A stretch of 62,507 bases of DNA, counting the filler, from Scyliorhinus canicula (taxonomy: Eukaryota), in the NCBI RefSeq assembly GCF_902713615.1. It is 6 parts of 6 records of this genome, joined end to end, with 100 filler letters (N's around TTAATTAATTAA, not from the genome) between each part and the next. Parts side by side here need not be neighbours in the genome. Positions count along the whole stretch, not along the records: positions 22,575 to 45,567 come from NW_024056011.1; 5 more parts are not named here. One strand, given 5' to 3'. Shown piece after piece: positions 1 through 62,507 of the stretch. The position numbers and the translations under genes were made by a program. Numbering within the stretch: the stretch's first letter is position 1; each line of letters starts with the position of its first letter. The notes below the pieces were generated by a model. The model ran no database searches. It had not been told where the DNA came from and saw only the letters and a list, made by a program, of their open reading frames with translations.

Positions 1-68
1 ACATTGACACCAGCTCGCACTGTGAGCACACACCTGACCATCACCTTAAATACTTTTCATACATCACA

Positions 69-82
69 CTGCCCTCTGGCGG
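69..82 (-). promoter_or_regulatory. CTCF-binding-element-like motif
   Basis: The minus strand reads CCGCCAGAGGGCAG, close to the CTCF core CCASYAGRKGGCRS. Motif match only. Confidence 0.45.
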
Positions 83-589
83 TGTGAACTGGTAAGTACA
101 CGGTGCAATTATTCACTTCAAATGCCAACAAGTTGCAGTTCACGATATAGTAACGAATGAGGACAGGTATTCCCCCTTCCTCCTTTAGCTATTTTATTGC
201 GGGAGAGACTAATCTCACCTTCATGTCTGCTGTCCACCGATTGCGGTGCCTTTTGCTCACTCACTCTTCCTGCAAATCTGACCAGTCGGTTTGACAAGAC
301 GAAGATCCTGATGAAGGTCCTTATATCATTTTCCAATTTGAACCCGTCAAATGCGAACTCGTCTCTCTATCGGACATTTGTAACATCCCAACAGTAACAG
401 CAGCAGTGAAAACACATGATAATAAATAACTTTTTTAAAAATTCAAGTTTCATATCAGTGTTAAAATAATGTTTCTGTTTCCGCATTGGCTCCCTCCATC
501 ACATTTTCTTCACTAAAGATACTCACCCCTCCCACTGCCCTCGGTGGCAGCTACAATCACTACAATGTGCGCTTAAAAATACCTGTCCA

Positions 590-1290
590 GTTTCTGGAAC
601 ATAAGGCCATAAGACATAGGGGCAGAATGAGGCCATTTGGCCCATCACGTTTGCTCCTCCGGTCAAACACAGCTGATGTACTTCTCATACCCAATCTCCT
701 GCCTTCTCCGCATATCCCTGGTTCGCTTATTNNNNNNNNNNNNNNNNNNNNNNNNNNNNNNNNNNNNNNNNNNNNNNNNNNNNNNNNNNNNNNNNNNNNN
801 NNNNNNNNNNNNNNNNNNNNNNNNNNNNNNNAATATCCCAGCTATCTAGCCTCTCCTCAGAGCTGAAACATTCCTGCCCAGATAACCTCCTGATTAATCT
901 CTTCTGCACCCTCTCTGCTATAATCACATCCTTTCCGTAAGGTGGCGAGCAGATGTGCACAAAATACTCCAGCTGAGGACTAACCAGCATTTTATACGGC
1001 TTCATAATTACCTCCCTGCTCTTATATTCCATGTCTCAGCTAACAAAGGCAAGTATCCTGTATGTCTTCTTCACCACCTTATCTACTTGCCCAGTTGCCT
1101 GCGGGGATCTGTGGGCATGAACACCACGGTCCTGTACTTCTTGGTGTGCTGCCATTCATTGTGTGTTTTCTTGCAAAGTTCGTCCTCCCAAAATGCATCA
1201 GTGTTAAATTCCGTTTGTCACTGTTCTGCCCATCTGGCCCTTCCGTCAATATCATCCTGCAATCTATACCATTCCTCCTCGCTATTTAGC
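590..1290 (-). mobile_element. CR1-type LINE 3' fragment (degenerate, interrupted by an N gap)
   Basis: ORF 727..1032 (EYKSREV...PQLEY...ERVQKRLIR) matches the C-terminal part of CR1 ORF2. A CR1-type 3' tail (ataagacataggggcagaatgaggccatt) is near 600-640. Boundaries are approximate. Confidence 0.75.
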
Positions 1291-1586
1291 ACACCGACGA
1301 TTTTCATGCTGTGTGCGAACGACGGTTGGGTATAGCTCAGGAGATTGGAAAGCCAGAAGGGTCTGGATTCCTGTTCCAGCTCTGGAGTGGTTGCGGCCTG
1401 CCTCCCAGTGACGTTGCAATGGGTTGGACCTGCCTTCCGACAGATAGAGCCAGAGAAAGAAGTAACGAGAAGAATCCAGATTTGGATAGTCAGTTCTCAT
1501 TCCTGACATCGATGTTTTCACATACAAATCAATGACCTTCAATCCATTCAGAAACCCCCATTGTGAACCGGGTTGGACAGAATCCT

Positions 1587-1600
1587 CCAGCAGATGGCGC
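1587..1600 (+). promoter_or_regulatory. CTCF-binding-element-like motif
   Basis: CCAGCAGATGGCGC is an exact fit to the CTCF core consensus. It lies ~450 bp beyond the RSS of V1. Motif match only. Confidence 0.55.
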
Positions 1601-2043
1601 AAAGTCCAGGCATGATAGTTAGAAAGTCACATGAGACCAAAGCCAGACGTATATTCAGTGATGTCACAATGGGCCTGGCTCCCTTGCTGTGTCTGGGTGG
1701 GACATTGAGCTGAACAGAGCCCGAGTTCCCTTGCTTCTCTCAATCTCTAACTCATTCCATTCCCAATCACTGAGAGATTCAGTCAGACATGTTTCTAATA
1801 ATACTGGCGGGGCTCTTGCATATTAAGTACTGGATTATGCACCATGGGACCCGTGCCCTCTGGTTGTGACTTCTAAAGAAATAAAATGAATTTAAATGGA
1901 TTCTGACCCTTCTTTTCTGATATGAAAGAGTAAACGCAAATCACGAACAGGCCTCACTCATTGCAGCATATCCATGGAAGTGTTACTAAAATGCCTGCTC
2001 TCGGATAACTGCACAGGCTACACACTTTCAGAATGACCCGGCA

Positions 2044-2082
2044 GGTTTTTGTACGGCGCTGAATGGTTTTCAGTTCACTGTG
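2044..2082 (-). promoter_or_regulatory. Recombination signal sequence (23-RSS) of V1
   Basis: Minus strand: CACAGTG + 23-nt spacer (aactgaaaaccattcagcgccgt) + ACAAAAACC. Heptamer and nonamer are both perfect consensus. Confidence 0.97.
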
Positions 2083-2588
2083 CCTCACTGCACAGAGATA
2101 GGTGGCGGTGTCTGTCACTCGAACGTCACTAACATTCAGAGAGCTGTGTTTCTCTGCTGAACTGAACCGAGCTGTGATCCTGCCCTGATCGCTGGTGCCG
2201 ATCGCCAGGTGCTGCATGGTTCCATCCGGGTATTGAATGTACCATTGGAGGATCTGTCCTGCTACTGTGGTGGAACAGGCCAAGGATGCAACATCTCCCT
2301 CGGTAACAACGATTGACTCTGGAGACTGTGATACCTCTTCACTGCCAGCAGCATCTGAGATGTAAAATAACATGAATAATTTAATATCACACATACCGCG
2401 AGAATATGATATAGCACAATCAACTACAACATGACATAACAATATATACAATAAAGGAAACTGTACGTCCCTATAACATGACATGTCTGATGTGTGACAT
2501 ATTCCTGCCAGATATAGTGATTACACTCACACGGAGAGAAGAGTAAGAAATTCAGGGAGATAATCACTAAAGTAAAGCTCAGCTTCAT
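2083..2588 (-). CDS. TRAV: T-cell receptor alpha/delta-type V gene segment V1 (leader exon 2588-2531, intron 2530-2355, V exon 2354-2083)
   Basis: Leader MKLSFTLVIISLNFLLFSP with a GTGAGT donor and CAG acceptor. The in-frame V exon is AAGSEEVSQSPESIVVTEGDVASLAC...WYIQYP...DTATYLCAVR, with the conserved C, W and C, followed directly by a 23-RSS. Valpha and Vdelta cannot be told apart from sequence alone. Confidence 0.92.
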
Positions 2589-2857
2589 GTTGGATCCTAT
2601 CGATCTGTGTTCAGTAGCTCTCGGTAGTGTTCAGGACCAGAGACAATACCGCGGAGGCAGCGCTGTTGTCCATCAAACTGAGTCTAACACCAACTGCACC
2701 GTGCCCGCCCGAGCCGGGTCTCAGGGGCTTGTGATCACAAAGTGAAGCTGTGAAGGAGATTCAGCATTGGTGGGTGTGGGTAGGAGAATGCGCATGCGCA
2801 GAGCACCGCCTATGTGGAGTCAGACTGAGGACATGTGTGATGTTTCCGTGTAGTTTT

Positions 2858-2889
2858 AGTGACGTAAGTCTGTAAACCGAGTGACGTTA
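2858..2889. promoter_or_regulatory. Two CRE/decamer-like motifs upstream of V1
   Basis: AGTGACGTAA (2858-2867) and AGTGACGTTA (2880-2889) lie ~270-300 bp upstream of the V1 ATG and resemble the CRE-containing decamer of TCR V promoters. An NRF1-like TGCGCATGCGCA is near 2809-2820. Confidence 0.35.
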
Positions 2890-4457
2890 GTGGGACTGGT
2901 TGAAAGGTAAGAAACATTTTTTCCCGGAGCTGATCTGAACATCCAGCCCTGAGATTCAGAGAATTAACAGCTGATCAGGAATAGCAATGCTGGGTTACCC
3001 TGAAGACTGCTTTGATAACGGATCTGTCGGTCTGATCGGATTCTGAAGTTTATTCTTACTGCCGCTGCTGGTAACAGGTGGGTTAGTTTCATTCGAGATC
3101 AATGTGGTCCCCTCCCCCGCCCCGGTGTGGGTTTGTGTGGCTGACATCGCCGCTGCTCGATGGCTCCACATCATGTCTGCATCTGCCCGAGATTCTGTCG
3201 AACTCCAACAGACAGGAGCTCTAAGACACAGTACAAAGTACGGGAGTGGGACTGTTGTCCACCATGAACTCAGTCTGTGAATCCTGCTCCTGAGTAACTA
3301 TTCAGAGCCACTTTCTCCACCCAGAGATACAGAGAGAAGTTTGGCTGCCTGAGCGGTGCTGTTGCTGTATGTTTTTTGCCTCGCTGCTTGTCTGCTGACA
3401 TGAGTAACACAGCACAAGTGAAAGACTGAAACTTTCTCCTGAACACCACACGGACTGCAGCGGTTCAAGAAGGCAGCATCAAAGGTTAAACTAAAAACAG
3501 CAACTTCTTCTTCTGTCTTAACATCAGACGGCAGTAGCCGAGAAACAGAATTCTCATCACTCAGATCAGAAATACACGCTGAAACAGGAAATAATCATAT
3601 GTTTAAAATTCCGATTGAAACCATGATTTCAAATGCGATGAAATGTGTTTGTTCCACAATTACTTTCCGAAATGCCCCGCCCGCACCAACCCCATACAAC
3701 CCAGATACTGGGTGGCTGCATTGTCGCCCTCTGATTTGTAAAGGTTGAAGTTCGAAGCAACACCTTCTATTCCGCACCACCAAGAATCGGTTGTCTTTCT
3801 CAGCATTTTCTCACTTCACTTTCTTGCGTCTCCAATGACGGTTTAAGACCTGTAGGTGGGGAACTGCCCGTCAGTGAATGGGAACAATCCGAGCTGGGAT
3901 ACAGTCAGTACCTTATAAGAAGAATCGCTGCATATTTCCAGACGGAGTTAGGAATGGGTTTGCTGGTCTGGTTATTGTAGGACGGAAAAACATGTTTGTG
4001 AATTGTGTCAGAAAACATTAAACAGACATTCGAAAGGAGAATTAATATTGGAGGGACTCTGACCTTGGCGTTTGTTATAAAGTCTGCAACCACTGCCTCA
4101 TGAAATGTGCTAATTTTCTACAAATGTCTGTGAACCAATAAAATACACCAGTCATCCAGACTCTGTGTATCGGCTTTGATCAAAGGGTCCTAGAAGGGGA
4201 GAACTGAGATGGAAAAGGTTCACACAATAATTCAGACAGAAATGGAAAGATCATAAACAGACTAAGTGTGAGTTACCGAACCATAAATTAACTTGTGAAA
4301 TTCATTTCAATACAAATGCAAGTTATAAACTAACGAATATAAGTATTCAGTTCCTGCTCACTTGTTCGTATTGAGTGTTGTGTTTGATTTTGATGTTGTA
4401 TTAATGAGCCTGTGACCCTCACAGGCTGAGTAGTTGTGTTCGTCTATCATTGCGAGA

Positions 4458-4472
4458 GCGCCCTCTGCTGCG
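4458..4472 (-). promoter_or_regulatory. CTCF-binding-element-like motif just downstream of the V2 RSS
   Basis: The minus strand reads CGCAGCAGAGGGCGC, about 24 bp past the V2 nonamer. Confidence 0.55.
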
Positions 4473-4495
4473 AAGTAACTGGAACTCCCAGTGCG

Positions 4496-4535
4496 AGTTC
4501 ATGTACGGAACCCGCTATAACTCTGCAGCAGTGTG
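4496..4535 (-). promoter_or_regulatory. Non-canonical RSS of V2
   Basis: Minus strand: CACACTG + 24-nt spacer + ACATGAACT (or 23 nt + TACATGAAC). The CAC is intact but the nonamer is degenerate. Confidence 0.8.
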
Positions 4536-4970
4536 GGCTCCATGGCGCAGAAATATACGGCACTGTCGGAGAGATCAGCTCCGGCGATATTTAAAGGAAC
4601 CGTTTGGTTTTCTTTGTGTAAAACAGCCGAGAACCTGGCTGGGAAATATGGAGACTTATCTGAACTGCCCGTGCTATATATTTTCATTACATTCCTCGGA
4701 GGATCCCCGCGATACTGAATGTACCAGAACAGAGTATCAAAAACAGCTGTCGAGTATCTACAGTCCAGGTTAATGATCTGTCCTTCCAGAACCGTTATCT
4801 CAGATCGATCCTGGGACACTGAATCTTCACCATTTGTTCCTGGAACAAAACACAAAATGTATTCAATATCTGGGAGTGAAGATAACACACAGAACACATG
4901 GTGAACATTTAAACATCGACTCACCGGGAAGCATGGCCATTATTATCAGTAACCAACATGGGGAACACAT
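4536..4970 (-). CDS. TRAV: T-cell receptor alpha/delta-type V gene segment V2 (leader exon 4970-4925, intron 4924-4840, V exon 4839-4536)
   Basis: Leader MCSPCWLLIIMAMLP with a GTGAGT donor and CAG acceptor. The in-frame V exon is TNGEDSVSQDRSEITVLEGQIINLDCRYS...LFWYIQYRG...LSDSAVYFCAME, followed by an RSS. Confidence 0.92.
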
Positions 4971-5406
4971 GGTGTCTGGATTAGAGTTCGGCAGAAATAA
5001 ATCCGATTTGAAATATGTTCTGGTATTAAAGCAGAAATTCAGATCAGGAGAATCTTCACTGACTGGGAGACTGAGGGGCGTTTCCCAGCGACATGATTGG
5101 CTGATCTGTCGACCCTGATGACAGTTGGGGCGCCAATCAGTGTTAGTCCTGGACGAATAATATCTTCTGATTCTCTCCTTCTCCCTGTCTTTCTCTGTCC
5201 CTCCATCTCTGTCTTTGTCTCAAGGTCTGCCCCGCCCTATCGCTCGGTCTCTATACATCTGTTTCCCCTTCCTCTGTTTCTGACCCTCTCTCACACACTT
5301 CCTCTGCCTCTTTCTTCCCTTTTCCTTGAAGTTCAGACTGTAGAAAACCCAATTCGTCCAACTTCCTCATTTCAAGGAGTTCATCAAAGTGTTCAGTTAA
5401 TAGGAG

Positions 5407-6186
5407 TGTAAAAGTGGATTTCATTTGGAACTTCGCTGATAGGGTTAATATAACAGTTCTGAAAAGCTCTGTGAAAGAGATGTCAACAGGTCAAGGGATG
5501 AAATAAAGGGAGTGTGTCTGACCGGCATCTGTAAAAGCAAAGATGTCAGATGGTTATGGGATGGAATATAGGGAGTGTGGCATTGGTACTAATTAATGTT
5601 CTGACCGTATCTGTAAAAGCAAAGATGTCAGAAGGTTATGGGATGGAATATAGGGAGTGTGACTTTGGTACTAATTAATGTTCTGACCCGTATCTGTAAA
5701 AGCAGAGAGGTCAAAAAGGCAAAGAATGGAATGAATGGGAACCGTTACTTTATTGCAGAGATAACATAATTAAGCTCGTTTGACCAGTTGGAACAAATAA
5801 ACATTGAAATGTTAAAGGAAGGGCCTTGGAATGAGATAAGCCATATGGCCATGGGATAAGAAAGACCTTTGTGAACAGCATTAATAGTGACTTGTGCTAA
5901 TGATTATGTCAAAAATAACCTCCCGACCTCGAAGAATAATTCCATATATGTACATGTTCTGGATCCTTGCCAAATCATAGGTGTATCTAGGAATTTAAAG
6001 GGACCACCTCTAAGCTGTGATTGTATAAAGAGACAGTCCATATTTTGGACTTTGGCACTTCTCGAAGGTAGTTACCCGACTGCTTAGAGATTTGTCCCGG
6101 CCATAAATAAACGAATATTCGTTACTGACGTGTTCGAGTGTTTTACTTCTGGACTGACGATCAGATACGTGAAAGCGCAATTCACA
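5407..6186 (+). repeat. 5' LTR of the ERV
   Basis: Runs TGTAAAAGTGG...ATTCACA. U3 holds ~2.3 copies of an ~83-bp repeat starting near 5518. AATAAA is near 6106. Nearly identical to 11488-12267. Confidence 0.97.
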
Positions 6187-6188
6187 TT

Positions 6189-6206
6189 TGGTGGCCCGTA
6201 CGGGGA
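6189..6206 (+). promoter_or_regulatory. Primer binding site complementary to tRNA-Ile(AAT)
   Basis: TGGTGGCCCGTACGGGGA is the reverse complement of the 3' end of vertebrate tRNA-Ile(AAT) (...TCCCCGTACGGGCCACCA). It starts 2 nt after the LTR. Confidence 0.9.
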
Positions 6207-6447
6207 TCTCCAGAGGGGTCTGCGCAACTAACCGGCGTAATTGACTGAGCTCGTTCAAAGTAGAGGACGAATTTGGCCCCCAACGTGAGTAAAAATTTCT
6301 TTTCCACCTTGGTATTCGCCTACTACTAGTTTGATCGTTGCTCAGCCTTGCCGTTGGTTTGTCGAGAAGCCTCTGCGAGATCCAGGTCAGTCCAGCGAAC
6401 CCGTTTTAAAGAGGGTAAGTGAGTGAACCCTGTGGTTATCGTCTCTA

Positions 6448-6855
6448 GGGGCAGCCTGGGACTGCCGCCGTGATTCCAGGCAGCGTTCGCTGGAGTTACG
6501 GGCGGGGTTGCCAGGACTGCTGGGGGCAGCCTGAGGAGCCGCCGTGATTCCAGGCAGCGTTCGCTGGAGTTACGGGCGGGGTTCTCAGGATTGCTAGGGG
6601 ACGGTTAACGGGCTGTGGGCAGCCTGGGACTGCCGCCGTGATTCCAGGCAGCGTTCGCTGGAGTTACGGGCGGGGTTGCCAGGACTGTTAGAGGCAGCCT
6701 GAGGAGCCGCTGTGATTCCAGGCAGCGTTCGCTGGAGTTACGGGCGGGGTTCTCGGGATTGCTAGGGGACGGTTAACGGGCTGTGGGCTCCGGACGGGAC
6801 TGCCGCCGTGATTCCAGGCAGCGTTCTCTGGAAGTTACGGGCGGGGTTCTCGGAG
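6448..6855 (+). repeat. GC-rich tandem repeats in the ERV 5' leader
   Basis: The core TGATTCCAGGCAGCGTTC starts at 6471, 6545, 6639, 6713 and 6809 (spacings 74, 94, 74, 96). A candidate major splice donor G|GTAAGT is at 6414/6415. Confidence 0.9.
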
Positions 6856-7041
6856 CCTATCCCCCGGTATAACCCATACCTTCACCGAAGAATTTTACCT
6901 ACTTACCCCTTAATAGCATTGGTGTCCTGGGTCCTGTGTTATTAAGGAAGTGAAGTAAGCTAATAACCACTTAAAATCTGGTCTTCTTGAGTTGTATTAG
7001 CTGTTTAAACTCGGCTGCTTTCCTTGTCTTTCTCCAGCAGG

Positions 7042-7072
<31 letters not shown>

Positions 7073-7816
7073 CTGTTGCTGTTGCAGAGTGCTGCTACTT
7101 CTGCTCCCTGGGTTTATATTCTCTTTCGAAGAGTTATTAAGTTTTAACGACTGTATTGTATATGGGCTTGTTTCACTTTGATAGTTTAAAAGTATCTTTG
7201 ATGTAAACATCTTACTACAACTAATTATTCATTTCAGGAATATCGTCTCCTCTCAGATTTGATTTAAAAAATGCTTTTGTTTCAATAGTTAACTTTTATT
7301 TCTGTGATTTCAAATCGTTTAATTTTCCAATTGTCCCCAGTTCATAACTTTGCCTTTGATTTTGACTTAAATGATGTTTCTCGTAGCCAGGTCATCTCCA
7401 ATTTTCTTTTAATTAACTTGATGTTTGTAGAATTTTACCCCTTAAATTGACACTAAATTCGACTGAGCATCTTCCATTCTTTCCAGCTGTTTACTAAGAG
7501 AGTTTATTTCAATTAAGGTGTGAAACTTTGCTCTTAGCTGTATGCTAAAATTTAACTTGGTTGTGACTTGAAAGACTTGCCTGTTTTAAACATTCGTCAC
7601 TTAATGCAATTGAAACTCTCATCCATGCTTTTTCAGATGCTTTCTGAGATAGTTACAGTCCATGAAGGTGTGAGCCATTGTTTCTGCTGAAACCTGCTTG
7701 TGCGCAAGAATCTGCATTTTGTAACCCTGCTCTCTGCAGCTGCTATTAACCTTTTGTGCGATCTTTCCCTGTACCCTCTCAAACCAGATATTGCCAGGCT
7801 TTCATGTTTCAAATGA

Positions 7817-8206
7817 CACATTTTTCTGTATTATCAAGAACCCACCGCAAAGAAATTAATTGCCTTGTGGAGGGAATACTGTCAGTCAGTGAAAGATGCA
7901 TCTAAACTGGCTAGCTGGCAGGCAAATGCCTCAAAATTGGGTATTGGCCTCACCAAAGGGGGAATTGTTAAAACAGTAGAGGTCTTCAAAAGGGAATGTA
8001 AAGAATATAAGAAACGTAAGAATGCTAATCCTACCCTGGCGCCGGTCAGCAATGCGCAGCAAGGTTGGGAGGAGGGGGACGATGGGGATGAGGAACATCT
8101 GTTCAATTGCGGGGGACGTCAAAAGCCCCCACAGCCCCCACAGCCTCCACAGCCCCCACAGCCACCTCCGCCACCGCCCCTGGAATGTGATCAGTATTAT
8201 GAGTAA
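7817..8206 (+). pseudogene. Possible gag N-terminal remnant (no initiator Met; proline-rich end)
   Basis: Open frame HIFLYYQEPTAKKLIALWREYC...PPQPPQPPQPPQPPPPPPLECDQYYE sits in the gag position. No capsid or zinc-knuckle motif is present, so the assignment is positional only. Confidence 0.4.
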
Positions 8207-8347
8207 CTCAGTATGTTCAGAACTACCATGGTCTCAGAATAAACAGATAAAGAATTTGTGCTGGGCAGTTTCGAAACTGCTGCGTTGAAATTGACACTGC
8301 ATGGCTCCGCAGGGTCCTAGTGCCCGCAGAGCACAAACAGTCACTAG

Positions 8348-10520
8348 CAGAACCGCCTCAAGGAGGCACTCCTCCAGGCCCCTGCCCTTGGTCGACCCTT
8401 ATATGATCGCCCTTTTCAGCTCTATTGCACAGTCCTTGCCGACTGCGCCACAGCTGTCCTGACCCAACGCCACGGCGACCGCTGTCGCCCGGTTGCATAC
8501 TACTCCTCTAAACTCGATCCGGTAGCCCTTGGCTATCCTATCTGTACCCAAATTCTTGCAGCTATCTACAACAGCCTGCAATCGGCTGCTAATATTACCC
8601 TCCAACAAGATATCACTGTCTATAGTTCCCATTCTGTTACGGCCCTTTTGGGACAGCTACAGACTCAGCATCTCACGATGGCTCGTCAGAATAGATATGA
8701 GATTGCTCTCCTTCATAACCCAAAGGTCCAGTTTGCCCACTGCACCACTATCAACCCTGCTAACTTTTTGACGCATCCTCCCACAGACATGCTCGACCCA
8801 ACTCATGACTGTCTGCAACTGTTGCAAGAAGTCTCCTCGGTTCGAGACGACCTCTCCGATATACCCCTCCCAAGTGCGGATTGTTCCTTTTTCACCGATG
8901 GAAGTTCTTCCGTCGGCGAAAGGGGGGATAGACAATCTGGCTATGCAATCATCGATCAAGACGGTGACGTAGTAGAAGCAGCAGCATTTGAAGTTCCCTT
9001 TTCTGCCCAACAGGCAGAATTGTTTGCGTTAATACGAGCATGCATATTGGCACAGGGGAGGAAGGTTAATATTTATACAGATTCCCGATACGCCTTCGGG
9101 GTAGTACATGATTTCGGGCAATTATGGAAAAACAGAGGATTTCTAACCTCCGCTGGTACACCCATCTCACACCAGCAGTTAGTAACCCAGTTATTGCAGG
9201 CCCTTATGCTCCCAGACAAGATAGCGGTGATAAAATGCGCAGCGCATACAAAAGGCACAGGACTGGTGGAAACGGGCAACAGGAGAGCGGACGAGAAGGC
9301 AAAAGAAATTTCTAAATCTGCAAACTAATGGTGCCTAGAATGATGAGGCAGACTAAAACCCCCTCGGGAAAGTCCCCCTCTGAAAAACCTATGCCAACCA
9401 TTGCTGACATAATCCAAATGCAGGAGGACGCTCCTGCAACTGCTGTAAATATGTGGAAAAACTTAGGATGTATATATGATATCGAAAATAAGCTGTGGGT
9501 CACCCCGGTAGGACAAACATGTATGACCGATGCATTAGCAGCCTGGGTGACCGAATGTGTACACTTTGCAACTCACTGTGGAGCTCGTGCCACAGGGGAC
9601 ATATTGTTAAAAAGCTGGTGGCACCCACGACTGCAAGAAATGGCCCAACAAATTAGCAGTCGGTGCCTAATCTGTCAACAGCACAACCCCGGTAAGGCCG
9701 TCCCCTGTGATCCTGGCACAACCCCCTTACCTGAGGGTCCATTTGAGACCCTGCAAATGGATTACATTGAGTTGGAAAGATGTCAATGCTATAAATATGT
9801 GTTAGTCATTGTGGACACTTTTAGCAAATGGATCGAGGCCTACCCGACTACGGATAACAAGGCCTCGACAGTAGTTAAGGTGTTAATGCGAGAAATTGTT
9901 CCGCGATTTGGATGAGCTCTGACAATGGTCCCCACTTCATAGGTCAAATCAATAAGGAATTCTGTGCTCTGCTAGGAATAAAGCAACAGTTTCATTGTGC
10001 CTACAGACCACAAGCCGCTGGAGTGGTGGAAAGGGCTAATCAGACTCTAAAGACTAAACTCGCTAAACTACAAGCAGACACTGGGGCCACTTGGCTCAAA
10101 CTCCTGCCTTTAGCACTCTTCCAGCTACGTGTCACCCCCGCAGGAAAAACTCGCCTAAGCCCAGCGGAAATACTATATGGCAGACCCTTTCGAACGCCTT
10201 GGGACAGCAGTGTTCCACGGAATGTTCAATTCCATTACATGACTACCGAGATGGCTAATTATATATTAACACTAACTAGAATTTTGAAAGGGTTACACTC
10301 CCGAGTTCGTGCCACCCAGGAAGAAGTCCCATCCATTACTCATGACGTCTCCATCAACCCTGGGGATTATGTCCTAATTCGAAATTGGACACGTAAAGGT
10401 TTGGAACCTCGATGGGAGGGTCCCCTACAGGTTCTACTCACTACCCCCACTGCAGTAAAAGTGGAGGGCCGGAACGCATGGGTACATATGCACCATTGTA
10501 AGTTAATTAAGTATCCATGA
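8348..10520 (+). pseudogene. pol: ERV pol remnant: RT connection/tether, RNase H and integrase; protease and RT polymerase core absent; two frameshifts
   Basis: Tether NRLKEALLQAPALG...PVAYYSSKLDPVA; RNase H FFTDGSS, SAQQAEL, NIYTDSRYAF, GNRRAD; integrase H..THCG..C..C, QMDYIEL, SDNGPHF, VERANQTLK, WEGP. Frame breaks occur at ~9326 and ~9912. Confidence 0.93.
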
Positions 10521-10564
10521 TGTTCTAAACTTTTCCTTTAAGTCCTAGGAACACGAGTACCAGG

Positions 10565-11113
10565 ATGAAGTCCCTCTTCACCGTCACAATACTCGCCACC
10601 CTGCTCTCTCTCGCTGCATCCGGAAGAAGGAGATGCCCGTATGGAAGCCGACGTCCACCCCTGTGCCGAGAAGGAACCCCACGATGTGGAACAACGACAG
10701 GTCTCCGATGGATCACCACCCCTATCAACACCTGCCCGACCACCGTTCATCCCGACGACCAGAAGCCCCGATTCCTGACTACGTACATGGTTCTGATCTA
10801 CGATCGCCGCACATGCCGGTGGAACCACCGGTGCATTGATAAGGACAGGGTACAAATTTTACCATCAAGGACTACTCACCCCTACTCGCCTTCCAGAAGG
10901 AAGCGGGCAACGCACCATGTAACGGCAAATTCTTTTCTGTTTATGTCCTATGTCTATGCTAAGAAAGTGGGTGTCTCCTCTTGCTGGGTATGTACACAGG
11001 TCCCGACCCATGCCCATGGAGGCGTTCCCTTGATATCTGTTCCTTTCTCGATCGAACAGACGGCTGCATGGGTTATATTCCAGACAGTTCAGAGAATATC
11101 ACGCGTCTGGTAA
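10565..11113 (+). CDS. env: Truncated Env N-terminal ORF (182 aa: signal peptide, six-Cys module, RRKR, CWVC motif)
   Basis: Hydrophobic N-terminus MKSLFTVTILATLLSLAASG, RRKR at 10895-10906 and a CWVC motif. A candidate splice acceptor ttttcctttaag is at ~10531-10542. The ORF leaves frame at a deletion junction near 11070. Confidence 0.75.
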   Translation: MKSLFTVTILATLLSLAASGRRRCPYGSRRPPLCREGTPRCGTTTGLRWITTPINTCPTTVHPDDQKPRFLTTYMVLIYDRRTCRWNHRCIDKDRVQILPSRTTHPYSPSRRKRATHHVTANSFLFMSYVYAKKVGVSSCWVCTQVPTHAHGGVPLISVPFSIEQTAAWVIFQTVQRISRVW

Positions 11114-11442
11114 CCCATATCAGAGATGGAGTACAGCGCTTGCGACTCGCCGGTCAGGCTGACTGGTGGAGCTGGATGTGGTCCAATTCTTGGGCCACTT
11201 ACCTATTCCATGGGCTCATTATCTTCGTTACCATCTGTTTGTTGCTCTGTATCATAGCTACTGGTGTGAAATGCCTATGCAACCGTTTGGGTGCCACTGC
11301 ATTACCACAGATGCTTCAGAGATCCGCCCTAGACGAAAAAGAAACACTGGTTCCACCTACCCCTGACCTATATGAGGAAGTGGCATCCTGCCGGAGCCTA
11401 GTAGAGGAGGAGTACCTCCGCCTCGCTCTCATTTCCATCTAA
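11070..11442 (+). pseudogene. env: Env TM C-terminal remnant (out of frame with the N-terminal ORF)
   Basis: YIPDSSENIT (the motif that follows CX6CC in gamma-type TM), a Trp-rich membrane-proximal region, a hydrophobic span and a cytoplasmic tail. No fusion peptide, ISD or CX6CC is present. Confidence 0.8.
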
Positions 11443-11476
11443 AGTATCCTGAGTGTTATGTGATCAAGGAATGATC

Positions 11477-11487
11477 AAAGGGGGGAA
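11477..11487 (+). promoter_or_regulatory. Polypurine tract
   Basis: AAAGGGGGGAA lies immediately before the 3' LTR. Confidence 0.9.
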
Positions 11488-12267
11488 TGTAGAAGTGGAT
11501 TTCATTTGGAACTTCGCTGATAGGGTTAATATAACAGTTCTGAAAAGCTCTGTGAAAGAGATGTCAACAGGTCAAGGGATGAAATAAAGGGAGTGTGTCT
11601 GACCGGCATCTGTAAAAGCAAAGATGTCAGAAGGTTATGGGATGGAATATAGGGAGTGTGGCATTGGTACTAATTAATGTTCTGACCGTATCTGTAAAAG
11701 CAAAGATGTCAGAAGGTTATGGGATGGAATATAGGGAGTGTGACTTTGGTACTAATTAATGTTCTGACCCGTATCTGTAAAAGCAGAGAGGTCAAAAAGG
11801 CAAAGAATGGAATGAATGGGAACCGTTACTTTATTGCAGAGATAACATAATTAAGCTTGTTTGACCAGTTGGAACAAATAAACATTGAAATGTTAAAGGA
11901 AGGGCCTTGGAATGAGATAAGCCATATGGCCATGGGATCAGAAAGACCTTTGTGAACAGCATTAATAGTGACTTGTGCTAATGATTATGTCAAAAATAAC
12001 CTCCCGACCTCGAAGAATAATTCCATATATGTACATGTTCTGGATCCTTGCCAAATCATAGGTGTATCTAGGAATTTAAAGGGACCACCTCTAAGCTGTG
12101 ATTGTATAAAGAGACAGTCCATATTTTGGACTTTGGCACTTCTCGAAGGTAGTTACCCGACTGCTTAGAGATTTGTCCCGGCCGTAAATAAACGAATATT
12201 CGTTACTGACGTGTTCGAGTGTTTTACTTCTGGACTGACGATCAGATACGTGAAAGCGCAATTCACA
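11488..12267 (+). repeat. 3' LTR of the ERV
   Basis: 780 bp, TG...CA. Five substitutions relative to the 5' LTR were found by eye. Confidence 0.97.
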
Positions 12268-12889
12268 GGAGCAGCTGAAAAAGGTAAAATATAATAGCCA
12301 CAGGATTAGGATAAACATGGCAGCAGTTACATTTAGATCCCAAAATAATACAGGATATTTGTGTGAATTATGGCCATATTAACATATTTTCGATGTATTG
12401 GTATTTTAGAGTCAGGATCTCATCGAGATCTCCGTGATTTCATATTGTTTAAAACCAGCTTCCTTAAACAATGTGACTGAGATATCACACTAAACAACGG
12501 TATTCGGCAGGATTTAAAGCAAATTTGGAATTAGCTCCATGTATAACTTTATAATCATTGAAATAAATTGCAATAATAAAAATATGAACCAAAAATAATG
12601 TTACGTCATTATACATCAACGTCCTTCAGTAATTTGAGAATTCGATAATTTTCCAGGAAAGCGCCATATACCTCAGATCGCCACCAGATGGAGCTCGCTC
12701 ACCATGTTTTTCTGTTCACTGCACTCGGTATAGGAGAGACAACATGGTGTTTGTGCGACGAGTCTCGTCATCCAAGGCGTCAAATGGATCTCGGAAATGA
12801 TTGTTTCCTCATTGCTTCCACACTTTTAAAAGATTTACCTGAATATTTACCATTTGATCTCCTTCTGACTGTTTGAGGGTCTGTAATGC

Positions 12890-13400
12890 ACTCCCAGTAG
12901 CATGAGAGCGCCTTTATTGGCCCTACACTCAATCGGTGTGTCGTCAATTGGTCATCTTCCAACATATCATCCCTTGTCATTTTTGTAATTGACTATCTAA
13001 CCAATTTAGCCTGTCTATCTCTGTCTGAAAACCCTGACAGGAGGAATATTGAACTGCCATTCGGTCCCTCTCTATCTGTTTCTGCAGTAACTATTAATTC
13101 ATACTCTTATCGGTGCCCTAAACTGGCCTATTTTGTTTACTGTGCTCACCATATTGAATTATATCCCCATTGCCACTGTCAAATCTTCCTTTTTATTTTC
13201 TATCAATGGATTCCTTTGTTGTCCAGATGCACCCAATGATTTTCCACCTTCCAGGCCCATTCTTGATTATTCCACATCTGAATTTACCAATCAGTTCCCA
13301 CCCTCCTGCCAAAGCAGTTTACCCCTTCCCAGCAGCACTCGACAAACGCCCGACAGGAAACCACTTTACCGCCACCTCTGAGTCAGGCAGCACATTCTCG
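12890..13400 (-). mobile_element. Degenerate CR1 endonuclease-region fragment
   Basis: Resembles the reverse complement of the CR1 ORF2 5' region seen at 49300-49900. No intact ORF. Confidence 0.45.
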
Positions 13401-14518
13401 GGGATGTTGACGGTGGACCTTTCAAAATGAGCGTATGTTTCAGTGAAAATTGTTATTTTGGAACTCGAGGCTGTCAGTGGGGAGGTGGTGACCTCGTGGC
13501 ATTATCACTGGGTAAATAAATCAGAAATCCTTGTTTGAATCTCACCATGGCGGGTGTTGGAATTTAAATCATTCAGGTTTGTTATTGTAAAAAATACAGT
13601 TCTACAGGAGACTGCAGATCCACAGCAATGTGATTGACTCTTTTTCACAAATACTTTCATTGGGATTTTTAACATTTAGTAACAAGGTGTATGCACAACA
13701 TGAGACAGAGCCATTGGTAAGAATACAAAAGAAGAAACAAAGCAACAGCAACGTCATAAACATCTGTAAAACAGGTCGTCACTTTCACTGTGAACCAGGT
13801 TCTGTGCTCACATTTCCTTTTGTACATTTATATTTACAATCAAAGTCAGAACTTTTAACTTTATATTTACGCTCATTTTGAACGGCGAAGTGGGGAGCGG
13901 GTGGGGGGGGGGGGGGGGGGGGGGTGGTGTAGAAGTCCTGTTCCCCCATTGAGTTTTCGAGGGAGGCTCGGATGGTCCATCTCCTCGGTTTTCCATGTGT
14001 GTGTGTTGGGAGGTACTCAAAAGGACAGACACAAACGATGCTGTAACTGGCTTAGAGGAAATGCCAGAGACTTAACTGAACCAACTTTGAGATAGGAAAA
14101 ACGGTCTTCCTGATGGATAAACAGGAAAAGCCAGTGTGGGAATCCAGGCTCAAAGTTGATTTACAATTACCCCTCCTTTCTTCTACATGAACGGTATTTA
14201 GGCTGCAGCATGTTACACACCAAAACACAAAGAGGTCAAATATAAGAAACACATAATTGTCAATTCCGAAACTCAACTCAAGCATTGAATAACGAAACAA
14301 ATATTGTGTAAAGTCGGTTGCTTTGTTCTGTAGGATTTAAGAATGCTGCATTAATAATAGAAGAGAGCATTTCGCCATTAGAGATTTGCTGAACAAATTC
14401 TTCAGTTCAATATAAGTTCTTCTTCTGGCTTGTAAGTTTAAACATCTGTTTTAAAGAAACAGACGTGTTCTTTTAAGAAGTGACATGGCCTCTCAGCAAA
14501 GCTGAACCGTGCAAAGCT

Positions 14519-14591
14519 GTTTCTGTGGTGTAGTGGTTACCATATTCGCTTTACACGCGAATGGTCCCCGGTTCGGAACCGGGCAGAAACA
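14519..14591 (+). tRNA. tRNA-Val(TAC)
   Basis: 73 nt with GTTTCTG/CAGAAAC acceptor stem, anticodon arm TTCGC-TTTACAC-GCGAA and T arm CCCGGTTCGGAACCGGG. It has a few changes from the typical vertebrate tRNA-Val. Confidence 0.85.
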
Positions 14592-14685
14592 TCTGGTGCT
14601 TCCAGTTTAGTCTGTTGCTGAATATTACCTCAATCTCGTAACTGATCTTCACCATCGAGGAATAGCACGAGTTTGGAACTGCTGT

Positions 14686-14758
14686 GGGCCAGTGGCGCAA
14701 TGGATACCGCATCTGACTACGAATTAGGAGATTCCAGGTTCGACTCCTGGCTGGCTCG
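14686..14758 (+). tRNA. tRNA-Arg(ACG)
   Basis: 73 nt, GGGCCAGTGGCGCAATGG...CTACGAA...GGTTCGACTCCTGGCTGGCTCG, followed by a TTTT terminator. The anticodon stem contains wobble pairs. Confidence 0.85.
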
Positions 14759-14772
14759 CAGTTCCTAGTTTT

Positions 14773-14900
14773 GGCGTCCCCTTTAGTTCAGTGGGTTGGA
14801 CAGCTGGTTCCCGATGCAGAGCAAAGTGAGCAGGGCATCATCAATTCTCGTTTCAGCTCTGGTTATTTATGAAAGCCCTGCCCTCTCAATTTAACTTCAA
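14773..14900 (+). mobile_element. tRNA-derived SINE (degenerate; same family as 28128-28335)
   Basis: ttagttcagtgggttggacagctggttcccgatgcagagc aligns with the SINE head at ~28128-28170. Confidence 0.6.
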
Positions 14901-15087
14901 GCAAAACATAACTGATCTCCAGTTCAGCAAAGTTCAATATCTGATCCTTTGATAAGTTGAGACATCAGTTTTAAAGAAACGGGTTCTTGCAATAAGTTAC
15001 ATGGCATTTCAGCGGAACCATTAGCAGCTGCAGCAACACATTGCGGTTCAACATTGCACAGGGCCGCTGATTGCAACACTCCCAGCA

Positions 15088-15134
15088 GTTTCTGTCGTGT
15101 AGTGGCTATCACATTCGTCAAACACGCGAAAGGT
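15088..15134 (+). pseudogene. 5' part of tRNA-Val(AAC), truncated by a CR1 fragment
   Basis: GTTTCTGTCGTGTAGTGG...AACACGCGAAAGGT is followed abruptly by CR1 ORF1 sequence. The T arm is missing and position 33 is A instead of U. Confidence 0.8.
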
Positions 15135-16309
15135 GAGTAGGAATGTCAGGATAGATAGGATGAATGCGTGGCTCGAGAGGTGATGCAAGAGGGAGGGATT
15201 CAAATTCCTGGGGCATTAGGACCGGTTCTGGGGGAGGTGGGACCAGTACAAACCGGACGGTCTGCACCTGGGCAGGACTGGAACCGATGTCCTAGGGGGG
15301 GTGTTTTCTAGAGCTGTTGGGGAGGGTTTAAACTAATGTGGCAGGGGGATGGGAACCAATGCAGGAAGTTGGAAGGTAGTAAAACAGGGACAGAAGCAAA
15401 AGGAAGTAAGGGGAAAAGTGCAAGGCAGAGAAGACATAGTCAAAAATCTAAAAGGGCGACAGTGACTGAGGGGAGCTCAGTGAATAGGCCCAGTAATAAC
15501 AAAAGGAATAAAACTGGAGATGTAATTAGAACAGAGAACAGCACAGCACAGAACAGGCCCTTCGGCCCTAGATGTTGTGCCGAGCAATGATCACCCTACT
15601 CAAACCCACGTATCCACCACATACCTGCAACCCAACAACACCCCCCTTAACCTTACTTTTTAGTACACTACGGGCAATTTAGCATGGCCAATCCACCTAA
15701 CCCGCACATCTTTGGACTGTGGGAGGAAACCGGAGCACCCGGAGGAAACCCACGCACGCACGGGACCTCTCGCAAATTCCAACAGCGACACACCCAAAGC
15801 GAGAATCATACCCCTAGACCAACGAGCCCCAAAGATGTTAAGATTCAAAACAGAGGTAAAAAAACCAACATAAGTGTACTTTACCTGAATGCTCATAGTA
15901 TTCGGAATAAAGTAAATGAGCTTGAGCTGGATGAACTTCGGATCATTCGGGAGGCAGAGGGGGTCATAGATAGGAGCTTCAGGGAAATAGTTACACCAAA
16001 GACTGGAGATAGATGGGTAACTGTAAGAGGGACTGGGAAGAAGCAGTCAGTGCAGGGACCCCCTGCGGTCGTTCCCCTGAGTAACAAGTATACCGTTTTG
16101 GATACTTGTGGGGGGGACGACTTACCAGGGGTAAGCCATGGGGTACGGGCCTCTGGCACGGAGTCTGTCCCTGTTGCTCAGAAGGGAAGGGGGGAAAGGA
16201 GTAGAACATTAGTAATTGGGGACTCAATAGTCAGGGGCACAGATAGGAGATTTTGTGGGAGCGAGAGAGACTCACGTTTGGTATGTTGCCTCCCAGGTGC
16301 AAGGGTACG
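15135..16309 (+). mobile_element. Mosaic of CR1 ORF1/ORF2 fragments with an inverted SINE/CR1 tail (15530-15760)
   Basis: CR1 ORF1 SGNH-esterase pieces (VIGDSIVRG...VCCLPGARV) and the ORF2 start (VLYLNAHSIRNKVNEL). A reverse-oriented shark SINE body (catggccaatccacctaacccgcacatctttgg) lies in between. Confidence 0.8.
15761..15828 (-). pseudogene. Intron-containing tRNA-Pro(TGG), 3'-truncated
   Basis: Minus strand: GGCTCGTTGGTCTAGGGGTATGATTCTCGCTTTGGG + 18-nt insert TGTGTCGCTGTTGGAATT (15792-15775) + TGCGAGAGGTCCCG, then SINE sequence. The exons match vertebrate tRNA-Pro. Confidence 0.85.
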
Positions 16310-16409
16310 NNNNNNNNNNNNNNNNNNNNNNNNNNNNNNNNNNNNNNNNNNNNTTAATTAATTAANNNNNNNNNNNNNNNNNNNNNNNNNNNNNNNNNNN
16401 NNNNNNNNN
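16310..16409. other. Artificial contig linker (44 N + TTAATTAATTAA + 44 N)
   Basis: An identical 100-nt block with stops in all six frames recurs at 19850-19949, 22475-22574, 45568-45667 and 59376-59475. Confidence 0.95.
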
Positions 16410-17344
16410 TGGTTACATTTCTGTTTCATATTCTTCTGTCGCCTGCTTGTCTGTTGTATATGTCTGTGTATCTGTGTGGACATGTGGTTGATATGTCTGT
16501 GTACATGCGTGTACCACTTGTGGTGTGTGGATTGGTGTTTGTGTGTGTGGATGTGCACGTGAGATCTGTGTGTTTCTAAACATGTGCTTTTTGTGTTTAT
16601 GTGCATGCTTGTGATTTTTGTGCACATTTGCGTGTGTGTTTTTGTGTCAAAATATGTGTGGTCCGTTGGGCCTGGGTGTATGTTGTGCATGTGTTTCTAT
16701 GTGTGTGTCCATGTGTGTGTTTGTGTCTACTTGTGAGCGTGTGGGTGTTTCTGGGTCTGTGTGCATGTGTGTGTAGTGTCTGTGTCTGTTTATCTGTCTG
16801 TGTATTTGTATCAGCTGCCTGTAGCTTTGCCAGTTGTGGGTATTATTGGTACCGATGTAGAATATGTTGAACTTTCTGCATATAAATGTGTTTTCCGTGA
16901 GTTGCAAGCTGACATCAGGTGACCTAATGCAAAAAAACAAGGAGGCTCCTCGGGAGAGAACAGTGAAAACCCAGGGAGAATTCAATCACCAGCCTGGATT
17001 TGGATTATGGGGAATCGGTCTTAGCATACGGATAAGAGGAACAAGGGTGCTAAAAAAATTATGTTGCATAAATAGATATTTTAAGAACATCTTTATAATG
17101 TTTCAGCCTGTAAACTACATGGCGTCTTGTAATGTCAGTAACTGAGTTCTTAGTCCAGACAACCGTTTACTTCCAAACTCCCTGCTTGGGGACTGGGAAG
17201 ATATTGAGTTAATAATCTCCCTCTCTCTGGTCAGGTCAGCAAATTGCCTTTGGGTTCTCCCTGCTGGAGGGGGAGATACAGAGAGTTCACTCATCACCTT
17301 CCTTCTCTTTTGGTTGGGAAAGTGGAGGTAAAATGTGTTAGTAT

Positions 17345-18075
17345 TGCCCCTTTGCTCTCTTTGTTGGGGAAGTGGGGAGGCAGTGGGTTAAATAATGTCC
17401 TTCCACTCATTGTTGGAAGCGGATGTACAGTGGATTAACTAATGTACACCCCCCTCATTGTTGGAAGCGGATGTACAGTGGATTAACTCAGCCCACCACC
17501 GTCTCTTTGTTGGGGAAGTGGGGGCACAGTGTGTTAACTAATGCTCCTCCCCTCGCTTTGCTGGGGAAGTGGGGGCACAGTGTGTTAAGTAATGCCCCAA
17601 CCCCTCTCTTTGTTGGGGACGTGGGGAGACAATGGATTAACTAATGCCCCTCTCTTTGTTGGTGAAGTGGGGGTACAGTGTATTAACTAAAGCCCCTCCC
17701 ACTCTCTCTGTTGGTGAGGTGGGGTACAGTGGATTAACTAATGCCCCCCTCTCCTCTCTTTGTTGGCGAATTGGGGGTACAGTGGATTAACTAAAGCTCC
17801 TCCCACTCTCTATGTTGGGGAAGTGGGGGTACAGTGAATTAACTAAAGACCCTCTCTCTATTGGGGAAGTGGGGGTACAGTGGATTAACTAATACCCCAT
17901 CCCCTCCCTCTATTGGGGAAGTGGGGGTACAGTGGATTAACTAATGCCCTTCCCCCTCTCTCTGTGTGGGAGGTGGGTGGGTGGGTGGGGAGACAGTGGA
18001 ATAACTAATACCCCTCCCGCTCTCTCTGTTGGGGAGGTGGGGTACAGTGGATTAACAATTTCACTTTCCCCTCTC
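17345..18075 (-). repeat. ~50-55-bp tandem repeat downstream of the IgM secretory exon (minus-strand copy)
   Basis: Unit like ttgttggggaagtgggggtacagtggattaactaatgcccctcccctctctc, roughly a dozen degenerate copies. Confidence 0.9.
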
Positions 18076-18695
18076 TTTGACTGGAGATTGTTGGTCCATG
18101 TTTCTGTGTGACCCTCAAATCAGTTCCCAGTGGGTCTCATGCAGCAACTTAAAGCTGACATTAATTTTAAAGGGATGGACAATGAGAGAAGCAGGAACAC
18201 CGAGATCTAAATGTGATGGGTTTGTTTGTCTGAAATGGGAAATTGTCCGATTTCTCCTCATCTGGAGGAAAGTCAATGAAGATATTTTGCTGAATCCTGG
18301 AATGAATGAGTTTTACTCTGTCTCTAACCCAGGGTGTTTCTGAGCTGAGAGCTCTGGTTGTATCAGACTTGGGGCTGAGACCTGTAGAAATCCGGGTCTC
18401 ATTGACCAGAGACTGGTTTAAAATCGCTGGATTTTAAAGCAGACCAAGACAGGCCAGCAGCACGGTTCAATTCCCGTACCAGCCTCCCCGAACAGGTGCC
18501 GGAATGTGGCGCTGAGGGGCTTTTCACAATAACTTGACTGAAGCCTACTTGTGACAATGTGATTTTCATTTCATTTTCAGATCTAACATCAGTAAAGTGG
18601 AAACACCATTAATCAAGTGGCTGTATGTTTAAATCACAATTAGAGGAAACGTTTTTATTATTTTTATTTTAGTTCGAAATATAACCAATCGATTC

Positions 18696-19087
18696 TCATT
18701 GACATGAATTAACGGTGTCCATCAGAGCGAGGGAAATGTTCACAAAACTGGGTTTACCGCTGGATTTATCAACCGTTCTGTTGATGATCTTCAAGGGGAT
18801 GGCTTCATGTCCCACCACACAGGAGTAAGAAGCGCCGCTGGCCCACTCCTCCGCTGCAATGGATAACAGGCTGTACATGAAGAAGGAGCTATTGCCGTTC
18901 TCCGCCATCACCTCGGTGTTCTTGTAGTTCCCGGGATTCACCGGCTTGTCATTGACGGTCCACTTGACGAAGATCTCTCGGGGGGAGAAACCTCTCACTA
19001 AGCAGCTGAGGGAGACGAATCTCTGAGCGGAGACGTCTTCAGCCGAGGGCAGGAGGACAGAGACGGACGGTTCCCGCGGATTGGGAT
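18696..19087 (-). CDS. IGHM: IgM heavy chain CH4 + secretory tail exon (second copy or allele)
   Basis: CAG acceptor, [17 protein letters not shown]...[22 protein letters not shown], and AATAAA downstream. 392 nt with three differences from 31942-32333. Confidence 0.95.
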
Positions 19088-19849
19088 CTGCAGAAAATGT
19101 ACAATAAATGTCAATAAAACGGGGAATTCCGGAGACAATGGAACCGCGGGTTAGATGTGGGAGAAATGTGTTTTGTGTTGGATTTTAAAGGCTTCCATTT
19201 TCCACTTTGGGATCTGTCCGGGTTCCCAGCTCGGAGCAGAGGTGGACACAATCCTTTTCCCTGAGAATTTACGGATATTGGATTCGAAAGTTTCAGAAAA
19301 TGTACAGCAGGGAAACAGGCCATTCGGCCCAACTGTTCTGTGTTGGTGTCTAAACTCCACACCAGGCTCCTCCCACCTTACCCCAAGAGGATTGGAAAAC
19401 TGCCAATGTAACACCCTTATTCAAAAGGGAGGGTGTCAAAAACAGGTAACTATAGGGATGGACAATGAGAGAAGCAGGAACACCGAGATATAAATGTGAT
19501 GCCAGGGACCTTATCATCTGTCAGTGGAAATCGGTTCGAGTCCATTATAACGGATCCAATAGCTGAGCATTTAGAAATACACAATATAATCAGCAGAGTC
19601 AGCACGGCTTCGTGAAGGGGAAATCATGCCTGACAAATTTATTGCCCTTATTTGAGGTGATAAGGAGAAAGCTAGAGAAAGGGGGGTAGTAGATGTAATA
19701 TACATAAATTTCAAAACTGTGTTTAATAAATGAATGTACTATTCCCACGGCTGCAGATGACAAAATATAAAGAAAGTGGTGAGGTTACAGAAAATCTAGA
19801 GAGGGACAGAGACAGCTTAAGTTACTGAGTAAAAACTTGGCAGATGGAA

Positions 19850-19949
19850 NNNNNNNNNNNNNNNNNNNNNNNNNNNNNNNNNNNNNNNNNNNNTTAATTA
19901 ATTAANNNNNNNNNNNNNNNNNNNNNNNNNNNNNNNNNNNNNNNNNNNN
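19850..19949. other. Artificial contig linker
   Basis: N block with central TTAATTAATTAA. Confidence 0.95.
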
Positions 19950-21830
19950 ATCCCTGGCCTTGTATTCTAGCCCTCTTGACATGAATGCAAACATTGCATT
20001 TTCCTTCCTAACTGCCGACTGAATCTGCACGTTAACCTTAAAAGAATCGTGAACAAAGACTTGCAAGTCCCTTTGTGCTTCTCATTTCCGAAGCATTTCC
20101 CCATTTAGAAAATAGTCTATGCCTAAATTCCTTCTTCCAAAGTGCATAACCTCACACTTTTCCACGTTACATTTCATCTACCACTTCATTGCCCACTCTC
20201 GTAGTCTATCCAAATCCTTCTGCAGCCCGCGTGCTTCCTCAATACTACCTGTCCCTCTACAGATCTTTGTATCAACTGCAACTTAACAACCGTGCCTTCA
20301 GTACCTTCTTCCAGATCATTAATGTATGTTGTGAAAAGTTGTGGTCCCGGCTCAGACCCCTGAGGCACACCTCTAGTCACCAGCTGCCATCCTGAAAACG
20401 ACCCCTTTATCCTCATTCTCTGCCTTCTGGCAGTCAGCCAATCCTCTTTCCATGCCAGGATCTTGTCCTTAACACCATGGTCTCTTAACTTATTTAACAA
20501 ACATCTATGCGGCTCCTTATTAAACGGCTTCTGGAAATCTAAATAAATGACGTCCACTGGTTCTCCTTTGTCTAACATCCTTGTCACATCCTCAAAGAAC
20601 TCTAACAGATTTGGCAGACATGACCTCCCTTTGACAAAGCCATGCTGACTCAGTCCTGTTTTGCCATGCACTTCCAAGTACTCCACGATCATATTTTTAA
20701 TAGCAGATTCTAAAATCTTACCAATGACCGAAATCCGGCTAACCGGCCTATAATTTTCCGTCTTCTGCCTCCCTCCATTCTTAAACAGTGATGTTACATT
20801 CGCCACTTTCCAGTCATCTTGGACCCTTCTTGCCTCTAGTAGCTCCTGAAAGATTACCACCTATGCCTCCACCATCTCCTCAGTTATCTCTGGGGTGTAG
20901 TCCATCCAGTCAAGGTGACTTATCCACCTTCCGACCCTTCAGTTTCTCCAGAACCTGCTCCTTAGTGATGGCCACTGCACGTACCTCTGCTCCCTGATTC
21001 TCTTGGGGCTCTGGCACCCCAGTCTTCCACCGTGAAGACTGATGCAAAGTAACTATTCTGTTCGTCTGCCATTTCTTTGTTTCCTATTATTACTTCTCCA
21101 GCCACGTTTTCCAATGATTTAACATCTATTTTTGCCTCTCTCTTACCTTTTATATATTGAGAAAAACTCTTCCTATTTTATTTTATATTACTAGCCAGCT
21201 TGCACTAAAATTTAATCTTCTCTCCACTTATTGCTTTTTTAGTTGCCCTCTGCTCGCCTTTAAAGACTTCCCAATCCATTGGCTTCTCACTAATCCTCGC
21301 CACTTTGTCTGCTTTTTCTTTTGCTTCTCTGCTACCCTTGACTTCCCACGGCAACCATGGATGCCTTGTTCTCCCCTTAGCATGTTTCCTCCTCCTTGGG
21401 TTGAATTTGTGCCTCCCGAATAACCCCCCAAAACTCCTGCCATTGCGGTTCCACTGTCAACTCTGATACGCTATTCTTCCAATCAACTTTGGCCAGCTCC
21501 TCTCTTATGTCTTTGTAGTTACCCTTATTGAATTGTAATACCGTTACATCTGATTCCAGCTTCTCCCTCTCAAACTGCAGGGTACATTCTATCATATGGT
21601 GGTAATTGCTCCCGAAGGGTTTATTCACCTCAAGATCCCTAATCAGGTCTGCCTCAATATACATCACCAAATCCAGAAATGCCTGATCCCTAGTGGGCTC
21701 TACCACAGTGGCTCCAAAAAAAATCTCTTAAACACCCCAAAAATTTATTTTCTTCGAATCCACTACCAACCTGATTTCTCCAATCTACCTGCATATTGGC
21801 CCCCCATGATTATTGTGATATTGCCTTTTT
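19950..21830 (-). mobile_element. CR1 LINE ORF2 fragment (endonuclease to RT), degenerate
   Basis: ORF 20186..20860 contains ENYRPVS, QHGFVKGRSCLPNLLEFFE, YLDFQK and GVPQGS. ORF 21377..21706 is endonuclease-like. Confidence 0.9.
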
Positions 21831-22474
21831 TACGTGCACTGCCACCTCATAGCACTAGGGACCTGGGGTCAATTCCGACCTTGGGTAACTGTCTGTGGAG
21901 TTTGCACGTTCTCCTCATGTCTGCATGGGTTTCCTCCGGGGGCTCCGGTTTCTTCCCACAATCCAAACCGAACGACTTCAGGAATGAGTTAGGATTCTGT
22001 CTTACCCTCACCAGCTTCACTCATGTCATACACCCAGGACATGCTTGTCTGCAAAACATAAACGCATCTATTGAAACCTATTATCCGGAAGGGTCGACAG
22101 TATGGTCATTTTTGTAAATCAACGATCATGGTTATTGAGAAATACATTCCTGGATGGTCATGTTGCAAAAATGTATAGTTCCATAGAAATTGATGTGCAA
22201 CACAATATTGCCACACTGACACAACCTCAGGGAATTCCATTTCGGAGAGCTCACTTTGAAAAGTCGATGGTTTTTCGCAGCCTGACTGACTCTTTGCTCT
22301 TTTATGTGTCTATGGTTGTCTTAATCAGTTTTATTGTCTACTGCCGTGTTTGTCTCTGTGTCCGTGCTTGTGTTGCTTCTATGCTATATTCGAGGCTTCT
22401 GGTGAACACGGGAGGCGGATATATTCACTTACTTTTATCGTTACCAACTCGTCTTTCAAGAATCTCCATAGCAC

Positions 22475-22574
22475 NNNNNNNNNNNNNNNNNNNNNNNNNN
22501 NNNNNNNNNNNNNNNNNNTTAATTAATTAANNNNNNNNNNNNNNNNNNNNNNNNNNNNNNNNNNNNNNNNNNNN
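22475..22574. other. Artificial contig linker
   Basis: N block with central TTAATTAATTAA. Confidence 0.95.
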
Positions 22575-22749
22575 TCTCTCACACAGACACTCACAAGTAC
22601 TCTCACAACCATTCTTTTTATGTATCTCTCACAGAGACATCCACATAATCATGTGCATGCGTGCGCGCACATATACACGGGGACACACACGTACTGTCAG
22701 ACACATTCACACTCTCTATCACATACACACTCTCCGATACACGAGTGAG

Positions 22750-23640
22750 ATTTACCGGCTTTGACATCAAGGCAGCATTTCAACGAGTGTAGTCTCAAGC
22801 AGCCCAAGCAAAAATTGAATCGATGGGAATCAAGGAAACAATCTCCACTGGTTGAAGTCCTAATAAGCATCAAGGTAGATGATTTCCATTGCTGGATGTC
22901 AATCGCCTCAATTCCAAGACATCACTGCAAGAGTTCCTCAGGGTAGTGTCCTACGCCAACCATCTTCTGCTTCTTCATCAATGACCTTTCTTCCATCATA
23001 AGGTCAAAAGTGGGGTTTCTCTGATGATTACACAATGTTCAGCACCATTTGCAACTGTGCGTTACTGAAAACATCTATGTATTAATAAAGCAAGATGGGA
23101 CGATGTCCAGGCTCTGGCTGACAAGTGGTAAGTAACATTCACGTCACCCAACTGAAGGCAATGACGATCTCCAGAAAATACGGATCTAACCATCACCCAT
23201 TGATATTCAATGGCATTGCCATCATTGAAACCCCCCATTATTAGCATCCTGGGGCTAATAGGGAACAGATGTGATCTGGACGAGCTGTATACATTTTGTG
23301 GCTCCAAGAAGAGTTCACAGGTAAGGAATCCTGCGGCAAGAAATTTAGCTCCTGTCCACCAACTAATAATTCACTGCAGAAGATGATCATGTTTCCTTCG
23401 GCAGCACCTTCCAAACTCACGACAGCTACCATCTGGACAAGATCAGCAGACACATGGGAACACCACCAACTGGAAGTTCCCTTCAAGCCACTGACAACTC
23501 TTACTTCGAAATATATCACCGTTCCTTCACGGTCGCTGCATCAAAATCCTGGAAATGCCGCCTGGACAACATCACATGGACTGAAATGGTTCAAGATGGA
23601 AGCTCCGCCACTGCTTCAAGGGCAATTAGGAATGGGAAAT
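22750..23640 (+). mobile_element. Old LINE (CR1/L2-superfamily) RT fragment
   Basis: A degenerate frame FDIKAAFQRV...MGIK and agttcctcagggtagtgtcc (VPQGSV). Many stops. Confidence 0.55.
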
Positions 23641-23814
23641 AAATGTTGGCCTCGCCTATGGCCTTCATCTAAGAATGAATAAAAACAACACACTCTCTCT
23701 GACACAATGTTCCAATATTCCCGTTTGTAAAATAAAAATCCATTCAGTTGCAGGAATATTTATTGTTCCAGTTCTGACTTATATTGTGAAAAATAAAATT
23801 ACACCAGCAATAAA

Positions 23815-24261
23815 GTAGCTGCCCAGTGATCTACACTGCTGTCTGACTGTACACAGCCGGTGTTACTGAAAGTATTAAAGCAGCTGCCAGTGATCTACAC
23901 TGCTGTCTGACTTTACACAGCCGGTGTTACTGACAGTATTAAAGCAGCTGCCCAGTGATCTACACTGCTGTCTGACTGTACACAGCCCGTGTTACTGACA
24001 GTATTAAAGCAGCTGCCCAGTGATCTACACTGCTGTCTGACTGTACACAGCCGGTATTACTGAAAGTATTAAAGCAGCTGCCCAGTGATCTACACTGCTG
24101 TCTGACTGTACACAGCCCGTGTTACTGAAAGTATTAAAGCAGCTGCCCAGTGATCTACACTGCGGTCTGACTGTACACAGCCGGTGTTACTGACAGTATT
24201 ACAGCAGCTGCCCAGTGATCTACACTGCAGCCTGACTGTACACAGCCGGTGTTACTGAAAG
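23815..24261. repeat. 65-bp tandem repeat, ~7 copies
   Basis: Unit gcagctgcccagtgatctacactgctgtctgactgtacacagccggtgttactgaaagtattaaa. Confidence 0.95.
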
Positions 24262-24469
24262 CTGATCAATGTGGAGAATCAGGACAGGATGGATGGAGAG
24301 GAAGCGGAGGAGGTGGGCGTGGTGGAGCCGAATGGAGGAGCCCCCAGCTCGGCTGTGGACAACAGGCAACAGGAAGCTGAGGCTGAGCGGAAATTCATCC
24401 AGAGAAATAGCGTCCTGAAGGGCTGAGAGTACCTGGGAATGATCACACACCGACGGTTACTCGCCCTCG

Positions 24470-25780
24470 CTCATTCACTCGGCCTGACGCACCTCACTTA
24501 CCCATTCTTACTCACTCACACCAATTCACTCATCATCACTCTCCCACATTCAGTCACCCACCCCCAGTAACCTACGCTCATTCAAATACCCTCATTCACA
24601 TATATCCTTTCACCCTCCCTGACACACATTCACTTACCCACCATCACTCATCTACCCCCCCCCCGACACATTTTCACTCACCTACCATCACTCACAAAAG
24701 CTCACTCACCCACCCTCAGTCACTCACCTCACTCGGTGACACACTCTCACTTACTCAGCCTCATTCACCCACTCCCCTTGACACACCCTCACTCAACTAC
24801 CATCAGTCACCCACCCTCACTCCCCCAGCGTCACTCACTCGCACTCCCTCACTCTCCCTTGCTCACCTACCCTCCCGCACGCACCCTTACTCACACACAC
24901 ACTCACCTTCTTTCAGCCATCCACAGTCACCCACTCTACATCATCAACACTCACTCATACACCATCATTCACTCAACCCTTACTCTCATGAACACACTCA
25001 CCCATCCTCACTCAACATCACTCAGTCACCCTTATTGACTCACAACCTCACTCACTTTCCCTCACTCACCCACATTGGTTCACTCACCCAACCTCAATAA
25101 TTCAGCCTCACAAACCCACTCATCCTCATTCAGTAACTCAGTCTAGCTGAATACCCACACTTACACACCTATCGTCACTTACTGACACGCTCACTCACCC
25201 AACCTCACTCACGCAATGTTACTCACTCACCGTCGCTCACTTAACTACCCTCAATGACCGACCATCACTCACCCTAGATAACCGACACTACCTCAGACAC
25301 CTTCATACCCACCATCACTGGCTCATCCTCACTCACATACCCATCCTGACTCATTCACCCTCACTCTCACTGCTTCATTCTCAAAGCCTCTCTCATCAAC
25401 ACTCCCTCACGCGTCTTCACTCACATCCTCAGCCATCCCTATACAACTCCCTCACTCACGCAAGTTCCTTCAAAATCCCTCTCAGCCACCATTAGTCACG
25501 CACCGTCACACATCCACTTTATTTTACCCACTCTCACTCGCCCTCACTAAATCACTCTCACTCAGCCTCATAAGCTTACCGTCACTAATTCACGCTCACC
25601 CACCCTCATTCACCCACCATCATTCACCCTCACATGCTTACCCTCACTTACACACATCATTCATTGTTTAACCCTCCCTCACCCATCAATCACCAGCACA
25701 CACACATCCTCGCCCATTCACCGGCACTAATTCTCCATCCCTGATTCAATTACTCACTCATCCTCTCTCACTCACACTCA
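24470..25780. repeat. Degenerate CTCA/CACT-rich low-complexity tract
   Basis: Very G-poor + strand with recurring ctcactcacc words. Confidence 0.9.
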
Positions 25781-26599
25781 ATAAATCGGCGGGGAGTGTC
25801 TGCAACGAGAGAGAAAGAGAGAACTGGAGCGACACACGAGCACGAGTGGCGTCCGAATGTGGTTGCATGTGACGGGAGTGGCACGAGCTGAAGGAAAGTG
25901 CATTGAGCCGGGAGAGAACGCCGGGGTCGTGGAAACAGAAAACGAGGCAGGGGTAAGGGCAGAGATGGGGGTGGGGGAGAGCACTGAGATATGGGGGAAT
26001 GGGTAGTGATGCGGCGGAAATCACAAAGGGAACGACAAAATAGCCGAGCTGGCAAAAAACAGAGCGCAGGGAAAATGTGCAGAGAGCAGGGGAAAGTCTG
26101 GAGAGTCAGTGGAAGTGCAGAGATCCAGAAGAAATCCCACTGAGCGAGTAATGAGCGAGAAGAATCCGGGTAAAGTGCACAGGGCTGTCGAAAAGCTCAA
26201 AGAGCTTGAAGAACATGCTAAGAACCGAGAAGACCTCCAAAGAACTGAGAAAAGTGAATGGCACAAAGAGCCAGAAGAAAGTGCCGAGAGACGAGAGACA
26301 GAGCAGAGATGTGGGGGAAAAGATAGAGAACCGGGGAAAAGAGGAGAGAGCTTTAAGAAAGTGAAGGGAACAGGCGAAAGGTGCAGAGATCCAGCAGGAC
26401 CGCAGAGAGATGGGGGAACGCACAGAGAGCGCGGGGCGGGGCGGAGGGATTGCAGACAGCCCGTTCTCAGTGACAGGCGGAGTGTGGAGTTAACACCACA
26501 ATCAGCACAGCCAGGATATTATTGAATGGGGGAGGAGGCTCGACGGGTCGAATAGCCTCCAGCAGCTGTTAATGTGGATGATCCTAAAATTAGAGAATG

Positions 26600-26760
26600 T
26601 TGCAATGACTCAAATTTGGAGATTAATTGCAATTGCGAAACTGTGCATTCTTAAGGTACTTTTGACGCAAAGTCACTATTCTGTGGTTTGGGGAGTGTGG
26701 GTAGTGAGGTGGAGAGAGGAGGGGCATCAGGCAGTTTGAACAAAGGGAATTTCCAAAACT
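26600..26760 (+). promoter_or_regulatory. Candidate intronic enhancer motif cluster
   Basis: TGACTCA (26606-26612), TGACGCAA (~26663-26670), TGTGGTT (26682-26688) and GGGAATTTCC (26745-26754) fall within 150 bp. Motif evidence only. Confidence 0.4.
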
Positions 26761-26807
26761 GCAAAGATATAAATGAAGAGACAACTTCTTTCTCACAAAG
26801 TGCTGTT

Positions 26808-28142
26808 GATTGTGACGTACACAGCTCAGTTAGGTGGATTGTGACGTACATAGCTCAGTTAGCTGGATTGTGACGTACACAGGTCAGTTAGCTGGATTGT
26901 GACGTACACAGCTCAGTTAGCTGAATTTTGACGAACACAGGTCAGTTAGCTGGATTGTGACGTACACAGCTCAGTCAGCTGGAATGTGACGTACCCAGCT
27001 CAGTTAGCTGGATTGTGACGTACACAGCTCAGTTAGCTGGATTGTGACGTACACAGCTCAGTTAGCTGGATTGTGACGTACACAGCTCCGTTAGCTGGAT
27101 TGTGACGGACACAGCTCAGTTAGCTGGATTGTGACGTACACAGCTCCGTTAGCTAGATTGTGACGTACACAGCTCAGTCAGCTGGATTGTGACGTACTCA
27201 GCTCAGTTAGCTGGATTGTGACGTACACAGCTCAGTTAGATGAATTTTGACGAACACAGGTCAGTTAGCTGGATTGTGACGTACACAGCTCAGTCAGCTG
27301 GAATGTGACGTACCCAGCTCAGTTAGCTGGATTGTGACGTACACAGCTCAGTTAGCTGGATTGAGACGTACACAGCTCAGTTAGCCGGATTGAGACGTAC
27401 ACAGCTCAGTTCGCTGGATTGTGACGTACATAGCTCAGTTAGCTGGATTGTGACGTAGACAGCTCCGTTAGCTGGATTGTGACGTACACAGCTCAGTTAG
27501 CTGGATTGTGACGTACACAGCTCCTTTAGCTGGATTGTGACGGACACAGCTCAGTTAGCTGGATTGTGACGTACACAGCTCCGTTAGCTAGATGGTGACG
27601 TACACGGCTCAGTCAGCTGGATTGTGACGTACTCAGCTCAGTTAGCTGGATTGTGACGTACACAGCTCAGTTAGCTGGATTGAGACGTACACAGCTCAGT
27701 CAGCTGGATTGTGACGTACACAGCTCAGTCAGCTGGATTGTTACGTACACAGCTCAGTTAGTTCGACTGTCATGTACACAGCTCAGTTAGCTGCATTGTG
27801 ACATTTACAGCGTTGTTAGCTGGATTGCGACGTACACAGCTCAGTTAGCTGGATTGTGGCGTACGTAGCTCAGTTAGCTGGATTGTGACGTGCACTGCTC
27901 AATTAGCTGGATTGAGACGTACACAGCTCAGTTGGTTGGATTGTGACGTACACAGCTCAGTCAGCTGGATTGTGACGTACACAGCTCAGTTCGTTCGACT
28001 GTCATGTACACAGCTCAGTTAGCTGCAATGTGACCTACACAGCTCAGTTAGCTGGATTGTGGCGTACACAGCTCAGTTAGCTGGATTGTGACGTACACAG
28101 CTCAGTTGGCTGGATTGTGACGTACACAGCTCAGTTAGCTGG
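26808..28142 (+). repeat. 29-bp AGCT-rich tandem array (~46 units)
   Basis: Unit gattgtgacgtacacagctcagttagctg. 1335 bp / 29 gives ~46 units. Confidence 0.97.
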
Positions 28143-28335
28143 ACGGCTGGTTCGTGATGAAGAGCGATCTCAACAGCGTGGGTTCAATTGCTGCACCGGC
28201 TGAGGTTATTAATGAAGACCCCATTCTCAACCTTGCCCCTGGCCTGAGTTATGGTGACCCTCAGGTTAAATCACCACCAGTCAGCTCTCAAAAGGAGAGA
28301 GCAATCTCCGGGACTATGGTGGGGTTTACATTTTA
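28128..28335 (+). mobile_element. tRNA-derived SINE whose head merges with the last 29-bp unit
   Basis: gctcagttagctggacggctggttcgtgatg...gggttcaattgctgcaccggctgagg... with A-box- and B-box-like motifs. Confidence 0.75.
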
Positions 28336-28656
28336 GAGAATACGATGACTGAAATAATGCGAAAAATCATCCGCTCTTCACTTTCAATCCAATGAAATTT
28401 ACACCATTCAGATTACATCAAAATGCTGTTTTTTGCCAGGTGATATGGACGGAGAAAAATATGTAAGTTTCTAATGAGGGGGCAAACAGGCGGTGGTTGT
28501 CAAATGATAGAACTAATAGAAGCTGAAATGTGGATAGAGCATTTATTCGGAAAATGTTGTAATAAACGCATAGTTCTCGTCAAATTTTGAAATGTTTGGT
28601 TACTGAATAAATACAATCCCAGAGTCTAACTTGTTGAATGGGCCATTCTCTCCCAG

Positions 28657-28953
28657 CGACACCGTCTCCGCCCACTCTCTACAGCCTGGTCTCCTGTCAG
28701 CAACGCAACACCGACGGCTCCGTGACCTACGGCTGTTTAGCGATGGACTACTCCCCAGAAATCACCAGCGTTACCTGGAAGAAGGATGGGCAGCCGATCA
28801 CCACTGGAGTTAAGAAATACCCGTCAGTGAGAAACAAGAAGGGAACCTACACCCTGAGCAGCCAGTTAACCATCACCGAGTCGGAGGGGGGATGCAGCAA
28901 AATCAGCTGTGAGGTTCGAAACAGCGGCTCAGACAAGAGCATTGAAATGACAT
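28657..28953 (+). CDS. IGHM: IgM heavy chain CH1 exon
   Basis: CAG acceptor and GTAAGT donor; 297 nt. [16 protein letters not shown]...[19 protein letters not shown]...[11 protein letters not shown]...SCEVR is typical shark Cmu1. Confidence 0.95.
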
Positions 28954-29162
28954 GTAAGTGTTGTAGAAACTGTGAGAAATAAGAAACCTGTGATTACCTT
29001 ATATAGAGTCTTGGATATAACTCATTTGTAATTCTCTGCATAGTCCTGATCCATGGGAAATCCTGCTTCGTGTCCATTGGCCACAAATGTGAAAGTATAT
29101 GAACTAATTTTGATTGTTATCAATTTATTCTGTAATAAATGTCTAACTTGTGTTTTCTGAAG

Positions 29163-29474
29163 GTCCTCTACCTGACATCCATCCAAATGTTCTCCTCACC
29201 GTGAGTTCTAATGAAGAAATCTCAAGCAAGAAATTTGCAACCATGGTCTGTTCAATTAACGATTTCCGCCCAAAGTCAATGACGGTGAAGTGGCTGAAGA
29301 ATGGACAAGCCATGGCTTCAGGTATTGTCACCTCTCCCGCCTGTGAAGTGAACGGGAACTTCTCGGCGAGCAGTCGGCTGACAGTCTCCGCTGGGGAATG
29401 GTTCAGCAGAGCGGTCTATACCTGCCAGGTCACTCATCAAGAGGTCACCCAAAGTCACAACATCACCGCGTCTG
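29163..29474 (+). CDS. IGHM: IgM heavy chain CH2 exon
   Basis: AG acceptor and GTAAGG donor; 312 nt in phase. PNVLLTVSS...[21 protein letters not shown]...YTCQVTH. Confidence 0.95.
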
Positions 29475-30113
29475 GTAAGGGACACAAACAGAGGAAACAA
29501 TAAATCATCCTGCACTCTGCTGTTAATCCAAATCAGGAATTTACTGAAGGTAGCACAAAGCACAGAATAACTTCTAATTTACTGCCATGTAGTTTGTGTT
29601 TCATTCTCATGTAAGAGATGCATTTGGATTACTCACCATTCAGGATTTGATCAGTATAGAAATAAATGTTTCCCTCTCACCTGAAGTAATTTAGGGAGTG
29701 AGGTGGATTTGATATCAGCTTTACCATGAGACAGCTGATTAAATTGCAGAGGCAATAGCTGTCTGGAACCCTTTACTGAAACCAGCTCGGGACGAAGATT
29801 TTGGAAAGTTCATTCAAGATATTTATCAAGCAGCCTTCCATATTAGGATTCTGAGATCAGGACTGGAATATTTGTATTGGGAATGCTGCAATACTGATTC
29901 ATTAGAATGGTTTCGAGGCTGACTGTATTTCACAATGAAAATAGTTTTCACAAACCAAACTAGTTTTCCATTGTGTATAGAAGATTTAAAGGCGATTATT
30001 AGAGGTTCTTATTCCGAGGTTGCTTTATTCCCATTTAGTGAGTGAAGGCTGAATCCTGCTGTCCTGATTCTGAAGATGAAACTTGGGTTGATTTCCATGT
30101 TTTTCATTCACAG

Positions 30114-30422
30114 ATACTTCCGGTTGCACTGCCGCATCAGTAACAATACTGCCACCGCCAATAGAACAGGTCTTACTGGAGGCGACTGTAACCTTAACCT
30201 GCGTCATTTCAAATGCTCCTTATGGAGTCAACGTGTCCTGGAGTGAAGCGAAGAAGCCGCTGAAATCAGAGATTGCCGACCAGCCTGGGGCAGATACTGA
30301 GAGCGTGGTCAGCAAATTAAACATCTCGACACAAGCCTGGCTGAGTGGGGCTGTGTTTGACTGTATGGCGAGCCATCAGGACCTGCCAACTCCTTTAAGA
30401 ATTTCAATCCACAAAAAAATAG
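30114..30422 (+). CDS. IGHM: IgM heavy chain CH3 exon
   Basis: CAG acceptor and GTGAG donor; 309 nt in phase. [22 protein letters not shown]...VNVSW...[13 protein letters not shown]. Confidence 0.95.
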
Positions 30423-30639
30423 GTGAGCGGTGAGACTGAAGCAATAATTGAGCCATTGTGCCTATTTCCAGTGTCAGTGCAGCGGTCAGTATTTAGTATT
30501 CAGTGTATTTATGGTCTATTCTGATTGGTAATTCCACTAACTAAATACTCTGGGCGTTTAGAGTTTAAGTGGGGAATTGATATGCAGATGAATGAACAAT
30601 GAATTGAAAACAGCGATATTGGGTTTAGATGGAGCGAGA

Positions 30640-31660
30640 CCATAGACCACAAGATTTAGGAGCAGATGTAGGCCATTGGGCCCATCAACACTGATACAGC
30701 TTCCAGTGAGGTCATGACTGATCTGATGTGATAATCTTCAATTCCTCTTTCCCGCCTTATCCCCATATCTCTTGACGTCTTTACTGATTTAAAATGCATC
30801 TCTCTCAACCTTGAACGTACCGAACAACCCAGAATCTACAGCACCCTGGGTCAAATAATTCCACAGCTTCACTACCCTCTGAGAGAGGAAATTCCTTCTC
30901 ATCTCTGTCTTAAATAGGCGGACCCTTACTTTGTGATCATTCACTCTGCTCCGAGATGCTCCCACAAGGGAAAACAACCTCTCAGCATCTATTCTAAGTT
31001 TTAGCCCGACTTCCCCATGTTTAAATTCTATTCCCTTTGAAATAAATGTCAACATTCAATTTGTCTCCATATTTCCAGCAGAACTTGCTTTTTGTGGTTT
31101 CTGCGCGAGGAACCGCAATTCCCCCGTTACTTAAGCTTTCTACAGTCTTTCTACATCTAAAATATATTCCGTTATGTTCTTCCCCCTACCGAAGTTTCAA
31201 ACCTCACATTTTCCTACATCATATTCCATCTGCTAAGTTTTTACTCGGTAACTTACGCTGTCTCTGTTCCTCTGTGGATTTCCTATAATCCTCACCACTT
31301 GCCTTTCTACCTACTTTTGTCATCTGCAAACGTGGGACACGTACATACATTTATTAAACACAGTTTTGAAATTCATGTATATTACATCTATTGCATCTAG
31401 CCTTCTCGTTATCACCTCAAATAAGGGCACTACATTTGTCAAGAAATTATTTCCCCTTCACGAAGCCGTGCTGACTCTGTTTGATTATATTGTGTATTTC
31501 TAAATGCTTAGCTATTGGATCCGTTATAATGGGCTCGAACCGTTTTCCACTGACAGATGTTAACGTCCCTGGCCTATAGTTACCTGTTTTTGACTCCCCT
31601 CCCTTTTGAATAAGGGTGTTACATTGGCAGTTTCCCAATCCTCTGGGAGTAAGGTGGGAT
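30640..31660 (-). mobile_element. Degenerate CR1 fragments in the CH3-CH4 intron
   Basis: ORF 30789..31055 (MLTFISKGIEFK...RRNFLSQRVVKLWN) and a QSQHGFVKGK piece in ORF 31447..31872. Confidence 0.7.
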
Positions 31661-31941
31661 GAGCCTGGTGTGGAGTTTATACACCAGCACAGAACAGTTG
31701 CGCCGAATGGCCTGTTTCCCTGCTGTACACTTTCTGAAACTTTCGAATCCAATATCCGTAAATTCTCAGGGAAAGGATTGTGTCCACCTCTGCTCCGAGC
31801 TGGAAAACCGGACAGATCCCAAAGTGGAAAATTGAAGCCTTTAAAATCCAACACAAAACACATTTCTCCCACATCTAACCCGCGGTTCCATTGTCTCCGG
31901 AATTTCCTATTTTATTGACATTTATTGTACATTTTCTGCAG

Positions 31942-32333
31942 ATCCCAATCCGCGGGAACCGTCCGTCTCTGTCCTCCTGCCCTCGGCTGAAGACGTCTCC
32001 GCTCAGAGATTCGTCTCCCTCAGCTGCCTAGTGAGAGGTTTCTCCCCCCGAGAGATCTTCGTCAAGTGGACCGTCAATGACAAGCCGGTGAATCCCGGGA
32101 ACGACAAGAACACCGAGGTGATGGCGGAGAACGGCAATAGCTCCTTCTTCATGTACAGCCTGTTATCCATTGCAGCGGAGGAGTGGGCCAGCGGCGCTTC
32201 TTACTCCTGTGTGGTGGGACATGAAGCCATCCCCTTGAAGATCATCAACAGAACGGTTGACAAATCCAGCGGTAAACCCAGTTTTGTGAACATTTCCCTC
32301 GCTCTGATGGACACCGTTAATTCATGTCAATGA
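31942..32333 (+). CDS. IGHM: IgM heavy chain CH4 + secretory tail exon
   Basis: CAG acceptor; [14 protein letters not shown]...[19 protein letters not shown] with a penultimate Cys. The internal G|GTAAA donor at 32271/32272 is in phase with TM1. Confidence 0.96.
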
Positions 32334-32360
32334 GACTCTATTGGTTATATTTCGAACTAA

Positions 32361-32375
32361 AATAAAAATAATAAA
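32361..32375 (+). terminator. Poly(A) signals of secretory IgM
   Basis: Two AATAAA (32361-32366 and 32370-32375) lie 28-42 nt after the stop codon. Confidence 0.8.
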
Positions 32376-32769
32376 GGTTTTTTTCCTCCAATTGTGATTT
32401 AAATGTACAGCCGCCTAATTAATGGCGCTTCCACTTTGCTGATATTAGATCTGTTCAATGAGACCCGGATTTCTACAGGTCTCAGCCCCAAGTCTGATAC
32501 AACCAGTGCTCCCAGCTCAGATACACCCTGGGTTAGAGACAGAGTAAAACTAATTCATTCAAGGATTCAGCAAAATAACTTAATTGTCCTTCCTCCCGCT
32601 GAGGAGAAATCATTTCAGACAAACAAACACATCACATTTAGATCTCGGGGTTCCTGCTTCTCTGATTGTCCATCCCTTTTAAATTGATGTCGGTTTAAGT
32701 TGCTGTATCACATCTAATGGGACCTGAAATGAGGGTCACACAGAAACATGGACCAACAATCCCCAGTCA

Positions 32770-33200
32770 AAGAGAGGGGAAAGTGAAATTGTTAATGCAC
32801 TGTACCCCCACTTCCCCAACAGAGAGGGGGGGAGGGGCTTTAGTTAATCCACTGTACCCCCACTTCCCCAACAGAGAGAGAGGGAGGGGCATTAGTTAAT
32901 TCACTGTAACCCAATTCCACAACAAAGAGAGGAAGAGGGGCATTACTTCATGCACTGTACCCACACTTCCCAGGCAAAGAGAGGGTGGTTTAGTTTACAC
33001 ACGGTGCCCCCACTTCCCCAGCAAAGAGAGGGGAGGGGCATTACCTAATGCACTGTACCCCCACTTCCCCAGCAAAGAGAGTGGGAGGGGCATTAGTTAA
33101 TCCACTGTACCCCCACTTCCCCAATAGAGAGAGGGGGAGGGGCATTAGTTAATGCATTGTACCCTCACTTCCCCAACAAATAGAGCAAAGGGGCAATACT
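32770..33200 (+). repeat. ~50-55-bp tandem repeat downstream of the secretory exon (central copy)
   Basis: Unit like ttagttaatccactgtacccccacttccccaacagagagaggggaggggca. Fewer units than in the other two copies. Confidence 0.9.
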
Positions 33201-33488
33201 AACCCACTTTACCTCCACTTTCCCGACCAAAAGAGGAGGAAGGTGACGATTGAACTCTCTGTATCTCCGCCTCCAGCAGGGAGAACCCAAAGGCAATTTG
33301 CTGAGCTGACCAGAGAGAGGGCGATTATTAACTCAATATCTTCCCAGGGAGTTTGGAAGTAAACGGTTCTCTGGACTAAGAAATCAGTTACTGACATTAC
33401 AAGATGGCATTGAGCTTACTGGCTGAAGGGTTTAAAATACCATCATGATAAAGATGTTCTTAAAATATCTATTTATGCAACATAATTT

Positions 33489-35487
33489 AAAAAAAAGAGT
33501 TTGGAGCCTTCTCGGGCTACAAACTCAACATGAGCAAAAGCGAGATCTTCCCAGTACACCAGCAAGAGGGAGGGGGGGGGGGGGGGGCAGCACTAAAGGG
33601 GCTGCCGTTCAAACAAGCCCGACATAAATTGCGCTACCTGGGGATCCAAATAGCCCATGACTGGAAAGGGGTCCACAAATGGAACCTCACCAGCCTGATG
33701 GAGGAAGTAAAAAAGGACCTGCAAAGATGGAACACACTCCCACTCTCCCTCGCGGGGAGAGTCCAGACGATCAAAATGAACGTATTGCCCAGGTTCCTCT
33801 TCCTGTTTAGATCCATTCCGATCTACACCCCTAAGGCCTTCTTCAAAGCGCTGGACAAACTTATCATGGCGTTCGTATGGGGGGCGGGGGGGGGGGGGGG
33901 GTAAAAATGCTAGGATCCCAAAGAAGATCCTACAAAAAACAAAATCCGGGGGGGGCTAGCTCTCCCGAATCTACAATTCTACCACTGGGCGGCAACAGCC
34001 GAGCGAGTAAGGGGATGGATCCAGGAGCCAGAAGCCGAGTGCGTGCGTGCGGAGGAGGCCTCCTACATAGGGACCTCCCTCCGGGCCCTCGCCACGGCAG
34101 CACTCCCATCCCCACCCAAAAAACACTCCACCAGCCCAGTGGTGACAGCCACCCTCCAATTCTGGAACCAACTGCGGCAGCAATTTGGCCTGACCAAAAT
34201 GTCGGACAAGGCTCCCATCTGCAACAACCATAGGTTCACACCAGCACTGACTAACGCCACCTTCAAAAGGTGGAGGCAGGACGGGGGGGGACACTGACAG
34301 TCAGGGACCTACACACGGACGACAGGATCGCAACACTGGACGAACTGACAGAGAAATTTCGGCTAGCTGGGGGGAACGAGCTGCAGTACCTCCAGCTCAA
34401 AAACTTCCTACGAAAGGAGACAAGGACGTACCCACAACCGCCACGACAGACACTACTGGAAGACCTACTGGACGCAAGTATCCTAGAGAAAGGGAACTGT
34501 AGCGACTTGTATGACCGACTGGTAGATAGGGACAACACCGTACTGGACGCAACAAGAAGGAAATGGGAGGACGACCTGGGGATGGAGATAGGATGGGGAC
34601 TCTGGAGCGAAGCACTGCATAGGGTCAACTCCATCTCCACGTGCGCAAGGCTCAGCCTGACGCAACTAAAAGTGGTACATAGAGCCCACTTAATGAGAAA
34701 CCGTATGAGTAGGTTCTTCCCGGAGGTGGAGGACAGATGTGAATGGTGTCAAAGAGGCCCGGCCAACCACGCCCACATGTTCTGGTCTTGCCCCAGACTT
34801 GTGGAGTACTGGACAGCCTTCTTCGAGGCAATGTCCAAAGTGGTGTGGGTGAGGGTGGAGCCATGCCCGATTGTGGCGGTCTTCGTAGTTTCAGACCAGC
34901 CAGATCTATTCCTGGGGAGGAGGGCAGATGCCCTTACCTTTGCCTCCCTGATCGCCCGCCGTAGAATCCTGTTTGGCTGGCGGTCAGCAGCACCACCCAG
35001 AGCTGCAGACTGGCTGTCCGACCTCTCGGAATCTCTCCAAATGGAGAAAATCAAATTCGCCATCCGAGGGTCGGACGACGGCTTCCACAGAACGTGGGAG
35101 CCATTCATGCAATTGTTCCAGGACCTGTTTGTGGCCAACGAACAAGAGGAAGAATAGTCGGGTGGCCAAGAATCAGGGGAAAATGAATGGGAATGGGGGG
35201 AAGGTTGCCGGGGGGGGTTACGGGTTCGTTATGGGGGTTTGATGGCTAGCTAAGGCCCAAAACCAAACTGTAAATAAATGCCTATAAACATGTGCCTCAG
35301 CCACATTGGGGAATGTAAAATATGTATGCCGGCTAAAGGGGGGAGGCCACAGTTATTATTACGAAGATGCTCACCTGTAAATATATATGTTAATTTTTGC
35401 GTGTTCTTTTTTTTCTCTCTCTAACAATTTTTAATTTGTTCAATATAAAACATGAAAACTGAATAAAAAACATTTATTAAAAAAAAG
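33489..35487 (+). mobile_element. 5'-truncated L1/Tx1-type LINE with poly(A) tail and TSD
   Basis: ORF2 C-terminal motifs RYLGIQI, LPLSLAGRV..IKMNVLPRFLFLF and CEWC..GPANHAHMFWSC. AATAAA and an A tail are at the 3' end. The TSD is CATAATTT (33481-33488 and 35488-35495). Empty sites are seen in the homologous regions near 17060 and 60350. Confidence 0.92.
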
Positions 35488-36959
35488 CATAATTTTTTTA
35501 GCACTTTGTCCCTCTTATCCGTCTGCTGAAACTGATTCCCCATAATCTAAATCCAGATTGGTGATTGAATTCTCCCTGAGTTTTCACTGTTCTCCCCTGA
35601 GCCTCCTCCTTGTACTTTTGCATTCGGTCACCTGATGTCAGCTTGCAACTCAGACAAAACACATTTATAAGCAGAAAGTTCAACATATTCTACATCGGTA
35701 TCAATAATACTCTCAACTGGTAAAGCTACAGGCAGCTGATGCAAATATACAGACAAACAGACACAGCCACTACACACACATGCACACAGACCCACAAACA
35801 CACACACGCTCACACGTAGACACAAACACACACATGGACACACACATAGAAACACATGCATAAACATACACCCAGGCACAACGAACCACACATATTTTGA
35901 CACAAAACACACGCAAACGTGCGCAAAAATTCACAAACATGCACATAAACACAAACAAACCCACATTTATACAGAGACAGACACACGTGCACATCCACAC
36001 ATACACACACTAATCCACACACACAAGCGGCTACACAAATGTACACAAACAGACATATACAACCACATGTCCACACACATACACAAACATATAAAACCAG
36101 ACAAGCAGGCTGACAGAAGAATATTAAACACAAATGTAACCAATAACATGTACATTAGCAGAATTTCACGATGACAGAAATATTTCCATTCAGAGACAAT
36201 AATCCACATTAACACACTAATGGGCTCGCGCAGACACATATTAGCCAACTTGTAAACACGCTAACACGAACACATATGAATACACATAGAGTCATCAATA
36301 CACATCAATAGATAGTTATAAGCAACCACCAACGCATAAATAGCACTGCTGCCTCTCAGCACCATAAACCCGGGTTCAATTCCAGACTTGGGTGACTGTG
36401 TGGTGTTCCCACGTTCTCCAGTGTCTGTTCCTGTTTCCTCCGAGTCTCCGGTTTCCTCCCACAGTCCAAAGATGTGCAGGTTCGGTGGGTTGGCCACGCT
36501 ATATTACCCCTTAATGACCACAACGTTAGGTGGGGTTACCAGGTTCTGGGGACAGGGCAGGGGCATGCGTCCAGGTAGGGTGCTCTTTCGGAGGGTCGGT
36601 GCAGACTCAATAGGCCGAATAGCCTCGTTCGGCACAGTCGGGATTATCCGATGATGATTCTATGATGAATTACACGCATCAACAAACACATACACACACA
36701 AAGGTACTTATTCAGACACAAACATTAAGACACTGACATGCATGTTGAACGTATAAAGACACATTAACACTTTTATTACTGGGCAGGGAAGAATAAACTT
36801 ATATTAACACAGACATTAATATATAAACATAGACTTCAACACACAAACACACACAATAAAACACTCATATATACACATTAACTTAAGATAAATTTACACA
36901 CAGGCGCTGACACACAAATCAATACTCATTGACACATGAACACACAATGACACTTATTT

Positions 36960-37180
36960 TTTTTTAAATTTAGGGTAGCCAATTATTTTTTCCAATTAAG
37001 GGGCAATTTAGCATGGCCAATCCACCTAACCTGCACGTCTTTGGGGTGTGGGGGTGAAACCCACGCAGACACGGGGAGAACGTGCAGACTCCACACGGAC
37101 AGTGACCCAGAGCCGGGATTCGATCTCGGGTCCTCAGCCGTAGGCAGCAATGCTAACCACTGTGCCACCGTGCTGCCCTA
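36960..37180 (-). mobile_element. Shark tRNA-derived SINE (representative of many copies, e.g. ~21840, 36340, 37290, 39350, 41700, 42720, 43900, 58920, 61490, 62130)
   Basis: Shared core (ccaattaaggggcaatttagcatggccaatccacctaacctgcacgtctttggg...gacagtgaccc) with tRNA-like A/B boxes in the head. Confidence 0.85.
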
Positions 37181-37622
37181 CAATGACACTTATAAAGACA
37201 TCGGGACACACAAATGAAGAGTAAAGAAACACGAATTTCGCATCTACACAGACACAAAAGCTAAAGAACAAACACAAACGTCAGGCAAGGGCGGCATGGT
37301 GACGCAATGGTTAGCACTGCTGCCTCACGATCCCGCTCCTGGGTCTGTGTCCCTGTGGACTTTCCCCGTGACCCGTGGGTCTCACCTCCGACAACCCAAT
37401 GATGTGCAGGCTAGGTGGATTGGCCAGGCTAACTTGCCCCTTAATTGGAAGAAAAAAGTTACTGAGATCGATTTCTGAGTGTCATGAACTCAACAGTAGA
37501 TATGCAATGACAAATATATTAAAGAATGAATTAGCAGCGGGAGAAAATGAAACGAGAATATTAAAAACAAAACGTGTATTAACTAACAATCTGATTATAT
37601 TTATTTGGCTCTATCCTCGTAG

Positions 37623-37750
37623 ATTCCACAGACCACACCTGGACTGAAGACAATGAGGATGATAACGGGAACATCTGGACAACCGCTTCCACATTCATCA
37701 CCCTGTTCTTCCTGAGCATTTCCTACAGCGCTGCAGTCACTCTGGTGAAG
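37623..37750 (+). CDS. IGHM: IgM transmembrane exon TM1
   Basis: TAG acceptor and GTGAGA donor. (D)STDHTWTEDNEDDNGNIWTTASTFITLFFLSISYSAAVTLVK contains the conserved antigen-receptor TM motif. Confidence 0.95.
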
Positions 37751-37890
37751 GTGAGAAGATTCAATCCACTCACACTTCAAACTGACAGAAGGCGTTTAAA
37801 ACATCTCTAAATGTTTGATTGATTAAAAACTCTAACATCAATGTCCCAAATCATAAATATCTGCTTCATTATTTTCTCTCTCTTTTACAG

Positions 37891-37899
37891 ATCAAGTGA
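37891..37899 (+). CDS. IGHM: IgM TM2 exon (IK-stop)
   Basis: Strong pyrimidine tract + CAG, then ATC AAG TGA. This gives a KIK cytoplasmic tail. Confidence 0.85.
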   Translation: MK

Positions 37900-38136
37900 T
37901 CGGTTGACGTTCGGATGCTGTAGATTTTCCTCAGCTGTTTATTATGATCTGTGTGTGACAGAAATACAATATCTCCTCTTGGTGACTCTAACAGTAAAAT
38001 TCTCTCAGTTTATTATTCTGCATCTGTAACTGAGACAATCATGGACAGTATTTCTGCTTTTCAGTTTAAAATGTACCAGATAATTTTGGCTGTAATGTAA
38101 TTGTAGTTAATAATTTCTCTCAATGTCATGTCTAAA

Positions 38137-38351
38137 TAAGAAGTCTTACAACACCAGGTTAAAGTCCAACAGGTTTGTTTCAAACACGAGCTTTCGGAGC
38201 ACGGCTCCTTCTTCAGGTGAATCTTCAGGATTCACCTGAAGAAGGAGCCGTGCTCCGAAAGCTCGTGTTTGAAACAAACCTGTTGGACTTTAACCTGGTG
38301 TTGTAAGACTTCTTACTGTGCTCACCCCAGTCCAACGCCGGCATCTCCACA
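38137..38351. mobile_element. Penelope-like inverted pseudo-LTR remnant (87-bp arm palindrome)
   Basis: Arms 38137-38223 and 38229-38315 are reverse complements around a 5-nt loop. A 15-bp direct repeat TCATGTCTAAATAAG flanks the element (38126-38140 and 38352-38366). Confidence 0.8.
38233..38267 (+). ncRNA. Minimal type I hammerhead ribozyme motif (mirror copy on - at 38185-38219)
   Basis: CAC-CTGAAGA-A-GGAGC/CGT/GCTCC-GAAA-GCTC-GTG: catalytic core, 5-bp stem II, palindromic AGCT stem III and 3-bp stem I (CAC/GTG). The predicted cut is after C38264. Confidence 0.65.
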
Positions 38352-38534
38352 TCATGTCTAAATAAGTAACTTACCTCGGATCTTATTCACAACTCTTGCC
38401 TTCCCTTTATGTTGAGTTCCTGTTGTCTCTTTCTTGTGCCTGTTACAGTTGTACATACATTTGGCAGCTCAGAGGGCATGCGTTCTGTTCTCAGTGTGAC
38501 CCTCAATCGTTATGTTCCCTTTTGTAAACATCAA

Positions 38535-38540
38535 AATAAA
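38535..38540 (+). terminator. Candidate poly(A) signal of membrane IgM
   Basis: First AATAAA found after the TM2 stop, followed by GT/T-rich sequence. Confidence 0.55.
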
Positions 38541-38979
38541 CCTTTGTGTCATATTTTTTCTGAAATTTTAATAAATACTGAATGAAAAATGAAGAAAATA
38601 AGACTAATCTGAACTCCTTTCGCTAAGGTCCATCGGCACTGATCCATTTCTCCGATTATACAGTTGTCTCCCCTTTCCCAGACAGATATTTCTCACCAGA
38701 CCTGGCTGGGATGTGTCTGAACTCAGTGAAAGAGCGACTGCGCCACCAAGCGGCCCATCCGGGTTAAGACACCTTCACCTTTGACCTTTTACGGTAAACA
38801 CCAGAGAGAGAATGGTTGCACAGCTGAAGAATTCCACTGATTCACTCCCCTCTGATGGAAGAAATGTCTCCTCACCTCTGTCCTAAATTTGAACCCCTTC
38901 CTCTGAGATTATGCCTCTGGCCCTAGACTCTCCCACAAGAGGAAACAAGATGATTTTTCAGGCTGTGTACATGGTTAAA

Positions 38980-39250
38980 GCTCTTTCCACAGTCAGTTCA
39001 CTGGAACACTCCCACTCAGACGTGTGTGTGTCTCGGGGCGTTTCCCGTCACACTGATGTTTGAAATCTCTTCCCACAGTCAGAACAGACAAACACATTGA
39101 CAGTTTGTGATATTTAGATCCTAATGAATTGAGTGACTGTCAGATCTTGATGTTATATTTGATTCGAGTTTCCCAGCTGCCAATCCTCACGTTCTAATGC
39201 CTGAAAAAGAAGTTTACAAAAATGATCACTATAAGAACAGGGTAGAAATT
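38980..39250 (-). pseudogene. C2H2 zinc-finger gene remnant
   Basis: The minus frame CSDCGKRFQTSV* is followed by frameshifted finger sequence. Confidence 0.55.
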
Positions 39251-40269
39251 CACAACAGATCATTCTAGTTTCTATCGAACCTTCTTTCCTCTCTTGCTTT
39301 TCCCAAGCATGTGGTCCAGTCAAAATAAATGACCAAAATTAGCAAGTCCCAACAAAAGTGTCACTGCCTGTGCGGAGTCTGCCTGTTCCCACCCTGTCTG
39401 CATGGGTTTCCTCCGGGTGCTCCGGCTTCCTCCCACAGTCCAAAGATGTGCAGGTTAGGTGGATTGGCCATGTTAAATTGACCTTACGTTAGATGGGGTT
39501 GCAGGATTACAGGGATAGGGTGGAGGTGTAGTCTTAAGTAGGGTGCTATTTCCAAGAGCTGGTACAGACTCGATGGTCCAATTGGCCTCCTTCTGCACTG
39601 TAAATTCTATGATTGTATCTCTATGTATTGAACAATCCAGGGAGGTAGGAGAGAGGCAGGGAAAGGAGAGCCGGAAAGAAGGTGCGGGATGCAATAATGA
39701 ACATGGTATCTCCAGGAGTAGGGAACGAGGAGAATAAAGACGAAAGACAGGAGCAACGGCAGAAGCGGAGGTGAGCGCAAGACGGCAGCGAGATCCGTCC
39801 GGGAGAAGCAAGCGACAACACCAACACCAAACCCATTCGAGTATTGCCCACTGTAATTGTTTCTCCGGCACCCGAATGTATATTTACCTCCCCAATCTCT
39901 CCCCCCTCCCCTCCCCCCCCCCACCCCACGCCCGCCCGCCCGCAAACAGTCGCTTACTTATGTGTTGTAAATAATTTTGCCAGGTGTACCAAGTTGCTGC
40001 TGTTGAGCTGGTGCACAATACCCTACCAGTTATTCTATTTTATTTTTTATTGTATTTTTAAAAAATATTCACTATTTTCTTTTCTTTGGTATGTTGGGGT
40101 GTGTCCTTCTCTTCTATACATGTGTGTGTGTGTGTATATATATATATATGTTTCTTATCCTGTGTACATAACGGTAAATATACTTTGTTCAAAAACCCAA
40201 CAAAAAACATTTACCAAAAAAAATGTATTGAACAATCAGCGAGTCAGCCTGAAATCTGCCTCACAATGC

Positions 40270-40660
40270 CCGGGTGATTGACGGCAGCTCCAGACCAATA
40301 GGAAGAGGAGGGGCGGTACTGGAGGGCAGAACGGGAGCGGCTGGTCCTCCAACCAATCGGAGTGAATAAGGGGCGGGGCACCGCTGTGATTGAAGCATGC
40401 GCAGTGTAGGTAATGGCGATGCAGAAGGATGTCTTTTTCAGATCGGAAATCGGTATGAGGCGTTTAACAATATGGAGGGAGCGAGAGATCGCGGGGGCGG
40501 GCGGAAACGTTGGTTAAAGTTGTTGCAATCGCAAACCTCTGAAAGGTTTACGGGACCCAGTTTGTACGGAGCGGAGCTGCAGCTCCTCATCTTCGGCTCG
40601 GGTTAACGGCCGCCATCTTTATTGGATGTGCATCAGGGCGCATGCGCGTTTCTCATCTTT
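40270..40660. promoter_or_regulatory. GC-rich housekeeping-type promoter motifs
   Basis: Two CCAAT boxes, GGGGCGG boxes, GCATGCGCA (NRF1-like) and GCCGCCATCTTT (YY1-like). Possibly the promoter of a zinc-finger gene. Confidence 0.5.
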
Positions 40661-42213
40661 GTTAGGCAGATGTTTCACTGAGTGGGAGGGGCTTGTTCCC
40701 CATTGTTCAGAATGGAGACAACTTGTCCATCAAACTGGATTAGTCTTTCAGTCCCAATGTCTTATTGATGATGCAAAGCGGTGGCAGAGATGGAAAGAAA
40801 AGGAAGCCAATCCTGCTCTCCAGATTTCGCTGTCTCATTGTCCATCCTGCCCAATGTGTCCAAAGCTCTGTGGCCCTGTTCAGCCACATGAAGACCCAGG
40901 GCAGAAACTCACAACCCTAAGTCAGCATGACCCTCAAATCAGGGGACTGCTGATGACGAGGGTCAGCGGGGCGGGGGGCGAGGCGGCATGAGTGGTAATC
41001 CTGGACCAAGGAGCAGGAAGAGAGGTCATTGTGAATTTCTATACTGAACTGACTAATTGATTTTGGAAACTCCTTTTATAGGGGATTAGTCGGGGAGGAT
41101 TTACACACAGCAAACTCAAACCAGGAGACATGTTTATCTTTCCTGAATTTTATTTCTGGACTGACAGTGATGCCTTTGTAAACTTCTTTCACAGGGACTT
41201 AGAAAGGGACAGGAAACGCACAACCAATCCTCATATCAAATTCTGACAGCACTTTTCTGGTGATCAGGACCTGGAGATTATTGACCTTTCGGTGTAAGCA
41301 TTGAGTTCAAATCATTACCACACTGTGTAAATTTTCTTCCTCATATCTCCCCTGTAGATCTTGCTCACAATCTTAAATCTGTGTCCCATAATCCTTTTAC
41401 AATCTGCTATTGAACAGCTTTTCTTTATCTTTTGCTGGGTTTGCCGTTGTCATTTCCGGTGCCTGGGTCGCTGCCGGGAGGTCCGTCCGGTTTCATTCCC
41501 TTTTCCTGTTTTTGTAGCGGTTGAATGGGCTTGGACCAGTTCATTTAAGATCCAGAAAACAGTTGAAATCTCCTCCAAGAATTAATTGATGTGTATCCAT
41601 GTATGGGGGAACAATTCTTTTTACAAATGCCACATTGTCCTAGTTAGGGGCATAGCCATTCACCAGCATCACCAATGTACCCGCCAACCACCCACTGACC
41701 ACCGTGGTTATATTGCTGCCTCACGGCACCGGGATCCCAGGTTCGGGTCACTGTGTGGAGTTTGCACATTCTCCCCGTGTTTGCCTTGGTTTCGGCTCCA
41801 CAACCCAAAGATGTCCAGGGTAGGTGGATTGGCCATGCTAAATTGCCCGTCAATTGGAAAAAATGAATTGGGCACTCGAAATTCATATTTAAAAAAAACA
41901 TTAACACTGCAATGAAGTTACTGTGAAAAGCCCCTGGTCGCCACATTATAGTGCCTGTTTGGGTACACAGAGGGAGAATTCAGAATGTCCAAATGACTTA
42001 ACAGCATGTCTTTCGTGACTAGTGAGATTAAACCAGAGCACCCGGAGGAAACCCACATAGACACAGGGAGAACATGCACACTCCGCACAGACAGTGACCC
42101 AAGCCAGGAATCGCACCTGGGATCCTGAAGCTGTGAAGCAACAGTGTTACCCACTGTGCTACAGTTACTACCCCTTAAAACATTTTGCTTGGCCAACAGA
42201 AAACATTATCAAA

Positions 42214-42303
42214 GGGCTTGTCCGGGATTTGAACCCGGGGCCTCCCGCAAATTTCGAAACCAAAACACCCGATGCGAGAATCATACTCCCAGACCAATGA
42301 GCC
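42214..42303 (-). pseudogene. Full-length intron-containing tRNA-Pro(CGG), probably a pseudogene
   Basis: GGCTCATTGGTCTGGGAGTATGATTCTCGCATCGGG + 18-nt insert TGTTTTGGTTTCGAAATT (42267-42250) + TGCGGGAGGCCCCGGGTTCAAATCCCGGACAAGCCC. It has two acceptor-stem mismatches and A at position 32. Confidence 0.85.
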
Positions 42304-42489
42304 CCTCAATGAAGGCAGTCGCCTCCTCTGGAGTCTCAAAATTAAAGTCTTTGGACTCATCTGCAACTCATAGCTTTGCTGGGTAAACCACCCCGAATGG
42401 AACTCCTTTCCTCGATAGAGCAGCCTGAACCTTATTAAAGGCCGCTCGCTTCCTCACCAGCTCGGCTCCCACATCCTGGTAAATCCTCA

Positions 42490-43110
42490 CTAGGATAACT
42501 GAGTGAATCCCTTCCCACACTTAGAACAGGCGAATGGTCTGTCGCGGGTGTGACGGTGATGATGAATTTCCAACTCACATGGAGATCTGAATCCCTTCCC
42601 ACAGTCCCCACATTTCCATGGTTTCAGCATGCTGCTGGTGTCCTTGTCCCTCTCCAAGTTTGACGATCAGTTGAACTCAAGTGTGTGTGTATCGGGTCTT
42701 TTTTCAGTAACGCTGATCTTTTTAAAAAATAAATTTAGAGTATCCATTTTTTTTTTCCAATTAAGGGGCAATTTAGCATGTCCAATCCACCTACCCTGCA
42801 CATCTTTGGGTTGTGGGGCTGAAACGCACGCAAACACAGGGAGAATGTGCAAACTCCACACGGACAGTGACCCAGGGCCGAGATCGAACCTGGGACCTCG
42901 GCACCATGAGGCAGCAGTCCCAGTCACACTGATGTTGAAAATCTTTTCTTACAGACAGAGCAGACAACATTTCTTCGTCTACATTCACAGGCTAATGATA
43001 TTCAGGTCCTGATGAATGGAGTGACTCTGTTAAATCTTGCTGTGAAGTTTGATTTGAGTTTCCATTTGTAAATTCTCCCCTTGTAATATCCTGTAAGAGG
43101 AGTTTATAAA
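42490..43110 (-). pseudogene. C2H2 zinc-finger pseudogene interrupted by a SINE (~42720-42918)
   Basis: Minus frame KPWKCGDCGKGFRSPCELEIHHHRHTRDRPFACSKCGKGFTQLS*. Confidence 0.8.
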
Positions 43111-43119
43111 AGTTTTCCT

Positions 43120-45250
43120 GTGGTAACAAATTCCACGGGCTCACCACTCTCTAGTTGAAGAAATTTCTCCTCATCTCTGTCTAAATGGTCTCCCCCGTAT
43201 CCTCAGATTGCGACCTCTGGTTCTGTACACTCCCACCATCGGGAAAATCTTTCCTGCATCTACCTTGTTAAGTCCTGTTCGAATATTATAGGTTTCTATG
43301 AGATCCCCCTCATTCTTCTGAACTCCAGCGAATACAAACCTAACTGATTCAATCTCTCATACGTCAGTCCCACCATCCCAGGAATCAGTCTGGTAAACGC
43401 TCGCTGCACTCCCTCTAGAGCAAGAACATCCTTCCTCAGATAAGGAGACCAAAATTGCACACAATATTCCAGATATGGCCTCGCCACGGCCCTGTGTAAT
43501 AATAGCAAGATATTCCTGCTCCTGTACTCGAATCCGCTCGCAATGAAGGCTAGCATACCATTTGCCTTATTTACCGCCTGCTGTAGCTGCATGCTTACCT
43601 TCAGTGACTGGTGTACGAGGATACCCAGGTCTCGTTGCACATTCCCCGCCTCTCCTAATCTATGGCCGTTCAGATAATAGTCTGCCTTCTCATTTTTGGT
43701 ACCAATGTGGATAACCTCGCATTTCTCCAAATTATACTGCATCTGCCATTCATTTGCTCACTCACTCAACTTGTCCAAATCACACTGAAGGATCTCTGCA
43801 TCCTCTTCACGGCTCACCCTCCCAAGCAACTTGTGTGATCTGTAAATTTGGAGATATTGCATTTTGTTCCCTCATCTAAGTTGTTAATATATAAGTGGCA
43901 CAGCTGCCTCATGGTGCTGAGGATCAGGGTTCAGTCATGCCTGGGTCACTGTCTGTGTGCAGTCAAGTTCTCGACTTTGCATGGGTCTCACCCCCATAAC
44001 CCCAAAGATGTGCAGTGGAGGGGAACTGGCCACGCTAAATTACCACTTCATTGCAAAAATAGAATTGGGTACTTTAAATTTGAAAAGAAAAATCATTTAT
44101 ATATCTTGTGAATATCTGGGCCCAGGCACCGATCCCTGCGGTACCCCACTAGCCACTGCCTGCCAATTTGAAAAGGATCCATTAATTCCTCCTCTTTGTT
44201 TCCTGTCTGCCAGTCAGTTTTTTATCCATCTCAAGAGACGACCCCTAATCCCATGTGCTTTCATTTTACACACTAATATCTTATGCAGGAATAAGTCGAA
44301 AGCCATCTGAAAGTCCAAATATACCACATCCACTGGCTCTCCCTCGTCAACTCTACCAGTTACACCCTTGAAGAATTCCAGTAGATTTGTCAAGCATGAT
44401 TTCCCCTTAATAAATGCATGCTGATTCTGTCCGATCCTGCCACTGGTTTCTAAGTGCTTTTCTTTAAAATCTTTGATAATGGATTCTAAAATTTGCCCCA
44501 CTGCCGATGTCAGGCTTTCTGGTCTATAATTCCCTGTTTTGTCTCGAGCTCCCTATTTAAATAGTGAGTTACATAAGCCACCCTCCAATGTTCAGGAATT
44601 GTTCCAGAGTCTATAGAATCCTGGAAGATGACCACCAATGCATCCATTATTTCTAGAACCACTTCCTTAAGTACTTTGGGACACAGATTATCAGGCCCTG
44701 GGGATTTATCAGCCTCCAATCCCATCAATTTCCCCAACACAATTTCTCGAATATTGATCTCCTTTAGTTCCTTCCTCTCACTAAATCCTGCGTTCCCCAA
44801 CATTTCTAGCATCTAATTTGTGAAGCCAGAAGCAAAGTATGTATTTATTTGCTCAGCCATTTCTTTGTCCCCTATTATACATTCCCCTGTTTCTGACTGA
44901 AAGGAACCTACATTTGTCTTCACCGATCTTTTTCTCTTCACATACCGACAGAAACTTATACAATCAGCCTAATTTCCTGTTTTGTGCCATTCCCAACATC
45001 ACCACTGCAGTTTGGGGGTCTATATAAGATGCCCACTAATGTTTTTTGCCCCTTGGTGTTTCTCAGCTCTACCCATACAGACTCCACATTGTCGGAGCTA
45101 ATATCCTTCCTCACTATTGCATTAATTTCCTCTTTAACCAGCACTGCCACTCCATTGCCTTTTCCTTTTTGTCTGTCCTTCCTAAATACTGAAGATATTC
45201 AGTTCCCACCCCTGGTCATCCTGCAGCCATGTCTCCATAATCCTGATTAT
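43120..45250 (-). mobile_element. CR1 LINE ORF2 fragment with a nested SINE (~43900-44090)
   Basis: ORFs 43296..43742, 44214..44501, 44510..44812 and 44956..45150 carry CR1 EN/RT motifs (KSPGPD, QHAFIKGKSCLTNLLEFF, PYLEYCVQFWSP). Confidence 0.9.
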
Positions 45251-45279
45251 CTCACACCCGCTTACATCTATTTACACAA

Positions 45280-45411
45280 TTCACTCGGTTATGCCGTCTG
45301 CAGTCACACCTGGGAGTTCACACTGGGGAGAGGCCGTTCACCTGCTCTCAATGTGCGAAGGGATTTTCTAATTCATCGCACTTTCTGAGACACCAACAAG
45401 TTCACAACTGA
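45280..45411 (+). pseudogene. Terminal C2H2 zinc fingers
   Basis: [43 protein letters not shown] with a TGERPF linker. The upstream part is replaced by the CR1. Confidence 0.8.
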
Positions 45412-45567
45412 TTACAGGGATTGGATTCTGCTGTTATTGTTTCTGTTCTCAATTACATCCAGGACTGCATTTTGTTCATTCTGTTGGTCAGTGGGGACGG
45501 TCAGAGGGTTTCTTTCTGCTGGACTGGCCGGTCTCATGGCTTCTCCCCCAGTGGGCTGATTCTCTCT

Positions 45568-45667
45568 NNNNNNNNNNNNNNNNNNNNNNNNNNNNNNNNN
45601 NNNNNNNNNNNTTAATTAATTAANNNNNNNNNNNNNNNNNNNNNNNNNNNNNNNNNNNNNNNNNNNN
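45568..45667. other. Artificial contig linker
   Basis: N block with central TTAATTAATTAA. Confidence 0.95.
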
Positions 45668-46259
45668 TACACTCCTCTGACCTGTTGGGCAAATCATTTA
45701 AATGACCAAAGCACTTGTCTGTGATAGAATCTCCCGTAACCCTGGCAACATTCTTCCTTTGCAGATAACAAACAAATTCCTCTTCAGAGTCTCAATTCAA
45801 GCTGCCTCCAACACACATCAACCAGGGCATTCCAGACCTTAACCACTCTCTACAGAAGAATTATAATTACTTTACCTGGTATCTTATCTGTATTTAATAG
45901 GAGGGAGAAGTTAGCAGCTATATAAGGATATTTTTATGTTCGTGCAGAATCTGGGTCAATTTATCTCCACAAGGAAACACAGATGTATTTATTCACTGGA
46001 TCAGAAATCCCCTGTATCTTTAATTTCACTCGGAACTTGGAGATGCATGACATATCTCATAAGCCATTCTCAGAGCTAAGCTATTTCTTATGTAAGTCAG
46101 GTGTTTGAAAAATAAATGGTTTGCCCTTCACTGTTTATCTGTCCAAGCGATGTTCCTGTCTGCCAGTCCTATAAACTAATACTTATCTCGAAGGAACTGC
46201 CGGGTCAGGGAACAAGGCCTCTTGCTCTGCTCTGGTCTGCAGACTTCAGGTTGGTATAA

Positions 46260-46918
46260 GTTATAAGGGGTCAGGAGTGTCTATCTCTGGTAGCGATCGT
46301 TGTGAGACACTTACTTGCTGGCGCCTGCTGTCCGAACCCTCTCCTCTCTCTCCTTCAGGGTCTTCTTGGCAAAAGCTGGTCGAGGTGCTGGTCCACGGAG
46401 GAGTGCTGGTCAAAGAGAGAGGAGGGCTGGACAAAGAGAGAGGAGGGCTGGACAAGAAGACTGAACCATGTGTGTGACCTGTCTTTTTTAGGTCCCAGGG
46501 ATCCGTGCCCTTTTGGGCGGACTCCTTTACCTGCTTGGAATCGATTGGGTCTCTTCCCAATCGATATGTTTGAATCCACCCAATACTGAGACTGTTCCTT
46601 AGCTACTGGGCGGGCTGTCAGGCTCTTTGTTTTCAAACCCTGTTGTGCCTGAGTGTCTGGTATCCTTTACAATGTTGCAGTTGCTTCCCCATTTGTGTCC
46701 ATTGTACCTGGAATCATTCCATTAACATGCTAATTATCCCGGTGATTGCCTCATTAGTATGCAGAACGTTCGTTTCGGTGCTGTCTGCTTTCTTAGCAGA
46801 CAGAATCCACACCTGCTTGGTGCAGCCTGCTGGGGGTGCAAACATTGTCCATTTTATCCTGTATGCTTTGCGTTCCTCCATTTTGTATTTAGGGAAATGG
46901 CCAACTTCGGTGGCTACA
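46260..46918 (-). repeat. Possible solo LTR
   Basis: The minus strand begins TGTAGCCACC and has LTR-like composition with short internal repeats. The terminal CA and a TSD could not be confirmed. Confidence 0.35.
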
Positions 46919-46999
46919 AGGGTAGGTGGATTGGCATCGCTAAATTGCCCCTTAATTGGAAAAAATGAATTGGGTACTCTAAATTTAATTTAATGAAAT

Positions 47000-47560
47000 C
47001 CATCCAGGAATAGTCCTGTGGATATGCGATAAAAAGGAGAATTCCCTCACCCTGGGTCTCTCGAAGCCCTGGATGCATCCCACCCAAAAGCAACATAAAC
47101 CCTGACCGCTCCCCAGCCATTGGCAACAGCTTTCCAGGTCTAGAGCATGATCAGTCTAGCTCAGGGACCAGCACTGTGTTAAAGTACCCCCAAGAATTAA
47201 TCTGTGAGTATCCAAATCTGGGATCTTTGCCAGAACCCACACCTCATGAATTCCACATCATCCCAGTTTGAGGAATAGATGTTGCCCAGCACGCCGGGGA
47301 ACTTTCCAACCTCTCTCTCACCAGCACAAATCTACCTCCCGGACCAGTCACAATCTTTCCCTTTTTGCTAATCAATAGATGCCACTTCATGTCAAGCCCT
47401 GAGTGGAAGACCTCACCCACCCAGCCTTTCCTTAATCTCGTCTGATCCACCATTTTCAGCTGAGTTTCCTGTGAGAATATTAAGTCCGTCTTTAAATTCT
47501 TCAACAACACAAACATGCGTGACCTGTTAAGTTTCATTTAGTCCCGAATGTTTCAAGTCA
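47000..47560 (-). mobile_element. L1-type endonuclease fragment
   Basis: ORF 47244..47537 (KTDLIFSQETQL...WVGEVFHS) resembles the N-terminus of an APE endonuclease. Confidence 0.6.
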
Positions 47561-47869
47561 CCAACCGGGTTTGGGGCACCCTTACCTCTCAAATCAGCCA
47601 TATTTCTGTCTTAGCCAACTTCCCCAGGTTGTTGTTTCACACCCATTGGGGCCTCCATAAGGTGTCAACAGCCATTGACTCTTATATAGCTACACCCGAA
47701 CGGCACTTTCAACATCAGCCCTCCCAGTTTACCCCCTCCCCCTCAATCTAAATCAAAGAAAGAATAAATATAAAACCATATTGATATATTTGGGCAGCGG
47801 CTAAACCCGAGACACTACACGTGTAGTGTCTCCCACCCGCCCTCCTCCTCTAACCAAAAAAAAAGACTG

Positions 47870-50800
47870 CGTTGAAAAGGAGCAGCGGACATTAGATTCT
47901 CGGCAGGAGCAGTGGCGAGGGGTCTTTGTGAAGGTAAGTTTACCTCTTTAAAACTTTAAAAACTTACCTGAAGAGCGACATCACAGCAAAGCAGAGTTCT
48001 GATTGGCTAGTAAGGAAAGTGCTCCAATTAGCAGCAGCTGGGAGAAATCTAACTCTTCGTGTGTTGGTAAGTATTGTGATTGGTAAGTAAAATCTTTGTT
48101 CCTTTCACTTATTAATTATTTGATAGTACAGTTTGTAGTCAGTTAAGGTAAAGGGTAAAAATGGCAGGAGATCCCAGACCCGTGTTATGCTCCTTGTGCT
48201 CAATGTGGGAGTTTAGGGACGCGGCCGATGTCCCTGACTCCTTCATGTGCGCGAAGTGTGTCCAGCTGCAGCGCCTATTAGACTGCATGACGGCTCTGGA
48301 GCTGTGGGTGGACTAACTTTGGAGCATCCGCGATGCTGAGGAGGTCGTGGATAGCACGTTCAGTGAGTTGGTCACACCGCAGATTAGGATTGGTGAGGGA
48401 GACAGGGAATGGGTGACCAAAAGTCAGAGAAAGAGCAGGAAGGCAGTGCAGGTGTCCCCTGCGGTCATCTCCCTCCAAAACAGGTATACTGTTTTGGATA
48501 CTGTTGGGGGAGATGACTCACCAGCAGAAGGCACCGTGGCTGGCTCTGCTGCACAGAAGGGTGGGAAAAAGACTGGCGGGGATTCAATTGTAAGGGGAGT
48601 AGACAGGCGTTTCTGTGGTCGAAAAAGAGACTCCCGAATGGTATGTTGCCTCCCGGGTGCTCGGGTCAGGGATGTCTCAGATCGGCTGTAGGACATACTA
48701 AAGGGGGAGGGTGAACAGCCAGTTGTCGTGGTGCATATAGGCACCAATGATATAGGTTTAAAAAAAGGATGAGGTCCTACAATCAGAATTTAGGGAGTTA
48801 GGAGATAAGTTAAAAAGTAGGACATCAAAGGTAGTAACCTCAGGATTGCTACCAGTGCCACGGGACAGTCAGAGTAGAAATTCAAGAATAGTCAGTATGA
48901 ATACGTGGCTTGAGAGATGGTGCAGGAGGGAGGGGTTCAGATTTTTGGGACATTGGAACCGGTTCTGGGGGCGATGGGACAAACCGGATGGTCTACACCT
49001 GGGCAGGACTGGGACCAATGTCCTAGGAGGTGCTTTTGCTAACACTGTTGGGGAGGTTTTAAACTAATGTGGCAGTGGGATGGGAACCAGATTAGGAAGT
49101 TAGAGGTCAGTAAAGAAGCAGCAACTAAAGCCGGTAAGGTACAAGATAATAAACTCCATGTGACTAAGGGGCACAGTCGACAGGGAAGAGATGATGAACG
49201 CAAAGGGACAGGTGGCCTGTCCTGCTTTTGTTTTAATGTGAGGTGTAGCAGGTAAGGCAGATGAACTTAGGGCTTGGATCAGTACCTGGGAATATGATGT
49301 CATTGGTATTACTGAGACTTGGTTGAGGGAAGGGCAGGACTGGCAACTGAATATCCCAGGGTAAAAATGCTTCAGGAGGGATAGAGAGGGAGGTAGAAGG
49401 GGTGGAGGAGTTGCATTACTCGTCAGAGATGATATCACAGCTGTGATTAAGGAGGGCACGATAGAGGATTTGAGCACTGAGGCAATATGGGTGGAGCTAA
49501 GAAATAAGGGTGCAGTAACATTGTTGGGACTTTACTACAGGCCTCCCAAAAGTGAGCATGAAGTAGAGGTACAAATATGCAGACAGATTATAGAAAAATG
49601 TAGGAGCAATAGGGTGGTTGTGATGGGAGATTTTAACTTCCCCAACATCGAATGGGATTCATGTAGTGTTAGAGGCGTAGATGGAGCAGAGTTTGTCAGG
49701 AGCATCCAGGAGAGTTTTTTAGAGCAGTATGTAAATAGTCCAACTCGGGAAGGGGCCATACTGGACCTGTTATTGGGGAATGATCCCAGCCAGGTGGTTG
49801 ATGTTTCAGTCGGTGATTACTTTGGGAATAGCGATCACAATTCCGTAAGTTTTAGAATACTCATGGACAAGGACAAGAGTGGTCCGAAAGGAAGAGTGCT
49901 AAATTGGGGAAAGGCAGAGTATAACAAAATTCGGCAGGAGCTAGGGAATGTGGATTGGGAGCAGCTGTTTAAGGGTAAATCCACATTTGAAATGTGGGAG
50001 TCTTTTTAAAGAAAGGTTGATTAGTGTGCAGGACAGACATGTTCCTGTGAAAATGAGAGATAGAAATGGCAAGATTAGGGAACCATGGATGACAGGTGAA
50101 ATTGTGAGACTAGCTAAGATGAAAAAGGAAGCATATGTAAGATCGAGGCAACTCAAAACTGATGAAGCTTTAGAGGAATTTCGGGAAAGTAGGACGAATC
50201 TCAAACGCGCAATAAAAAGGGTTAAAAGGGGTCATGAAATATCTTTGGCTAACAGGGTTAAGGAAAATCCCAAAGCCTTTTATTCATATGTAAGGAGCAA
50301 GAGGGTAACTAGGGAAAGGATTGGCCCACTCAAAGACAAGAGAGGGAATTTATGCGTGGACTCGGAGGAAATGGGTGAGATTCTTAATGAGTACTCTGCA
50401 TCGGTATTCACAAAGGAGAGGGACAAGACGGATGTTGAGGCTAGGGATGGATGTTTAAATACTCTAGGTCAAGTTGTCATACAGAAAGGGGAAGTTTTGG
50501 GTATTCTAAAAGACATTAAGGTGGACAAGTCCCCAGGACCGGATGGGATCTATCCCAGGTTACTGAGGGAAGCGAGGGTCGAAATAGCTGGGGCCTTAAC
50601 AGATATCTTTGCAGCATCCTTGAGCACAGGTGAGGTCCCGGAGGACTGGAGAATTGCTAATGTTGTCCCTTTGTTTAAGAAGGGTAGCAGGGATAATCCA
50701 GGGAATTACAGACCTGTGAGCTTGACGTCAGTGGTAGGCAAACTGTTGGAGAAGATACTGAGGGATAGGATCTGTTCACATCTGGAAGAAAATAGACTTA

Positions 50801-52087
50801 TCAGTGATAGGCAGCATGGTTTTGTGCAAGGAACGTCATGTCTTACAAACCTAATAGAATTATTTGAGGAAGTGACAAAGTTAATTGATGAGGGAAGGGC
50901 TGTAGATGCCATATACATGGACTTTAGTAAGGCGTTTGATAAGTTTTCCCATGGCAGGTTGATGGCAAAAGTGAAGTCGTATGGGGTTCAGGGTGTACTA
51001 GCTAGATGGATAAAAAACTGGCTGGGCAACAGGAGACAGAGAGTAATGGTGGAAGGGAGTGTCTCAAAATGGAGAAGGGTGACTAGTGGTGTTCCACAGG
51101 GATCCGTGCTCGGACCACTGTTATTTGTGATCTACATAAATGACCTGGAGGAAGGTATAGGTGGTCTGATTAGCAAGTTTGCAGATGATACTAAGATTGG
51201 TGGAGTTGCAGATAGCGAGGAGGACTGTCAGAGAATACAATAAAATATAGATAGATTGGAGAGTTAGGCAGAGAAATGGCAGATGGAGATCAATCCAGGC
51301 AAATGCGAGGTGATGCATTTTGGAAGATCAAATTCAAGAGCGGACTATGTGGTCAATGGAAGGGTCCTGGGGAAAATTGATGTACAAAGAGATCTGGGAG
51401 TTCAGGCCCAATGTACCCTGAAGGTGGCAACGCAGGTTGATAGAGTGGTCAAGAAGGCATACAGCATGCTTGCCTTCATCGGATGGGGTATTGAGTACAA
51501 GAGTAGGCAGGTCATGTTACAGTTGTATAGTACTTTGGTTCGGCCACATTTGGAATACTGCGTGCAGTTCTGGTCGCCACATTACCAGAAGGATGTGGAT
51601 GCTTTGGAGAGGGTGCAGAGGAGGTTCACCAGGATGTTGCCTGGTATGGAGGGTGCTAGCTATGAAGAAAGGTTGAGTAGATTAGGATTGTTTTCGTTGG
51701 AAAGACGGAGGTTGAGGGGGGACCTGATTGAGGTATACAAAATTATGAGAGGTATGGACAGGGTGGATAGCAACAAGCTTTTTCCAAGAGTGGGAGTGTA
51801 AGTTACAAGGGGTCACGATTTCAAGGTGAGAGGGGGAAAGTTTAAGGGAGATGTGCGTGGAAAGTTTTTTACGCAGAGGGTGGTGGGTGCCTGGAACCAG
51901 TGGAGGTGGTAGAGGCAGGCATGATAGCATCATTTAAGAGGCATCTAGACAGGTATATGAATGGGCGGCAACAGAGGGAAGTAGACTTTGGAAAATAGGA
52001 GACAGGTTTAGATAAAGGATCTGGATCGGTGCAGACTGGGAGGGCCGATGGGCCTGTTCCTGTGCTTTAATTTTCTTTGTTCTTTGT
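47870..52087 (+). mobile_element. Near full-length CR1 LINE (inactivated)
   Basis: 5' UTR; ORF1 from ATG 48161 (C-x2-C motifs, GDSIVRG esterase); ORF2 EN + RT (ORFs 49443..50009, 49948..51243, 51283..51801; FADDTK); 3' tail ttctttgttctttgt. Several stops and frameshifts. Confidence 0.93.
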
Positions 52088-52089
52088 AT

Positions 52090-54060
52090 ATCCCCCCACT
52101 CTGCAGCCCCATTTTGTCTCCCATATCTCTTCCGTTTATGGGTGGAAGGATCGGGGAATGTAGGAATTCCTGGATGTTTGGAATATCCAAGGCTGGGAGA
52201 GGAGGATAGTGATGTGTTGGGTACTCTGGATCTGTGGAGACTGTGTTTCCCTTAGCAGTAACACATACAGGCTACCAACACTTGAAATAGTACAACACTA
52301 TTTTATTAAGCTAGGAACTGTTGAACATGCTTTCACTGTGGGTCGACACTATGTTAGATGAGACTGAAGACCTATGCCTATCCTGACCAGTCTATACTCT
52401 CAGCACATGGTGAAGATCTGTGCTGTAAACTGTGAGCTCTATCCTTCTCAGAGGCTGCATCCCGAATGAGCAGGAAAACTAGTGCCCTCTGGCTTTATAG
52501 TGAGTGTGCCCTAACTGGTGATTGGCTGCTGTGTTGTGTGTTGCTTGGTCTTGCAGTGTGTCAGTCAGTGTGTGTCTGCACCATTATATACTGATGTGTA
52601 TATTATGACAGATAGGACCACATTGGAGGGGGTAATAGGGGAGCAAGAGATAAAGGATGCGTTTGGGAAAATGCAGTCAGGAAAGGTAGCAGGGCCGGAT
52701 GAGTTTCCGGTGGAGCACTACAACAAATTTAGGGCTAAATTGGCGCCGCTGATGGTGGGGGTGTTTGAGGAGGCGATAGGGAAGTGGGTGTTGCCACAGA
52801 CTTGGGGCAGGCATCGACCTACTTGTTGCTCAAGAAGGATAAGGATCCGACCTGGGGGTGGAAGGTGGCTCGGAGTCAGAAGGTGCTGTTGCAGACAGGA
52901 TGGCAGTCAGGAGGGTTGGGTCTCCCAAATTTACTGTATTATTACTGGGCGGTGAATGTGGAGAAGGTGAGGAGCTGGTTTAAAGGGGGGAACTCCCAGT
53001 GGGTTAGAATGGAGAAGAATCTATGCAGGGGTTCGGGGTTGAGGGTGCTGGCAGCACCGCTCCCGATGACCCCGGGGAAATACTCAGAGTCTGGTGGTAG
53101 TGGCGATGCTCAAGATCTGGAGGCAGTTGCGCCAGCACTTTAGGTTGTGGGTGGGGTCAAGGGAAATGCCGATTTGAGGGAATGATAGATTTGAACCAGG
53201 GAGGTGGGATGAGAATTTAGGGAGATGGGAGGAGAGGGGAGTTAGGGTATTAAAGGATTAGTTTCTGGGAGGCCGATTTGTGAAATTGGAGGAGCTGGGG
53301 GGAGATCTTTAGGTATATACAGTCTGAAATTTTGCCAAGAAGGAGGTACAAAGCTTTCCGATTGCACCAGCCCCCACACTGTTGGAAGAGACATTGAAGG
53401 TAAGGAGATTGGAGAAAGAGGTTTGTCGGCGATTTATGGGGTTATTCTGTGAGAAGATAAGGTATCTCTGGATGGGATTAAGGCAAAGTGGTAGGAAGAG
53501 TTGGGGAAGGGCATGGAGGAGAGGTTGTGGTGTGAGGTGCTACGGAGGGTGAATGCGTGAACTTTGTGCGTGAGGTTGGGGTTAATACAGTTGAAGGTCT
53601 TTCAGGTAATCTCAAAGTTGGTGCATGTGAGACTCAAATCAGGTCCCCTAGAAGCCATATTCAGGGTGTTGGACCGGCCAGAGTTGGAAGCGGGTGCGGA
53701 GGTAGATGTCTTAGCCTTCGCCTTGCTGATTGCCCAAAAGTGGATTCATAGAATCATAGAATTTACAGTGCAGAAGGAGGCCCTTGGAAAGAGCACCCTA
53801 CCTAAGCCCACACCTCCACGCCAAGGTAACCCAGTAACACAAATTGGATGACATCGAACATTGTGGGGGAGAAGGGGTTGGAATATATAAATTAATGATG
53901 ATTCTTTTTCATGGGTGTTTTGTGTTCAAAATGCTGGGAGCTGTTTGAGGGTGGGTAGGATGAGGCATTGTTGGCTAGGGGATTGTCATTGTATTTGTTG
54001 TTATTGTTAATTATTTGTTGTTGTAATGTGAAAACGGAGGAGAATAAAAATATATTTTTT
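52090..54060 (+). mobile_element. Degenerate L1-type ORF2 fragment (host of the solo LTR)
   Basis: KMQSGKVAGPDEFPVEHY matches the L1 RT motif K(S/A)PGPDGFPVEFY. AATAAA at the 3' end. Confidence 0.7.
52210..52610 (-). repeat. Solo LTR (401 bp) with a 5-bp TSD
   Basis: TG...CA ends and TSD GATAG at 52205-52209 and 52611-52615. On the minus strand CCAAT, TATAAA and AATAAA occur in that order. Confidence 0.85.
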
Positions 54061-54769
54061 AAAAACAACACAATCCAAATCCAATCAAACATATTAATAA
54101 ATTCCCGATCCTGTGGTCCCGCAAAAACCTGCTCGCTTCTTCTGGTGTGTCCATATAGAAGTTCTGATTTTGAAACATCCACAGTCGAGCCAGATAAAGT
54201 ACCCCAAATTTCAAGCCATTCTTATGTAGGATCGCCTTGACCCTATTAAATCTGGCCTGACGCTTGGCCAGCTCCGTGCCTTAACCTGAATCGACTCGGA
54301 CCACGCCATAGCCCTCGGCTGCTTGCCTGCCTTTCCTCCCCTCTACCCCTCTCGGTAAACCTTGGGACGGTCAACTGTTCTCTCTCCCATCAATTTCTCC
54401 AGCATCTGTGCGAGCCCTCGATCCCCTCCGGCAGCCTAACTGTACAAAGGTTTTGGAGTCCTATGGTTCTCAGCCTCATCTATCTTGTCACACAACTTCT
54501 TATGACTTTCCGCCACTTAAGATAAATTCAGCTTCCAACTAGGCCAGTGGGTCCTCTTGGTTGTCCAGAGACCCCTCCATTTTGTGCAGCGACACTCCCT
54601 GGGATTCAAGCTCTTGCTTCATCCTTTCTACAGCCGCCCGGATCAGATCCGTTACCCTGGCCAGATCTTCTGAGATTTCAGTCCTCTGTTTTTTAAACTG
54701 GAGTGTAAAGAAGTTGGCCAGTTGGTTGGTTGAGTACTGCAACGGAAGTGCTGCCTCGGAGTCTGCTGC

Positions 54770-55340
54770 TATAGTTGGATTGGATTGGATTGGATTTGTT
54801 TATTGTCACGTGTACCGAGATACAGTGAAAAGTATTTTTCTGCGAGCAGCTCAACAGATCATTAAGTACATGAAAAGAAAAGGAACTAAAAGAAAATATA
54901 TAATAGGGCACCACAAGGATTGTAACTACATAAACACAGGCATCAGATGAAGCATACAGGGGTGTAGTGTTAATGAGGTCAGTTCATAAGAGGGTCATTC
55001 AGGAGTCTGGTAACAGCGGAGAAGAAACTTTTTAAGTCTGTTTGTGCGTGTTCTCAGACTTCTGTATCTCCTGCCCGATAGAAGAAGTTGGAAGAGTGAG
55101 TAAACCGGGTGGGAGGCATCTTTGATTATGCCACCCACTTTCCCCAGGCAGCGGGAGGTGTAGATGGAGTTAATGGATGGGAGGCGGGTTTGTGTAATGG
55201 ACTGGGCTGTGTTCACGACTCTCTGAAGTTTCTTACGGTCCTGGGCCGAGCAGTTGCCATACCAGGCTGTGATGCAACCCGATAGGATGCTTTCTATGGT
55301 GTATCTGTAAAAGGTGGTAAGAGTTAATGTGGACAAGTTA
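54770..55340 (-). mobile_element. Rex1/Babar-type LINE 3' fragment
   Basis: ORF 54995..55363 (FYRYTIESILSGCITAWYGNCSAQDRKKLQRVV...SGRRYRSLRTRTNRL) with a (CCAAT)n tail. Confidence 0.8.
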
Positions 55341-55675
55341 AGTGCCTTTAGCCACACTCGCAAAGGCCTCTCGGTCCACCTGTAGCTGCTTTTTTTCTGC
55401 GCTTATCTTAGTTGGGTGAGTAACGGACATACCGCGAGAAGAATGAGAAGAATCTTTCACCCCTCACTTTTTGCTGCTCAATCCTGCCTCGTAAGGCAGC
55501 CTAATCAGATCGAATTGCGCTGTCCCACGAAGGAGTCACCAAGTACGGCATGGTCGCCACCGGAAGTCGTGACCAGATAATGTTGACTGTGACAGATGAC
55601 TCACTTTGTCCAGGACAGTTGGACTAGAGGCCGCAGCCTGTTCTAGGAGGGTTGTAAATTCAAAGCCAATCTGTG

Positions 55676-56650
55676 GTACATAGAACGATACAGCGCAGTA
55701 CAGGCCCTTCGGCCCACGATGTTGCACCGACATGGGAAGTCAAAAACTAAAGGCCATCTAACTTACACTATACCATTATCATCCATATGCTTATCCAATA
55801 AACTTTTAAAAGCCCTCAATGTTGGCGAGTTCACTACTGTTGCAGGTAGGGCATTCCACGGCCTCACCACTCTGCGTAAAAAACCTACCTCTGACGTCTG
55901 TCCTATATCTATTACCCCTCAATTTAAGGCTATGTCCCCTCGTGCTAGCAACCTCCATCTGCGGGAGAAGGCTCTCACTGTCCACCCTATCTAACCCTCT
56001 GATCATTTTGTATACCTCTATTAAGTCACCTCTTAACCTTCTCTCTAACGAAAACAACCTCAAGTCCATCAGCCTTTCCTCATAAGATTTTCCCTCCATA
56101 CCAGGCAACATCCTGGTAAATCTCTCTGCACCCGTTCCAAAGCTTCCACGTCCTTCCTATAATGAGGCGACCAGAACTGTACGCAATACTCCAAATGCGG
56201 CCGTACCAGAGTTTTGTACAGCTGCAACATGACCTCACGGCTCCGGAACTCAGTCCCTCTACCAATAAAGGCCAACACACCATAGGCCTTCTTCACAACC
56301 CTATCAACCTGGGTGGCAACTTTCAGGGATCTATGTACATGCACAACGAGATCCCTCTGCTCATCCACACTGCCAAGAATTTTACCATTAGCCAAATATT
56401 CCTTATTCCTGTTATTCTTTCCAAAGTGAATCACCTCACACTTCTCTACATTAAACTCTATTTGCCACCTCTCAGCCCAGCTCTGCAGCTTATCTATGTC
56501 CCTCTGTAACCTGCAACATCCTTCCGCACTGTCTACAACTCCACCGACTTTAGTGTCGTCTGCAAATTTACTCACCCAACCTTCTGTGCCCTCCTCTAGG
56601 TCATTTATAAAAATGACAAACAGCAACGGCCCCAGAACAGATCCTTGGTA
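55676..56650 (-). mobile_element. CR1 LINE 3' fragment
   Basis: ORFs 56069..56626 (KFADDTKVGG, PHLEYCVQFWSP) and 55806..56111, with a 3' tail. Confidence 0.9.
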
Positions 56651-56764
56651 ATAATGGCTTGAATACTCTAGTCATTGAGATTCACTTTTCCTAACGACAG
56701 CACAGCCCTACCATCGTGGCGCTGAGGTGTGGTTTCAATGGGAAATCCCATTGACAAGTGGGAG

Positions 56765-57085
56765 AATAGAATCTGTTGCGCTCTCCCTCAGCATTGACCC
56801 TCCAGCAGTGCGGCGCTCCCTCAGTACTGACCCTTTGACAGTGCGGCACTCCCTCAGTATTTCAGTATTCACCCTCCGACAATGTGACACTCCCTCAGTA
56901 CTGACCCTCCGACAGTACAGTGCTACCTCAGCACTGACCATCCGTCAGTGTGACAATCCCTCAGTACTGACACTCCGACAGTGCGGCGCTCACTCTGCCT
57001 GACCCCCCGCCCCCCGACAGTGTGACACTCCCTCACTATTGACCCTCTGGCAGTGTGCGCTCCCTCAGTGCTGACCCTCTGAGAA
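56765..57085. repeat. ~33-bp minisatellite
   Basis: Unit like ctccctcagtactgaccctccgacagtgcggca, roughly 9 degenerate copies. Confidence 0.85.
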
Positions 57086-57499
57086 TAAATAGACAAATCA
57101 GTGCTGGAAACCCCAGACAGTGGATACAGTTATTATCTATTGGTTAAGATGTCTATCATAAAACAGTTTCCAAAGCTCTCCACCAGTTGGCATTGTTTCT
57201 CGCCATCTCTGGGTTTGTTGTAGATTAATCACTGCGATTAGTCAACGATCCATTATAATTTGAGCTATTTTTCTCAGCCGCACTCCTGCTACCTTCCCCA
57301 CATTCCTGTCGTGTGTCACATATTTGGGGAAATCACCTGAGTAATTCCAGCTCTCAGTCAATAAGGAAGTGGATACAAAAAATAAATAGGGCAGCACAGG
57401 GCATAATAGCAACACAGGAGCAATGAGCTCAAAATAGAAACAAAACTGTCTCTCCCTAAAGTAACAGTGGAGAGACATAATGGGCAGTGGGCCAATGGG

Positions 57500-58130
57500 T
57501 GGGAGCATAGCAGTGACTTTTTTATTCATTCAGGGGATATGGGTGTTGCTGGTTAGGCCAGCATTTATTACCATCCCTAATTTCCTATCAGAAGGTGCTG
57601 GTGAGTTGCCTTCTTGAACTGCTACAGTCCCTGAGGTGTAGGTACACCTGCTGTGCTGTTAGGGAGGGAGTTCCATGTTTCCCCAACGACAGTGAAGGTA
57701 TTCCAATGTATTTCCAAGTCAGGTGAGTGACTTGGAGGGGAACCTCCAGGTGGTGGGTACCTCCAGGTATCTTCTGCTCTTGTTCTAGATGGTAGTTGTG
57801 GGTTGGGTGTGTGTGTCCGAAGGAATCTTGGCGTGTTACTGCAGTGCATCTTGTAGATGGTACACACAGCTGCCATTGTTCGTCGGTGGTGGTAGAGAGA
57901 GAATGTCTTTTGGAAGGGGAGCAACAAAGCGGGGCTGCTTTGCCCAGGATGGTGTCGAGCTTCTTGAATGTTGGAGCCTCACTGATCCAGGCAAGTGGAG
58001 AATTTTCCATCACACTCCTAACTTGTGCCAAGTAGACAGGCTTTGGTGGGCCAGGAGGTGAGTTACTCGCCGTAGGATTCCTAGCCTTTGACCCGCCCTG
58101 GTAGCCACAGTTAATGTGGCTCGGTCCAGT
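57500..58130. mobile_element. Old LINE 3' fragment (L2/CR1-like)
   Basis: Homologous in reverse to the 23400-23640 piece (ggaactccctccctaacagcac...). ORF remnants only. Confidence 0.45.
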
Positions 58131-59375
58131 TCAGTTTTGGACGAGGTATCTCAAGGATTGTTGGATATGGGTTCAAATCCCATCACGGCAGCTGGGCGGG
58201 AATGTAAATTCAATTCATTTTAAAAATCTGAAATTAAAAGCTGGATTCTGTATTGGTGACCATCCATTAAATTCCCATCTGGTTCGCTAATGATGTTGAG
58301 GCAGGGAAATCAGCCACCCTTATCTGGTCTGATCTACATGTGAGTCCAGATATACAGCAATGTAGTTGACCCTCTGGAATGGCTGAACAAGGGACAGTTA
58401 GGGGGGGGAGACAGATATCAGCTTTACCAGTGATGCCCACATCCCAAAGTGAATAAATAAACATATTGAGAATGCGTGACAATGGGCAAAATGTCCCTTC
58501 CTATGTGGGCAGGAACAAAGAATCAAACGGGAGGCAGACAGTCAGAAACCCGCTGGTGTAAATACAGTTTGCAACTCTCCCAGTGCGTGTCAGTTATCCT
58601 AATGTCTAATCGATTGAACGCTATTTGCATTCATTTGTATCCCATGAATTTTCATTAAAACAGCTGCTCGCCAGAATCTCCTCACCTCTTCCAATTTTGC
58701 ATCACGCCAGCGGGAAACTACATCAGTATCAAACCCTTTTGAATATGGTGTTAACATGTAAGACCTCAGATCGCTCGTGACTCTGAGGTCAGTGGAACAT
58801 ACATAACCTACCTGTCGTGGAGGTACCGCTCTTGTTGTATGATGACACCTCACTGCTGGGGCTGTAGGTCGGTCAGCTCCTGCTCTTGCCAACGTTGCCA
58901 CAGGACATAATAATAATAATCTTCATTACCACAAGTAAGTTTACATTAACAGTGCAATGAAGTTTGTGGAAAGACCCTACTCACCACATTCCAACACTGT
59001 GTTGGGTACTCCGAGGGAGAATTCAGAATGTCCAATTCACCTAATAGCAAGTCTTTTGGGGCTTGTGGAATCACCCGGAGGAAACCCATGCAGAAATGGG
59101 GGAACGTGCAGGCTCCGCACAGACAGTGACCCAAGCGGGAATTGAACCTAGGACCCTGGAGCTGTGAAGCAACTGTTACGACCACTGTGCAAACCGTGTG
59201 ATTATGCTGTGCTCCTGATATAGGCTTCACTTTCAGACACTGACCAATACTGCGCCATGAGTTGAGTTGAGGAGCAGCGGGTCTTCATAGAATCATAGAA
59301 TTTACAGTTGCAGAAGGAGGCCATTAAGCCCATCGAGTTTGCACCGGCCCTTGGAAAGAGTACACCACCTAAACC

Positions 59376-59475
59376 NNNNNNNNNNNNNNNNNNNNNNNNN
59401 NNNNNNNNNNNNNNNNNNNTTAATTAATTAANNNNNNNNNNNNNNNNNNNNNNNNNNNNNNNNNNNNNNNNNNNN
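59376..59475. other. Artificial contig linker
   Basis: N block with central TTAATTAATTAA. Confidence 0.95.
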
Positions 59476-60100
59476 AGAGAGAGGGGAAGGGCATTAGTTA
59501 AGCACTGTATCCCCACTTCCCCAACAGAGAGAGGGGAGGGGCATTAGTCCACTGTACCCCCACTTCCCCAACAAGAGGGGGAGGGGCATTAGTTAATCCA
59601 CTGTACCCCCACTTCCCCAATAGAGGGAGGGGAGGGTCTTTAGTTAATTCACTGTACCCCCACTTCCCCAACAGAGAAGAGGGAGGGGCTTTAGTTAATC
59701 TACTGTACCCCCACTTCACCACAAGAGAGGGGGAGGGACATTAGTTAATCCACTGTACCCCACTTCACCAACAGAGAGAGTGGGAGGGGCTTTAGTTAAT
59801 CCACTGTACCCCCACTTCACCAACAAAGAGAGGGCATTAGTTAATCCATTGTCTCCCCACGTCCCCAACAAAGAGAGGGGTTGGGGCATTACTTAACACA
59901 CTGTACCCCCCACTTCCCCAGCAAAGCGAGGGAGGAGCATTAGTTAACACACTGTGCCCCCACTTCCCCAACAAGAGACAGTGGGGGCTGAGTTAATCCA
60001 CTGGACACCCGCTTCCAACAATGATGGAAGGACATTATTAATCCACTGCCTCCCCACTTCCCCAACAAGAGAGCAAAGGGCAATACTAACCCGTTTTACC
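59476..60100 (+). repeat. ~50-55-bp tandem repeat (third copy of the post-secretory-exon region)
   Basis: Same unit as 32770-33200. 59476-62507 is colinear with 32770-37663 minus the L1 insertion. Confidence 0.9.
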
Positions 60101-62466
60101 TCCACTTTCCCAACCACAAGAGGGGAAGGTGATGAGTGAACTCTCTTTCTCTGCACCTCCCAGGGACAACCCAAAGGCAATTTGCTGAGCTGACCAAGAG
60201 AGATTATTACTCAATATCTTCCCATCCCCAAGCAGGGAGTTTTGGAAGTAAACGGTTGTCTGGACTAAGAACTCAGTTATGACATTACAAGACGCCATGT
60301 AGTTTACAGGCTGATACATAATAAAGATGTTCTTAAAATACTATTTATGCACATAATTATTTTAGCACCCGTTCCTCTTATCCGTATGCTGAGACCGATT
60401 CCCCATAATCCAAATCCAGACTGGTGATTGAATTCTCGCTGGGTTTTCACTGTTCTCTCCTGAGGCACCTCCTTGTATTTTTGCATTAGGTCACCTGATG
60501 TCAGCTTGCAACTCACGGAAAACACATTTATATGCAGAAAGTTCAACATATTCTACATCGGTATCATACCCACAACTGGCAAAGCTACAGACAGCTGATA
60601 CAATACACAGACAGATAAACAGACACAGACACTACACACACATGCACACAGACCCAAACACACACACACCTCACACGGAGACACAAACACACAGAGAAAC
60701 ACACATAGAAACACATGCACAAAATACACCCAGGCACAACGGACCACACATTTGACACAAAAACCACGCAAATGTGCACAAAAATTCACAAGCATGCACA
60801 TAAACCAAAAAGCACATGTTTAGAATCACACAGACTCACGTGCGCATCCACACATACAAACACAATTCCACACACACAGTGGGTACACGCATGTATACAG
60901 ACATATACAACCACATGTCCACACAGATACACAGACATATACAACCAGACAAGCAGGCTGACAGAAGAATATGAAACAGAAATGTAACCAATAACATGTA
61001 AATTAGCAGAATTCACGATGACAGAAATATTTCCATTCAAACAGAGACAATAATCCACACTAACGGACACATGTAGATACATAGCTGACTCGTACACACG
61101 CTAACACGAACACATATGAATATACATAGAGTCATCAATACCATCAATAGATAGTTATAATCAAATCAACGCATAAATAGCACTGCTGCCTCACAGTACC
61201 ATAAACCCGGGTTCAATTCCAGCCTTGGGTGATTGTCTGTGTGGAGTTCCCACGTTCTGCCGGGTCTGTTTCTGTTTCCTCCGCGTGCTCTAGTTTCCTC
61301 CCCAGTCCAAAGATGTGCAGGTTTGGTGGATTGGCCAGGCTATATTACCCCTTAGTGCCCACAACGTTAGGTGGGGTTAGGAGGTTCTGGGCATAGGGCA
61401 GGGGCATGCGTCCAGGCAGAGTGCTCTTTCGGAGGGTCGGTGCAGCACAATGGGCCGAATGGCCTCGTTCGGCGCAATAGGATTATATATTTTTTAAAAT
61501 TTAGATTACCCAATTATCTTTTTCCAATTAAGGGGCAATTTAGCATGGCCAATCCACCTACTCTGCACATTTTGGGTTGTGGGGGCGAAACCCACGCAGA
61601 CACGGGGAGAATGTGCAAACTCCACATGGACAGTGACCCAGAGCCGGGATCGAACCTGGACCTCAGCGCCGTGAGGCGGTTGTGCTAACCACGAGGCCAC
61701 CGTGCTGCCCATAGGGATTATATTTAATGATGATTCTATGATGAATACACGCATCAACAAACTCACACACACACAAACGCACTTATCCACACAAACATTA
61801 AGGCACTGACATGCATTTGAACGTATAAAGACACATTAACACTTTTATTACTGGGCAGGGTATAAACTTATATTAACACAGGCATTAATATATAAATAGA
61901 CTTCAACACACCAACACACACCAATAAAACACTCATAAATACACATTAACAGAAGATAACAAAGTTCACACAGGCGCTGACACACAAATACACAGATCAA
62001 TACTCATTGACACATGAACACCAATGACACTTATAAAGACATCGGGACACCAAAAGAAGAGTAAAGAATACGAATTTCGCATCCACAGACACAAAAGCTA
62101 AAGAACAAACACAAACGTCAGGCAAGGGCAGCACGGTGGCATAGTGGTTAGCACTGCTGCCTCACGCCACCATGGACCTGGTGTTGATCCCTCCTGGGTC
62201 TCTGTCCCAGTGGACTTTCCCATGACCCGTGGGTCTCACGCCGACAACCCAAGATGTGCAGGGTCGGTGATTGCCAGTGTTAAATTGCCCCTTAATTGGA
62301 AGAAAAAAGTTACAGCGATCGATTTCCGAGTGTCATGAACTCACAGTAGATATGCAATGACAAATATATTAAAGAATGAATTAGCAGCGGAGAAATGAAA
62401 CGAGAATATTAAAAACATATCCTGGATTAATAAACAAACTAATTATATTTGGCTCGATCCTCGTAG

Positions 62467-62507
62467 ATACCACAGACCACACCTGGACTGAAGAAAATGA
62501 GGATGAT
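62467..62507 (+). CDS. IGHM: Start of another IgM TM1 exon (cut by the window end)
   Basis: TAG acceptor, then (D)TTDHTWTEENEDD, homologous to 37623-37663. Confidence 0.9.
   Translation, partial: MPQTTPGLKKMRM

What the first reader, a model, noticed from the sequence alone, without database searches (positions are those of the whole stretch)
38137..38351. Hammerhead ribozyme inside an 87-bp perfect hairpin in the predicted 3' UTR of membrane IgM
Seen: the palindrome lies between the TM2 stop (37899) and the first AATAAA found (38535), and its right arm holds a sense-strand minimal hammerhead (38233-38267). Known: Penelope-like elements carry minimal hammerheads that cleave efficiently only as dimers, and a 3' UTR hammerhead lowers expression of rodent Clec2 genes. 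Inference: the membrane, but not the secretory, mRNA carries a long dsRNA stem (an ADAR/Dicer/Staufen substrate) that also masks a self-cleaving motif, a potential isoform-specific control. In cis the ribozyme is probably sequestered, so activity may be low.
Basis: partly seen in the sequence, partly recalled or inferred. Interest (0 to 1): 0.7.

Follow-up and report, generated by a model that had tools for sequence, protein, structure and literature searches.

The report
Penelope-type retroelement hairpin, IgM 3' UTR
The perfect hairpin with a hammerhead motif is real, but it is one small head-to-head insertion of a hugely abundant Penelope-type retroelement that landed in the 3' UTR of the membrane IgM mRNA. 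Nothing indicates a dedicated control device.

Summary
Arms 38137-38223 and 38229-38315 are 100% complementary, with a 5-nt spacer (fold -175 kcal/mol, z -27). Each strand carries one minimal hammerhead motif (+ strand 38233-38267).

The motif has the four hallmarks of Penelope-like-element (PLE) min-hammerheads, but only 3 bp of helix I. Rfam's hammerhead models do not detect it.

Public reads show the element is a massive interspersed repeat, with depth at least 1000-fold above its flanks in DNA and RNA runs of two organism labels. Other copies end at either of two 3' termini about 36-40 nt apart. That matches the optional PLE "tail".

Here the left arm is a tail-less copy and the right arm a tailed one. 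They lie inside an 11-15-bp target-site duplication in AT-rich DNA. This is the published PLE architecture of an inverted 5'-truncated copy with a one-sided tail.

The site does lie in the membrane-IgM 3' UTR. The TM1-TM2 splice is seen in RNA contigs, and RNA depth continues on both sides of the insertion to about 38520. The secretory mRNA ends 5.7 kb upstream.

In that UTR the motif is paired with probability above 0.99, so cleavage is unlikely. Isoform-specific regulation remains untested speculation. Verdict: an ordinary new member of a known kind.

The parts
37623..37749 (+). IgM TM1 exon (…NIWTTASTFITLFFLSISYSAAVTLVK), 5' splice site GT at 37750
   Evidence: Sequence read. Splice joint 37748->37889 (GT..AG) found in RNA contigs X9 and X13 and in one raw RNA read of X24.
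37891..37899 (+). IgM TM2 exon coding part (IK, stop TGA at 37897-37899)
37900..38555 (+). 3' UTR of the membrane IgM mRNA. The 3' end is approximate. AATAAA at 38535-38540 and 38570-38575.
   Evidence: X9 RNA-contig depth is 520-1980 over 37873-38107 and 617-942 over 38390-38483. It falls to 172 over 38484-38530 and 21 beyond. Intron depth is 23-37. Poly(A) signal scan.
38126..38140 (.). Left copy of the target-site duplication, (TCAT)GTCTAAATAAG. The first 4 nt are ambiguous with the element's own 3' end. The last 4 nt overlap the left arm.
38137..38223 (-). Left arm: an inverted, 5'-truncated, tail-less copy of the repeat. It carries the hammerhead motif on the - strand (38219-38185, cut site after 38188).
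   Evidence: Its outer end coincides with the short-form 3' terminus of the family (loose ends behind 38317/38319).
38224..38228 (.). 5-nt spacer TTCAG, the loop of the hairpin
38229..38315 (+). Right arm: a 5'-truncated copy of the repeat in sense orientation
38233..38267 (+). Minimal type I hammerhead motif: CAC / CUGAAGA / A / GGAGC-CGU-GCUCC / GAA / AGCU / C17, predicted cut after 38264 / GUG
   Evidence: Features compared with PMC4209133.
38316..38355 (+). 'Tail': a 37-40-nt C/A-rich extension present only on the right copy. It is part of the repeat family (the bin with highest read depth), not private sequence.
   Evidence: Depth 1.9 million in the 38296-38342 bin. Heterogeneous loose ends behind 38353-38356. 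The 3' end ...CACATCAT is shared with copies L001 and L002.
38352..38366 (.). Right copy of the target-site duplication, (TCAT)GTCTAAATAAG

Best explanation
The feature is a small, young retroelement insertion of about 215-220 bp plus an 11-15-bp target-site duplication. It belongs to a very abundant Penelope-like-element (PLE) type repeat family whose 3' terminal module carries a minimal, dimer-type hammerhead motif.

The insertion consists of two 5'-truncated copies head to head. The left copy ends at the family's short 3' terminus. The right copy ends at the long terminus, with the 37-40-nt 'tail'.

Inferred origin: the PLE endonuclease cut both strands of an AT-rich target with an 11-15-nt stagger. 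Each 3' end then primed reverse transcription at one of the element's two internal start sites. The two cDNAs were joined at a common inner end.

The target happened to lie in the 3' UTR used only by the membrane form of IgM mRNA. In that mRNA the two copies must form an 87-bp perfect duplex. The duplex buries the single sense hammerhead, which in any case lacks helix III, has only 3 bp of helix I and has no partner copy in the same orientation. Self-cleavage is therefore not expected.

The likeliest consequence, if any, is the generic one of a long 3'-UTR duplex: binding by dsRNA-binding proteins, editing or dicing. It would be a by-product rather than an evolved control.

Shown: the repeat structure, motif, duplication, family abundance, two alternative 3' ends and UTR location.
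Inferred: PLE mobilisation, the double-strand priming mechanism and the absence of function.
For: Structure:
- Perfect 87-nt arms and the flanking direct repeat.
- Fold z = -27.

Motif:
- It is unique in the piece and absent from 300 shuffles.

Family abundance and limits:
- Depth over 38108-38389 is 2x10^5 to 1.9x10^6, against 200-1300 in the flanks, in DNA contigs X1. The same contrast appears in X9, X13 (another organism label) and raw RNA reads X24 (100-800 against 0-4, both strands).
- Low-agreement, AT-rich loose ends mark two alternative 3' termini, at 38317-38319 and 38353-38356.
- The frequent family variants inside the motif fall at N7 (38240), loop 2 (38249) and H17 (38264). These are positions free to vary in a hammerhead.

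Independent copies:
- Two other copies (L001, L002) end at the same ...CACATCAT.

Published PLE traits:
- 5' truncation, an adjacent inverted 5'-truncated copy, and a 30-40-bp tail often at one end only (PMC8557442).
- Two RT start sites delimiting the tail, cleavage and extension of both target strands, AT-rich targets, and an RT start 85-92 nt beyond the hammerhead cut site (PMC11167929).
- Here the long end lies 91 nt beyond the predicted cut.

Location and accessibility:
- UTR location.
- Motif paired with probability above 0.997 in the UTR fold.
Against: - No PLE reverse transcriptase / GIY-YIG ORF could be linked to the family. None lies in the piece, and a search with the open 38-aa frame found only two spurious ORFs.
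- Repbase and Dfam could not be consulted.
- Why both copies stop at the same inner position is not explained by independent priming alone.
- No read or contig was shown that physically bridges flank, hairpin and flank in RNA. All runs carry paralogous or allelic clusters that differ from the window at several flank positions.
- A long perfect duplex in an abundant B-cell mRNA could well have a real effect that I cannot measure.
Confidence: 0.75

Rival explanations
1. One reading: the hairpin plus hammerhead is an isoform-specific regulator of membrane IgM mRNA. It would act through ADAR, Dicer or Staufen on the 87-bp duplex and/or through regulated self-cleavage.
For: The element is inside the membrane-specific 3' UTR and absent from the secretory mRNA. 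An 87-bp perfect duplex is a plausible substrate for dsRNA-binding proteins, as shown for inverted Alu pairs in human 3' UTRs (PMC7566578). A 3'-UTR hammerhead exists in rodent Clec2 genes (PMC6155905).
Against: It is one of a very large number of copies of a mobile repeat, with a target-site duplication. The arms are identical, as expected of a recent event rather than long maintenance. The motif lacks helix III, has 3 bp of helix I and is more than 99% paired. PLE min-HHRs cleave poorly even as dimers. No editing signal could be separated from DNA-level variation.
Confidence: 0.1
2. The repeat is a LINE-dependent SINE, or another non-PLE retroposon, that merely contains a hammerhead-like string. 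The inverted structure arose by snap-back (self-primed) second-strand synthesis.
For: No PLE ORF was linked to it. Both arms stop at the same inner position with a 5-nt loop, as self-priming would give. The family is extremely abundant and 5'-truncated, like SINE or LINE tails.
Against: There is no poly(A) or simple-repeat tail at the 3' end. The two alternative 3' ends 36-40 nt apart, and the left arm ending at the short one, are the PLE 'tail' signature. The motif has the PLE-specific extra nucleotide and palindromic helix III. Snap-back alone would copy the tail into both arms.
Confidence: 0.1
3. The perfect palindrome is an assembly or sequencing artefact (a fold-back chimera) at an ordinary single 5'-truncated copy.
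For: PLE tandem and inverted structures are known to trouble assemblies. No contig shown spans the hairpin centre.
Against: The palindrome is framed by an intact target-site duplication. Its left end falls at the family's canonical short 3' terminus, which an artefact would not produce. Opposite-strand min-HHR pairs are described for PLE-bearing genomes.
Confidence: 0.03
4. It is a miniature inverted-repeat or fold-back DNA transposon.
For: Terminal inverted repeats and a flanking direct repeat.
Against: The inverted repeats are the whole element, with a one-sided 37-40-nt extension. The duplication is 11-15 bp. Other copies in the family are single-orientation, 5'-truncated and share only the 3' end.
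Confidence: 0.02

Closest known systems
Minimal hammerhead motifs (min-HHR) of Penelope-like elements (Cervera & de la Pena 2014, PMC4209133)
   Same: Type I topology. CUGANGA and GAAA boxes. An unpaired nucleotide between A9 and G10.1. A G10.1-C11.1 pair. Helix II longer than the canonical 4 bp (5 bp here). No loop 3, with palindromic AGCU allowing a dimeric helix III. Thousands of dispersed, mostly truncated copies, some as nearby pairs on opposite strands.
   Different: Helix I of this copy is only 3 bp, against 4-5 bp in the description. The family is from a cartilaginous-fish-type genome (cluster-type IgM), which I did not find named in that paper's text. Activity is untested.
PLE insertion architecture: pseudo-LTR, inverted 5'-truncated copy, one-sided 30-40-bp tail (Craig et al. 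2021, PMC8557442; Frangieh et al. 2024, PMC11167929)
   Same: 5' truncation. An adjacent inverted copy. A 37-40-nt tail on one side only. Two alternative 3' ends in the family. An AT-rich target. The long 3' end lies 91 nt beyond the hammerhead cut site, against 85-92 nt in the anole element.
   Different: The insertion is extremely short (87 + 127 nt), with no ORF or pseudo-LTR retained. Both copies share the same inner end.
Non-LTR retrozymes of animals (Cervera & de la Pena 2020, PMC7229834; Li et al. 2026 preprint 10.64898/2026.07.22.740005)
   Same: Short non-coding hammerhead-bearing repeats related to PLE pseudo-LTRs. They are present in a chondrichthyan in the preprint.
   Different: Retrozymes are tandem arrays with canonical type I hammerheads (helix III and loop-loop contacts) and are depleted from genes. 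Here there is a single inverted pair with a min-HHR inside a UTR.
3'-UTR hammerhead of rodent Clec2 genes (cited in PMC6155905)
   Same: A hammerhead motif located in a 3' UTR.
   Different: The Clec2 ribozyme is a complete, active, discontinuous hammerhead conserved at the locus. This one is a repeat-borne minimal motif without helix III, masked by its own complement.
Inverted-repeat Alu pairs in human 3' UTRs (e.g. PMC7566578)
   Same: Two copies of a retroelement in opposite orientation within one 3' UTR form a long intramolecular duplex.
   Different: IRAlus are about 300-nt imperfect duplexes from two separate insertions. This is a perfect 87-bp duplex with a 5-nt loop made in one insertion event. 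No binding, editing or retention data exist here.

Membership tests
Hammerhead ribozyme, PLE minimal type I variant (min-HHR) | Conserved core boxes CUGANGA ... GAAA ... U-H cleavage triplet in type I order | tested here: met
   CUGAAGA at 38236-38242, GAA-A at 38257-38260, U38263-C38264.
Hammerhead ribozyme, PLE minimal type I variant (min-HHR) | Helix II closed by G10.1-C11.1, with one unpaired nucleotide between A9 and G10.1 | tested here: met
   A38243 is unpaired. GGAGC/GCUCC is 5 bp with a 3-nt loop. Criteria from PMC4209133.
Hammerhead ribozyme, PLE minimal type I variant (min-HHR) | No or minimal helix III, with palindromic 15.2-16.2 so that two copies can form it | tested here: met
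   AGCU at 38260-38263 with no loop. One family variant seen has AAUU, also palindromic.
Hammerhead ribozyme, PLE minimal type I variant (min-HHR) | Helix I of about 4-5 bp | tested here: inconclusive
   There are only 3 contiguous pairs (CAC/GUG) in this copy. The commoner family variant ...GCUAGUGAUUCC would give 7 of 8 pairs with GGAUUCAC (loose ends).
Hammerhead ribozyme, PLE minimal type I variant (min-HHR) | Self-cleavage, as a dimer | not testable with these tools
   This needs an in vitro transcription and cleavage assay. Published min-HHRs are weak even as dimers.
Hammerhead ribozyme (Rfam covariance models) | Match to an Rfam hammerhead model | tested here: not met
   There was no hammerhead hit even at E up to 10 in 37000-39500. 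Only sub-threshold generic miRNA-hairpin matches appeared, and nothing at gathering scores in the piece. This is expected for a motif without helix III.
Penelope-like element (PLE) insertion | Optional 30-40-bp tail, i.e. two alternative 3' termini | tested here: met
   Heterogeneous loose ends behind 38317-38319 and behind 38353-38356 in several runs. The left arm lacks the 37-40 nt that the right copy carries.
Penelope-like element (PLE) insertion | 5' truncation with an adjacent inverted 5'-truncated copy | tested here: met
   with the architecture described in PMC8557442.
Penelope-like element (PLE) insertion | AT-rich target with a target-site duplication, and no poly(A) or microsatellite 3' tail | tested here: met
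   The duplication is (TCAT)GTCTAAATAAG. Flanks of other copies are AT-rich. The 3' end ...CACATCAT is followed directly by unrelated sequence in three copies.
Penelope-like element (PLE) insertion | Family includes autonomous members encoding a telomerase-like RT and a GIY-YIG endonuclease | tested here: inconclusive
   There is none in the 23-kb piece. The search with the 38-aa open frame gave only 2 spurious ORFs.
Regulatory 3'-UTR ribozyme (Clec2 type) | The motif can adopt the active fold within the mRNA | tested here: not met
   The unpaired probability of 38236-38267 in the UTR fold is at most 0.003. There is no helix III and no second sense copy.
IRAlu-like 3'-UTR duplex | Inverted retroelement copies inside one 3' UTR forming a long duplex | tested here: met
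IRAlu-like 3'-UTR duplex | A-to-I editing, nuclear retention or Staufen binding | not testable with these tools
   The variants occur in the DNA contigs as well. No matched DNA and RNA of one individual was available.

The most novel reading that the evidence does not exclude
The perfect 87-bp hairpin is carried on an abundant B-cell mRNA. It could be processed into small RNAs, or sensed as dsRNA, and so act in trans on the many thousands of transcribed copies of the same PLE-type family, or on mIgM dosage. That would make this insertion a domesticated source of repeat-directed small RNAs, or a membrane-isoform-specific brake.
Probability: 0.04. Interest if true: 0.6.

Novelty: new member of a known kind. 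Interest (0 to 1): 0.22.

Why it matters
Mainly as a caution. A convincing hammerhead motif in a UTR of an immune gene is here explained by a high-copy Penelope-type repeat, so similar hits in this genome should be treated as repeats first.

Two minor points may interest specialists:
- This tiny insertion is a clean natural example of what the in vitro PLE work predicts. Both target strands are extended, one from each of the two RT start sites, giving one tailed and one tail-less end.
- It puts a perfect 87-bp duplex into the membrane-only 3' UTR of an IgM cluster. That offers a simple natural test of how a cartilaginous-fish-type B cell handles long UTR dsRNA, if clusters with and without the insertion exist.

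Tried and rejected
- Rfam at E up to 10 over 37000-39500, and at gathering scores over the whole piece, gave no hammerhead. It gave only generic hairpin matches (mir-642, 55.8 bits against a threshold of 90), which I regard as meaningless.
- blastn of the element against the piece found no other copy.
- Exact-pattern scans found nothing: two of the metagenome contigs and one of the viral contigs.
- A literature search for a 21-nt string of the element found nothing. Lunse et al. 2017 is not held. The supplement of PMC4209133 is not held.
- The frame that would start at an AUG in CUGAUGA variants is open to the element's end in this copy. A search of 1.84 billion representatives gave only two short spurious ORFs lying over other truncated copies. 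The commoner family variant has a stop there. So the idea that this is the start of a PLE ORF is not supported.
- For A-to-I editing, T>C and A>G changes are as frequent in the DNA contigs as in RNA. No inference is possible.
- No empty-site joint (38140 to 38353/38367) appeared among the 15 joints listed, but 54 were not shown. Whether other clusters lack the insertion therefore remains open.
- The bacterial promoter/terminator scan is irrelevant to this eukaryotic locus.
- The MITE, assembly-artefact and pure snap-back readings were rejected for the reasons given under rival explanations.

Full report
**1. Observation**

The window holds a perfect inverted repeat. The arms are 38137-38223 and 38229-38315, 87 nt each and 100% complementary, separated by 5 nt, TTCAG. 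As RNA, 38120-38370 folds at -174.9 kcal/mol. Dinucleotide shuffles give -56.3 +/- 4.3, so z = -27.4.

The + strand of the right arm reads, from 38233:
- CAC | CUGAAGA | A | GGAGC-CGU-GCUCC | GAA | AGCU | C | GUG

The same 32-mer lies on the - strand of the left arm, and nowhere else in the window. I wrote a descriptor with these parts: CUGANGA; 0-1 extra nucleotide; a 4-9-bp helix II; GAAA; a complementary 15.2/16.2 pair; U-H. It hit only these two places in the 23-kb piece and none in 300 dinucleotide shuffles.

**2. What kind of hammerhead**

Rfam's hammerhead models do not see it, even at E up to 10. The only matches are sub-threshold generic miRNA-hairpin hits. That is expected, because the motif has no helix III.

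It does fit the minimal hammerhead (min-HHR) that Cervera and de la Pena described in the terminal repeats of Penelope-like elements (PLEs). The features that recurred beyond their search descriptor are all present here:
- the G10.1-C11.1 pair;
- palindromic 15.2-16.2 (AGCU);
- a helix II longer than the canonical 4 bp (5 bp here).

Helix I is only 3 bp in this copy. The paper also reports pairs of min-HHRs on opposite strands, and very low activity of such motifs, with cleavage detectable only as dimers.

**3. It is a high-copy repeat**

I laid four public runs on 37450-38850. In DNA contigs (X1) the summed depth is 2x10^5 to 1.9x10^6 over 38108-38389, against 200-1300 in the flanks.

The same contrast holds elsewhere:
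- in two probable RNA contig sets, X9 and X13 (a second organism label);
- in raw oligo-dT RNA reads, X24 (100-800 against 0-4, on both strands).

The deepest bin is 38296-38342. So the stretch that continues the right arm is part of the family, not private sequence.

Loose ends with low agreement (0.35-0.5), that is, many different AT-rich flanks, pile up behind 38353-38356 and, separately, behind 38317-38319. Loose ends before 38268-38272 have high agreement and show that other copies run on upstream through the hammerhead. They carry variants such as ...GGAGCAGUGCUCCGAAAGCUAGUGAUUCC.

Within the motif, the common family variants are at 38240 (N7), 38249 (loop 2) and 38264 (H17). These are positions a hammerhead allows to vary. 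One variant replaces AGCU by AAUU, which is also palindromic.

Two further copies were recovered from host-derived metagenome contigs, L001 and L002. Both are 5'-truncated and end at the same ...CACA(U/C)CAU. This places the long 3' end at 38355.

**4. Insertion anatomy and family**

The element is framed by (TCAT)GTCTAAATAAG at 38126-38140 and 38352-38366. The first four letters are also the element's own end. The target-site duplication is therefore 11-15 bp, in AT-rich DNA.

The left arm ends where the family's short form ends. The right copy carries 37-40 nt more and ends where the long form ends.

Published PLE traits match this point for point:
- High 5' truncation, an inverted 5'-truncated copy next to the element, and a 30-40-bp tail often present at only one end (PMC8557442).
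- The tail is the sequence between two internal reverse-transcription start sites (PMC11167929).
- The anole PLE protein cuts and extends both strands of AT-rich targets (same paper).
- Reverse transcription starts 111-118 nt into the ORF, with the hammerhead cut 26 nt into it. That is 85-92 nt beyond the cut.

Here the long end lies 91 nt beyond the predicted cut after C38264. The 3' end has no poly(A) or simple repeat.

I therefore read the feature as one PLE-type integration event. Both target strands primed cDNA synthesis, one from each start site.

Two caveats apply:
- Why both cDNAs end at the same inner position is not explained. Run-off on a short template, or a template switch or snap-back step, are the options.
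- No RT / GIY-YIG ORF could be tied to the family with the tools at hand. The family could equally be a non-autonomous PLE derivative, as proposed for animal retrozymes.

**5. Gene context**

Four C1-set exons lie at 28638-28982, 29150-29503, 30233-30433 and 32031-32333. The secretory tail ends in ...MDTVNSCQ, with the stop at 32331-32333 and AATAAA at 32361 and 32370.

TM1 is 37623-37749 (...FITLFFLSISYSAAVTLVK, then gt). TM2 is 37891-37899 (IK, stop). Together these identify an IgM heavy-chain cluster.

The TM1-TM2 joint (37748 to 37889, GT..AG) is present in X9, in X13 and in one X24 read.

X9 depth along the region:

| Region | Depth |
|---|---|
| TM1 | 415-1858 |
| intron | 23-37 |
| 37873-38107 | 520-1980 |
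| 38390-38483 | 617-942 |
| 38484-38530 | 172 |
| beyond 38530 | 21 |

The membrane mRNA therefore runs past the insertion site and ends at about 38510-38560. That is near the first canonical AATAAA at 38535. Only weak variants (AGTAAA, AATAAG) lie before it. The secretory mRNA ends 5.7 kb upstream.

Three caveats apply:
- Contigs break at the repeat, so no single record was shown to bridge the flank, the hairpin and the other flank.
- All runs differ from the window at fixed flank positions (38077, 38481, 38494 and others). They therefore represent paralogous or allelic clusters.
- No empty-site joint was among the joints listed, but the list was truncated.

**6. What it does**

In the UTR fold, the 32 nt of the motif are unpaired with probability at most 0.003. 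The mRNA has only one sense copy, so there is no dimer partner. Helix III is absent and helix I is 3 bp. Self-cleavage in cis is therefore very unlikely.

What the membrane mRNA does acquire is an 87-bp perfect duplex. This is formally like inverted Alu pairs in human 3' UTRs, which bind Staufen1. Whether that changes mIgM expression is unknown. The variant spectrum in RNA is not distinguishable from that in DNA.

The identical arms and duplication fit a recent event, but the bound is loose.

**7. Verdict**

The regulatory inference is unsupported.

The thing is an ordinary, if neatly diagnostic, insertion of a known kind of retroelement module. It is a new member of a known kind, of low interest. 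Its small value is as a natural illustration of two-strand, two-start-site PLE integration, and as a possible natural test of UTR dsRNA handling.

Noticed in passing
window 36433-36638, 36957-37179, 37288-37457, 39360-39601, 41700-41898, 42017-42165, 42719-42922, 43896-44090: A second interspersed repeat family, about 200 bp and 72-86% alike, in both orientations, surrounds the TM exons. It produces recurring artefactual ORFs ending ...WIGHAKLPLNWKK. It was not classified.
   Followed up: partly
window 23805-24261; 26808-28143; 32749-33243: Three tandem arrays. The first has a period of about 65 bp at about 95% identity. The second has a period of about 29 bp at about 89% identity over 1.3 kb and ends about 500 bp before CH1. 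The third has a period of about 52 bp at 75-83% identity, just after the secretory poly(A) signals.
   Followed up: no
window 33530-35157 (+) and 43296-45150 (-): Long ORF fragments that look like LINE-type reverse-transcriptase remnants. One lies in the CH4-TM1 intron and one downstream of the gene. They were not scanned against Pfam.
   Followed up: no
window 35628-36248: A TG-rich low-complexity stretch in the CH4-TM1 intron gives overlapping Cys/Val-rich artefactual ORFs on the - strand.
   Followed up: no
window 38077, 38481, 38494, 38542-38558 and further flank positions: In all four runs laid, every contig covering these places differs from the window. The public runs therefore hold paralogous or allelic IgM clusters rather than this exact one. 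Parts of the UTR (37932-38067) are nevertheless identical, also in the second organism label.
   Followed up: partly
window 38265-38272 versus family variants: This copy reads GUGUUUG after the predicted cut site, where the common family variant reads GUGAUUCC. The common variant would pair 7 of 8 with the upstream GGAUUCAC. The window copy therefore has a weakened helix I relative to its family.
   Followed up: partly
window 32265-32275 (…CCAGCGGTAAACCC… in CH4): A GGTAAA inside CH4, upstream of the secretory tail, is the expected internal 5' splice site for joining CH4 to TM1. It was not checked in reads.
   Followed up: no
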